A stretch of 64,000 bases of DNA from Sphagnum compactum. Taxonomy: Eukaryota. Shown here one piece after another: positions 1 through 64,000 of this stretch. The notes below the pieces were generated by a model, which ran no database searches, was not told the DNA's origin, and saw only the letters and a program-made list of their open reading frames with translations. Each line of letters opens with the position of its first letter. Within the stretch, counting starts at the first letter, position 1. The DNA lies in the NCBI GenBank assembly GCA_965153455.1, contig OZ234494.1, positions 12,028,001 to 12,092,000 on the forward strand, written 5' to 3'. Position numbers and translations under genes: made by a program.

Positions 1-144
1 TAACCTCCATGACCTTCCATGCTGCTCTGGCAGGTTCCGGAATGATTTTTGTTACCCCCCATATAATTTGTGTAAACTAATATCCTCCATAAACTAATAT
101 CTTCCGATCGGTCCCAAGGATATTAGTTTAGAGAGAGTTAACTG
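1..144. mobile_element. Right end of a Tc1/mariner(pogo)-type MITE inserted at a TA inside the adjacent LTR
   Basis: Ends ...GAGAGAGTTAACTG followed by TA (145-146), the reverse complement of a TA-CAGTTAACTCTC-type TIR. It has an internal inverted repeat TAAACTAATATC/GATATTAGTTTA. Homology of the flank to the 60325-61227 LTR stops at this TA. The left end lies outside the window. Confidence 0.5.
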
Positions 145-645
145 TATAGTATTCTCTGCGTTCGCCTGCGGCACCCGCATCCAAATGGCTTTTCGTCCTG
201 GGACTCCCAAGGAGGAGTCGTGAAACTATCCTGGTTTGGACTCCTGGGACTTTGGAAGCTCATAGCTCCCAGCTCCGACTTCCGATTGAGATGAGGTCTA
301 AAGCAATCTTGTAACTCTCCTCGCGAGCTTTTCAACGGTGTGTCGCACTCCACCTGCACGCACCGGGGTCGGGTCGATTCCCGACTTTTAGTGGTCGGGC
401 AGTTTGACTCCCGGCCCTTCTTTTGACCATAACTTGTGCTGTAGATCTTCAAATGGCCTATGTGAGCCCATTTTCGACATCTACACTTCAAGACCTTTCC
501 ACCGGTATAAAGAACTTTTCAATGCAAGGTGTTTTGACCCCTATAATCAAGCTCTAAGTTTTCGGGAGTCCCCGAGGACTCCAAGTCCCCACTTTCGGGA
601 GTGTGAGTCTCATCCTCACACTTGCCTCAAAGTGGGGTTGCGACA
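145..645 (-). mobile_element. Partial LTR related to the solo LTR at 60325-61227, apparently inserted into the gag region of the Gypsy element
   Basis: The reverse complement begins TGTCGCAACCCC. It aligns by eye with about 60450-60930 (shared AAGTTATGGTCAAAA, GACCACTAAAAGTCGGGA, CCGTTGAAAAGCTC, TAGACCTCATCTCAATC). Strand is relative to that copy. Gag-like coding sequence resumes directly at 646 with no PBS. Confidence 0.75.
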
Positions 646-1125
646 GTCACAGAGGCCCAAGTTATCCAATTTTGGTATGGGATCCTAAAAAAAGATTTGA
701 GATGAGAGGTGTAAGACATAATTTTCACCTAGCTTACCTAACCCACGTTGGCACTGATTTTGTAGGTATTTAAATGCATTAAACTCAACATGGTGAAGGA
801 GAAGGTTGTTACCCTAGGGTTTAGTAGGGAAACCCTAAAACCTTCTCCTACTTCATTGACTCAACAATCACGTGGTTAGGCATCGAGGACTGCACCACAA
901 AAAGGCAAGGGGCCCAAACAGGAACCCCGTGGGGGTTCCCCATCCTACACTACTAAACATGGGGGAGAGGATAAGTGTTGGAGGTGTGGTGGGCCACGTC
1001 GGAAAAAGGATTATCCCATTCCTCCTTAGGTGACCACCTCTAACCCTAATCCCAACCAACTTTGTTCCCATTGCAAGGTGGATGTAAACCATTGCTTCAT
1101 GTTTCATCCAAAGTTATGGCAAGGT
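646..1125 (+). pseudogene. gag: Gag C-terminal part with degenerate CCHC zinc knuckle
   Basis: VTEAQVIQFWYGILKKDLR*EV*DIIFT*LT*PTLALIL, then QLCSHCKVDVNHCFMFHPKL at ~1057-1116, a knuckle-like motif with a small deletion. Confidence 0.55.
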
Positions 1126-2093
1126 CAGTTCTAGACATAAAATGTGAGGAAGTCTTTAGGTTTTAGCAGGGGCTAGAAAACGAATGGTGTGGCCAATAAA
1201 AGGCCGGCTACCAAATTAGTTCCAAACCAACCCAATGCCATGGAGGCACAGTTTGCACGTTTAGAGGCGTTGGTGACGAGTATGGCATCCAGCATGGCAA
1301 CATAGGTGAACTCATAGCACCTATGCCAAGTGATTATTCAGCTTAGGGTTTCGACCCTGGATTTTTTTGTGGGGTTGGATTTTCAAGGCCATTAAGTCCA
1401 GATGAGATCAAATCAGGTATTCCCGACGGTCATGTTTTAAGGGTAGCCAATGACAAAACCCTAGTCATGGTTTTGACAACCGCACCAATTATTAGGGGAA
1501 ATGTTAAAGTGCAGGAACCACAAGGTGTTGATGAGAGATTAAATCCTTAGCGTGGGGAGGCTCAACATTAAATTCGTATGCCACAATCCTTCATGTTGAT
1601 CGACACAGTCCACACTTCAATGGACACATCCAACCCCATGAGGGCATCGATTACAACCATTAGATTGTCTGGTTCCACTTCAACAACTTGGGCACCCAAT
1701 AGTGTGTGGGGGGCAACTAGGTTGGTGTGCCAAACACCATTGTTTCCCACTACGATGCTTGATTATCGACCAACTACAATATTTCTTATGGCAGCCACAA
1801 TATGTGATAGCATGGATACACCAGGGATGGTGGCTACACCTATCAAGGATTCCTCGGAAAGCTTATTCTGTCAACCACCAATTGGCCAAATATTTGTTGG
1901 CGACATACCTGTCGACCATTTATTTGTTGACCTACATGTGAGTGCATTTGTTGATGGATTACATGTTGGCCAGCCACCTGTTATGGTGGTGCCATCTTGG
2001 CATGTCGCAACAGCCAAATTCCAAGAGCTTCCAACACACCCACCCATTAATCAAGCAAGAGTTTTACCTAGTGTAGTGGTGGTACAGAATTAA

Positions 2094-2480
2094 GAAGGTG
2101 TTTTTCAAATGAAGGGGGATTCAGGACAATATTATCAACTCAAAAGGATATTACTGGATTGAAAAGCTCAACTTTTGATGTTGGGAAAAACAACATTGGA
2201 GGGTCTAAGGTTGACCAATGTTGATTTGGAGCCATGCATGTAGTAGGATTTTGACATGATGGGTGGGTCAGAAAGCTAAGGGGGATAACCAAACATGAGG
2301 TCGTCATTTAAGTTAATTTCATTAGACCTGCAGATTATATTAAGGTTTGTGCTAAGGTAGTGGTTATGTAGGCTACATCGTATGATGTGTTGGTTGGGGG
2401 GGGGGGGGGGCATTTTGTATCCCTTGGGAATCACCCTAGATTTTTGGGAAGAGATTGCTTATTATCAACCATGATGGCAA
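2094..2480 (+). pseudogene. Retropepsin-type aspartic protease domain
   Basis: KRILLD*KAQLLMLG is a decayed LLD(S/T)GA motif at ~2143-2185, in frame with ORF 1578-2093. The downstream SYDVLVGG motif lies at ~2378-2400. Confidence 0.7.
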
Positions 2481-2668
2481 ACATGAAATAGTCATAAGGC
2501 TTTTCTGTTAGTTACCTTCATTGGGGGGCTAACATTAGCCATACATTATATTCATCAGGCTTTGCACATTCTATCGTCACCAAGCCCATAGGTACTTGTA
2601 GATCTAGGCCATGGACCACTTGGTTTACGACCTTTGGATTCTAGGGTCATTCGGTGGCATGTCATGAG

Positions 2669-3630
2669 GATGGGATTTACATGGTAGAGCTTTTTGGAGG
2701 CATTAATTCTAGCCTTGTAGTAGTCCTTCAATTCGGCATTAAGCTTCATCGATACTACTATGTGGAAAAGGATCCTCAAGCCCGACAAGCCTCCATGCAC
2801 CATATTATGATGTTGCGACAACAACATCTTGAGTTGTTGCTTACATCAGCAATCTAGGGTTATTAACAGGCCTTACCAAACAACATCACATTGTTGAGGG
2901 CGCATGATTTGGACAAGATTGGACCAATGGACTTGGTCATATCAGGATGGCCGTGTCAGGGTTTATCATAGGCTAGCATAAGTTAGGGACTTTTAGACCC
3001 CAAATCAGGGTTATTTTGGGAGTTGATTTGGGTGCTGCAATATTTGCAGACCTCTTAACTACACTCATTTACATGTGTTGGAGACCCCAACTTTGGGGGA
3101 TTTTCGGCCAATTGTATTGGTAACATGGCAACAAATTAAGGCTTGGATCGAAGAGCCAATGCAAGTGGATGCTACAATACGTGGTTCATGTGCCCACCAC
3201 TTTCGATGGCTATGGACTAACCTAGCTCCACTAGAGGTACTTCAGAGTGCATATTAGTTCATTCCAAGGTCCCACATGCTTGGTGGATGACATTTTGGAT
3301 CTATGACGACATTCTTTTGTCGTTTAGCATGATGATCGTCTAACTTTGGTTATAATCAATAAGGTTGGCCTACCTTGGGTAACTTTACCTATTCTTTTGA
3401 GTTTTTTCCATTTTCACGCACTTCGAGATTGCAATCCAAACATGATTTGGGACGCCAACTCATCTAGGATGGAGGAGCCCAATGTTGATGAACGAGAGCG
3501 AGCTATGGGATTTCACACAAGCACCACAACTGTACAAAGACTTTCCGAAGGTACTCATAGATGGATATTAGGACAAGTTATGGACCTTATCTGTTTCACA
3601 TGGATCTTTACCCTTTGTTGGGCTGAGTAG
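2669..3630 (+). pseudogene. C5 cytosine DNA methyltransferase catalytic domain, DNMT3-like with unpermuted motif order, embedded in pol
   Basis: Motif I IYMVELFGGI (2675-2704); motif II RYYYVEKD; motif IV GPMDLVISGWPCQGLS (2921-2968, PC at 2951-2956); SGLFWELIWVL; decayed motif VI VLETP; motif VIII PMQVDATIRGSCAHHFRWLWTNL; motif IX ERERAMGF; motif X RWILGQVMDL. Confidence 0.93.
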
Positions 3631-3974
3631 GTCCAATTTGCACAATCTTTCTTGCCCACCCACCCTTCCTCTACTTTTGTTGCACCTACATCTAGGTTAG
3701 TTATGTTGGTGCAAGGGGGGGGGTCATCTTTAGCATTTATGGGTTCAAGGATTTATGGGTAATGGAAAAGAGGTTTTTGATGTGGGGGCGCCAGGGCATT
3801 TTGGTGTTATGCTACCTTTTGCATAATAATCATAGGTTTCACCTTCAACCTTGGGTGCTGGGGATGTTCCATCATCTCAGCCCAAGGTACAAGTGACCAC
3901 AGGGACATGGGGGCCAGATATTGGTCCCGCGGTTATAAGAGATGAGGTGTAAGAAGTACGATGGCTATTATAGG

Positions 3975-4700
3975 ACCATGTTTGTTGTTTTGCCTTTAGT
4001 TTGAAGGAATTGGGACAGTTGAAAGGACATGAAGTCTGAATTGTATTGGAGGATGATAATCCTATTTTCAAATGACCTTATAGGTTGAGTGAGATGGATA
4101 GGGCCTTGGTTTAGGCTTGAACAACAGAATTGTTGGATGCAGGTTTGGTGGAACTGTCGAGAATTGAATATGTTTCAGCCATAGTGATGCCACCCAAGAA
4201 GGATATTTTTGGCAATTGGATGGAGTAGCGCATGTGTGGGGATTATCGCCCAGTCAACAAGCACACGCGTTTGGACAAGTATGCCATGCCTTTATTGGAG
4301 GAGATCTTTGATGCCCTTGGTTAGGTCAAGGTTATCAGTACCTTGGACTTGAGGTATGGCTACCATCAATTGCAAGAAGGTGATAAGGTCAAGATGACAT
4401 TTTGGGGAATTGATCTTCATGGGAAGGATTGTCCGTATCAATAATGGTTTTTGCCATTTGGTTTGAAGATTGCCCTTGCAGAGTTTCAGAAAGTGATGGA
4501 TCGGGTGTTGGTAAAATTTAGTTTTTCCAAGTGCTACATTGATGACATTATTGCCTTTAACCCGACATCAGAGGATCACAAACATCATTTGTAAGAGGTA
4601 TTCGAAAGATTTAAGGATCATAACCTTAAGTTTCATCCATGCAAGTTGATTTTTCCAGACATAGGTAGAATACCCGATCGTATGATTTATTTAGGTGGAT
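3975..4700 (+). pseudogene. Ty3/Gypsy reverse transcriptase domain
   Basis: PYRLS...RMCGDYRPVNK...YAMPLLEEIFD...STLDLRYGYHQL...LPFGLK...FQKVMD...CYIDDII, with YIDD at 4535-4546 and many in-frame stops. Confidence 0.97.
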
Positions 4701-5215
4701 TAAGAGTATAAAAAGCCAAGGTTGAGGCCATTTCATAGGTGCCTTAATTGACTGATGTTAGCCGGTTACAAGCCTTTTAAGGATTGTGTAATTAGTACTA
4801 GAAATTTGTTAAAGGATTTAACAACATTGCTAAACCTTTAACTAGGTTGATGCAGATTGACCAGAAATATGTTTGGGGAAAGGAACAAGAGCACACATTT
4901 CAGGAGTTGAAGGCCTGGCTTTCCTCAGTCCCCAATTTAAGGTGACCCATTCAAAGACATCTTTTTCAGTTGCATATTGATTAAAGTACCTTAGGATTGG
5001 AAGCCGTGCTTACCAAACTGGATGATGATGGTCGGGTGCTATTTGTATGGTAGCCCATTTACCTTGCTTACCGATCATTAATCCCTAAAGTTTCCGATGG
5101 AATCAAATCAACTCACATGAAAGTTGGCCAAATGGGCATTTATCTTTCAAGAATATGATTTGAATATTGTTCATAAGGTTGGTAGGGTTAATTGGAATGC
5201 CGATGGGTTGAGTCA
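4700..5215 (+). pseudogene. RT connection and RNase H domain with an internal deletion
   Basis: FQLHID*STLGLEAVL, YLYGSPFTLLTDH*SLK and LAKWAFIFQEYDLNIVHKVGRVNWNADGLS. Confidence 0.9.
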
Positions 5216-5560
5216 GAACTCAAGTTCCAATGAGGAGGATCCCACAGGTGCCAGGTGGCATGGAAAGGTGGATTTGGAGGCAATACTAGGATGGCATGCC
5301 TCTGCATACCTATGTATTTTGTTGGGATATTTCAAATCAACTCACATGAAAGTTGGCCAAATGGGCATTTATCTTTCAAGAATATGATTTGAATATTGTT
5401 CATAAGGTTGGTAGGGTTAATTGGAATGCCGATGGGTTGAGTTAGAACTCAAGTTCCAATGAGGAGGATCCCACAGGTGCCAGGTGGCATGGAAAGGTGG
5501 ATTTGGAGGCAATACTAGGATGACATGCCTCTGCATACCTATGTATTTTGTTGGGATATT
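5103..5560 (+). repeat. 229-bp tandem duplication (5103-5331 / 5332-5560)
   Basis: Two adjacent near-identical copies; by eye they differ only by a C/T and a G/A transition. Confidence 0.95.
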
Positions 5561-5799
5561 TTGGGGATGTATCCCAAGACAACATGAGTAGTGGGAATTC
5601 CCACAATGACGATGATGAGCCAGAAGGCAATGGTGCCCTAGACATCCATTTAAATTTACTTGTTATGGCCTATCTACAAGCATGAAAAATTTCAGTGGGA
5701 TACCCAAGGAGTGAGATCAAATTGTCCATAGGGCAAAACGGTTCCAATGGGAATGTAATTCCTTATTATGTGTGTGGATAGATGGGTGAGTATGTGTAA

Positions 5800-6860
5800 T
5801 ACCATGCTTAGAATAGCATGAAGGCCTTGTACGACATGCTCATGAAGAATTGGGCCATTTTGGGGTTTGATGGACCTATAGTTTACTTAGGTAATATTGG
5901 TGGTGTGGGATGCAACTATAGGTTCAACAATTTGTTTCTCGGTGTATGGTGTGTGATCAAGTACGTGCATCATTCAACACACCAACACCCCAACTACAAC
6001 CCTTACCAATTATGGGGCTAGGTTATCAATGGAGCTTGGATTTTGCCGGCCCATTGAGTTTGATGCCTCGACATAATCGATATGTTTTGGTTATAATTAA
6101 GCACTTCTCTAAGTGGTTAGAGTTGGTGCCATTGCCAAAACACAATAGTGAGGGAACTACATATGCATTTCTGGACAAAATGTTCCAGTTGAGGTTTTCA
6201 TTGATCAAGGTACAAAATTCTGAAGGGGTTTCCAAGATTTGTGTGAAAAGGCATTAATAGATCATCAAACTACTTCATGATATCATCCTAAAGCAAATGG
6301 GTTGGCCAAACAAATGGTGTAGATAGTGAAGCGAAAATTGCGGAAGTATGCCCTTTATAAATGCCACATTCAAGATTGGGACTTGTAGTTACCATGGTTG
6401 GCCATAGGATATAAGTTTAATTTGTAGGCCTCATTGGCATTTTTTTCATCGTATTTTTTGTTATTCAGTCGGGATCTTGAGCTACCAGCTTCTATTCAAC
6501 ATGATGTTATGATTGTGATTAGTTTCGATGACCTTTTAGTGTGGATTTAGGCATATGGGTAGCGGGTTGCTTTGTTCAAGTGTGTGATGCATATGGCTAT
6601 GGAGAATCTAACAATTGTTTAGCACCAAGATACTCTTCGATACGCCATGATTTGTGGAAGAGGTTATCGACCTTGAGTTTGTAGGTTTGAGCCAAGGGAT
6701 TATGTTTATTAGTAGTAAATAACACCTACCACATTGGATGTGACTGCAGGTCGTGTGATTTTATGTGTTCGGAAGGTTTTACCTTTCGAAGTATTGTTGT
6801 TGGAAGGACGAGATGGTTAGACATAGAAAGACCATGTGCATAATTGTGTGCCATGTCATC
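5800..6860 (+). pseudogene. Integrase (HHCC zinc finger, DDE core, C-terminal region)
   Basis: HAHEELGHFG...YWW...CMVCDQ; WSLDFAGPL (D at 6039); IDQGTKF; YHPKANGLAKQMV, where the expected catalytic E reads K. Confidence 0.93.
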
Positions 6861-6919
6861 TTCTTAATGTGAATGGCTAGATTGACCCATCATTGGTTGT
6901 TATACTTGTTGGTTTACAA

Positions 6920-7063
6920 TGTATGATGTGTGGGCAATCCACAAGAATTGCCATTATGTTGGTTTGTGACCAGTGTTCAAAAGGATGGCACATGGCATGT
7001 TTGACACCGCCTTTCGACTAGGTATTGGTTGGCAAATGGTTTTGCTCTCGGTGCATCCAATAG
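6920..7063 (+). pseudogene. PHD finger (C4HC3) at the polyprotein C-terminus
   Basis: CMMCGQSTRIAIMLVCDQCSKGWHMACLTPPFD*VLVGKWFCSRCIQ* retains all eight Zn ligands and the conserved W-x-C. One internal TAG probably derives from CAG. Confidence 0.9.
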
Positions 7064-10000
7064 ATGTGGTTCCCATAATTACATAATAAAAGTAGTTAAA
7101 TTTTTTTCCCTAGGATGTTTCACCTTTGGCTAAGTATTTGAAAGATTCCATATAAGCGGTTAATGATGGGGCTCACATTTGCACCTAGCTTAATGATCCT
7201 TTTATCTTGTAACTAAAGGGTTCACCTTGGTGGATTGTTGGCGGTAGTTGTATAATGTTATCTACTTCAAGGGATTTCAATGTCAAATAGGGTTTAAATG
7301 TGGTGTACCAATTAGGGTATTTTTTATTATGTGTGATGAGTATGGTGACAACAATAGTTGTAGGTGTCGACCTTGGAGTGCACAATAGACGTGGCAAAAA
7401 TATTCCATGGCTTGTCAAAAAAAATTCTACCATGACATGGAATATTTTGTCACGTCACAAAATATTCCACCATGTCTAAATAATTTCCACGTGGCAAATG
7501 AATATATTTAAAATATTCCATGACATGGCATGGAATATTTTTAAAGATGTTCTTTCTTGCTCACTTAAAGCGAGCCCTATTCATGTTTGCTTGCTCACCC
7601 ACTTGCTTGCTAATGTCGTTGCACATAGTAGTTATCACTATTGTTTTCTTAATCTTGATGATCCTATGGTCCTATTTGTTGTCATGGTTTTTTGGTTGTT
7701 ATATTTAATAGTTGCCACCATGACACTTTTAATTTTGATGATATTTTATTTTGGGGGTTTGTGAAAGGGTGATGTGGAAAGCATATTTGAAGGCTGAATT
7801 CAAATATGGCAAGACACATGTTTCAAAGTTGGCATACAAATGCATGAGACATGAAAACATGAAACCCATTGGCCTAAGAAAATTGGTATTGATCCATTAT
7901 AAACTATTAATATAGTTTTAGAGCTTAAAAGTATATTAATTTCACTTAATTTGGCCTTGTGAAAACTTATAACATTTTTTTCATTGTTTTTTATGATGTT
8001 TGGCATCATAGAACCTAATCAAGAAGTTACTTGGAACCTATTCTAACATACCTTAAAATTGGGAATAAGCTTGATTTGAAAATTAAAAAAGAACCCAAAC
8101 CAAACTTCACATTAAAAAATTGAATTTAGAAATAAGTCCCAATTTTATATAAAAAAGGAACCTAATTGAAACCAAAACTGACCCCATAATGTTATTTGAA
8201 ATTGAGACTAAAGGTTCTTCTTAAAACCTAAGAACCACACAATAATGGTAAAGAATAGTCGATTCCAATTAATAAAAACCCAATCCAAATTCGGTTTAAA
8301 TTTTAGAATTGGAATTAAAATGAATTTTTATTTTTTAAGAACCAAACTTAGAATTGATTCTTGATTTTATTTATTTGTCAAAATGAACCAATATCAATAG
8401 AAGTGATTAGAATTGAGAATTAATTGGTATTCAACCACAAGTTGTGGTTTGGGTTAATAAAAAATAATTTCAAATCAAAATTGATTTTCAAAATCGAAAT
8501 TATATATATATAAATTGAACCCAAAATTGGATGCCAACTCCACTTATGCTTGGAACCTGCATAATTCTAATTTAATTTTCAAAATCATTTTTTCTTAAAA
8601 ATAGAAAACCACCAAAAGTTAGTTTTTTGTATATCCTAGAGTCATTAGTTGTTAATGTAACTTATGACATTGGCCCAAGAGTGAATTGGTTACCCAACTA
8701 ATTTTTCCTTTCAAACTTTTTCTTGGCAATTTAATTAAATTTCAATGACAAAGATACTCAAAATTCAATATTTCTTACACCTTAGGCAAAATATTTCAAA
8801 TCATGTTCATTAAATCCCACTTTCGGGCGAACTTTCCAACGAGGTGGAAAGCATGCCCAAACTCCTTTATAACCTTTAATTTAGATATAAATGACTTTTC
8901 AATGTTCAATATTCAATAACTTCTTCATCGTAGGTTGAAACATTATGAAATCAACTCAATGCACCCCTATTCGACGAGAGATTTCCAACAATACCAAGAG
9001 TGCACAAGAGGTGATGTGGTTTGAGACATCCACCAATACCAAGAAATGCAACAAGAGGTGTTGCGGTTTTGGAGGTCTGGACAATACAAACAAACAAACA
9101 ACCTTCCTTGATAGATTATGCTTGCTTGTTACAAAGGGCCACCAGGATTTGAAATTTTTTTCCTAAAAAAACTAGGCCAAGCACATAGCACACCTTCTAC
9201 AGTTTACTTACTCAAACCTAGCACCCATTTTTTTCCCACAAGTAAGGTTAGGGGAGGCCAACAAAATGGCTATTTATTTGAGAATAAAATGGCTTTTTGG
9301 CAAAAACAACTTTCTTAAAATGGACAGTGAGCAGGGGGTAGGTATCCATAAGCCGTCTTTTGATTGTGGCCGTCCAAAATCCAAGATTAAAAAAAAAGCC
9401 TTAGAAGAGATCTACGGTTGGGAACTCCTCTCATCAAAGCCCAACCGTCTCCCACGAGGGGACAGCATCAAGTTCCAAGCGTCGTTGGATGGATCATGGG
9501 ATCCGATCGTACGGACCAGAGGAATATCTGGTTATCCCTTTTGTCTCCCCGAAGTTGGCAATCATTGGTGGTACGACACGTGGCGTAGTGATGACCCAAT
9601 CTCTTCTCTCTGACTAGACCGCCCTTTCTCTCAAAACCGACCTTTTTGGGAGTTTTAAGACTTCACTCTTACTGGCCTTTTGGCACCTTTTATCTCCACG
9701 TGTTAAATGCACACTTTTGTGGTCAGATATGAAAGTGCAACCTATCCAGCCTGTGTTTTTACTGGCTATATATATATATCCAAAAAGCGAAATTAAAAAT
9801 TAAAAGTTCTAAACTCCAGTGCTTTAAAAAAAATTCTATAGTCCTAATCATGCCAAAAAAATTATTTTTTTTGTTGGATTTTCATAAATGGTTCAAATAA
9901 GTAGCCAAAATAAAATAAAAGGATGTTTAATTTTTTAAGTTTCATATTTTGCTTGTAGTCAAATTTGGCTAAATCGTGCAATGGATGATCACCACTTTGG

Positions 10001-10652
10001 CTACATCACAAAATTGACAAAAGAAGACAATTGAACCTATCCAAAGCCTGATGAGGAAAAGTAGGCCTTGGGTGAACTAGTGACTATAATTTTTACCATG
10101 GTGAAAACCAATGTTGTGTGTGTAAATGTAAAATATCATGTGTAATAACCATGTAAGTGTAAATCATTCACATTTCACACTCAAGTTTTTACATTTTTTA
10201 TTGTTATTGTTATATTTTGTCAACTACACTTACATGGCAATATTGTATATTTTTTGAAAGGCAATTGCATGATCCCAATATAATTTGTGATTTTATTTTC
10301 TTGGATTTAAAAAAAAATTTGGAGTATAAGAACCTTTTTGTTTTGGTTAAAACTTTTTTTGTTCTTGGGAAACAATGAACCTCCAATCTAACAAATGTTC
10401 ATATTGATCAAATATAATGATTGGTTTCGGTGGTTTTATTTAATTAATATTAAGCTTGTAATTGTTTTAAATCTCATGTTTATGAATGAGGCTTAAAAAA
10501 CAATATGTAATCCAAAAATATTGTTGGAGGCCCAAATACCAAGTATGTATGGGTGGAGCTACTTTAAGAAACATGACAATATATTGAAGAACCAGATGAA
10601 AATTGTCAATTATTTTGTTATAGTTTTCAGATGACCCATAATTGTTTTTGAC

Positions 10653-11107
10653 CAATGTTGTGTAGGTATACTATTTTTGATATATCCTAAAGCAAGGGTA
10701 TATTAGGATTCATTTTTTTCCATCATATAAAGTTTTTGATATAAATATTATAATTTTTAGTAGATGGGTAGGGTGTGGGTAATCACCATCATATACCCAA
10801 GGTTGGGGTAAGAAAATAGGTATGTATTCTAAATTTATTTAGTAAAAATAAAAAATGTTCATATTTTGAAGTTATTAATATAGTTTCCAAATTAATGGAA
10901 TTCAATTTTTTTTTACCCTAGTTGTATGGGCATATTTTATATATACCCAATGGTATCAATAGGATACGATTTTTTCAGATGTATATATTTTGGGTATGCA
11001 TTTCATTATGATACATTAGTTTTAAGGAAATAGATTAAGATAAAATATATACCCTACCCATACTTGACAAGTATATATGGGTAAAAGAATATACTCACAC
11101 AACATTG
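10653..11107. mobile_element. hAT-type MITE (455 bp)
   Basis: TIRs CAATGTTGTGT...(C)ACACAACATTG with flanking 8-mers TTTTTGAC/GTTTTGAC (7/8 TSD). Related CAATGTTG termini occur at 10109, 11116 and 13111. Confidence 0.65.
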
Positions 11108-14100
11108 GTTTTGACTAATGTTGGGCCAATATCAAATTTTGAACATATTAGGTGACATTGGTATAAAATCTTTTATGAAATATTCACAACAACCTCCAAT
11201 TGGTATTGGATTTATTTGAAAGCTTTCATACGAACCAATAAGGTCTTAGGCTAATCTTTGGCTAAAACTTATGTGGTAGAGTTTATACTTGGTATTGAGA
11301 TTCATATAACCCTAATATTAAACTAATATTACATTACAAGTGTCAAGTCCATGTTAGTCATGTTAAGTATTGGTATGAGATTGGTATTGCTTCAGCTGCA
11401 TTAGTTTGATATGTTTTCTAATATCAATGTAGCAAAAATTGAGGTTGTGGTTTCTTTAATGACAACATAGGACTAACTCACCTAAACCACACTTAGGTCA
11501 CCAACAACTTTACAATTCATGACAATTCACCAAACAACATCATAAAACAAATCTCAACATCATACTCCAATGTTTCCCCACGGCAATGACTATTATCAAC
11601 ATAATATCAGAGGCTTAATCAATATTTGTAAATTATCGAGGAAACATGATAAGTTCTGCAAACTTGGTGGATTAGATCTCTCTAGACCACTCTCTTTAGG
11701 CTATTATTATCTCGCTTGGCGATCACTATTTACAGGGCTTTTTTTTTCAACCCATTTCACCCCAACAAATTCATTCATGAAATTTTGACAACATAGTTCT
11801 AGCCATAGACACTTCATAATGTGTTCCCTTATGCCCCAAATTAGTGCAACGTAACCTTCCCATAGTTCCCAATGTATGAATCTTTCTTCTTGAACAAATA
11901 AGTTTTGAATTTCCCATTCACATTCCATGACAATCCTTCAACGATGCCTTATTCAGACAAGCCTTCAAGTCCCTTATGGATTTTCATCATTTCCACCAAA
12001 CATACACATTTGTTCATGTTTTTTTGTTCTACAAATGTTTAATCTATTAATTCCATTGCACAACAGAAAAGAAAAATAGTTGGAAAGAACTAAGTTTTTT
12101 CTTGACCATGAACATTCTTCTCGACAATCTAATCAATAGTCAAATGTCCAGCATCTATTGCAACAACATTGTTAATCCCTAACTCCAAAGCAAAAGAAGT
12201 ACTTAACTCTTGAAACATTTAACCTTTTATCGCCTCCATTGTGCCCTCATGCTTGGATTCCGCCACCAACACCTCCGGCTAAGTCCACCATTGCCAAAAG
12301 ACCATCAAAAACATTAAACAAGAAATTGGTTCCTCCATCGTCTTGAAATTACTCTCACGATGCACACCACAAATTTTTCTAATGCCACTAACCTGCATCA
12401 AACAAACATTCACACTTTAGAAATAAAAAAGAAGAAAAATCCATCAACTATCCACTCCCTTGTTGCCTTTTGCTTTGAGTTGCACAATCCACTTTTCATC
12501 CGTTAAATATTCACTTCAGTGAACATCACATCCCACCCCAATTCATCTTACACTAGGACCAACACAAATCTACATGCCAAGGTTCCAACTTGGTACTTGC
12601 CCAACAACACTGGCCAAGACTAGCATTGGTATGTTATTGAGAGATTGAGATCGATTGGTTATCAACAAGAATCCAAAGGGTAGGTTATTAATAACCTACT
12701 TGTCACTGGTAGGATAATCTACCTTGCCTAGAATGTGTTTTGTAAAGACTTGACAATACCTTTATGAATGAGGTATCGTTTCGAATAAATAAGAAAATTG
12801 ACCTTGAGGTTTTTTGTATTCTATCCTATTAGGTTTTTAATTTCTCAACCCTACATGTTTTTTTAGCAATCACCCTTTTTGTTATCATGTTGGAACTCTG
12901 GATGCCCACGTTTGCCGGATAACATAGTCTATAATTTGTACTTTATTGGAACACATTGTTAAATGTGTAACCTCATTCTTGAAAATAAGGCCATTAAAAT
13001 AAAATTAAAATAAAATCCCCATCAAACATGCCTTACTTGGATAGTATAATTAGATTTTTTCAAGGCAAGTATTTGAAAGTCGACCCTTATGCATAAAAGT
13101 TAGTTATTATCAATGTTGTGTGGTTCTTAATTTTTAAAAGAACCTTTGATCCTGATTTTGATTCTTAAAAAATAATTGGAGGTTTTTTTAATGTGAGTTT
13201 GAGTCCAATTCTTTTCATTTTAAAACCTTGTAGTTTTGATTGACATATTTTTTCAAATTCAAGTGTAACCAAAAAGGAGGATGTCAATAAATATCTCATA
13301 ACAATAAACATTACACATCAATATGAATAATTCACACAACAATGTTGTTCCTCTTTTATTCAAGAGTTTGTTGAAACATGGTTTCCAACAATTTATTTCA
13401 CACCAACACACAACAAAGCTACTATCACTTACAAGTAGATAGACATATATTGATATGCCTTGATGACTATGACCAAAAAAATGGATCAAACTTTTTCCCA
13501 TTCACATCTCTTGTTTGTCGCTAGGTATCATCCCATAATCGAGCAAACCCAAACTCAAAAAATTAAAACCTTATTCTCTCCTCCATTGATAACAAGATTT
13601 CCACCCAAACCCAAAACACAACAATTCCCTTTCTTTATAGTTCACCACAAAACATAAACCCTAGCTCCATATGCTCAAATGTTGGACTTGTTAGGGAGTG
13701 AATTTTAAACGTTGTCGACAATTCCATTCTCTAGTCCTAGGTCAAGGAGAAGAATCAACACCTACATTCTATTCTACAATCTTCAACTTTACGTTTCCTC
13801 TGCAATGAAATAAGAAAATTTGGATATAATGCTTTCTTGTAGAATCGAGACAAAAAACAGACACAAGCCTAAAGATATGCACTTAGCTTCACTGAAGTCC
13901 TCTCCAAAACCTCCCCACTTAAATCTTGCATCGGCATTCCTTATCTCCATCTTCAATTGCTCCTTCTCCATTCAAAGCCTCTCCACACAAATCTTATTAG
14001 CCATCACACAAACTCAACAACAAATTAAGAACAAAAGATTCATCAAAGCAGTAACACCCCTCCCCTCATGCCAGTTGCTGCCATTGTTGTCAACTTCATG

Positions 14101-14580
14101 AAGAAAACAACCAAAAAATTAACTATCACATCCCCATGCTAAAAAGGTCTCAAAAACACAAAACCTTAAAGATGTTCTTCATTTCACATGACCCGTCTTT
14201 AGATCATGTAAGAACTGCTAGGCTTGGTTCAAAACCGAGTCTGCTTAATGTAAATATCACACATTCCCTTATGCCAAATATTGTCTTGATAAAAAGTTTT
14301 ATAACAAATTACAATTGAGGTTCATGCAGATATGAAGTTCAACAACTAATAAAAACCCTATTGATACTGATACCCTATGTGGAGCCCATACAAAAACCAA
14401 CCAGGCCGGTAATGAAAAAAGAAAGGATCGGTCAGTCTCTTGGCGGAGTGGAAGGGAAGGAGCTCTGCTGTGGTCAGTGAGGAGTGTCTTGTTTGTTTCT
14501 TTGTTTTTTTTTTTTTTGTAGGGTTTGGGTTTTTAGAACAGGGAACAGCGCTGCAGCGTTGCAATCTTCCGGTGGTGCAG

Positions 14581-17341
14581 ATGATGACCATGACTTTGTT
14601 GAACGCTTCGTCATCTGCTGCTGTTGGATGTTCTATTGTTGCTCCATCACTGCATTGTACTCAAGTGCTTTTGTCTCCTCCTCCTCTGCTGTGTGGAGGT
14701 CATAATGCCCATGGCATTCCCTCTCCTTCTAGAATTTTCCCCTGTATTGCATCTTTGCGGATAGGCAGGTCTGTGCTTGTTTCAACAAAGCTTTCAGTTG
14801 GCGCTTCTTGTACAAGCAACCGCCACAGACTCAGAAGGTAAAAGTGTTTTTGCTGTCCCTCCCCCCTCCATTGCTTGCTGTACTGTTTATGTGTCTACTT
14901 TGTTATCTTGGTCCTGTTCTCGTCTACTTGTTGTGAGTACAGCAACTTTACTGGAGATTGTGTAAGTTGCATCAATGGAAGCAGAAGAAGAAGTTTTGGT
15001 TGTTGTTGCTTCTGCTACAGTTGTTGAATTGTGGAACTGGTGGGTGTGTTACTTTTATTTTTCTTCCACTTCTTTTTAGGCTATTATTGCCTGTGTGTAC
15101 AGAAGAAGCAGTTGGATGCCTTCTTTTAATGTCACACAGGTGTTCAACTTTGTTGCTGAATTCCTCCCTGAATCAGAGACCAATTTCTTTTAGATATGAG
15201 TTTTACATAGTTTGCTGCCACATTATTATGACTAACTTAAGACACAGGTTTCAACTTTGCTGCCTTGATTAGGGTTTATCCTAAACCCTAAACCCAACCC
15301 TTTTCAACCTTGATGATATGGTTGATGATGCCTTCAACCAAGAAGAGTCAGTTGAAGAATGTGATTTTGTTGCTGTATTCATCCCTGAAGCAGCGACCAA
15401 TATCTTTTTAGATATGAGTTTTACACAGTTGCTGCCACATTATGACTAGGTTAAGACACAGGTTTCAACTTTGCTGCCTTGATTAGGGTTACCCTAAACC
15501 CTAAACCCAACCCTTTTCAACCTTGATGATATGCAGCAGAATGATTCTATTTACATTTTGTCTGGAATTTAGGGTAAACCGATAATGAAATCAGCACCCT
15601 GATATGCAAGTCAGATGTTTGGGATTTGACCTAGGCATAATGTGATATTCCTTAAGACTCAATAGTTGAGGGTGGACCCTGGAAAGAAGCAGGCACAATG
15701 TTCTCTCATAGGGTTTAGGGGTTTCGCTGATAGAAAGCAGGTGAGTTATGGTACATGAAATGGTATGAGGCAGATGGCATGAGCTCTTTGTCTTTGGTGA
15801 CATAGTCTGTTACTAGAGCTTGATTTCATTGTTTGTGTTTTTCTCACCACTGGCTTCAGGGCTAGTTTTTTAACTTCATTGGGTGTATCTATCGGTCTCT
15901 GGAAATGTGAGCAGGACAGCAAGGGAGTTTGCAGGAGGCCATCTGGAAGGTTCAGGTAACATACTATATGCCTGGCAGAAATGGACCCAGATACTTGCTT
16001 GCACTTTCCCAAGAACTCCTTTTCCTCAGGAGGCACGAATGGTATGAGTGCAGCTTACAAGTTGAAGAATTTCAAAATTCTCTTTATCATTGTCATCAAG
16101 CTCTCATCTCCAGTTGGTTTGTGTCTGAAATCTGGTTCCAACTGCACTTTTCACACAATATTATGCTTAAGTTTTTGTGGCCATTTTCTGTGAAGCTTCC
16201 CAGTGTTGCACATTGGATGCCCCTCTTTATGTGTTGCAACACTGTTGAACAGGGATCAGCAGATATAAGTCTGTGAAGAAAGTAATACAGGAGTTTGACA
16301 AGGATGATGACATTGTGGTGGTATGTGATATGGTTTATCTTTTCCCTTCCATTTTTTATCAAGCATCTCAAGAGCAGCATTATTCTCACAAACCAAGGGT
16401 CCAAGTAAAGAACACATTTTTGGATTGGAAACAGATAATATGTGATGTGAGGGATTTGCAATGTGTGCTTTTGAGAGATACTGACTACAATGAGTCAGTA
16501 CTCCAGAAAATATTGACACTTTGACTTTGTAGGATGGATGTTCTAATTCAATGTGTTGCGGAGATTAAACCTTCTTTGAAACCAGAAGTTGTAAATGCAG
16601 TTTGTCAACACAGAACTGAGTTTTAAGATGAAATCAGGAGGCCTTCAACTGTTAGGAAACAGATGCTAATGTGGCAATTCAGGGGCCAGCTAATGTGGCA
16701 TGCTACTTCAGGCTATTAGAAGAACTCTCATGAATTTTTGTGGATGGTGAATTGCAACGCAGAGTGGAGCCTGTCCAGAAATTAAATGTGGGGGTGGAGG
16801 AAGTATTGGCAGCAAAAGAAAGGGTCGGAAAGGGGTATGTTATGGTCTTGAAACTGACAACCATCAAAGGCTTCTTTCCAGAGATGGTTTAAATTAGAGG
16901 ACATTGCCTGGAAGTCGACCGAAACCAAACTGCAGAAATCATTACTACTGCATGTTAAGAATCACCAACTGTCCAATCTCCTAAACATAAGAACTGACCT
17001 CATATGTTTTATTTTTTGTGGTCTGCTTGCAGGGAAGAAAGGATCCAAGATTAGATGAGAAATATCCAACACTGTCATTTCTTGAAGCCCAAGAGCGAAT
17101 GATCAAGGAGTGTAACAGACAGGTCCTGGTTGATGCTGAGAATCTTCTTGCACAATCTAATAATAAGTTTGGGCTTGTTTTAGAAATTGCTGAAGAAGCT
17201 AATGAATACTTGCGCCATAATAAGGATGAGAGTTTGACCAGAAAGCCCATTTTGAAGGTGATTAGTGATCGGATTAATGAAGGTGCTGGAGAGCAATTGT
17301 CAGATGCATACATCGAGGATTTTGTCACATACAATGATTAG
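14581..17341 (+). CDS. PTAC7: PTAC7/PAP12-like plastid-encoded RNA polymerase-associated protein, spliced, with predicted transit peptide
   Basis: Phase-consistent GT-AG model: 14581-14837, optional 15860-15955, 16263-16320, 17033-17341. The N-terminus is Ser/Ala-rich and acid-poor. The last exon (LSFLEAQERMIKE...DAENLLAQSNNKFGLVLEIAEEANEYLRHNKDE...KPILKVISDRINE) resembles the PTAC7 core as I recall it. Middle exons are uncertain. Confidence 0.7.
15188..15533 (+). repeat. ~130-bp direct repeat pair in intron 1 containing telomere-like motifs
   Basis: 15188-15320 and 15406-15533 are nearly identical. Each contains TTAGGGTT followed closely by CCTAAACCCTAAACCC. Confidence 0.9.
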
Positions 17342-18802
17342 GGTATATAGTGGGGTAGAAGAGGTATGCACAGTTATACTTTAAAAGTTTATACGGTCAA
17401 GTTGCAGTTTGCTAGTGTACAGATTATGATAGGTTGCCTTGATTGGCATCTCAGTCAGTAACTCCACCTGAATTGCATGTGGCATGTAGTTGTTGACTTC
17501 TAGCATATCTTTTTGATGAAGAGGGAGACACAAGAAGATTAGGGCAGTAAACCCTAAACCCTAAACCCTTAAAAGTTTAGTTATTAACTTCTTTCGTTTA
17601 CTTGAATTCTATGAATACTGTCTTTAGGCCTAAAGATTTTTGGTTTAGCTACATAATTTAGAGTTCAAAAGTTCAAAACTTAGCCCTGTGTGGGGGATGA
17701 AACTGGACAGAATCTCTCTTCTCAGTGCTGTAAAGCACTCAGAGAAAATTTGTCAGCTGTGTGGAGGGCACCTTATATCCATGATTTTCCCTCCTAGAAA
17801 TTGGGAGGGATATAATGCCTCCTCAAGGGTGGGAGGGAAATTATGCCTACTTATAGGTCTAAGAACCCTGCCACTATTGAAGAGTAGGCATAATAACCCT
17901 CTGGTTTGTAAAACTTGTGATTTACAAATTTTGCCTTGTGCCTTATGATAGTAAAAGCCTATGGTTGGGGAACATTCCCAAAATTCAGGGTCATACTCAG
18001 CTATTGCCGCATCCTCCGACCCTTATTTTGAGAATGCCCCCACCATAGTGCTTTACCCTACACAAAAATTCTGGCAGATGCATAATCATCAATGAACATG
18101 GAGAGTGATGAAAATAGAAGGCCAACAAGTCCAAAACAAGTACTTATTTTTCTGCAGTCTCCTTTACTGGGTGGATGTACAATAATAACCAAAATAACTT
18201 GTACAGCCACTAAGGAAATCATTCAAAACAAGTCTCTGGGTTAATTACCCAAAGGAAAAGAGAACCCACAAAGAAGATGAGCCACCTAAGTCAGAAATTT
18301 GGATAAGCTTACATATCATTGAATAGGCACCTGTGTTATTGTCAACTGAAAGGTAGTGAGAACTGAGAACATGTCCACATGAAGTTACATCTTTGTGAGG
18401 AAGGTTCGCCCAATTTTTGAACATTTTTCATGCTCCAGAACCGCTTAATTAATCATACTCCGGCCTCTGTGGAGCACTGGCTGCTTTGCACAAAGGAATG
18501 GACTGAAAACCACAGGACATAAGCAGACATATTGTCCAGAATCTGTTCCATCCTAATCTGCCACATACATCTGACCTTAAAAAGAAAGGGATAATCCTCA
18601 GTGTGAAATACCAAGGCAAATCCCCCCAGGCCCAGGTGCTAACTAACTCAAAATGGACTAGTTGAGTCAATTGGAGGGAGCCTACAGGTTCAACAACTTG
18701 CCTGCCCCACTTCGTAGAGTTAGCAAACCATAGACAGGAAGCCTCCAGCCATCAAACCCTCAGCCCTAACCTTAGATCCAAAAGCATTTGTCTTGGCTGG
18801 AG

Positions 18803-28496
<9,694 letters not shown>

Positions 28497-28559
28497 GGAT
28501 TGTGCTTGCAGCAATTCAATTCGAACAGATCCTCTCTTTCTTTTTTCCCACAAAAAAAT

Positions 28560-28574
28560 ACACACACACACACA

Positions 28575-28605
<31 letters not shown>
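28560..28605. repeat. (CA)n(CT)n compound microsatellite upstream of the TBCD start codon
   Basis: Directly visible, about 65-110 bp upstream of the TBCD ATG. Confidence 0.95.
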
Positions 28606-28609
<4 letters not shown>

Positions 28610-28650
28610 CCTTCCTGTTGGTCTCGTTTCCTCTCTCGTTGCAATTGCAG

Positions 28651-29353
28651 TTAGAGAGGTCTTCTTCGTCGCCAGTGGCAACTGGGATATGTAGCAGAGT
28701 ACAAGCAAGTCCCACCAGCAGCAGAGACATTGCCTGTGTTCTATATTTTGGATGAAATACATCCTTCCAATGTGGTGCTTTTGGATGAAATAAAACCTTC
28801 AAATATTGTAATTTTGGATGAAGTACAACCTTCATATGAGTTCATCCAACCGTCACATATTCTAGTTTGGATGAAGTACAATCTTCAAATATTGTACTTT
28901 TGGATGAAGTACAACCTTCAAATGAGTTCATCCAACCCTCAGTTATTGTATTTTGGTGATTAGTAGGGTTAATTTCAATTAATTAATTGACCCTCCAAAA
29001 TCCTTTTTTGGTGATTAGGATGGTTAATCCTTCCATCTTTTTTTTTTTCATTTTTTTCTCAATTCTCTCTGTTTTTCTGTCTTCTTTTTGCTCTTGCTAT
29101 TTTTTTCATCTCTTTGTTTTTTTTTCCTTCCAAAGAGGATTTGTCTTATCCGCATTTAATCACATCCTTCTATCTTCTTTTTTCTTTTCACTATTTACTT
29201 TCCCTTTATTTTTATTGTTATTTTTCCTTCTTTTCTATTTTTCAACTAAGATGTGGTCACCTTTTTTTTTTTTCTAAAATCCTAATAGCCACCCTGATAA
29301 CCGTCGGGGGTCTGTTCCTATTTCTAATTAGCTGCCCGGCACTAGTAATTAGA
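28651..29353 (-). mobile_element. Non-autonomous Helitron-like element with an internal ~33-bp minisatellite
   Basis: The minus strand starts TCTAATTACTAG and ends with hairpin GTTGCCACTGGCGAC, 13 nt, then CTAA (CTRR). Tandem TTTTGGATGAAGTACAACCTTCAAAT units lie at 28742-28960. The flanks are not the canonical A/T. Confidence 0.5.
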
Positions 29354-32022
29354 GCATCTCCACCATCCATGTGACAATCTGGTTCAATTTTCTGATTTTT
29401 GACGCTTGACCGAATGTTTAAAAGAACCAAGGCCGGGCAGAAACATGAACAGAGCTGCTGTGGTTATCAGTGCCCTTCTAAGTTGCATGCACTGCAGCTC
29501 TGAAAGTTTCCGACAAGGTCAAATGACCGCTGTTTTATAGCTGCTGGTTCCTTGGGGGTTTTTGATATAACCGGAACTAGTGGTTCTTTCTTTCCTTCCT
29601 AAAAGCTCAAACCCATCATGATTTACAAAAAATTCTGAACTACAATGTAAAGGCAGGATTTCCAAACAAACTCAAACTAACATTTACTGAATTGAACTTA
29701 CCTCTAAAGAGAGGGGAGTCTGTTCACACTACCTCTAAATTAGACCCATGGTCTTTAGATGAGGATCCATGACGAAAAAGAGCTGAAAAGGTCTTTTGAA
29801 GATCATGATTTGAAGAACCAAGATGCAAGCTAGGGTCCAGCAAAAGGTCCAACTCAAGGATTCAATTTGCTTCAAGTGAGTCCAAATTGGTTTCTAGGAA
29901 TTTGGACCCTAGAACTCCATTGAAAGTGGGCAAGTGCTACTAAGTTTGAAATCTCAATTATCTAGGATAAAACTAGAAATCAGACTTTAACTAGGATTTA
30001 CCTTCAACCTACCTGCATCTTTTAAGATACCTGAAATGGCAAGGGGTCCTTAAGCTGTGGAAAGTCCCACTGATATTGCTCCACTTTGAATTGCAGAGGC
30101 TAGCATCATTTGGGGAGTTTATTGAAACCCACATTCTCATTTGGTGGAAACACTTTGAGGAGTGTTCACCACGTTCTTGTTGTCTGACTTCATGGCTTAT
30201 TCCCTATTTTAACTGTTGCTGGTTCTGCAATCCTACACATGTGTGTGTGAGTTCCTCTCTCTTCAGCAAGCAAGCAGGCAGTTTAGCACTGAGTCACACT
30301 TCAGAAACCTGTCATCTCTGGATCAAGCTCATAACCTAATAATCTTTAGCATAGATTCAGTTCCACATAACCTTCAGCTCAAAAGTCTTTGATGACCAGA
30401 GAGGAAGTTTTGCCATCCACAACTAGGGTAAAACTACTCATCACAAAACACATACTTATCACCAAACACTTTCCAATATTTCTCATTCATTAACCAAATT
30501 TGAGCAATTTCTGTGTCATGGACACAAATTCGAAGGCTACAAACGTTCATAAACACAGGAAGAAGATGAATGATAGTTTGCTTCAAAAGATTTGAAATAA
30601 TAACTCTAGACTTCTCTATAGTTGCAGTTCCCATATCTTCCTTGTTTTTAGTCTGTATTGAGTGGTATAAAACCTGATGGATGCACCAACTAGGGCTTTA
30701 CAGAACTTCTTTGTATTCCAAAGGCAAAGATGCAACAATCAAAGAATTCAAGCTTGAAATCCTAATCTGTTTAATTAAACCATCACTGAGCACTGAACCC
30801 CCTTACACCAAACACCACATATTGTCCCCACTCCTTTACCGAATTGAGGGTTACAAATGTTCTTTGAACTTCAGAAGCAGAGGAACAATGTGTCAGGATT
30901 CAACCTCAATTAAGTTCGCAAGTATTCGCTCATTGGCCTATCTACCATAAATCTAAACATATTCACAATGGGATGTCAACAGAGGACATCCAATTTCAAC
31001 AGCAGAAACCAAAGGGTGTACAACAGAGAGAAGCAGCTGATCACCAAAAATGCTAATCCCCAAGCAATTGAACAAGACTACAAACAGCTGCAAATTACCA
31101 AACACCAATCAGCAAGCAGTTGGAACAAAAGTACAAACAACTGCAACTTCAGACTGTCTACAAACCACCACACAAGTCATTTGAGCCCGCATTTTGCTAC
31201 AAGAGAGCTACAAGTGCAAGAAGCCAATGTGCCATCTCATGTGTCCCCAAATAACGCAAAAATGCCTTCAAGTAAAACTGCTTTTCAATTTGCTCCTCCA
31301 CAGTACAGCAAACAGAAATGTACAGCAAAAGCCAACTCATACTCTCTCAACCTGAAGAGTAAAATTAGAAAGCAAAGAAGATCAAAACTTGCACATTGAC
31401 AACCACAGAGAATGCTTGAAGTATTTACAAGCTCTAACAACATCTCCTTTTCCCTAAACTTGTGGAAAAAACTCAAAATGTCTGACACACTCAGATATCA
31501 AAAAGGTGCCGAGTACTTTCATACACAAGAGCCAGGAGAATGTTCTTGGACTCACACTACAAAAAAAGGAAGCTTCTGGCCTAGGAATGACTTGATTCTC
31601 ACTCTGACATAAAATAACATGTCAAACAATCATCTCCAGGAAAGCTTTCAGTCCCAGAGCCGTCTACCTTGTACATGTGCTAAGGGATGCTACAAAACTC
31701 CTAACCTACCATCTCAAACAATTTGCAATTTTTTTCCGCTTTTTCTCTTAATTTTTGGTTTTTTTTTTTTTTAGTTTTTTAGTTTTTTTGGTTTTCAGGA
31801 TGTAAAAACCAGACCAAATAGCACATGAACCAATCATTGCAAAACACCAATCATGCCATGCAAAAATTGCTTTCTGCAGTCTAGCTTATATATCATGGCA
31901 GGGATTTTCCAGAAAAGCTCCACAAATTGCTGTTTGAGGGGATTCTTAGTGACCTCGCATGGTTGCATTTTTGACCATAGTGAAAAAAGGGTGCAGATAC
32001 AAACTGGATTTCCAGCCAACAC

Positions 32023-35000
32023 TCAGCGTCGAGAATTGCTGTGTGAGGTGAAGAAGATGTAGTCTGGGTGCTCCACATCTAATTGCTTCAGATGTACACT
32101 CGCAGAGTTTTGAAGAAGGGTGGCCTGGCGTCGTTCTACATTAGATGTCCACAGTGCCCCTCTCAGCTTGTATGAGGTAAGCCCAAAAGCTCGCAGTGCT
32201 AATCGTGAAGTCTCACGTGAACACGATGTTGGCATGTCACAAGGTTCACTGCAACTTGGCAGTTGCCTAGCCCCTTCTGTGCCAGCAAGAAACACAATGA
32301 TCAGAAAATGCAGCCAAGCAAAAAGTGACATGAGTTCCTTAACATTCTTGTCTTCTGGAAACACTTCTCACATTGATCACAGGAATAGGAGTTTCTATCA
32401 TATGACCTTCTGCACCACCAGCAGAAAGAAAGCTCAAGCAACTGCCACAAAACCATATAGTGGAAATTTAATGCTTGTAAGAAAACTATTGCTTTCACAC
32501 TTCCCATGTTTGTTTACCACAATAGTCACCAGCTGAGTTCAGTGGATAGGTTGGAACATGTGAAGCCTTGTTCATCCACACACCTGAAGTACCATTCATG
32601 GGTGTTGAAAGAGAGTGATATGTGAGGAAGCATGCTGCCAGATCACGCAATGTAGGACCTGTCGGTATTCGATAAATAGGGTACCTGAAAAATGAACCTA
32701 ATTGATCAGCAATGCTACACAATGGACAATATTGAACTGCTCTACCAAAACCAAGACCCTGGAACCTGGACAGACTATCAGATTTTGAAGCTCACAGAAC
32801 CAATCAACTGTCACATCAAGAACATTACAACTATCTGCACTACTGTTTGGTATGAATTATGCATCAAAGACACTGCCAGCAGTGCTAAAGCCCTGCCTCT
32901 GAAGCATGGAACAAATCCTAACAAAGGAAAACTTTCAGGACATGCCAGTCAGCATAAATAGTTGGTGGGGATCATATGTCTGCAAAATAAGTTGTCACAT
33001 ACCAGGCCACAGAAAGCCAACTATTGGGCAAGAGGTCCACACTCCGCAGTATCCGCAGAGGATTATACCGTGGTTCAAAGTCTCGAGACAAATCTGTAAT
33101 CTGCAAAAGAAAGTCCAGCACCAGTATCTGGTTATAGATACTGACATCTAGCAACCAAATCAACACACCTAAATGAAACAGTAGTCCACTAACAAATTCT
33201 GCATGCTGCAACCATTTACCAGGAAAAACTAGCTCTCACTTGATGCAGAGATAATGCAAAACAGATACATGACAAGAAGGGAAAATTTGATTAGTAACTC
33301 TCTTGTGCCGCATTCAATGATACAGACCAGTGGGAGTGTTGATGTGCAAATAAGCTGCTAAAACTGGAACACTATTTCTCCACAAACTGGTTAAGATTGA
33401 CAATTTCCTCTACAATCACCTCTTCACGACATGGCAAGATAAAATGCACAAACTATCATGGAAGCCCCTAAGACCAAAACTATCCATGAATGAAGATCAA
33501 AACAAATGAATCAGAGTTCTTTATTCTGACAGTATTGCAGAAATTGAACTGGGTTGACTCTCATGAACAGAGGCTGAAATTGTCACCACTGGTCATTTGA
33601 TCCCGAGAGAACAAATAGATGTTTGCATGACCCACCTTATCAACAAGAGGAACACGGCTGTAGGGCGGGCTGGTCTCAAAATAGGACCAGACTTCTACAT
33701 CTTCATCATCACCATTTACAAAAGTCGAGCATTCCAACCTCGGACCACTTCCCAAGGCACTATATGAGCTGGAACTATCAGCATCCTTGAGAACTCGCCC
33801 CTGCCACTGACTCCTTCCTGGTCCCATTGAACTCTCATTTTCACCATCACTGCTTGCATCACTGCCCTCGTCACTTTCCACACCAGGTGCCCTGCATAGC
33901 AACACAGCAACACAATAGAAAATATAGAAATTGAATTTTTCCCATTCCAGCATGGTGGTAACAAGTAAACTCTGAAACTGACCACCACCTCTAACTTTCA
34001 GAGTGTCTAAGCTCTGAAACATGACATGGAAGAGCTGATCATATAAGCCTGAGCATTCTTTCAAAAAACCCTAACCCTCTTAGTTGACAAAAAGATGAGC
34101 TGCTTGCATGCAAGCCAGGACATCTAAGCAGAACAACAAGGGAAAGGTGTGCACTTGGATGATTAGGATAGGTGTAAAAACAAGCAGTGACTTACAACAT
34201 CAACATACACATACAATCAAACAAAAACCCTAATCTCCAAAAGAATTGCAACTGCTGCAGATACCAAGGTTTTTTCTTGACCTGTAGGCAACGTGAGGCC
34301 TCCAAGTAGGAATTGTGTACAACTGCAAAGTGGACAGATATGGTTCAAGGTAAAGGTATGCACTTGGACGACTGGGGATAGGTGTTAAAAATAGCTGTCA
34401 CTTACAACATTAACATACACATACAATTGAACAGAACCCACACTCACCAAAAGAATTGCAACTGCTGCAGATACCAAGTTCTCTTTTTTTTTACCTGTAG
34501 GCTGCAACATGAGGCCTCCGAGTAGGAATTGTGTACAACTGCAGAGCGGACAGATATGGTACATAATACTGGACCACATTCTCATAACCATGTAACATGA
34601 GGGGCACACCAGCTCCATACGCGCTCCACTCATCAAAGGAGTCCCATAGATCTCCAAGACTGAAGAATGGAGTTACTTCTGGATCAAAACACCGCTTCTG
34701 AGAAGGATCCCGAAAACACGACTGCACACAAGAACAGTAGCTCTAAGCTTTCAGAATACTCTACTGTTTAGAAAAGGGACGTCAGCTTCCCTCTCTGCAA
34801 CAACAAACATCATTGCATCCCAGACTTGCTTCAGACTACAAATTCAGACACAGTTGTGAACGCTTTCCAGAATCATGCAAGCGTACCTTTCGCAGAGTCT
34901 GAGGTTTCACTCTGGGAGTTGTAACATCCAGAAAACATTCGAGATTCGAGTGCGGCAGTCTGCCTGAAGACGAAGCCGATGACAAACTAACTCGTCCTGA

Positions 35001-35282
35001 AACATCGTTTCCTCCTCCTAGTCTGTTTTCTACACCGTTTCCAGCTCTCTGACCCCCCCTCTTCCCTGCAGCAGATTCGGCTGTGTAATGCTGCTTGGAG
35101 TGTGCTCTAGGATGGTGCCATGATGTCTGAGGAGGAGGAGGAGCCACTGGTCGAGGAAACGCCTGCGATGATGATGATGATTGATGCTTCCATCCGTACT
35201 GCCGCTCCTGCTGCTGATGCTGCTGATGTAGTAGTAGCGAATCATCAGTGCTGGAAACCCTCCGCAAATCTGAACCGACCAT
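32023..35282 (-). CDS. DUF789 family plant protein, 6 exons
   Basis: Approximate exons 35282-34887, 34721-34495, 33891-33636, 33100-33003, 32684-~32530, ~32276-32023. Motifs: [98 protein letters not shown]. Confidence 0.93.
34143..34559. repeat. Diverged ~210-bp tandem duplication spanning the DUF789 exon 2/intron 2 boundary
   Basis: 34143-34343 and 34353-34559 align throughout. Confidence 0.9.
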
Positions 35283-37679
35283 AGATTCACCCTTTGCTCC
35301 TCTTTTCTCCAAGAAGACGTTCGAGGAGAAGCCTCTGACCCTCTTCTTCTCCCTTCCAAACTGCCAAATCCTTCGGATTCAAGCTCTCAAGGCAATTTCG
35401 GATATGGATCCTCTAGAGAGCTTTTCGAATTCTCAACACGCCAACAACTCCGCCCATATCCAGCTTCCAAAGAGTTGCTTGCTTGAAGTATCTGAATCAA
35501 ACCTCTCTTAGGTTCAATCGCACAAGAACAACAGACAGTGGACTCCCCTGTGAGCAGCTGCAAGTCCTACAATTGATGAAGAGCCCGTTGCAAAGAAACA
35601 AAACAACGGAATCTCACACAGACAGAATAATGCTGTGGAAGAAGTCGAATAAGTTCACGATCTCTTCTGCGTCTTCTTCCTCTGCGGTCGGATCTATTCT
35701 GCGATGCGGTTGCTACACACATACAAGTAGATCGCACTTTCCTAATTCGGCGAACAACTCCTGTAAAGCCTCCTACTGGACCAGAAGATGAAGACACGGG
35801 AAAAACAATCACTCGGAACCCTTAAGGATCTACGCAGTTGCGAGCGAGTGAGCGTTCGCACGCAGCGATTTTAGTCGGTCGCGACAACAACAGAGCGATC
35901 TTCAACCGCACGACAAGGGAATGGCAGTCTTGATCGTAACTCCTTTCAAAACTGCACCGAAGAGGAGGGAGCGGGCCTGCAGCAAATAAGAACCAAAACA
36001 GTGAACCTGGCTCTCGAGCACTACAGTGCTATCAATACACTACAAAGAAGCCACCCAAAAAGAAGAACCCCGTGGTGGCAGCCTCCTCCTCGACCAGTAG
36101 TTCGTCACAACAACTGATAGCCCAAAAAAAGCCTGAAGAATGCAACCGGCTACTCAAACTCTGCTTCCAGAAAACACGAGGCCGCAACAAAAAAACTGCA
36201 AGTGTGATCGCAAAGCACTAAGAATAAGCACCCTGGAACATACACACACACGCGCGCGCGTTTTCTCACCAAATCTCCTCAGCAAAACAGATTCAGGAAA
36301 CGGCCAGAAAATTTGCGACCCTAGAATGATTGCGCACTCTGGTCATCCTCCGGTCAGAGAACATTGACTCACAAGAGAAGCAAGAACGTTCGAGAAAACA
36401 AAGAAAGTTCAGGAAATGGCTACAAGAACAACGACAACATCTAAATTAAAAAAAAAACGTACTAGGAAAGAACCGATGATGAGAAGAACATAATACTATT
36501 CCTCAGAAAACAAGACACAGAAAAGCAATCAATCCAGAGAAGAAACGGACCCAAAAAAAAATTTAAAAAAAATCCGATCACCGAAGGGAAAAAAAAACTA
36601 CAGTTTTTAGAACTGAAACAGGAGATGTGAAGAAGGAAAACGGCAAGTACTGGCTCGCGGACAACAAAGAGAGAGATTGCGGAAAAGCTCGACTAAGTAT
36701 GAGCGCGCGCAAACGAGAGATAGAGAGAGGAAAAAAGAGATGAGAACGAAAGGCCTGGAGCGTATGTGGGTTTTGTGTCCAACGGTCCGTCGTAGTCCGT
36801 CGTGTTACCGTTACCTTCTGGTCTCTAGAAATTGTGGTTTATCCGTCGGTCCTTGACTCGCCAACTCCACGTGGAAGAACCACGCCGGGGAGAAGGGGAT
36901 GGGGCATGCTCCCCCGGAATTCTTTATTTTTTAGTTTTTGCTCCGGTATTTTATCATGCCCCTTATTTTACTATTAACTTTGAAGAACTTGTGCAAGAGA
37001 TTTTTCTACATATATCCTTTGCCCCAACATATTCATTTTTTTTTTTTTTAGTAAATTGGAACTTTGGGGGGGGGGGTGGGGGGGGGGGGGGGGGTGGGGG
37101 ACATTTTTCTAATGTAGTTATTGACATTCTAGGGTACTTATTGCATATTCTTTACACCCATTGGGTTTCCAGTATTCCCATCTTATCTAGGGTATTTATT
37201 GAAGTATGTATCAATTAGATGAGGATACGTCCTAAGTTCTGGTTTTTTTTCCCCCAAATGAGTCAATTTGATTGGCTAATCACAAAAACAAAAAACTGTA
37301 ATTATGGGAGGGAAGAAGACGCATAATAACTTGTGCATTTATTTCTAGACTTCTAGCTTTTCTTAACACTCATGCGAACAATGAAATTGAGCTCCAATGT
37401 ATATAGAAAAAGTTTCAAAAATAAATAGTCGTAAATGGAAAAGCAAGAAGGCCATGGTGTATTCAATTTTTTAAAACATTGTTCTAGAACAAATGAACAT
37501 CCATCAAACTTGTTCAACCTTATGTGATGTCAATTGCATTGACTCAATCTAATCAATTGAGTCTAACAATTCTAAATCTACATCGTTATGTGTAATGATC
37601 ATTTCATGTGTTGTTTTGTTTATGTGGATAGGTAGAAGAGTACAAGGTTGTGATGGAGCTCTAATGACGATCTATAGAG

Positions 37680-38287
37680 CTATAGTTGGTGTTGCATCAA
37701 CAATTTGTGTTCTTTCTTTGAGCTTCAAAAGCTCCTCTTGCCCTTGTAACTTGAAGTATTTTTGAGCTTCTTCCAAAAGCAAGTTATTTGTGCCCATCGT
37801 GAATAGGATTGAGTCTGGTTCTTGGCCAGTTTCAAGTCCATGCAGACCTACTAGGTCCAATTCTTAGACCCAAATCCGGATCCAAACCTAGACGTGGCCA
37901 AGAACCTGAAATCGGCCAACACTAGTTTTAACTATTTGGATGTTAATTTGCCTTGTAAAACTTTAAGGCCTTGTGCACAATGTTCTCATGATTTGCATTT
38001 ATTTCTTGGAAAGCTTTAATAGCTCCAAAATTCCCTATGATCTTGAAGAGATCATGTTGGATTATTCCCCCTTTTGTCTCCAAAGATCGTACTAATCTAT
38101 ATGCACAAAAAACTAGGTGATTTTGGTTGTATTGTTTGCAAATCCTCTCCCAAAATGTGTTGCACTTCTAACTATTGCCTCTAATCAAGTCTTGCAAGAC
38201 TTGGAGAAACGAGCATTCTTGTTCAGGGACAAAGCTCTTCCCTTTTATCTTGCTTACAATAATCTTGACAACCCTTGTTGCCACCAT
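37680..38287 (-). pseudogene. Myb/SANT-like (NAM-associated-type) ORF relic, typical of the PIF/Harbinger accessory ORF
   Basis: KGKSFVPEQE...SFLQVLQDLIRGNS*KCNTFWERICKQYN...RSLETKGGIIQHD...KALKFYK, then a C-terminal ILFTM...EEAQKYFKLQGQEELLKLK. It has stops and an internal deletion. Confidence 0.65.
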
Positions 38288-40337
38288 GAATCCTATTTTC
38301 AACACACATGAATGTACCATGAAATATCAATGAAATGTTTTGCAAATGTTGAATATCATCATTGTACCTTGATGTGTTGTGAAAGCAAAAGAGATGATTT
38401 TTCCTAGTCTTGATAGTAGTTATACTAGATGGAGGTAATAGTGGGGGTGATAATGCATGCAAAACAAAGACAATTCCATCGTGTTACGATTGGAAGGACA
38501 TTTCTCACTAACTTCGGAGGTGCTTTAAGTACCTACTTTCAACTTTTAGTTTCAGAAGTAAGGTAAAACAAACGATTAGATATTTCACTTGTTTGAAACA
38601 TGTACACATTTACTTGAGTCTATAACACATTGACATGCTAGAAGTAGCTTCAACCTTAGGATTTTTTTTAAAAAAAAGGTGATTTCCAACACATTTTATA
38701 AAGATTAGGAAGAAAGCTATAACTTATAGCCTTAGGAGTAAATAAGAGAAGGCAAATGATTTTGTACTTCATTTCTTTCATAGACTTATCATTCTATTAA
38801 GTGTATCATTCTAATTTCTTCTTGCCCAACTTTTGGTTTAGTTGCAACTTTAATGTTTTGGTAATAATATAACCTTTTTAGTTAGTTTATGGACAATGTA
38901 ATTTGAAATGTAATTATAATAATAAAATAATAACAAAAATATCATGGCATGGCTCTGGTGTATTTTATCACACCTTATGATCAAAATAGTTGCACCTAGT
39001 GGGGTTATATATATATAAATGTGTGTCTCTAGCGTGGTAGCCAAACTTGGCTAATTCCTGGCCAGTCCACCTACCTCACAAAATTGTTTTGGTGGGGGGG
39101 GGGGGGAAGGAAAAGCAAAACCTTGGTTCGACTGGGCAAACCGACCCGGGATTGAGAGACCACCCGCTGCGAGTTTCACTCCTCCGTGGCCGTCCAAAGG
39201 CCGGGTGTCAATTGGGGCCGGGTAGACGGGTTACACTTGTTGGGCACTGTACACGGGGCCAAGGAGAGGATGCCAACACAAACCGGAACTCCCCGCTCAT
39301 GACGACACCACGACTTTGAAACCAGTTCAGTGACCAAATATCTGAACCGGTTTGCCGCACGGCTCTCTGCAATATGGGCTATTGTAAGCATCCATGTGGA
39401 ACGCCAGCATTTCAGGCTAAACTAGCTTATAATAAATATCCATTAATTTAGTGTTTTTTCTTTCTTTTTCTTTTTTTGGGTGCAGAGGCACAATTGCAAT
39501 GGAATTTTCCCTACTCAAATTTTGGGGTGGCGGGGAAGAAAGGGGGGGTTATTGATTTTATTTTATTGTGTTCCCAACAAGTTCTAAATGAGTTCCAAGC
39601 ATGTCCACCAAGTTCCCAATGTGCTCAACAACATGTTCCCAACAGCACCTCACTTTGTCCCACATGCTTTGCCCAATATTCTCCTCTTGGAACCTATATA
39701 TGTTTTGGCAAAATTTTGGGACTTAATACATTTCTATGTTTGGAGTGGATACTTCTATAATATGGGAGTCTCCAAAGATTCAAAATGTATTTGTGACAGG
39801 CCAATCAAAGATGGCTCATTGCACCAGAAAAAAAAATCTGAACTCGGAAGGCACCCCCAACTAATGAATATGGATCACAGAGTACATGCCAAAACCAAGA
39901 ATGAGAAAATTTGCTTTTAATTTCACAATTTGCCATGCCACAATTTTCCAGAGTTAAGAAGCCTTTTGGCTCTTGCGAAATGGATAAGGGAAACTGACTA
40001 GGGGAATTTTCTCAATTTCCAGCACCCATGGTTGGTACCATGGTAAAAAATAAAATCCCAAAATCCATTTAAATTCTTTCCAAATATTAGAACTATCCCA
40101 AACTTAGACTAAATCAAGTTACCAACAGAAGTGTGGGTGGGTTCAAGGGTGCCGTCACGACCCAGACCATTCTACAAAAGCCACATGACCAGTCTGCAAA
40201 TCCAAATGAAAACTATTACGGAATGGAGCTTGTCGGGTAAAGGCCAATTTAGGCTCATTCCACTGTGCATTATAGAATGCGGGTTTCGAGTTTCAACCAA
40301 ATTGCACCAGTCTTTCCAGACTCTAGACTCTCTCTCA

Positions 40338-40568
40338 AGTCTCCAGAACCTTCTGGAAGATTTTTCGTATCTAAGTCCAGAGAGAATAAAAATGGCATCA
40401 TTTTTTTGGACCACAAATTTCCCAGTTTTAAGGCAATTGAAAGAAAGGCCTGAAGTTTCCAGAACCTTCTGGAAGGTTCTCATGACTAAAGTCAGAGAGA
40501 ATAATAATGGCACCATTTTTTTGGACCACAATTTTTTTCCATTTTTGAAGGCAATTGAAAGAAAGGCC
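40338..40568. repeat. ~115-bp tandem duplication, each unit with the inverted repeat TCCAGA-ACCT-TCTGGA
   Basis: 40338-40450 aligns with 40453-40568. Confidence 0.88.
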
Positions 40569-43500
40569 GAGAGCAGAGGGAACCAATCTGTTCAGCATAT
40601 GGGATATTCCCCAATTTTTAAATTTTTAAAATTTTTATTTTTATTTTTATTTTTGGGGGAAGCACAAGGGCAGACCTGACTGGACAAGCCATTGGCACCC
40701 CCAAGTCAAGCTCATTGGCAGAGGACCGACAAGGAGTTTCACCAGTTTCACTCCATTGGGTTTGAACCCGGGGTTTCCATTAAGGTCTGAAGGTCTGCTG
40801 GGGTGGCAGATTATATATGTAAATTTTTTCTTGACCACATTATTATATCACATAATCTTCCATACATAATCTTGTAATAGTGACCACAAATGTGTTTTTT
40901 GAACATGGTCTCATCATCCCCACACACAAAAAATTGAAGTCTCATCATGGCCAAAGGTTATGGCACATAATGCAATCATGTTTACAATATTGAACTATTT
41001 TCATACCTTAGTGTGGGGTAAGAAATACTGAATTATTTCCCACCAAATTGAAACATGTTGTGTAGTCATTTGGGCTTTCCTCTATGAACAAATGGCAAAA
41101 TATTTGGATAGATGTGAATGCATGATATTGTGCTTCATTGAAGGGACCTCTAAAGCTAGTCATGGGCATTCAGAAAATAAATCAAATGTATTAGGTTCTA
41201 GTTGCCCATTACCAACTAAATAGCGATTTCAACTAGACCATGATATATTACTTAACAATTATGACTTTGGTAGATTGCAAAGTGTTCCCTTTCCACATTA
41301 GATTTTTTATACTAAGGCTAAGACTCTTTTTGTTTCAATTTATGTTAACTAGGGTTTGGAACCTTGGAAATGACTTATATCATACTTCTAATTTGGATTC
41401 AATAACTAACAATAGAATCATGTGACACCACATTTTCTTAGAACTTTTTTTGTATATGTATGATATTGATATTTTTATTTCTTACATCTTGATTCTTCAT
41501 CCAAATTTCCATAATTTATAATTAAATTAATATGAATGGAGAGTAAGTTTCCTTTACCTTGATATTTGCCTCGGATTTTTTTCATTTGCTATTTCTCGAT
41601 TTGCTCACTATAGCTCTTGAAAGATGAACACTTTAGCATGTGATTGACACTATTTTAGTTTGTTATTATTTGTTTTCTTTGGGACAAATCCTAACACATG
41701 AGTGGCATTCTCATTTTTTAGTTTTTAGCTATTGGGCTTTTCAAGTTCTCATCATGGCTTTGATTAAATTAGGGGGTTTTTGTTTTTTTTTGTCTTTTCA
41801 TTTCTCTTGGTTTTGGGGTTGTAGTAATGAACAAGTTAAGGTCTTGCTAAAGTCTTGCTACGTATACAACAAGCCCATTGTAGCAAGACCTTTAGTATAA
41901 TTAGGGGTTTGCTACAATGGCATTTTGGAACTACATTGCTGAGAGTAGTTTGCACTTTAACAATAGTCATGCAAGTGTGGAAAATTTGAGTATCTTAATT
42001 ATTTTTCCTTTTGTTCTTGCGAGTTACAATAGCTTGTTGGAATGTCATTTTTATAATCATAAAAATTTGGTGGTTTTAATGTTAGTTTTCATCTCGTAAA
42101 TATTTTGACATCAAATGTTTATGTACAAACCCAATGACATACATTTGAAGACAATATGAAAAATAAAGGTGGATCTAGCATGGCATTTTCAACAAGATAT
42201 ATTTATTATTATCTTTTTTTTCTTGTCATTGAGTTATTGCTATAAATAAACTAGGATCTACCATGGCATTTTCACATAGATCTTTTTTATTTTGTTATTG
42301 TATTTTTTTTCCTTGTCATTGAGTTTTTTAATTTTTAATTTTTTTGTTAATTTACAACTTTTAAAAAATTCATTATAAAATGTGCATTTGGTTTTTTATA
42401 TCAAAAATCATTTATAACTTTGAAGAGGGATATTATAGGTTTTTCTTACATTCAATTTTGTTACTTATCTTCTTGCAAATGATTTGATTTTAACTTTGTT
42501 TATGATTGGTCATCCCAAAATTCTATTGGGGCCTTTTGTGCTTCATGTATATGAAAATGTAAGGTTTTTCCCTAATTTCAACTTTTATTATGATGTATTC
42601 AAAGAATTGCAAGTAATGAATTACAAGAGCACATTGTGTGAAAATTGCATCTTGATAGATCCCAAAGTTTAAGAAAGTCTAATACTAAGTGAAATTGGAA
42701 TGTCCATTATGCATCAAACAGATTGAAATTTGTTTAAAAATTTCAAAGTTTTGTTTACACTTAAATTACAAAAATAAGGCTAAGATGTTGCATTAAAAGT
42801 GGATGGTGTGACTAACTAAAGGGTTTTATGTATGCATTTATCATTTTTATAACATGATGTTAGCATTGTAGTTTGATTGAATTTTATAGATTATCGAAAC
42901 TATAATTATAAAACTAGTCATGATTGTCAAATTTGACAAAATTCAATGTCAAAAAAATATAAGTTGATGTGAACTATTTATAATCAAAATGACATCTAAA
43001 TAAATCATTTGCTATCTAGTTAACTTAGGGGTCCAAACGACATTTAACAAGCCAATTTGTTTACTTTGGATTTAGGAATATAGTTTTTTTTTGGGGTGCT
43101 TTTGCCAAAAACAAATCTATAAAGAGAAATTTTCAAATGAAATATTTTCAACTTTTTTATTCGTTGTATTTATAGTTGACCCAATATGTCATTTTTAAAA
43201 AAATCAATTTTGAGTAAATACGAAATTTAAAAAGTGTACATATTTTGCTAGATTTTTGGTTTTGTCTTGAAAAATTATCACAATTTCAAATCATACCAAA
43301 AACATGTTAACATTTTCAAGTTTAATTTTTTTCATTACAAGCTAGAACTTTTCTTTAATCAACATATACATTGCATCACATTTACATGTTTTAAAAGAAT
43401 CATGAACTTTAAATAAACCTTATATTGTGATGAACACAAAATTTTAAAAATATGAAAATTTGAGTACTTTTTAGCTGTGTACCTTATTACTACAAAAATT

Positions 43501-46500
43501 TGAGGATCAAAAAATTTAATCATGGAAATTAAGGGGCCCTTTATGAAAGTAAGGTTATTTAATGAAATTGTTAAACATCTTTTGCTCAAACCAAACCTTG
43601 ACATTGGAAGATTTTGTTACTCAGATTTTTCAATATTCATATTATTCTATAAGTGTAAATTTTCATCATTAACATGCCATTAAAGTGGCATCACATAGGA
43701 ATATGTAACAAGAATTGGAGAGAAGTTGACATGTTGATGAGGGTTTTGGCTCGTTTGTATTCATATGCTCCTTAGTGGAAGGTTTGCTAATGTAAAATTT
43801 CCATTTTCTAATATGGGTATGAAAAAATGAACTTGGACCACATCCAAAAATCTATGTATCATTCATGGTGTTCTAAAAACACATAGTTTCTTATTTGTGC
43901 ATGTGTGGATTCCACCATAGCCTACCATATACATACAATTAATGGATGATGATTGGAAATGTTTAATTCCAAATTTCAAGTTACAAAATCTCCACAAGTC
44001 CTCTATTGACATATGGTGATTCATGGTTCTTGTGCATATGTATTACATGTGAAGATTGTGCATGCAAATTTATCATTTGCAAAAACACACAAAAACCTAT
44101 GACATAAATTTTGTGCCATGGTTACATGCCATGACATTTCCCAATGTCAACTCCTTATTATTGTGTTCAAGGAAAAGAAGTTGGGTGTGGATTATTTTAT
44201 GATAAACTTGCCCTTAAAATGTAAAGTTAAAATAAACTAAAAATGTCAATTGCATTAGTGTAGGAGGCAATTAACAATTAGTTAAAATGAAATGAAAAAT
44301 AGTTTAAACAATTTTGTAACTTATAAAGGCATTTCCATTGTTACTCGAATAATTGTCCATGTACTTGCATTTTGGGAGCATTTCTAGAGGAGGTGGCTCA
44401 CCATGTAACAATAACATTTTGTGCCACCCCCACCCTTTCCCTATCACTTTAAGTATGCACATCATTTATCTCCGTTTGACACAACAAAATAAACCCAAAA
44501 ACCCCCACGCATCATCTTTTTCCTTTCAATGTAGTGAAATAAACCTTGTGCATGCCTAAGTGCATCTCTCATATCAATTTCACTTGTTGCGTGCTCCTTG
44601 CATCATGTTGAGCTCATTCTAGCTACAGAGCAATGGGAAAGAACCTCCCTGATTTTATGCAAGCTAAGCTTGAAGTTAATGAAAATGAACATGTGGTTTT
44701 CACTCTAATATTTTTCATTCAATTTGTGGAGAGAGGCAAACATGGAGGTGGTTAGATTGATCATAGTGCAAAGAATTTGAAAAATCAAGAACATGGCCAT
44801 GATCACATTTGGTGAGATTTCTTATGTGATGAGCCAATCTATGTTGACCAATATTTTTTGACAATGTTATAATGAGACGTAGCATAGCCTGTTTCTATGC
44901 ATTATGATATTATTGTTGCTCATCATTTTTATTTTCAATAAAAACTTGATGCTTATGGAATCTAGGGTTCATATTTGATTTTTAAATGCATATATATAAT
45001 TCTAATGTTAGCTTACATGGTGCAACTATTGATGTTGTGCTGAATACTACAAGTCAGGCAAATCAACCACAATGGAGGTGACAAAGTGGGAAAATCACTT
45101 GGGAGCGTTGGGATGTTTGAATTTTGAGACATTTAGCTAGGTTGTTTTAGCCTTGGTTACAAGTCCAAGGCTAACATTGTGACAATTTGAAATGCAATTT
45201 AAAAATATGATTAAATGATGCATTTCCCATATGAACTAGACAATCCTAGTTAGAAACGTGAAGTGTTGTTTCTTAATTTGTTTATAAGAAATTGATTGTA
45301 TTTACATGTTTATTAATGTTCATACATGGGTGAAAACACACTACATTGACACCATTTAGGGCATTTTCATGATAAATATTATAGTTTATACCTCTCCAAA
45401 TGTGGTGTATTTAATTTTGGGTTTCACTTTTGGTGTTTGTGGTTTTTTTTAAAACTTTCACAAAGCTAAAATTATATAATATTATTAGGGGAAAAAATGT
45501 TAAATTTAAAGAGCCATGGACATATTTATGGTACACACACTATAACATTTTTTTTCATTTTGTATTGCATTATTTTTTTGGTTTGAATTAATTATCCAAT
45601 AATCATTTGAAATGCATTTAATATCAAGGCCCACTCACATTTTTTGGCATCTTCCAATTGAAAATGAGTGTTTGTCAAAAAATTATTCACCATTAAATTA
45701 TGGTCAATGACTTAAAAACCCCCATTTGTTATGATAAGTATCAAACTATTCACAGTGTTCATAAACATGGTCCAATTTAATGTTTTTTTCTCATATTCTC
45801 CATGTTGCCACGTTGGTTACCTAGTGGGCTTTCTAGGCAACAATTTGGCTACATTAAGCCCAAAATTGTCAAATAAGTTAGTGATTTACAAATTAGGCGA
45901 AGAAGGTTTTGGCAAGTGCCCATTTTTTTTTGGCTTGACATTAGCGAATCAACCTCTTTTAGTTGGTGTATTAGTGAAGCAACCATTATTTTCTTGGATT
46001 CATAAATGACTTAAGATTTTATTTTTTCATACTATGAAGAATTGGCCATGTGAGGGAATTAGACCTTGACCAAATTGGTCTTGCCCACTTCAAAACATGG
46101 TAGGCCTACACAAAACAAGTAACTTCATCATCAAAATTTCAAAGACAAGTAGATTAGTTACCACATTATTTTGGCCTTATTGTAACTTGTAGTAATTATA
46201 AATCCAAGTTCCTAAAAGGGTTAGCAAAGTGACCAAGATCATGGAAACAAAAAAAATCAAGTTGGAAAGACAAACAATAGTTAATATTGGAAGGTCCATA
46301 ATCCATAATCCATCGCTCTTGAGTTTGAAACTTTCAATAGTAACTAGTGGGCACCCCATAACTTTGCCATGGATAACAACATTCAATGTGCACCGTGCAT
46401 CATTGAACAAGTGTTATCATTGATAATGGGGGTTGGCTATGGAGCAACAAGACCTAGACAACAAGCCAAGATATAAAACATTTCAAAGCCAAGGTTCACA

Positions 46501-46659
46501 ATAAGCCAAATTCAAAATCTAGATTCAATATTCATCAAATCAAAGAAAAAAAGACCATTCATAAGAAGAAAATTGGTGAGGGGCTAAGGTAGTTTTTTAA
46601 TTTAAACCTACATACCAAAGAAACTTAAAATGGAAAATAATAACACTTAAGCATCAAAT

Positions 46660-47830
46660 GCATAACAATTACAAGAAGCCTTCCATTTTCAATGGTTTGA
46701 TGGTAAGGAAAATTTTCAAATGTGTAAAACCTTTGAGCAAACATACAAATGACTAAGTCAAGATGAGTTGTCAACCTATTTTGAAGCTTACTCTTCATAA
46801 AACAGAATGTACTGAAAAATTGTTCATTTTCAATTGAACCAAGGACCTAAATAGTTGCAATTTCTACCAATTTGATGTACTCTAACATTTGGCAAACAAC
46901 AATTTGAGATGTAATCAGCTACCTCCATAATCTTGTTAAGGGATTATGATTATGAAATTCAACCATTGCAACATGGCAATTGTTTTTCATTGTCAAAACA
47001 AACAAAGAACGTTGCATATCTAATGTTGTTGGATCCAACACTAATGGAATCCAAAGACCATTTCCAGCAAGCCCATGTTTCTTGGGCACACAATAAACAG
47101 ACTTGATCACATTAAGATGTTGTTGAAAAAAGCCATCAACATTAAGGTTCAACCAAAATTGGGGATAAACAACCCCAAATGAATCCATAAGTTCATGAGC
47201 AGGGAAGCGATTATTTAGTTTAGAAATCAATTTTTCACCTACAACCATACACTGTGATTTCACTTTTAATATAACCACTGCATAAATAGCTTGAATGACA
47301 AAATAAATGACATTAGTGGCCTAGTCTTTATATTTTGCCCATATGTGTTGCCCACCAAATTCAAATGCCAAATGATCGAGTTCAATGCTCAAATATGTGA
47401 CCCATTTCATACAATGGTTTCATGAGTGCAATCCACCAATTGATTGAAATGCTTGAAGGCATCTCCCTCAAACCCAAATGTCTGATCAAAATACATTTGG
47501 AAGAGATCCACCTTACATATGGAAACCGCTTCAATGAAATTGCACACATAGACATCTCGAAGTTGTGCAAATTTGATGAGGGAATGAACTATAGCTAACA
47601 TAGGCATTAGGCAAGACAATCAAAACATCACTTGGACATCACAGAGCTTATCTAAGTTTGTTGTTACTTGGGCTACAATTGTGGAATCAAGTGTCATTTT
47701 CATCAACAAAGGACAATACTTTTCTAGCACACGTTTCAGTGGACTCAACATATTTATCCACCAAATCTTTATGTTGTGCAATAGTTTGTTCCTTTTTATT
47801 TCCATAATCTAGGCCAATTTGACAAACTTT
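46660..47830 (-). pseudogene. hAT-superfamily transposase relic (C-terminal half)
   Basis: LLHNIKIWWINMLSPLKRVL (decayed TRW motif), LNNRFP, and the dimerization motif VLGSIENEQFFSTFCFMKSKLQNRL. Frameshifts and stops are present. Confidence 0.82.
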
Positions 47831-48324
47831 AAATGGCGTTTGGGAGTCTTGTAGAAGAAAAAGTAAAGGGGGTCCATTCACGATTGGGGTACCAAAAAAA
47901 GGAAAAATGATTCCAAGACTTTCTTAGATCTACTTTCTACAATTAACATTTACATTAAATAAATTTTAGTGACAAAAATTGAATAGTCTTATATAAGATA
48001 ATTCATGTGATGGTGGTGATTTTTCACATGTGTACATAATTGTGCACAAATATTTTGGTTTGTAAGTAGAAACATAGAAAATGCAAAAATGGGCTTCTAA
48101 AATCAACTAAACATGTTCTTTCACATTAATATTTCCTGCACATGCAACGTGCATTTAAAGTTAGAAATTTTGAACCTAATGGATATAAAAAAGTAGTCAA
48201 ATTATTTAATAAAGGAATCATTTCCCTTGCAACCCTACTAGTTGTCAACTAGGTTTAATCATTATGTTTAATGATGTGAAATAAACATGTGAAATAAAAA
48301 ACTTGATTAAAGTTGAACATTTTT

Positions 48325-48500
48325 TATGGTGTAGTTCATTGGTAAAGACTTGGTTTATCATTGTGAAGGTTTGGGGTTCAATTCCTTATACTTACAACCT
48401 ATGTGCATGCTTAGAAGGCTAAGGTAGGTAGGTTAGACTAAAGTAGCTTGGTGAAGTTAGGTTAGGTTAAGTTAAGCAGGTTAGGTTAGCACCTACCTAT
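48325..48500 (+). other. tRNA-like Pol III promoter (possible SINE head) followed by (TAGGT)n-like repeats
   Basis: A-box-like TAGTTCATTGG at 48332 and B box GGTTCAATTCC at 48375, at tRNA-like spacing. The cloverleaf stems are degenerate. Confidence 0.5.
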
Positions 48501-51500
48501 TTATTTTAATTTTGGTACAAAATTGACCCAATCAAATGGTCCATTATTTACTAATCAAATAGTTAATCATTTTCTTAGTCATTCTATTAGTCAAAATGAC
48601 AAGGTTCAAATTAATTACCCAGTCATGTTGATAGGTCCAAATTGGCTTGTTTAAATTAACAAGGTGGTTTTTTTTACACCTGTCATTTTGGGTATTTTTT
48701 TACTAGAAAACTTAATAAAAAAAACCATGAATTGTAATAATGTTGTAACTTGTAATCTAAGTTATAACATGTTTGAACTCAAACAAATCTCCCAAGCTCC
48801 AACTTCCAAGTCATTGAAAATCTTGTTGATGAATATGGTTCGGACTTTCATCTAACTAAAATCTCAAAGTAGGTAGTGGGTAATGGGCATATCTCTATGT
48901 TCAATATACATTGTACAATGGGGGCCCAAAAAAATCAAGGTACCAAACTTAATGGAGCATGGAGAGCAACTAGTCGTCATTACACTTCAAAATAATGAAG
49001 TGAAATGAGAGGCAAAGGTAAAAGGTCATCATGCAAAATGGATGGCTAGATCTTCATCATATGGCTTCTTCTCAACTATTTTCAATTGTAGATGTTGAAT
49101 TGTACGTTTTACCATGGATATGCCCTAAGTGACAAGTGGCCGACCCTTATTTTCATGATGAAGGAATCAAATGGTGATCCAGTGATGTTATTGTAGAATG
49201 CCCATTTTTTTTCCCCCTTTTTTCTATTGTAGTTTTCGTGGACCCCTTTAACTACTCAAAATTGGCATTTTTTTGCCCCAAAAAAAACACTTGTCCATTC
49301 ATATTGAATCAAAATGTTTAGTAAATATAAAATTTTCATAAAAGTTAAAAATCACTCAATAATTTTTGAAATAAATTTGTATTTTATAGCACACAATATG
49401 TACATTTATTTTGGAAAAATATGCTCTAACATCATATCATATAAATAAATAAAATGTTATTTTTTAAACAATTGATGTCTTTGTGTTTTGGCTTATTATA
49501 GTATGCAAAACATTGTGAAAAATCCTTCTTGATAATGTTATGGTTGAAATTTGAAAATGGACACCCCTTAAAAAAAATCAATATGACATGACAACATTAT
49601 TAAGGCCTTAAAATATGCTTTCACCTAGATGCCATAAATATCAACCATTTTTCACAATCCCCTAATCACAAGTTTCCCTTCTTCAAACACAAATAAATGA
49701 CAAATTTTAGTTAGCATATCATTTGTATTTTCTTTTGTAACGAATAAGTAACTACATTGCAAATGATTGTGGATTCAATGATAAGTCATGTTAACTGTAA
49801 TCTATTATAGTCAACCCATACAATAAGAAGTGGAAATCAACTAGTCATTGAAAGCCATGGTATGTTTTTGGTGTTCAAACCTTAAGGGAAAGGTGGGCAA
49901 ACTTGTTGTCCTTGGTACAATTCTTTGAAAATAATCACTTTGAAATGGAAATAAAAACCCTAAATTGTGAAAAGCCATTTTGTCAACTTCATATGACTTC
50001 CTTTTGTGGAATAGTTTGTTAAATAGTTATGGTTAAATTGTAGTGTTGACCATATGTGACATATCAAGGCCAAATTCATTTTGGCTATAATCAAACATTT
50101 GCCATTGTATTCAATGTGAAAGATCAACACATGTTAGAAAATTATTCAAAATGATGATGACCGCATTCACAACCAAATTCATAAAATTGATTGAAAAGCG
50201 TGTGAGCTTTTGGAAACAACACAAAGTTTAAATGATTATGTGACATGTATAAGCATTGGAATTTGTCATAAAATTCTTCCCCCTCTTTTTAAAGGTCATT
50301 ATCAATTCATTGAATTAGTTTGACCATTAAGAATTCCTATGTAAAATTGTCATACTTGTTTGGTATGTCGATTCACGCATCATAAAAAGGTCCAATCAGG
50401 GTCATGTGCATAATTGAATTTTAAAAAATACGATTGATCCTAGATTTTGATCTAGAATCATAAAACGATTGGCTCTTTTAGTTCTTTAAAAAATCAAAAG
50501 CAAATAATAGCCAATGTTTGTTATTTCAAAAAACTTAAAAATTCTACAATTTTATGAAAGAAGTACTAAGAAATTGACAATTTTCTTGCTAGTTATTTGA
50601 TTATTTCAACATTTTTTGAGAATCATGATTGTATAACATAATTATCTCTTTGAGTTTTTTGAAAACTATGGTTATGAATCCTAAAAACCTTCTTGATAAC
50701 CACTAGGAGTTTGTTCCAATGTTGGGCATATGTCCATTTCAACATAACAACTAAGTATTACTATTAAGGTTTTTCAATTTGCACATTGTGTACAAGCATG
50801 AATGTTCAAATCCTCTTGAAATGGATGTATAAGGTGGATTTATAGAAGAACCTACATGTTTTGGGGGGGGGGGGGTGAACATGAATAGATAATAACCTCA
50901 TACTAGCATGTACAATTTTGTGATATCAAAACTTGGCAAAAATTTCCAAATAATTAGCATAATTATTCATAGTTATACCAGAAAAAGCATTTTCAATTTT
51001 TTTTCAAATGTTTGAAAAATGAAAAAAGTTGTCAAAATAAAAACCACCTCCCATACAACATCTATCTATGAAGCAAGGTAGTTTGTTTTGTTTTGTCAAG
51101 CTAACATCTCCCAAACCATGGCACTTCATGCCACACTCTTGGTATTTTATTTTTTTCTTATATTTTCATATGATTTTCAATAATTCATCATTATTTAAGT
51201 CAATGTCAAATTTACTGTAAATTACAATATTCTTAGGACATGAAAAAACACACGTTTTAAATTTGTTTTTTCATATCCATGTTGGTGAATAGGGAAAGAG
51301 AGAGAGATAATTATAAAATGAAGGCAGTAATTAGGAAAGGTGGGAGATAGTTATTAAGAAAGATAATAAAAAAAGAAATAATTATTAAAAAATAATAATA
51401 AAAGCTTGAAAATGAGATAGTTGTCTTTGGAACATGGATGACCTTACAAAAGATGTCAAAAAAAAATCCCTCATATATATATATATATATACCAGCTCCA

Positions 51501-54054
51501 ATTACTTGTCACTAGAATTACATTAGCTACCTACTTAACTTTCCCAGTTAGATGGGTAAGTAAGTAGGTAGTGTGAGGTGGAAGAAGGGAGGGTAGATGT
51601 GCCCACCAGGCTATTCAGTTACACTGTGCCAGCAGTCCCAAACTGACACAAGGTAATTGGAACAAACCAAGAGTAGGTGGTGGCACTTTAAAAGCAGTTT
51701 CTTGACCACATGTACTACTAGTCAAGTTCTGGCCATCATTTTGGTGCAACTACCCAAACCCACAAGAATGAATTTTGTCCTTTTTGAACCCAAGTACCTA
51801 ATGAAGGAAGGGTTGCTCCCCATTAGGTACAAAGTTTGGCTGTTCTCCCTCTAATTATCCTTCGATAATGTAAAGACTTGTTCTTTTGGTTTTCCAGGAC
51901 ATCAAACTCGAAGTTGCAAGACCTAACACTTTTTGCATATAATCGTATTGAATCCAAGGATTTGATACAAGGATTTTCCAAAAGTTTGCAAGGAATTTTC
52001 ATATTATCCTCAACAGATTTCTTGTACATATGGTACTCGTATTACTTGTGAGATGGCTGAAGTCATTGGCATTGCATTGCAAGGTTCTAGCAAACATGTG
52101 AAGATCTTGCATTTGGAAACTAGACTTGGCCTTGCATTGCAAACATTGTAGCAAAAATACGAAGATTGTGGATTTGCAAACTGGACTTTCTTATGCATCC
52201 TTTTCAAAGCATTGTACATCCTTTCTCTCTTCTCTTGAGGTTTCATAAAACAGTTACAAGTTGTTTTGGGGGATTTTTATCAAAAGAAGAAAAACTCTGT
52301 AGATCAAAAAAAATCGGGATGGGAACCCATCCACAAGAAGTACCAAGGCAAATAAAAGCACGAGAACACATGTCATGAAAGAACATAACAATCAGGACAC
52401 CACTAATACATTAATCAAATAGAAGATCGGAAGACTAAAAACACATTGTCTGTCACAAATCAACTAAAGACAGAGGTGCACTGGCTGCCATGTGTGGAAG
52501 GAGATGAGGAGGAATGGCCTCCCATCCCAAGTGAGGTTGCAGGTAGGTTGTATTTTGTAGTTAGGTGGCCCTGTTTTGACCTACACAAATCTTCAATCTC
52601 AAGATGGTGTGATGATGGTGGGTGGAATTGGACCTTAGTTTATGAAGTAGATCTGGTTTGATTCTTATTTGGAAGAACTAACTAACCAGTAGCCTAATTG
52701 GAGGTTCAAAAAATGTGAAGAAACAGTATTAGAACTTTACCAGAGATCACATTTAAAATTTTAAAAAAATAAAAAATTCAAAAAAAAAAAAACTGACTAG
52801 AACTGAAAAATGTTTATAAAAGTGGATTTTTTTTGCAACTTGGTGGAAAAATAAGGGAAAATACTATTGCAAATTCCCCGCTTTACAAAAAAAAAAACCA
52901 AGAAATTTAGAGAAAATATTATTTTTAATACATTTTATTTTTTTCAATTTTAGAAACAGGTTTTAGTTTTGGACAAGTTTGTCCGTCATATTTCTACAGT
53001 TTTGATAGTTTTGGGGGAACATGTGAGCTCATCACTTGGTTGCTACCTTTGACAAAGGCCACAAGGAATGTGCTAAACCCTATTTGGTAATATAACGAGC
53101 ATGAACATGAATAAAATTCTTTCATGTGATTGACAATATTGATAAATTTTTTATGATGGGATGAAATTGTGTGTTTATGAAATTGTTGACACAAATGGAA
53201 ATGGTCATATGTGTAAAGTGAATTACATGGATGAACTATGACATAGATAAAACACGATTTCACAAATGAAGCTAATTATAGGGTAGAACTAACACTTATG
53301 GACCAAACTATCACATGAATGAATTTATGTTAAGGAAAGATGTGTATATGAAAAAATGAATTTTTGGTATAAAAAACTTATGACTTGATGTAGCCCACAC
53401 TCCCTTGCATGTCAAAAGACATGTGTGCATGCATGCTCTTGCATATCTTTTGACATGCAACAATGAATGCATGTGATTTGCATGCAACATGTAAGTACTA
53501 GTTCACTAAAGTAACTCTTTGAAAACAATATTGAACAAACTCATTGGCAAATAAATTATTTTTTGCACGTAGGCACAAGCATATGAGATGTTGTTACAAA
53601 ATTTAGGTGCCAATTTATTGAAGTTATCTCCTCAAAAGAATTCAAGGCTCCCATTGTAACAATCCCATTGTCACTAATTCCATTCATTCATTCATTGCCA
53701 AAATAAGGTTACCTGGATGGATGATAACTCGGACAAGTATTGTGGCGCTGTTGGGATGGAAATCTTCCTCTCTATACCACAACTATTATTGCTCCTTTCA
53801 AAGATGAGCTTGATTTGGTTGTATGTTGTATCCCTAGCTCCTTTTCAGGTTAGGCACTTGGGTGCTGAATATATATATATATATATATATATAATTCACT
53901 TGTAGTAAGCAAAATAATTTATGAAATTACGACAATAAATATAGGCAGCCTCTATGGTAGGTTCCCTTGACTCTAGCCCTCTAACATAATGAGACCAATG
54001 TTTAATTTTTTCCCTCCTTTGTAATTTCTTTAAATTTGTGAGATGTTTGGATTT

Positions 54055-56222
54055 TTGTTGTTCCCAATGTATTCTCATCAAGTTCTCACTGTTTTCCCAA
54101 TGTGTTCCCAAGTTCCCAATGTGTTCCCCAACATGTTCCCAATAGCACCTCACTTCATCCAATATCCTTTGCCCTAAGTTCTACTCCTGGAATCTATTAT
54201 AAAGGAGCCCAAAAAAGGGGAGGCTACAATATATTTATTTTGTTACCGTCCAAAGCTTGATTAAATATGTTTGTGATGGACCAATCAATGATGCCCATCA
54301 CAAAAGAAAAAAAAAACTTTGGGGTCCTGTCAACTAATTAATATGAGTCACAATAGGTAGGGCGTTCTTAGGAAGGACTATTAGTCCAGGCCAAAAATAG
54401 TGGCAGCCAATTTTTAGGAATAGAATTTCCATGCAACCAAATGAGAAGTTGTGTCATAGCCTTGTGGGTTATCACTATGCTATGTTACTAGGAAGCTAGG
54501 AATGAAACTAAAAGGAACACCTAATTTTGCAAAAGAATTAGTGCAAAATTAGGCAAGGTATGCATAGAGCTCTGACCAGCTGGTGTCAAAAATACTTTCC
54601 TCACCTCTAGTGGTTTCCTTGCTATATTAGAGTTATCCATAAAGTGCCCCTCTCTTCACCCTGTCTTTGGGGCCTCCTTTGACCCCCAAACCCTCTTTCA
54701 TTCAGTAGTGGTATCCGTAAAGTAAGCAAATTTTATTAAATCTGGGTATATGAAATGCTGAGTTTCAGCATTTAGTGCACAAGGTTCAAAAGTAATTATA
54801 GTAGTTGTACAGGTTGGAGCAGTGAAAACATAATGCAGCAGCGATGGAGACGCTCAGTAGAAATGAAAGACAGGGTGAAACTCAGTTTACCACAAAAATT
54901 GATGGTTTTATGAGTTTCAACATGTCTGTCAGGAGATGGATATAAAGATAATGCATAACTTGTTAGCAAGTTAGCAGTGACAGAAGTCTGAAGACTTATT
55001 AGGTATCAGGATCTGGCATACTGGTACATTTTTGGAGGCATCTAACAACAGGTTAGAGTTTTTTCATACCCATTTCACCAGTCAACCTTATTATTAATGT
55101 GGTTATAGGTGTATTAATTAGTTGTGGGGACACCCAACCTGCAAAATGTTTTTCCTTTGTGATGGGCATCTTTGATTGGTTCATCACAAAAAAACTAAAT
55201 CAAGCTGTGGATAGTCCCAAAATAGTATATATTGTTCACTCCTCCTCCTTTGGGGGTGCATATATCTAGGTTACAAGAGTAAAACTCAGGGCAAAGCATA
55301 TGGGGCAAAGTGAGGTGCTATTGAAAACATGTTGGAGAACACACTGGGAACTTGGGAAACATGTTGGGAACCATTGGGGGACTTGATGGGAACCCCAAAA
55401 AAAAACACCCCTTACTTGCCCAAAAGGAAACAAATTGAGCCCTTTTTGTGCATGTTGGTTCATCTCATTGGTTGCCAAGAATTTCTATGCCTACTTGTGT
55501 GCTTTACCAGTTTTGGCCTAGGCAAATGGCGGGGGCCCAAACTTTGGGGACATCCCCATAGATATATGTGTATATTTGTGCTTCTTATTTATTTGTTAAG
55601 GGGGGTTTAAGGAGCCACTTGGATTCACATTTTTTTGAAACATTGGGCACTCCTCAAAAGAGAAGTACATAGCTGCTTCCCTTTGACCTCCTATATAGTT
55701 TATATACCTACATGAAAGTTCAACTTTGGCCAAAGCATGTGGGTTAAAAGTGTGGTGCTATTGGGAACATCTTGAGGAGCACCTTGGGAACTTGAAGTGA
55801 ATCCCTTGGGAACTCGATGGGAATGCATTGGGAACACATTCCCCCCTCCAAAAACCTAAAAGAAAACAATTGGGCCTTCCGTAATCTATTTCAAGCCTTC
55901 TCATTGGTCTCATTGGTCACACAAAAATTATGGTCCTAAAACTGTCTATTACCATTTTTGACCTAGGCTAGTGGAAGGAAAGGGGGGCACAGGTGTAATA
56001 TGGTGCTCAGATTAATTAGTTGTGGGGAACCCCAAAGTTCAATTTTTTTCTTTCACAATGGGCATCTTTGATTGACCCGTGGCGAAAAAGAAATTCAAAC
56101 TTTGGACATAGATATATATTGTAATCTCCTCCTTTGGGCGGGTTATATAGGTTACAAGAGTATAATTAGGGCAAGGGATATGGGCATACATTGAGGCACT
56201 ATTGGGAATACATTGGGAACAA
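54055..56222. repeat. Cluster of a ~300-bp dispersed repeat family (TGTTCCC-rich...CCAATCAA.GATGCCCAT...CAACTAATTAAT)
   Basis: Copies at ~54055-54345 (+), ~55112-55400 (-), ~55725-55840 (-, partial) and ~56010-56222 (-). A further copy lies at ~39565-39870 (+). Confidence 0.8.
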
Positions 56223-59200
56223 CACAAAATCCAACACCCCACCCTCCTCCAAAGGAGAAAAACCTGACACAACTTGAAAAAAAACAACAACCCATATGAA
56301 CTAGAGGAAATGGTTGACACCCACTTGAAGCCAAACACCGAAGAACAAGAAGGATTACAAAGCTCCGGAAGTCTAAGAAGCTTTAATTGTAGGAGTTGAG
56401 AGTAGGAAGAGTGCACTATCCATTGCAAGCCTGTGTTATGACTCCACAACAACTTTCATTATACGAGCATAGAAGTAAACCAACAGCCACCAGTGCACCA
56501 TCCATTGGAAGGCTGAACAACCATGACTCTGTTGAAAATGAACCCCAACTGACTTGACATTGGGTTTCACCTTGGTAGCTTAACCTCAATGGAAAACTGT
56601 TTCCTATCCAACTGCCATCTATGGTGCACTTGTTGCTCTTGGTGGACTCTGGCCTCTGTTGTAAGTGTGGTTAATGTACATACTACTCTATTAGCATGTG
56701 ATTCTCACATGGACACTTTCGTCCTCTTGGAGATTTGAATCCAGGCCTTCTTGCATTTGAAGCTGGGATGCAACATCTGTCCCTTATTTGTATGCAATAA
56801 AACTTACATAAGAGCATCTCCACCAACACACCGAACAACTTATTTTGGATGAAGATTGGTAAAAATTTGCTTGACAGGCTCAGTGAAAATAGATGTGGCT
56901 CAGCATTTTTGCTCAATATGCTAGCCACAAACAAGTGCTCTTGACTGGTCACATATATTGATTAGTTCAGGTGGTTTGTTTATGAGTAGATTCCGACATG
57001 TAGCATCTCAGGTTCATGTTTGTGGGTGGGGCTTGGAATCAGCTTTGCTTTTTCTTGGCAAACTGGTGCAAAATTGCACCCAAAAAAGTTTTTAAAGAAA
57101 GATATTCTTTTGAATTTTTTCGAAAATTTTGCCACAAAAGAGTTTGCGAGATTTACACAGGTTTCTAGTGTTAAATCAGGTTTTTCTGCGAGATTAATTA
57201 TTATTTTGAGAGTTTTGCAATAACTTGTCACCATCAATGCTTTTAGGGACAATCGCCACTAGTGCTCCATCACCAAAATGATAAAAGGAAAAAGGCTGCT
57301 TGGAATCAATCAATCTTGGATGTGAGAAATAGTGATGCAGGGCCAAATGCCAAGTATGGGTGAAGCTGCTCTCAGAGAAGGCAATAATATAGCAGTATAG
57401 GCTGGGATGTGAACTTTTGCTGGAGACCCCAACTATACTCTAGGTTCTTTGCAAACTACATTATCATCATGCATGCCACATGGTGAGTCCATAAAAGATT
57501 TAGTGAAATTTGAAGAAAATTTAGCAAAGTTAGTCAAATTTACACTAAAAACATACATCTGTCAAAGCCTCTGGGAAGCCTATAGTTAGAGAAGCCTATA
57601 GTACAGGTTTTAGACACAATAGGATTCTTGGGTCATTTGGCTTTTGAATCAGTATAATTCATACCCAACAATTTGCGCAGCAACAAATCAACAATTTATA
57701 TGAAGGGTTGTAGTGGGTTCTAAGAGTGTTACAGGAATACTCTTTACTTCTTGATTTGTTTCAGCAATGATCCTGCACTAGTACCCACTCTTTAAATGCT
57801 CCAGCAAAAACTCTTCTTCCATTGCAGGACAGCCCAATTCAGGTACCTCTACTTTCTCAGGAACCATTGCAAATTATTTCAAAAACTAATTTGAAGTTCA
57901 CACAAGCTGCCACCTTGAAACATTTCATTGGTTGATCACCTGTCTGCAGTTTCCACAATGAAGGTGTGGTTGTGTGTTCCCCAGTACAGTTCACTCGATA
58001 TCCCATTTTGTGAGCATAGTGTGGTCAGTACAGATAACATTGAAGAGATTTTCTTGCTCACCATTTGAGTATGAACATCTCAGCTGGTAGCTGCTGCAAG
58101 TCAGAGGTCAGTCGATTGCCAACTAAAATTGGGATTCCATGTTCTCACAAATTTAATTTGGGCAGAAGTTAGAGCTTGGATTGAGAGCAACTTCTGTTGT
58201 AACTGTCTCATAGAAGAACTACCCATATGCAATAAGTTCCTGCTCAAGATTCGGATCTTGTCATACCTTTGTTTCAACCTCATGACAGCACTGGATCATC
58301 TGCATTTTGCTTCCTAATCTAATTAACAAGCTCTTGGGTTTTGCAGATACACAACACATGCATGAGCAAAGCTTTCACCTTAATTCAGCTTAAACAGATT
58401 CTGATTTCTCTGGTTTTGGTCATGATTTGATTGCAGCCTTCCACTCTCATGGGAATCTTGGCTGTTGCAATACAAAGTCCATAGGGGCAGAAGTAGAGGA
58501 TGGAAACTTGTGACAAACCTTTGAACAGACGTATAAAAAAGTCTTAGGAGTAAGCTCTTGCATCCTCTATCTTTAGTGGTAATTATCACTTGCAGAGAGT
58601 GGAATTTTTGAAGGCAGCAAAAGAGTGTGCGGGTGCTCTGGTTGCGAAATTCCATGGTAGTCTGCTCTCCATGCTTCCACATGCATACAATAGAGACAGT
58701 GCAAGGATATCATATTTCCTTATAGCCAGCCATTCGTTATATTGTTGCTGCACCCAGCAATTCACACCTTGACAGAGGAGGTGTGAATGGTTGATGGATG
58801 TATGCGAAAGCAAACCATTCGCCACCTGCTTGCGGTTTGATATAACAAAGAGGATGGCAAAAGCATTTTGAAACTTTGGCACTTAGATGCCGAAGTATGT
58901 TGTTGGATAAAATTGAAGAGTCCATCTCCAAAAGGATGAAGCACTTGGTGGGAGGGTCATCTCCAGCCTTCCTTGTGGAGAAGAGGCTTACCAAAACATG
59001 CACAGGTATGCAAAACTGTTGGAAGCAAACAAGCTTAAGATCAAGTACTAAAAGAGTACCTATATAGAAGAGATGCATACCAAATGGTTACAGTGAGACA
59101 AGGAGCCATCTTCAGTGTCAGCAAGCTTAGCACCTCTCTCTTACTGATTGAACAAAATCCACTTCCCGAAGCAGAAAATTGCATAAAAGCAGAAACTACA

Positions 59201-60324
59201 TAAATGAGGATTTTGACTGCAATCAACACTTTCACATTTTGCAAGCTTGCAAGCTACAACACCTTCTATAGTTCCATTAGGAAACATGTGCTTGGTTTAG
59301 TCCAGCTTGTTCTCCTTTGTGTCTAATACTTCCAAAAGTCAACAATGTTGAGCTGGTGGGTGCAAACGTTAGAACCCAATTTTTTGATGCATTGCACAAC
59401 TCGTTTCATAGTCTCAAATCTCTCCCTAGTTTTGTGATGTTGTGATTCCCAGTTCAGCTGAAATGTGAGATGTGCCAACCAAACATGTAAGATATTTCCA
59501 AGCATTGCAAGTAGACATGGAAATGTGGATTCATGTATGAAAAGTCAAAGTTCCTATTCTCATTGCTTGACATAGAGACCCCATGGGTGCCAATTAACTT
59601 AGAATTGGATGATGCTGCTATTTTTTGGAGTGATTGCATATTGGAAATGTTTACCTCAGTGGGATAGACATTTGTTTTTTTGGCTTTCTTTTTGTCATTG
59701 CACATTGTATTGTTCAATATAGTGTAGTTTCACAAGCTTATTGGTAAAAGCCTACAACCTCGGTTTATGAATAGGATAGGTGATTGGTTTGCCGTTATAG
59801 GACAAACACTTGCACCAGTTATTGAAGAGTGAAATTCATAAGGATAACATGATCGCGAGGCCTTAACTCTAGGCACCTACAGGAGACCCCTCCTAGCCTG
59901 GTTTGTGCAAAACCCACTTTGGTAGTCACAAAACCTACTTTGTGTTGTTGGATGCCCTCTAAAAAAGAGGCCCCCTAAGAGTGAAAATCAAGTTGCGCAA
60001 GTGAAAAAGGTGTGTGTATCTCCATTGCCTATAAGCAACAATATACCAAACAAAACAATGTAACATTGCATGCTCATGACAGGAGTGATCATGACTTTGT
60101 GGGCTATTATTAATCATGGAAAAAAGGTGTCCCATGCCATGACCATGGTGCATCACATTAGGGTTCGTTTATGACAACTAGCGTTCAATTTCAGGTTTTT
60201 CATTGTTTCTTTTGCTTTTATACTCTATTCTTTTAACATATATGTATGTACCAAAGATAGTACTTGTGGAGCTATTCATCTCCTCTTGTCATCTTAGTTT
60301 GAGCTTGTGCACATTGACTCCAAT

Positions 60325-61227
60325 TGGCGCAACCCTAGCCTTGGGCTCGTGACCAAGTCAAGGGGTTGCAAGGTTGCGGGCCAAAAGGGAAACCCAAGAG
60401 TCATGTTGCATGCTCCCGGGAATGCAAGAGAGTGTGAGGGAATAAACCCTCACACTCCCAAGGGAACTCCCACTTTGGGAGTTGGAGTCTCGGTGGACTC
60501 CCGAATGTTCAGAGAGAGATCGCAGGGGTCAAAACCCAATGGATTGAAGAGTTCTTTATATCATTGAAAAGATATTGAAACATAGATGTCTAAAATGGGC
60601 TCGCATGACCCATTTGGACATCTGAAACACAAGTTATGGTCAAAAGAAGGGCCGGAAATCAAATTGGCAATTTGACTCCCGACCACTAAAAGTCGGGAGT
60701 CGACCCGATTTCCTTGCATGCAGGTGGCATGCGACATACCGTTGAAAAGCTCTCAACGAGGGCTACAACTTTGCTTTAGACCTCATCTCAATCAGAGGTC
60801 TGCACGCAAAGTTATGGGCCCCCAAAGTCGTGGGAGTCCCGGCTTGGGGAATTTCGAGACTCCCACTTGGGAGTCCTGGGACAAAATGTCATTTGGATGT
60901 GGGCCTCGTGGAGAGGCACAAAGTATACTATAAGGGGGAAGGTGGTGGCTTCCCCAAGTTCGGGCCGTGGTGAGTCTTGTGAATCCGAGTTTGCCCGTGG
61001 CTCGTCCTAGCACCAAAAGTGCTCCAATTGTGCACTAACCACTTTGTGCAGGTCCGTGTGAATAGTTTGATGCTTGTCATTCTTCCTAGTCCCATCCCAG
61101 AGCTCCAGCATGCCCCTCTACCCCTCCAAAGTGCTGCAAGCCAGGGAGCGTGCCCCGACTCCTTATTCTTCCGTTGTTTTCTGTTTGGACTCACATTTGA
61201 ATCCCTCAAGAATTTGGGAGCGCGTCA
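60325..61227. mobile_element. Solo LTR (903 bp)
   Basis: TG...CA termini (TGGCGCAACC...GCGCGTCA), flanking 5-mers CCAAT/CCAAC (4/5 TSD), a GC-rich block in AT-rich flanks, and homology to 145-645. Confidence 0.85.
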
Positions 61228-64000
61228 CCAACCCATGTTTTCTTTGTCTTTCTCCCGTGTTTTCTCTATCTCTTTTTGTTTTTATCTTCCTTTGTTATAT
61301 TTCTTTCATGTATTTTTCTCCTTCTTGGATTTGCTTGCTTCTCACTACCCCTCTTTTCACCTTGAAACTTTGTTTTTGTACATGGGTGGTGTTCAAGATG
61401 GCATGTGGCATTGCAAAATGTGCCAAATCAACATTGTGAATTAAGCTTTTTTTTGGCTAGATGTAATTGAAGATTTAACGAGTGTAAAAAAAAAAGAATA
61501 ACTTTCAATTTTCAATGAAAAATTCTTTTTAAAAAATAAAATATAACAAACTTAGTTTGTAATGGAAGTTGCACTTTTATGTACCCATTTTGAGAGAGCA
61601 AAGGAGAGTGATTGCTTACTACAAATAATTGCAAGCATTTTTATTTATTCATGTAGTTGTGAAAAGAAAGTGTTATTGAGATATTTTTGGATTGAGTTTT
61701 TGTTTTTTAGGAATAACAACGTTCATAAATTTTATTTTTATCAATGTAGTTTGTGGACAAATGTTTTTGAATTTGAGTATTTGGTTGCTAAGAACAAGCT
61801 TCATATTTCACTTGTATTCATGTAGTTGTGGAAGATAATATGTGTTTTAGATTTAGCTATTTGAGTCATTTCTCCTTCCTCTTCTTTCTATCAAATTTCC
61901 ACCGAAGTCCCCATGATCATGTGAAACTAAACTTATAACCAATTGGATTTGGAGCTCCAATTCCCAAAACAAAACCTAGAAGATTTAACGCCCATTTTAA
62001 AAAAGAATTAACAAGTATTATGTAGTTTCTCATTGATTGCAAAGTAGCCTTATAAGCAATGTGTAGAACTTTAACTAGATCAAATGCTTTAGTTCAATGT
62101 TGGGAATTTATGCATCAATGTTTGAAGCCTTTATGTCTTGATATATTAGAGCTTTTGTATGTCATTGCATTAGTGAACTATATATAAGGGAATCGATAAA
62201 CTATGCATTAATTTATCAAACATTTTTATTAATGATCCATGCCATAATGTATGATTGTACTACTTGGAGGAATGTGTTTCAATTTTTTAAGTTTATAACT
62301 TAGCAATGTGGGTGTTATGGTTCTAGTTCCAAACATTGTTTCAATTTATGCACATCCCCTTATTACAATTGCATTACATGACATTGAACTAAGAAAATGA
62401 TATCTTGCATGTATGTTATGATCTTGTGAATATATACAACCTCACACCGCAAGGTGTTTGTCACTACCATCCTTATGATTTCACATCATCACTTGGTTTT
62501 AAGTGCAACACTAATAGTTGCACAATAAATTAGAAGTTGTAAAATACATGAAGATAGATTAGGTGTGGTCTATCATTGAGACATATTCAAATAAAAGTGA
62601 GCCTACATGATTCAATATTTGTGAGAATACAATAGGCTAACAAAGATTGTGACAAACTCAAAATTACATGTTTTTAGGGGAGATTAATTTTTGTTGGTCA
62701 AAAATTATATCACTATTTTCATCAATGTTATAAACAATCACCATTAACATTGAATGGCATTAAAACATTTTGCATAAAATTTGAAACAACAATATCACTA
62801 AATGCTGCAAAATGTTAATACATTGAAAGTCTATGACACTAAAAACACCTCAATACCATAAACTAAAGTTATTATTACTTATCCAAATGTTTTGCATCGG
62901 CATAGTCTATGAGTTTTAAAAAATATTATAATTTTCATGGAAGCTAGATTGTATATTGTGTGATGCAATACTTTTGATGAACACTACGATACACATACGT
63001 GACAAGGTTGAAGTGTTGTGAACCTTGGAAACCTAAAAAAGAAAATGGGATCATGTGGCTATTAATTATTAATTAAGGACTATCTTCACCATCTTCATAT
63101 GTTTTATAAACAAGTCACCATCACAATTGAATGGCATGAATAATTTAAATCTTGAGGGAATTCAGTTCACTATCCATATAAAGTATGAATTTGTAGACTT
63201 CAAATTGGATCCCAATGCTACATAAATTACATTAAAAATATTTATATTGAAGGTACATCAAAGTATTCAAGCTTATACACCCAGAATTTTTTAAGTGCGG
63301 AATTGATAATAGTTGATTATTTTGTGAAGAGCTCTTTAGCACTCACAAAGGTTGCATTTTATGGCATATTTCATATATAATATTTATAAATAATTTATTA
63401 AATATTAAATATTAATTTATGTCTTAATTAATTTAATTACTACTAAACTAAAAACTACATTAAATTATTAGCCCTTAATTTAAATTAATCAATTTAATTT
63501 AGAAAATTTGTGAAATTAATTCATTTAGATAATTAATTTTTCATATTTAACTTCTTAAATAATTAATTAAACTGAATAATAAAATATTCATATGAATTTA
63601 TTAATCAAATTTAGATAAGTATATGTCTAAAATCAGATAATTAATTATTAGATATTTAATTCAAATAATTATGTCAAATTTTTAATTATAAACTTCAGAT
63701 TAATTAAAGAATTAAAATCAAACACAAAACATGTGGGAAAATCTATTTTGTATTGTAACTAAGGTGCACCTAAAAGATTTAACCCATATGTTTTTGTCTT
63801 CAATATTTCATTTCACAAATTATATAAAGGAGGCGTTTTCTCTTGCATTCTCACAATAAAATACATGTGTTATATTGGGATGAGTTCATAAAAGTTTAAT
63901 CCTAAAAACAAAACATAAAACAAAATAATTTTTTTTTATGTGGCCATTATTTAGTTCACATACCTTTTTAGTATTCTACCTTCCTACCCACCTATTTACT

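Follow-up and report, generated by a model that had tools for sequence, protein, structure and literature searches.

A dead Gypsy-type retroelement of a moss, from a family with a DNMT3-like methyltransferase and a PHD finger in its Pol

The 64,000-nucleotide stretch of DNA analyzed here (the window) contains what is very probably a dead member, truncated at its 5' end, of an old Gypsy-type retroelement family that is present in many copies in a Sphagnum-like moss and whose Pol includes a C5 cytosine methyltransferase (MT) and a PHD finger as integral parts, and for which a mechanism can be proposed (Table 1). Plants fight transposons chiefly with cytosine methylation, and transposons with their own de novo methyltransferase turn this usual picture upside down. 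In published work, such elements have been placed in dinoflagellates and one charophyte (PMC5890265) and recently in some green and euglenid algae (bioRxiv 10.64898/2026.05.21.726589). In a moss, a Dnmt3-bearing, PHD-tailed family has now been found in many copies, and liverworts have relatives of it; with this family the kind extends to land plants.

Table 1. Features of the retroelement, in window coordinates
Feature	Position	Strand	Basis or remark
Degraded Gypsy-type retroelement	646-7385	+	Pfam, tblastn, sister-copy alignments
gag remnant, C-terminal part; decayed CCHC-like knuckle near 970-1010	646-1011	+	P0252 alignment
Putative protease-containing region	1572-2522	+	Placed from sister copies and relatives
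Deletion site, ~200 nt missing relative to sister copies, just upstream of MT	2529-2533	+	
DNMT3-like MT	2648-3720	+	Frames 2, 3, 1; Pfam, tblastn (P0006, P0177, P0093), motif alignment
Reverse transcriptase and RNase H	3866-5330	+	Pfam RVT_1 4223-4645; RT_RNaseH_2 and RT_RNaseH 4874-5156
Two 229-nt units in tandem, 99% alike, within RNase H (duplication)	5103-5560	+	Frame shifted
DDE integrase, H2C2 zinc finger and catalytic core	5700-6650	+	Pfam; tblastn with relatives
Integrase C-terminal extension, PHD finger at its end (6920-7054)	6651-7063	+	pol stop 7061-7063
3' untranslated end, single B repeat 7293-7383	7064-7385	+	Sister alignments end at 7378-7388

A Pfam scan of the translated + strand, with X put at stops, gave matches on one strand and in a single order: DNA_methylase, RVT_1, RT_RNaseH_2/RT_RNaseH, Integrase_H2C2 (5820-5969), rve (6024-6239, with 21.7 bits, under the 32.6 cut-off) and PHD. 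Read along the + strand, the element consists of a gag remnant, a presumed protease (PR) region, MT, reverse transcriptase (RT), RNase H (RH), integrase (INT), PHD finger and pol stop. The preliminary description had given the order gag-PR-MTase-RT-RH-INT-PHD and the extent 646-7063; the order on one strand and the start both stand, whereas gag is reduced to a C-terminal remnant, PR is placed by comparison and not detected, and the element runs on to about 7385, 7063 being the pol stop. The gag remnant, which has no Pfam match in the window copy, is recognizable by 35% identity to the Sphagnum fallax gene model P0252 and contains six in-frame stops; at 646, inside gag, the element has been cut short or interrupted, and sister-copy alignments start at 645-652. 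PR has neither a Pfam nor a tblastn match in the window copy, but a protease match lies 350-400 nt upstream of MT in sister copies L025/L026, L028/L034 and L065, an aspartyl protease precedes MT in relatives P0093 and P0009, and Marchantia P0176 and P0177 match window 1704-2522 with their N-terminal parts. Alignments with L005, L028, L001 and others break at window 2529/2533, where these loci have ~197-205 extra bases. The RT-RH part is 52-56% identical to Calypogeia and Marchantia relatives. With its 5' truncation, 68 in-frame stops along the coding path and at least six frame changes, the window copy is without function, and is as dead as had been claimed.

The MT had at first been put at 2670-3630 and described as an intronless DNMT3-like domain that decays like its pol neighbors, and this description holds, with slightly wider bounds. 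A Pfam DNA_methylase match was found at 2882-3049 (22.6 bits versus a cut-off of 22), and tblastn with intact relatives follows the MT across the whole extent given in Table 1, close to the original one, without any intron-like gap; eight of the 68 in-frame stops fall inside it, along a path through three frames. P0006, a relative that is intact and shares 43% identity with the window MT, has 29 PDB matches (E<=1e-3), all of them DNMT3A, B or C and the best at 1.8e-10, and the motif order in the alignment is canonical and non-permuted, with I-VIII followed by IX-X. Motifs I (ELFGG), IV (GWPCQG), VIII (WTNL) and IX (ERERAMGF) are recognizable in the window MT, which has kept the PC of motif IV, while the ENV of motif VI has decayed to E-TP. 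Among the wider set of relatives (615 were found by phmmer), Marchantia P0177, P0002 and P0006 keep FGG, PCQ, ENV, RxR-WTN and ERERAMGF, and the catalytic cysteine is present in all sequences aligned over motif IV (P0252 is gapped there). Motif X has GQ in place of GN in the bryophyte clade and in P0177, P0002 and P0006, and P0093 and the RT-RH-MT clade have EC in place of the PC of motif IV, changes from which reduced or altered catalysis is possible. That the MT was active is something we infer from its conserved motifs and dN/dS ratios alone.

The PHD finger scores 32.5 bits in Pfam and has PDB PHD matches down to 1.4e-12. The window copy retains all eight C4HC3 ligands and the GWH motif, with the tryptophan before the histidine, and all 12 sequences in the alignment (the window and 11 relatives) share the C4HC3 ligands and a GWHxxCLxPPL signature. 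In three close relatives the protein terminates 1-5 residues past the PHD. Its nearest PDB matches are PHF12, DPF3, CHD4, KDM5A, ATXR5, BAZ2A/B, PHF21A, AIRE and UHRF1, which we take to be readers of unmodified H3, and the finger thus resembles, in sequence, readers of the unmodified histone H3 tail. A chromovirus was considered and rejected, the PHD finger standing in place of a chromodomain, and there was no Pfam Chromo match in the window element or the relatives scanned.

The suggestion that the MT is an integral module of the family is supported by sister copies, by copy number and by substitution patterns. In a scan of metagenome contigs, which turned up 172 relatives, 79 loci were retained, amounting to 49 distinct copies; these loci were picked by their MT, so that the frequency of MT-less relatives lies outside their reach. 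RT lies downstream of MT, on the same strand and at the same spacing, in 28 of the 35 distinct copies with enough room; 19 of 30 go on into integrase, and 18 of 29 reach the C-terminal/PHD region. In genome run X1, at 80% likeness, MT bins have a depth of 408-651 versus ~42 for single-copy contigs; MT depth is similar in run X8 of organism B, the raw DNA reads of X11 concur, and overall, for two species, the MT region is covered ~10-15 times as deeply as single-copy sequence in genome runs. Depth in the RT, integrase and PHD bins is roughly double that of the MT bins. When the window was compared with the 49 copies, dN/dS was 0.31, 0.47 and 0.37 for three pieces of the MT, as against 0.24 (RT-RH), 0.24-0.26 (integrase) and 0.41 (PHD), all from pooled, non-independent pairs that include neutral post-insertion decay; shifted frames gave 0.47-1.24 (0.53-0.93 for the MT pieces), and of the three codon positions the third is the one most often changed. 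As far as such pooled and partly neutral values can speak, they show purifying selection on the MT during diversification of the family. MT, between PR and RT, and PHD, at the integrase C-terminus, are therefore integral parts of Pol. MT-less sister families are possible, because the closest RT relatives (P0168, P0170, P0172, P0173 and P0174) have ORFs of the form RT-RH-INT-PHD with no more than 100-170 residues ahead of RT. A search for sister copies with the shared domain order, intact ORFs and paired LTRs had been proposed; the order was found, but no ORF of at least 400 aa exists among the 79 loci, so that all copies seen are dead, and split repeats take the place of LTRs. One polyA RNA run gave zero reads on 669-4008, which fits a silent family and has no bearing on past function.

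How should such an element be classified? Its Pol is that of Ty3/Gypsy, with RVT_1, RT_RNaseH, Integrase_H2C2 and rve in order (PR being only presumed), and its RT is 30-56% identical to plant Gypsy polyproteins. The two identical LTRs of Ty3/Gypsy are lacking: there is no LTR pair in the window, and full sister copies, of ~11 kb, have split direct repeats instead, arranged as A, coding region, B, A, B. The complete B-A-B block after the PHD was found in eight distinct copies, and an A repeat 5.6-8.1 kb upstream of the MT in five. The window copy has retained one B repeat, with an 82.6% match to the sister B repeat, the second B is missing, and no A repeat occurs in window 1-12000. Full members end TG...A, and 4-bp target duplications were read by eye in three sister copies (CATA/CATA, GATT/GATT and ATAC/ATAT), two perfect and the third in three of four bases; these duplications and ends show that the members were inserted by the DDE integrase. 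Assignment to the DIRS order was rejected, since a DDE integrase is present and there is no Pfam Phage_integrase match in the element or its relatives.

What might a retrotransposon gain from a methyltransferase and a histone reader in one polyprotein? While the element was active, its Pol may have brought a de novo cytosine methyltransferase into the integration complex, and the PHD would tether this complex to chromatin without H3K4 methylation. Fresh insertions would then go into silent chromatin and be marked as such, sparing the host some of the damage and helping the family to endure. This writer-plus-reader mechanism is a hypothesis. An unlikely but serious alternative is that the MT serves the replication cycle of split-direct-repeat elements, for example by marking cDNA or template, and not epigenetic silencing. 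The Dam-like methyltransferase domain of DIRS elements is a suspected precedent, the moss family has DIRS-like A...B-A-B repeats, as does KnitGypsy-Dnmt3, relative P0036 joins DNMT and Dam domains, and DIRS and LTR elements, according to a 2026 preprint, captured methyltransferases repeatedly (bioRxiv 10.64898/2026.05.21.726589). However, in a single RT clade the MT is found at two different places in Pol, several other element types bear MTs without such repeats, and nothing in the analysis ties the methyltransferase to cDNA synthesis.

Two further alternatives to the writer-plus-reader mechanism are less probable still. The MT could be a non-catalytic, DNA- or chromatin-binding pseudo-enzyme that, with the PHD, only steers integration, as the GQ of motif X and the EC of motif IV might indicate; we consider this decidedly unlikely in view of the motifs kept by Marchantia P0177, P0002 and P0006, the catalytic cysteine kept across the motif IV alignment, and the charophyte elements, whose MTs are described in the text of de Mendoza et al. 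2018 as keeping key residues, with Ka/Ks <0.2 (PMC5890265). It is improbable that the MT acts in trans on the host genome, for instance disturbing or mimicking host silencing, rather than on the element's own copies: the idea is raised in the discussion of de Mendoza 2018 (PMC5890265), but an MT within Pol would be packaged with the integration machinery, and the PHD at the integrase C-terminus points to local action at integration sites. The chance insertion of a host DNMT3 retrocopy or pseudogene into one Gypsy copy, for which the weak Pfam match of the window MT and the lack of a second copy within the window could be cited, has almost no probability left and is refuted by the MT-RT linkage in sister copies and by Marchantia MT-RT-RH proteins, with the multi-copy depth in two species, the order shared by Sphagnum fallax and in-frame dN/dS below 0.5 against it as well.

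The moss element is a land-plant variant of an already known Gypsy-DNMT3 kind. REM1 of Chlamydomonas is a PHD-bearing retrotransposon, and PHD fingers in retrotransposons are thus not new, as is also stated in published text (PMC6673714). [quoted passage not shown] The moss element shares the intronless in-Pol Dnmt3-type MT, the DIRS-like repeats, the purifying selection on the MT and a streptophyte host; it differs in its moss host, with liverwort relatives, and in that all moss copies seen are dead. In the moss element the MT stands between PR and RT and the PHD ends Pol, a comparison made with the text description of KnitGypsy-Dnmt3, where, figures aside, the term PHD does not occur (PMC5890265). 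SymbioDIRS-Dnmt3 of dinoflagellates likewise has a cytosine methyltransferase and A...B-A-B repeats, but a tyrosine recombinase (PMC5890265, text), and the EpiLTRs of Cymbomonas and Euglena combine a cytosine methyltransferase with a chromatin-reader domain, but their DNMTs group with DNMT4 and lie 3' of pol, with Dam and a chromodomain (bioRxiv 10.64898/2026.05.21.726589, text); the moss element combines a DDE integrase with a DNMT3-like MT and a PHD finger. Chromoviruses, with a chromodomain rather than a PHD, and PHD-bearing retrotransposons also have a histone reader at the integrase C-terminus that presumably steers integration, and neither is described with a DNMT. The novelty suggested by the preliminary description survives in part: a literature search found no description of such an element in a land plant, although Marchantia MT-RT-RH annotations are public, the repeat structure is that of the charophyte element, and two later papers loosely say 'streptophytes' for such elements, citing de Mendoza 2018.

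Phylogenetic analysis of RT-RH places the window in a five-row clade with Marchantia and Calypogeia (SH-aLRT 96), nested in an 18-row clade (SH-aLRT 99) with the PR-MT-RT form and RT-RH-MT-INT-PHD forms. The family has its closest relatives in liverworts, and in a sister clade the MT comes after RNase H and before integrase. The RT-RH-MT-INT-PHD polyproteins of the larger clade (P0040, P0068, P0081/P0159, P0112 and P0056), drawn from public metagenome or genome data, have an MT homologous to that of the moss element (34-37% identity) and a homologous integrase tail and PHD (34-36% over ~295 residues), but the MT follows RNase H instead of preceding RT, motif IV is EC, and tails of 113-468 residues extend past the PHD. 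Two MT positions in one RT clade, and DIRS-like repeats alongside a DDE integrase, bear on how retroelement epigenetic toolkits are put together and on the way in which split-repeat elements replicate. Tentatively, and with somewhat more doubt than belief, we suggest that bryophytes harbor an ancient integrase-bearing lineage with DIRS-like repeats, its Pol equipped with a DNMT3-like writer and an H3K4me0-type PHD reader, that shares an ancestor with algal RT-RH-MT-INT-PHD elements, including those of Klebsormidium. If so, a DNMT3 carried by transposons passed from water to land and was moved around within Pol, and plant DNMT3 genes could have in these elements a hidden reservoir or a partner in past exchange.

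Among land plants, Marchantia Mp_2g26090 and MARPO_0091s0058 are annotated proteins with the order MT-RT-RH, and the gag, protease region, MT, RT and integrase of the element are matched in colinear order by Sphagnum fallax BDL97_09G086500. The Marchantia gene models offer natural sequences for probing methyltransferase activity and PHD specificity. The host of the window copy is a land plant, as supported by a neighboring TBCD exon that is 95% identical to a Sphagnum troendelagicum protein, the next best match being Ceratodon, at 56%.

Is the DNMT3-like C5 cytosine methyltransferase (MT) an integral part of the Gypsy-type element at 646-7385? No reading frame of at least 180 aa is open in window 1-9000, and the three forward frames of 601-7502 were therefore scanned against Pfam with stops translated as X. 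All matches of the element fall on the plus strand in a single order (see the table). In tblastn with intact relatives, MT follows a path through frames 2, 3 and 1 without an intron-like gap, and the C-terminal extension of the integrase is conserved as far as the PHD finger. The preliminary description had proposed a one-strand order from gag to PHD with an intronless MT near 2670-3630, and both searches bear this out. Its gag-protease start holds only in part: gag is a remnant, and no protease match was found in the window copy. The copy is dead, as had been claimed, with 68 in-frame stops over the coding path, eight of them within MT, and at least six frame changes. RNase H holds a 229-nt tandem duplication, and about 200 nt present in sister copies are deleted at 2530.

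Features of the element in the window, by position, strand and source
Feature	Position	Strand	Source
MT, full extent	2648-3720	+	tblastn with intact relatives
DNA_methylase	2882-3049	+	Pfam, 22.6 bits, just over the cut-off of 22
RVT_1	4223-4645	+	Pfam
RT_RNaseH_2 and RT_RNaseH	4874-5156	+	Pfam
Integrase	5700-6650	+	tblastn with intact relatives
Integrase_H2C2	5820-5969	+	Pfam
rve	6024-6239	+	Pfam, under cut-off
PHD	6920-7054	+	Pfam
pol stop	7061-7063	+	Alignment with relatives

Sister copies align to the window from 645-652 to 7378-7388, which upholds the start first proposed at 646; the proposed end at 7063 is that of the pol stop. Full sister copies have about 3 kb more element 5' of the point equivalent to 646, so the window copy is cut short or interrupted within gag. 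What lies 5' of 646 is an unrelated repeat of extreme abundance. This repeat (174-645, inverted at 60477-60903) adjoins the truncation point with a sharp end at 645, reaches a summed contig depth of about 85,000 versus about 42 for single-copy contigs, is strongly present in a polyA RNA run, and has no relation to the element's A and B repeats, described below. Within the window there is no LTR pair, no second copy of the element, and no Rfam match at gathering score.

The host is a Sphagnum-like moss, and thus a land plant, since a 239-aa exon ORF of TBCD (window 20608-21324, minus strand) is 95% identical to TBCD of Sphagnum troendelagicum, the next best being Ceratodon (56%) and Physcomitrium (52%). 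TBCD (tubulin-folding cofactor D) exons occupy about 20600-27500 on the minus strand.

The family to which the window copy belongs was counted by read and contig mapping and through metagenome loci. An alignment of the window MT piece with three close fragments, used as query against metagenome contigs, matched 263 stretches, 172 of which encode a relative; 79 loci were kept, representing 49 distinct copies, all selected via MT and so uninformative on relatives that lack it. Where at least 2.3 kb follows the MT start, RT lies downstream on the same strand in 28 of 35 distinct copies, which supports the earlier claim that MT is an integral module. Given sufficient room, integrase is present in 19 of 30 copies and the C-terminal/PHD region in 18 of 29; truncation or interruption accounts for the copies without the expected downstream parts. 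The 79 loci include no ORF of at least 400 aa. Contigs and reads were also mapped to window 1-10000 at 80% likeness. Against a single-copy contig depth of about 42 in sequencing run X1, coverage rises to 408-651 over the MT bins, about 1000-1300 over those of RT, integrase and PHD, and 143-323 over those of gag and protease. The profile of X8, from a second species, is almost identical, and raw DNA reads from X11 are in line with it, so that MT is multi-copy in two species. One polyA RNA run gave zero reads on 669-4008 and a mere trace on RT.

Has MT evolved as part of the polyprotein? Each ungapped window codon, read in the window's own frames, was compared with its aligned counterparts in the 49 copies. 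The dN/dS values, from non-independent pairs and with neutral decay after insertion included, are 0.31, 0.47 and 0.37 for three MT pieces, 0.24 for RT-RNase H (RT-RH), 0.24-0.26 for integrase and 0.41 for PHD. The most frequent changes are at third codon positions, and out-of-frame comparisons, offset by one or two bases, give 0.47-1.24. Even with those limits, MT has diverged as a coding part of Pol would, under constraint slightly below that of RT.

When MT piece 2645-3034 was compared exhaustively by phmmer with 1.84 billion representative proteins, 615 relatives passed E<=1e-3 and 147 passed E<=1e-10. Pfam scans of 11 of the longer matches show RT/RNase H/integrase polyproteins in seven cases, a protease ahead of MT in one, and no retroelement domain in three. 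One phmmer match, P0036 (1417 aa), has a C5 DNA_methylase and a Dam domain together. A search with the RT-RH piece found the Sphagnum fallax gene model BDL97_09G086500, which follows the window in colinear order through gag, the protease region, MT, RT and integrase. It also found relatives in liverworts: in Marchantia polymorpha Mp_2g26090 and MARPO_0091s0058, PF00145 precedes RVT_1 and RNase H (order MT-RT-RH), and a Calypogeia fissa relative is 56% identical. In a quick RT-RH tree of 33 rows, hand-picked among the matches and with SH-aLRT support only, the window groups with Marchantia and Calypogeia sequences in a clade of five rows (96), nested in a 9-row clade (96) and then in an 18-row clade (99), apart from angiosperm Gypsy and chromovirus sequences. 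The 18-row clade includes P0093, a CCHC-PR-MT-RT-RH-INT protein, and six RT-RH-MT-INT(-PHD) proteins (100). MT precedes the protease in another relative, P0091 (MT-PR-RT-RH-INT), and its RT lies outside the main clade with plant chromovirus-like elements, which suggests an independent capture of MT. Five ORFs of about 1040 aa (P0168, P0170, P0172, P0173 and P0174) have the order RT-RH-INT-PHD and start 100-170 residues before RT; they either are without MT or are cut gene models. In this old multi-copy moss family, now dead and with relatives in liverworts, MT and the PHD finger are integral parts.

The ends of the family are built from split repeats. In eight distinct sister copies the PHD finger is followed by a 96-nt B repeat, an A repeat of about 290 nt and a second B, and five copies have an additional A 5.6-8.1 kb upstream of MT. 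Full copies are homologous over about 11.2 kb, with exact limits at the 5' A and the last B; one B repeat (7293-7383) is left in the window copy. The A repeat near the 3' end might have been a small element of other origin that had inserted there; this was rejected because the 96-nt B repeats on its two sides greatly exceed the length of a target duplication and because A recurs at the 5' terminus. Three full copies, read by eye, begin with TG, end with A and are flanked by 4-bp duplications (CATA/CATA, GATT/GATT and ATAC/ATAT), which fits insertion by a DDE integrase. With 82-86% identity between the two A repeats of one element (L015, L035 and L043), the full copies are old insertions; at the substitution rates usually cited for plants, these three would date back some ten million years in order of magnitude. 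The 6.5-kb 5' region of full sister copy L043 gave no Pfam match. Four distinct copies (L056, L058, L062 and L078) have the 5' A only about 2 kb upstream of MT, versus 5.6-8.1 kb, and may be short or internally deleted variants without most of the 5' region. In the sister-copy loci L028/L029/L034 (about 11640-12480), an 840-nt fragment comprising the PHD end, 3' UTR and B-A-B block of the window family is nested within the RT of another copy.

One metagenome contig, L004/L005, is colinear with window 977-10000, including 2.6 kb of 3' flank, at 82-88% identity; it shows the same discontinuity pattern of about 200 nt as other copies, and the window's deletion is absent. The flanks shared with the window are themselves repeated (depth 318-540). 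Weighed against these repeated flanks and the high divergence, an orthologous locus is no better a reading than a paralogous or homeologous duplicate. The whole locus seems to have been duplicated, as a paralogue, homeologue or distant orthologue.

How might the element have worked? The intact relative P0006 is 43% identical to the window MT, and all 29 of its PDB matches at E<=1e-3 are DNMT3A, B or C (best 1.8e-10), with canonical motif order. In an alignment of 15 relatives and three window pieces, Marchantia P0177, P0002 and P0006 retain motifs I (FGG), IV (GWPCQG), VI (ENV), VIII (RxR..WTN) and IX (ERERAMGF). The bryophyte clade has GQ, not GN, at motif X, and P0093 and the RT-RH-MT clade have EC at motif IV. 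PC is retained in the window MT, and ENV has been lost. All eight ligands of the window PHD finger are retained, C..C, LCD.C..GWH..CL.PPL and W.C..C are common to it and 11 relatives, and three close relatives end 1-5 residues past it. Its best PDB matches are PHF12, DPF3, CHD4, KDM5A, ATXR5, BAZ2A/B, PHF21A, AIRE and UHRF1, proteins that read the H3 tail in its unmodified state; the 60 PDB matches listed include no classical H3K4me3 reader. The best-supported reading is that a de novo methyltransferase carried on Pol would have acted at integration sites chosen by a PHD finger reading the unmodified H3 tail. Alternatively, MT could have served the way in which split-repeat elements replicate, or could have been a non-catalytic tether.

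The arrangement A, coding region, B, A, B seen in full sister copies is the one described for DIRS-type elements in the accessible text of de Mendoza et al. 2018 (PMC5890265), and the element belongs to a known kind, Gypsy-DNMT3 with DIRS-like repeats. Among green-lineage hosts, that accessible text reports Gypsy-borne Dnmt3 in Klebsormidium nitens only, and the strings "PHD", "moss" and "embryophyt" are absent from it; the PR-MT-RT order and terminal PHD finger of the moss element are not described there for KnitGypsy-Dnmt3. Two later publications, an MBE paper of 2025 and a preprint of 2026 (bioRxiv 10.64898/2026.05.21.726589), say "streptophytes" when citing de Mendoza 2018, and the preprint presents algal "EpiLTRs" with DNMT, Dam and chromodomain as new. 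PHD fingers in retrotransposons were already known, judging from the portion of PMC6673714 available. The novelty claimed at the outset thus narrows: the element is not near-unique, and no published description of a DNMT3-type retrotransposon in a land plant was found in a search of mainly open-access main texts; subscription journals or supplementary files may list such sequences. The moss family extends the Gypsy-DNMT3 kind to land plants.

The window also contains two other high-copy repeats, 8685-9018 and 9687-10000, at a depth of about 4300-4900; they draw some RNA reads, and among the contigs they occur in many variants with internal deletions. Units of 86 nt form a short tandem array at 28747-28951, beside simple GA/GT repeats.

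Follow-up and report, generated by a model that had tools for sequence, protein, structure and literature searches.

A stretch of Sphagnum compactum DNA 64,000 nucleotides in length (the window, meaning the whole stretch that was analysed) carries near its left end, at positions 2669 to 3630, the remains of a cytosine methyltransferase coding sequence surrounded by the remains of retroelement genes. The question raised by this locus is what kind of methylase this was and how it came to lie in a retroelement. A sequence-only reading had described the domain as DNMT3-type and unpermuted rather than DRM, MET1 or CMT, with the catalytic Pro-Cys retained, and had attributed it either to capture from the host or to inheritance within an old DNMT3-retroelement lineage. 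From the analysis reported here it is very probable that positions 2666 to 3624 hold the decayed DNMT3-like methylase of a Ty3/gypsy LTR retrotransposon, one that belongs to a retroelement-borne lineage and was inherited with the element rather than recently captured. The kind of element is already known, KnitGypsy-Dnmt3 having been described in 2018, and the window copy is a new, dead member of it.

A decayed methylase in a gypsy-type element

The four segments that had been quoted for comparison with DNMT3A were all found on the plus strand between 2669 and 3630, and the DNMT3A strings used for that comparison agree with alignments to PDB chains. The motifs occur in the order I, IV, VI, VIII, IX, X (Table 1), which is the linear, unpermuted order of C5 cytosine methyltransferases, collinear with DNMT3A and as the sequence-only reading had it. 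DRM was rejected as a candidate, the circular permutation of that family (motifs VI to X ahead of I to V) being absent.

Mapping of the intact relative L021, a metagenome locus described below, onto the window divided the methylase into three pieces, each in a different frame. Two frameshifts separate them, one between 3043 and 3087 and the other at 3251/3253, and six stop codons lie on the methylase coding path, four of them in the first piece and two in the third. Because of these six stops and two frameshifts, spread over three frames, the window methylase is a pseudogene. Of the features that mark catalytic competence, Pro-Cys is present, while the open frame, the ENV of motif VI and the R-x-R of motif VIII have all been lost; Mp4g09160 of Marchantia polymorpha and L021, unlike the window copy, retain all four. 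The window copy can express no methylase and is a dead pseudogene without a function of its own. Retention of the catalytic Pro-Cys was thus correctly reported as to its presence, but it has no functional meaning because the copy is dead.

The N-terminal half of the domain, read in a single frame (P0001), matched Pfam PF00145 with an E-value of 2.7e-6 and 27.5 bits against a cut-off of 22. Searches with the C-terminal pieces P0004 and P0003 alone gave neither a Pfam match nor, at E up to 10, a match to any PDB chain, so that the DNMT3 parallel of the C-terminal segments is carried by the family profile described below and not by the window alone. A read-through of the whole domain, with an X at each break, matched a hidden Markov model (HMM) of the intact relatives from position 2 to position 312 of 313, with 249.6 bits.

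The domains around the methylase were called by a read-through Pfam scan of positions 1 to 9000 and by mapping L021 onto 1575 to 7054. They follow the order gag, protease span, DNMT, reverse transcriptase, RNase H, integrase and PHD finger, which is the Ty3/gypsy order, and the window maps onto both open reading frames (ORFs) of L021 with that order preserved and the PHD finger (L021 ORF2 residues 990-1034 by Pfam) included. About 1.9 kb separates the zinc-knuckle remnant from the Pro-Cys downstream of it, a spacing equal to that in L021 ORF1, where the CCHC stands at residue 415 and the PCQ at 1028. A match to the integrase core family rve (3.7e-4) is below the Pfam cut-off. In the counterpart of the ORF1/ORF2 boundary, at about 3870-3900, the stop codon and about a dozen codons have apparently been lost. 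No LTR was found in the window, either by a repeat search (seed 14, 150 nt) or by BLASTN of 1-1500 against 6500-14000, and a Pfam scan of the plus strand of 9001-18000 gave no match. Judged by the distances in relatives, both the 5' LTR and the beginning of gag are expected to the left of base 1, and the 5' end of the element would then have been cut off by the window's left edge.

Since the C-terminal pieces have no matches of their own and the frame is broken many times, it was considered whether the motifs could be chance matches, or could belong to a host gene that decayed and has nothing to do with the retroelement domains next to it. Both versions are contradicted by the full-length score against the family HMM and by the mapping of L021, in which CCHC, DNMT, reverse transcriptase, integrase and PHD finger have the same order and spacing, and the chance that either holds is negligible.

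Table 1. Retroelement and methylase features of the window, with positions counted from its first base.
Feature	Position	Strand	Frame	Remarks
gag CCHC zinc knuckle remnant (CWRCGG...)	976-993	+		His and last Cys no longer recognisable
Middle of ORF1, degenerate (protease-match span and linker of L021)	1575-2519	+	3	tblastn with L021 ORF1 residues 534-833, 23% identity, E 1e-7
DNMT segment 1, motifs I-IV	2666-3043	+	2	Stops at 2855, 2864, 2969, 2984
Motif I, LFGGIN	2690-2707	+	2	
Motif IV, GWPCQGLS	2945-2968	+		Pro-Cys at 2951-2956
DNMT segment 2, motifs VI and VIII	3072-3251	+	3	L021-mapped piece 3087-3251
Motif VI remnant, HVLETP	3072-3089	+		ETP where relatives have ENV (ILENV)
Motif VIII, AHHFRWLWTNL	3192-3224	+		First Arg replaced by His (AHR to AHH)
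DNMT segment 3, target-recognition region and motifs IX, X	3253-3624	+	1	Stops at 3304, 3325
Motif IX, ERERAMGF	3490-3513	+	1	
Motif X, RWILGQ	3559-3576	+	1	
Reverse transcriptase (CYIDD at 4532-4546) and start of RNase H	3908-5035	+	2	Pfam RVT_1, 2.5e-12; 51% identity to L021 ORF2 residues 24-402
RNase H region (RT_RNaseH)	5040-5574	+		Split by 229-bp tandem duplication
Integrase zinc-binding domain and catalytic core	5709-6227	+	3	Integrase_H2C2, 2.3e-9; 54% identity to L021 ORF2 residues 581-754
Integrase C-terminal part, PHD finger at its end (6920-7054)	6179-7054	+	2	Pfam PHD, 1.1e-7; 51% identity to L021 ORF2 residues 744-1034

Several other features of the window were recorded. The tandem duplication in the RNase H region of the dead element consists of 5103-5331 and 5332-5560, which are 99% identical. 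A repeat of about 500 bp at 145-646 on the plus strand is separate from the element and has an inverted copy, 76% identical, at 60477-60903. It has a very high copy number, its read depth being roughly 100 times that of adjacent bins, window positions 371-501 are covered by poly-A RNA reads, and copies of 71-80% identity lie inside the metagenome loci L006, L008, L009, L014, L015, L024 and L028. No match came from Rfam for 1-900 or from tRNA scanning of the whole window. A multi-exon host gene occupies approximately 20000-28000 on the minus strand, with a 239-aa open stretch at 20605-21324; its exons look like those of tubulin-folding cofactor D, which the gene may encode.

Intact relatives and their organisation

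A HMMER search of a representative protein library with P0001 returned 715 proteins at E up to 1e-3. The closest were short, degenerate-looking fragments (P0005, 82% identity over 116 aa), and among the remainder were many polyproteins. Named members of the family come from the chlorophytes Monoraphidium, Haematococcus and Chromochloris, from the zygnematophyte Closterium, and from Marchantia polymorpha, in which several family proteins of 1160-1281 aa are found. Mp4g09160 stands for a cluster of 18 members with an identity of at least 90%, which are spread over several chromosomes; such near-identity of the Marchantia copies across chromosomes suggests recent activity. A scan of genome contigs with P0005 found no relative.

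Two main architectures were seen among the 189 full-length domains and the window. In the first, the chlorophyte type, the DNMT lies between RNase H and integrase, giving the order reverse transcriptase, RNase H, DNMT, integrase, PHD finger. In the second the DNMT lies ahead of the reverse transcriptase, after CCHC and protease, and is followed by reverse transcriptase, RNase H and integrase when the protein continues. The layouts are split by tree clade, with the named chlorophyte members in one clade and the named streptophyte members in the other.

Of the 80 loci found by a scan of metagenomes, 31 had a near-full methylase match. The methylase frame was open in five of these 31 and carried stops or frameshifts in the other 26. 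At the DNA level, no similarity between the window DNMT and the metagenome loci was found at E 1e-10. One of the loci, L021, is an intact element, with an ORF1 of 1369 aa (CCHC, a weak protease match, DNMT), one in-frame TAG, and an ORF2 of 1047 aa containing reverse transcriptase, RNase H, integrase and PHD finger. Apart from PF00145, Pfam found in ORF1 only the weak Asp_protease_2 match, at residues 708-757, and no DUF3444. Intact relatives are about 9 kb in length with two ORFs. Direct repeats, 92-94% identical and 7.1-8.7 kb apart, were found at L003, L026 and L016; those of L003 and L026, about 8.7 kb apart with the coding region between them, are LTR pairs.

All 80 loci were searched for the stop at the ORF1/ORF2 boundary, and in each of the 28 that could be mapped it was found at the homologous place (TAG in 20, TAA in 8). 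The codon after it was always CAA or CAG in these 28 loci, as at L021:5083-5091. In L013, L018, L020 and L021 the stop is followed by CAR-YYA, which we take to be a read-through context of the tobamovirus type.

In an intact element ORF1 encodes gag with its CCHC, protease and a DNMT3-like, unpermuted C5 methyltransferase, one conserved in-frame stop comes next, and ORF2 encodes reverse transcriptase, RNase H and an integrase with a PHD finger at its end. Live elements would produce the methylase as part of a Gag-PR-DNMT protein, and Pol through read-through of the boundary stop. Lying in the Gag-protease ORF upstream of a leaky-looking stop, the methylase would be made in Gag-like amounts. 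Its target may be the cDNA of the element or the new insertion site, and the PHD finger may steer integration by reading histone tails. None of these proteins can come from the window copy, and any activity of the retroelement DNMT lineage is a prediction from its sequences.

Some further variation was observed within the family. The PHD finger ends the integrase where a chromodomain would be expected. In motif IV, GWECQ replaces GWPCQ in many otherwise intact retroelement methylases (P0083, P0118, P0105 and others), and across 14 aligned domains (alignment A1) the only invariant residue of this motif is the Cys. In a 1417-aa protein, P0042, the C5 methylase is accompanied by an N6-adenine methylase domain of Dam type, and the protein recalls the dual-methylase elements of which the available text of 10.64898/2026.05.21.726589 gives an account. 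P0169, a polyprotein of gypsy-DNMT-PHD type, is filed at NCBI under a Minisyncoccia bacterium metagenome-assembled genome, and probably represents algal DNA that was assigned to a bacterial bin.

DNMT3 likeness and descent of the methylase

Against PDB chains, P0001 placed DNMT3C (1.4e-5), DNMT3B and DNMT3A on top, with E-values for the three of 1.4e-5 to 8e-4; DRM (1e-3 to 0.05) and M.HaeIII (0.07) ranked lower. A family profile built from 14 intact domains gave the same first place to DNMT3, with 93 bits for DNMT3A and 71-85 bits for DNMT3B and DNMT3C, followed by tobacco DRM (54-58 bits), Arabidopsis DRM2 (46 bits), M.HhaI (31-39 bits) and DNMT2 (28 bits or less). DNMT1 and ZMET2 chains are contained in the PDB, and no DNMT1 or CMT chain was matched by the profile at E up to 1. 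The profile is collinear with DNMT3A in three pieces (query 88-127, 161-282 and 368-412 on chain 11-50, 67-184 and 245-289). On DRM chains, motifs I-V of the family align to the C-terminal part (query 92-221 on chain 226-352), as is expected since DRM is permuted. An AlphaFold model of the Mp4g09160 domain had a mean pLDDT of 95.3 and a pTM of 0.92, and all 30 of the Foldseek matches listed for it, from ranks 1-50, were DNMT3A, DNMT3B or DNMT3C, with E-values down to 3e-20 and TM scores of 0.66-0.73. The similarity ranking and the predicted fold of this relative support the assignment of the domain as DNMT3-like and unpermuted, in agreement with the claim that it is not of DRM, MET1 or CMT type.

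The likeness to animal DNMT3A, DNMT3B and DNMT3C thus consists of collinear motifs, the best match in sequence and in fold, and a short stretch from motif VIII to motif IX. It has its limits, as identity in the structural alignment is 20-23%, the family is without a PWWP or ADD domain, motif IV reads GW(P/E)CQG where the animal enzymes have GGSPCNDLS, and the retroelement methylase sits in a polyprotein. Plant DRM2 shares DNMT3-related chemistry and was the second-best family in the PDB searches, but it is circularly permuted whereas the window runs from I to X.

DNMT3-likeness alone is no proof of an origin from a eukaryotic host, because P0286, a stand-alone PF00145 protein outside the retroelement clade and its nearest outgroup in the IQ-TREE analysis below, also matches DNMT3A best in the PDB (100 bits, with DRM2 at 83 and M.HhaI at 71). 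Given P0286, a non-host origin of the methylase module is possible, and the module might descend from a C5 methylase of prokaryotes or viruses and resemble DNMT3 without being derived from it. Prokaryotic methylases have been taken up by other retroelements according to the available text of 10.64898/2026.05.21.726589, and P0042 joins Dam and DNMT domains in one protein. We consider such a descent improbable, since the family profile prefers DNMT3A to M.HhaI by 93 bits to 39 and the Foldseek matches listed were all DNMT3, and since the gypsy DNMTs of Klebsormidium are placed in a divergent Dnmt3-related clade in the part of PMC5890265 that was available, their kinship to the present clade being one of description rather than demonstration. 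Neither the representative library nor the word-indexed protein searches yielded a canonical DNMT3 or DRM sequence, and canonical DNMT3 could in principle nest either inside or outside the retroelement clade.

Descent within the retroelements was addressed with two trees. In a FastTree analysis of 190 rows (the 189 full-length domains and the window), the window fell in a set of 33 rows with support 98, of which 29 are gag-PR-DNMT proteins. An IQ-TREE analysis of 60 rows, which took in 49 hand-picked from the 190 (141 being left out), the five open metagenome loci and five PF00145 outgroups whose kind is unassigned, placed the window in a clade of nine rows (97/85) with five Marchantia proteins, P0260, L003 and L013. 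It is contained in a larger clade of 39 gag-PR-DNMT rows (95/95), Closterium among them, and the chlorophyte-type layout forms a separate sister clade of 16 rows (96/80). The window row stands on a long terminal branch (1.21) and is unusual in composition, both as expected of a decayed copy, and its exact place within the clade is therefore unsure. The N-terminal half of the window domain is 40-48% identical to the Marchantia and metagenome elements, and matches animal DNMT3 only at E 1e-5.

These results bear on whether a local gypsy element recently took its methyltransferase domain from the host's own DNMT3. The domain is DNMT3-like and unpermuted, as that would predict, and host DNMT3 genes are kept in non-flowering streptophytes according to the available text of PMC6453930. 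On the other side, the window domain nests among Marchantia and metagenome retroelement domains that share its gag-PR-DNMT and RT-RH-IN-PHD layout, and is closer to them than to animal DNMT3. In plant host DNMT3 the methyltransferase domain is followed by DUF3444, as described in the same source (Yaari 2019). L021 ORF1 is unlike such a protein, because Pfam recognises in it only the methylase and, weakly, a protease, and hence no DUF3444; the window domain, for its part, is flanked by gag, protease and reverse transcriptase. A recent host capture is thus very improbable. Since the window falls with the Marchantia elements, the methylase appears to have been inherited with the element, and of the two origins offered by the sequence-only reading, the comparison of sequences favours the old retroelement lineage over a fresh capture from the host.

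Selection, copies and relation to known elements

That reading had also proposed a dN/dS comparison across copies, and in the intact relatives the values of 0.09-0.18 are those of purifying selection. Pairs were formed among the five open metagenome loci (L003, L013, L018, L020 and L021), and dN/dS was 0.12 for L020 and L021 at a dS of 0.27, 0.09-0.11 for L018 with L020 or L021 at a dS of about 1.5, and 0.18 for L003 and L013 at a dS of 1.6, dS being above 1.4 and hence saturated in most of the pairs that gave a value. L003 with L018, L020 or L021 gave 0.11-0.22 at a saturated dS of 2.2 or more, and the three pairs of L013 with L018, L020 and L021 gave no value. Purifying selection on the methylase holds for the intact relatives among the metagenome loci, which is its scope.

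In a DNA sequencing run with the same species label, contigs with 80% likeness to the window reached a summed depth of 478-569 over 2401-3600, and contigs identical to the window had a depth of about 40. The summed depth is read only as several related copies and is not a copy number. None of the poly-A RNA reads examined, about 12% of one run, fell on 801-4000. Contigs with a second species label matched the flank at 10788-11544 at about 93% and the element part 963-2433 at about 92%, which would be consistent with an insertion that preceded the divergence of the two species.

The nearest named relatives are the Marchantia proteins Mp4g09160, Mp8g17980, MARPO_0204s0011 and others, which fall in the same clade with 45% identity over 278 columns. 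These ORF1-type proteins are annotated as hypothetical, as CCHC-type or as DNA (cytosine-5-)-methyltransferase, and like the window element they combine a CCHC with a DNMT, which lies near the C-terminal end; in Mp4g09160 all motifs are intact. Whereas the window copy is broken, those of Marchantia are open and differ little from one another.

The closest described system is KnitGypsy-Dnmt3 of Klebsormidium nitens (de Mendoza et al. 2018, PMC5890265), described in the available text as a gypsy LTR retrotransposon whose coding region contains a Dnmt3-related domain, unpermuted and free of introns. Key residues are conserved in its live copies, its Ka/Ks of less than 0.2 compares with the range found in the present relatives, and a yeast assay was inconclusive. 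It differs in that its DNMT lies in the Pol ORF, whereas here it lies in ORF1, after gag and protease and before the conserved stop, and the available description mentions neither a PHD finger nor land plants. No Klebsormidium sequence could be identified among the family matches listed, and kinship to KnitGypsy-Dnmt3 is by description. Cytosine methyltransferases are also carried by SymbioDIRS-Dnmt3 of dinoflagellates and by the EpiLTRs of Cymbomonas and Euglena, which as described in the available texts have other backbones (DIRS, and a chromovirus with Dam, respectively); the EpiLTR methylase is placed sister to DNMT4 (10.64898/2026.05.21.726589).

In the available texts, DNMT3 retroelements of green plants are described from Klebsormidium only, and no land plant is named; 10.64898/2026.05.21.726589 and PMC12344493 (2025), where they speak of retrotransposon-embedded DNMT3 in streptophytes, only cite the 2018 work. 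A literature search for gypsy-DNMT3 elements in bryophytes or mosses and for the Marchantia gene ids found no report, and the supplements of PMC5890265 and PMC12344493 may include such sequences. In a survey of plant LTR elements the words methyltransferase and PHD were absent. As a tentative proposal, somewhat less likely than not, land plants (at least liverworts, and the organism of the window with its close relatives) might carry an undescribed gypsy branch in which a DNMT3-like methylase lies in the Gag-protease ORF before a conserved, leaky-looking stop (TAG or TAA with CAA or CAG as the next codon), a PHD finger closes the integrase, and some copies are intact and under purifying selection.

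It is odd, and little understood, that some retrotransposons encode an enzyme which normally silences them. One retroelement-borne DNMT lineage extends to a liverwort and to the organism of the window, and the branch nearest the window is the one with the conserved stop between methylase and Pol and the PHD finger of the integrase. If the proposed branch exists, its members could methylate cytosines of their own fresh insertions in the genomes of land plants. The open copies of Marchantia, a tractable model, are concrete material for asking what such a methylase does.
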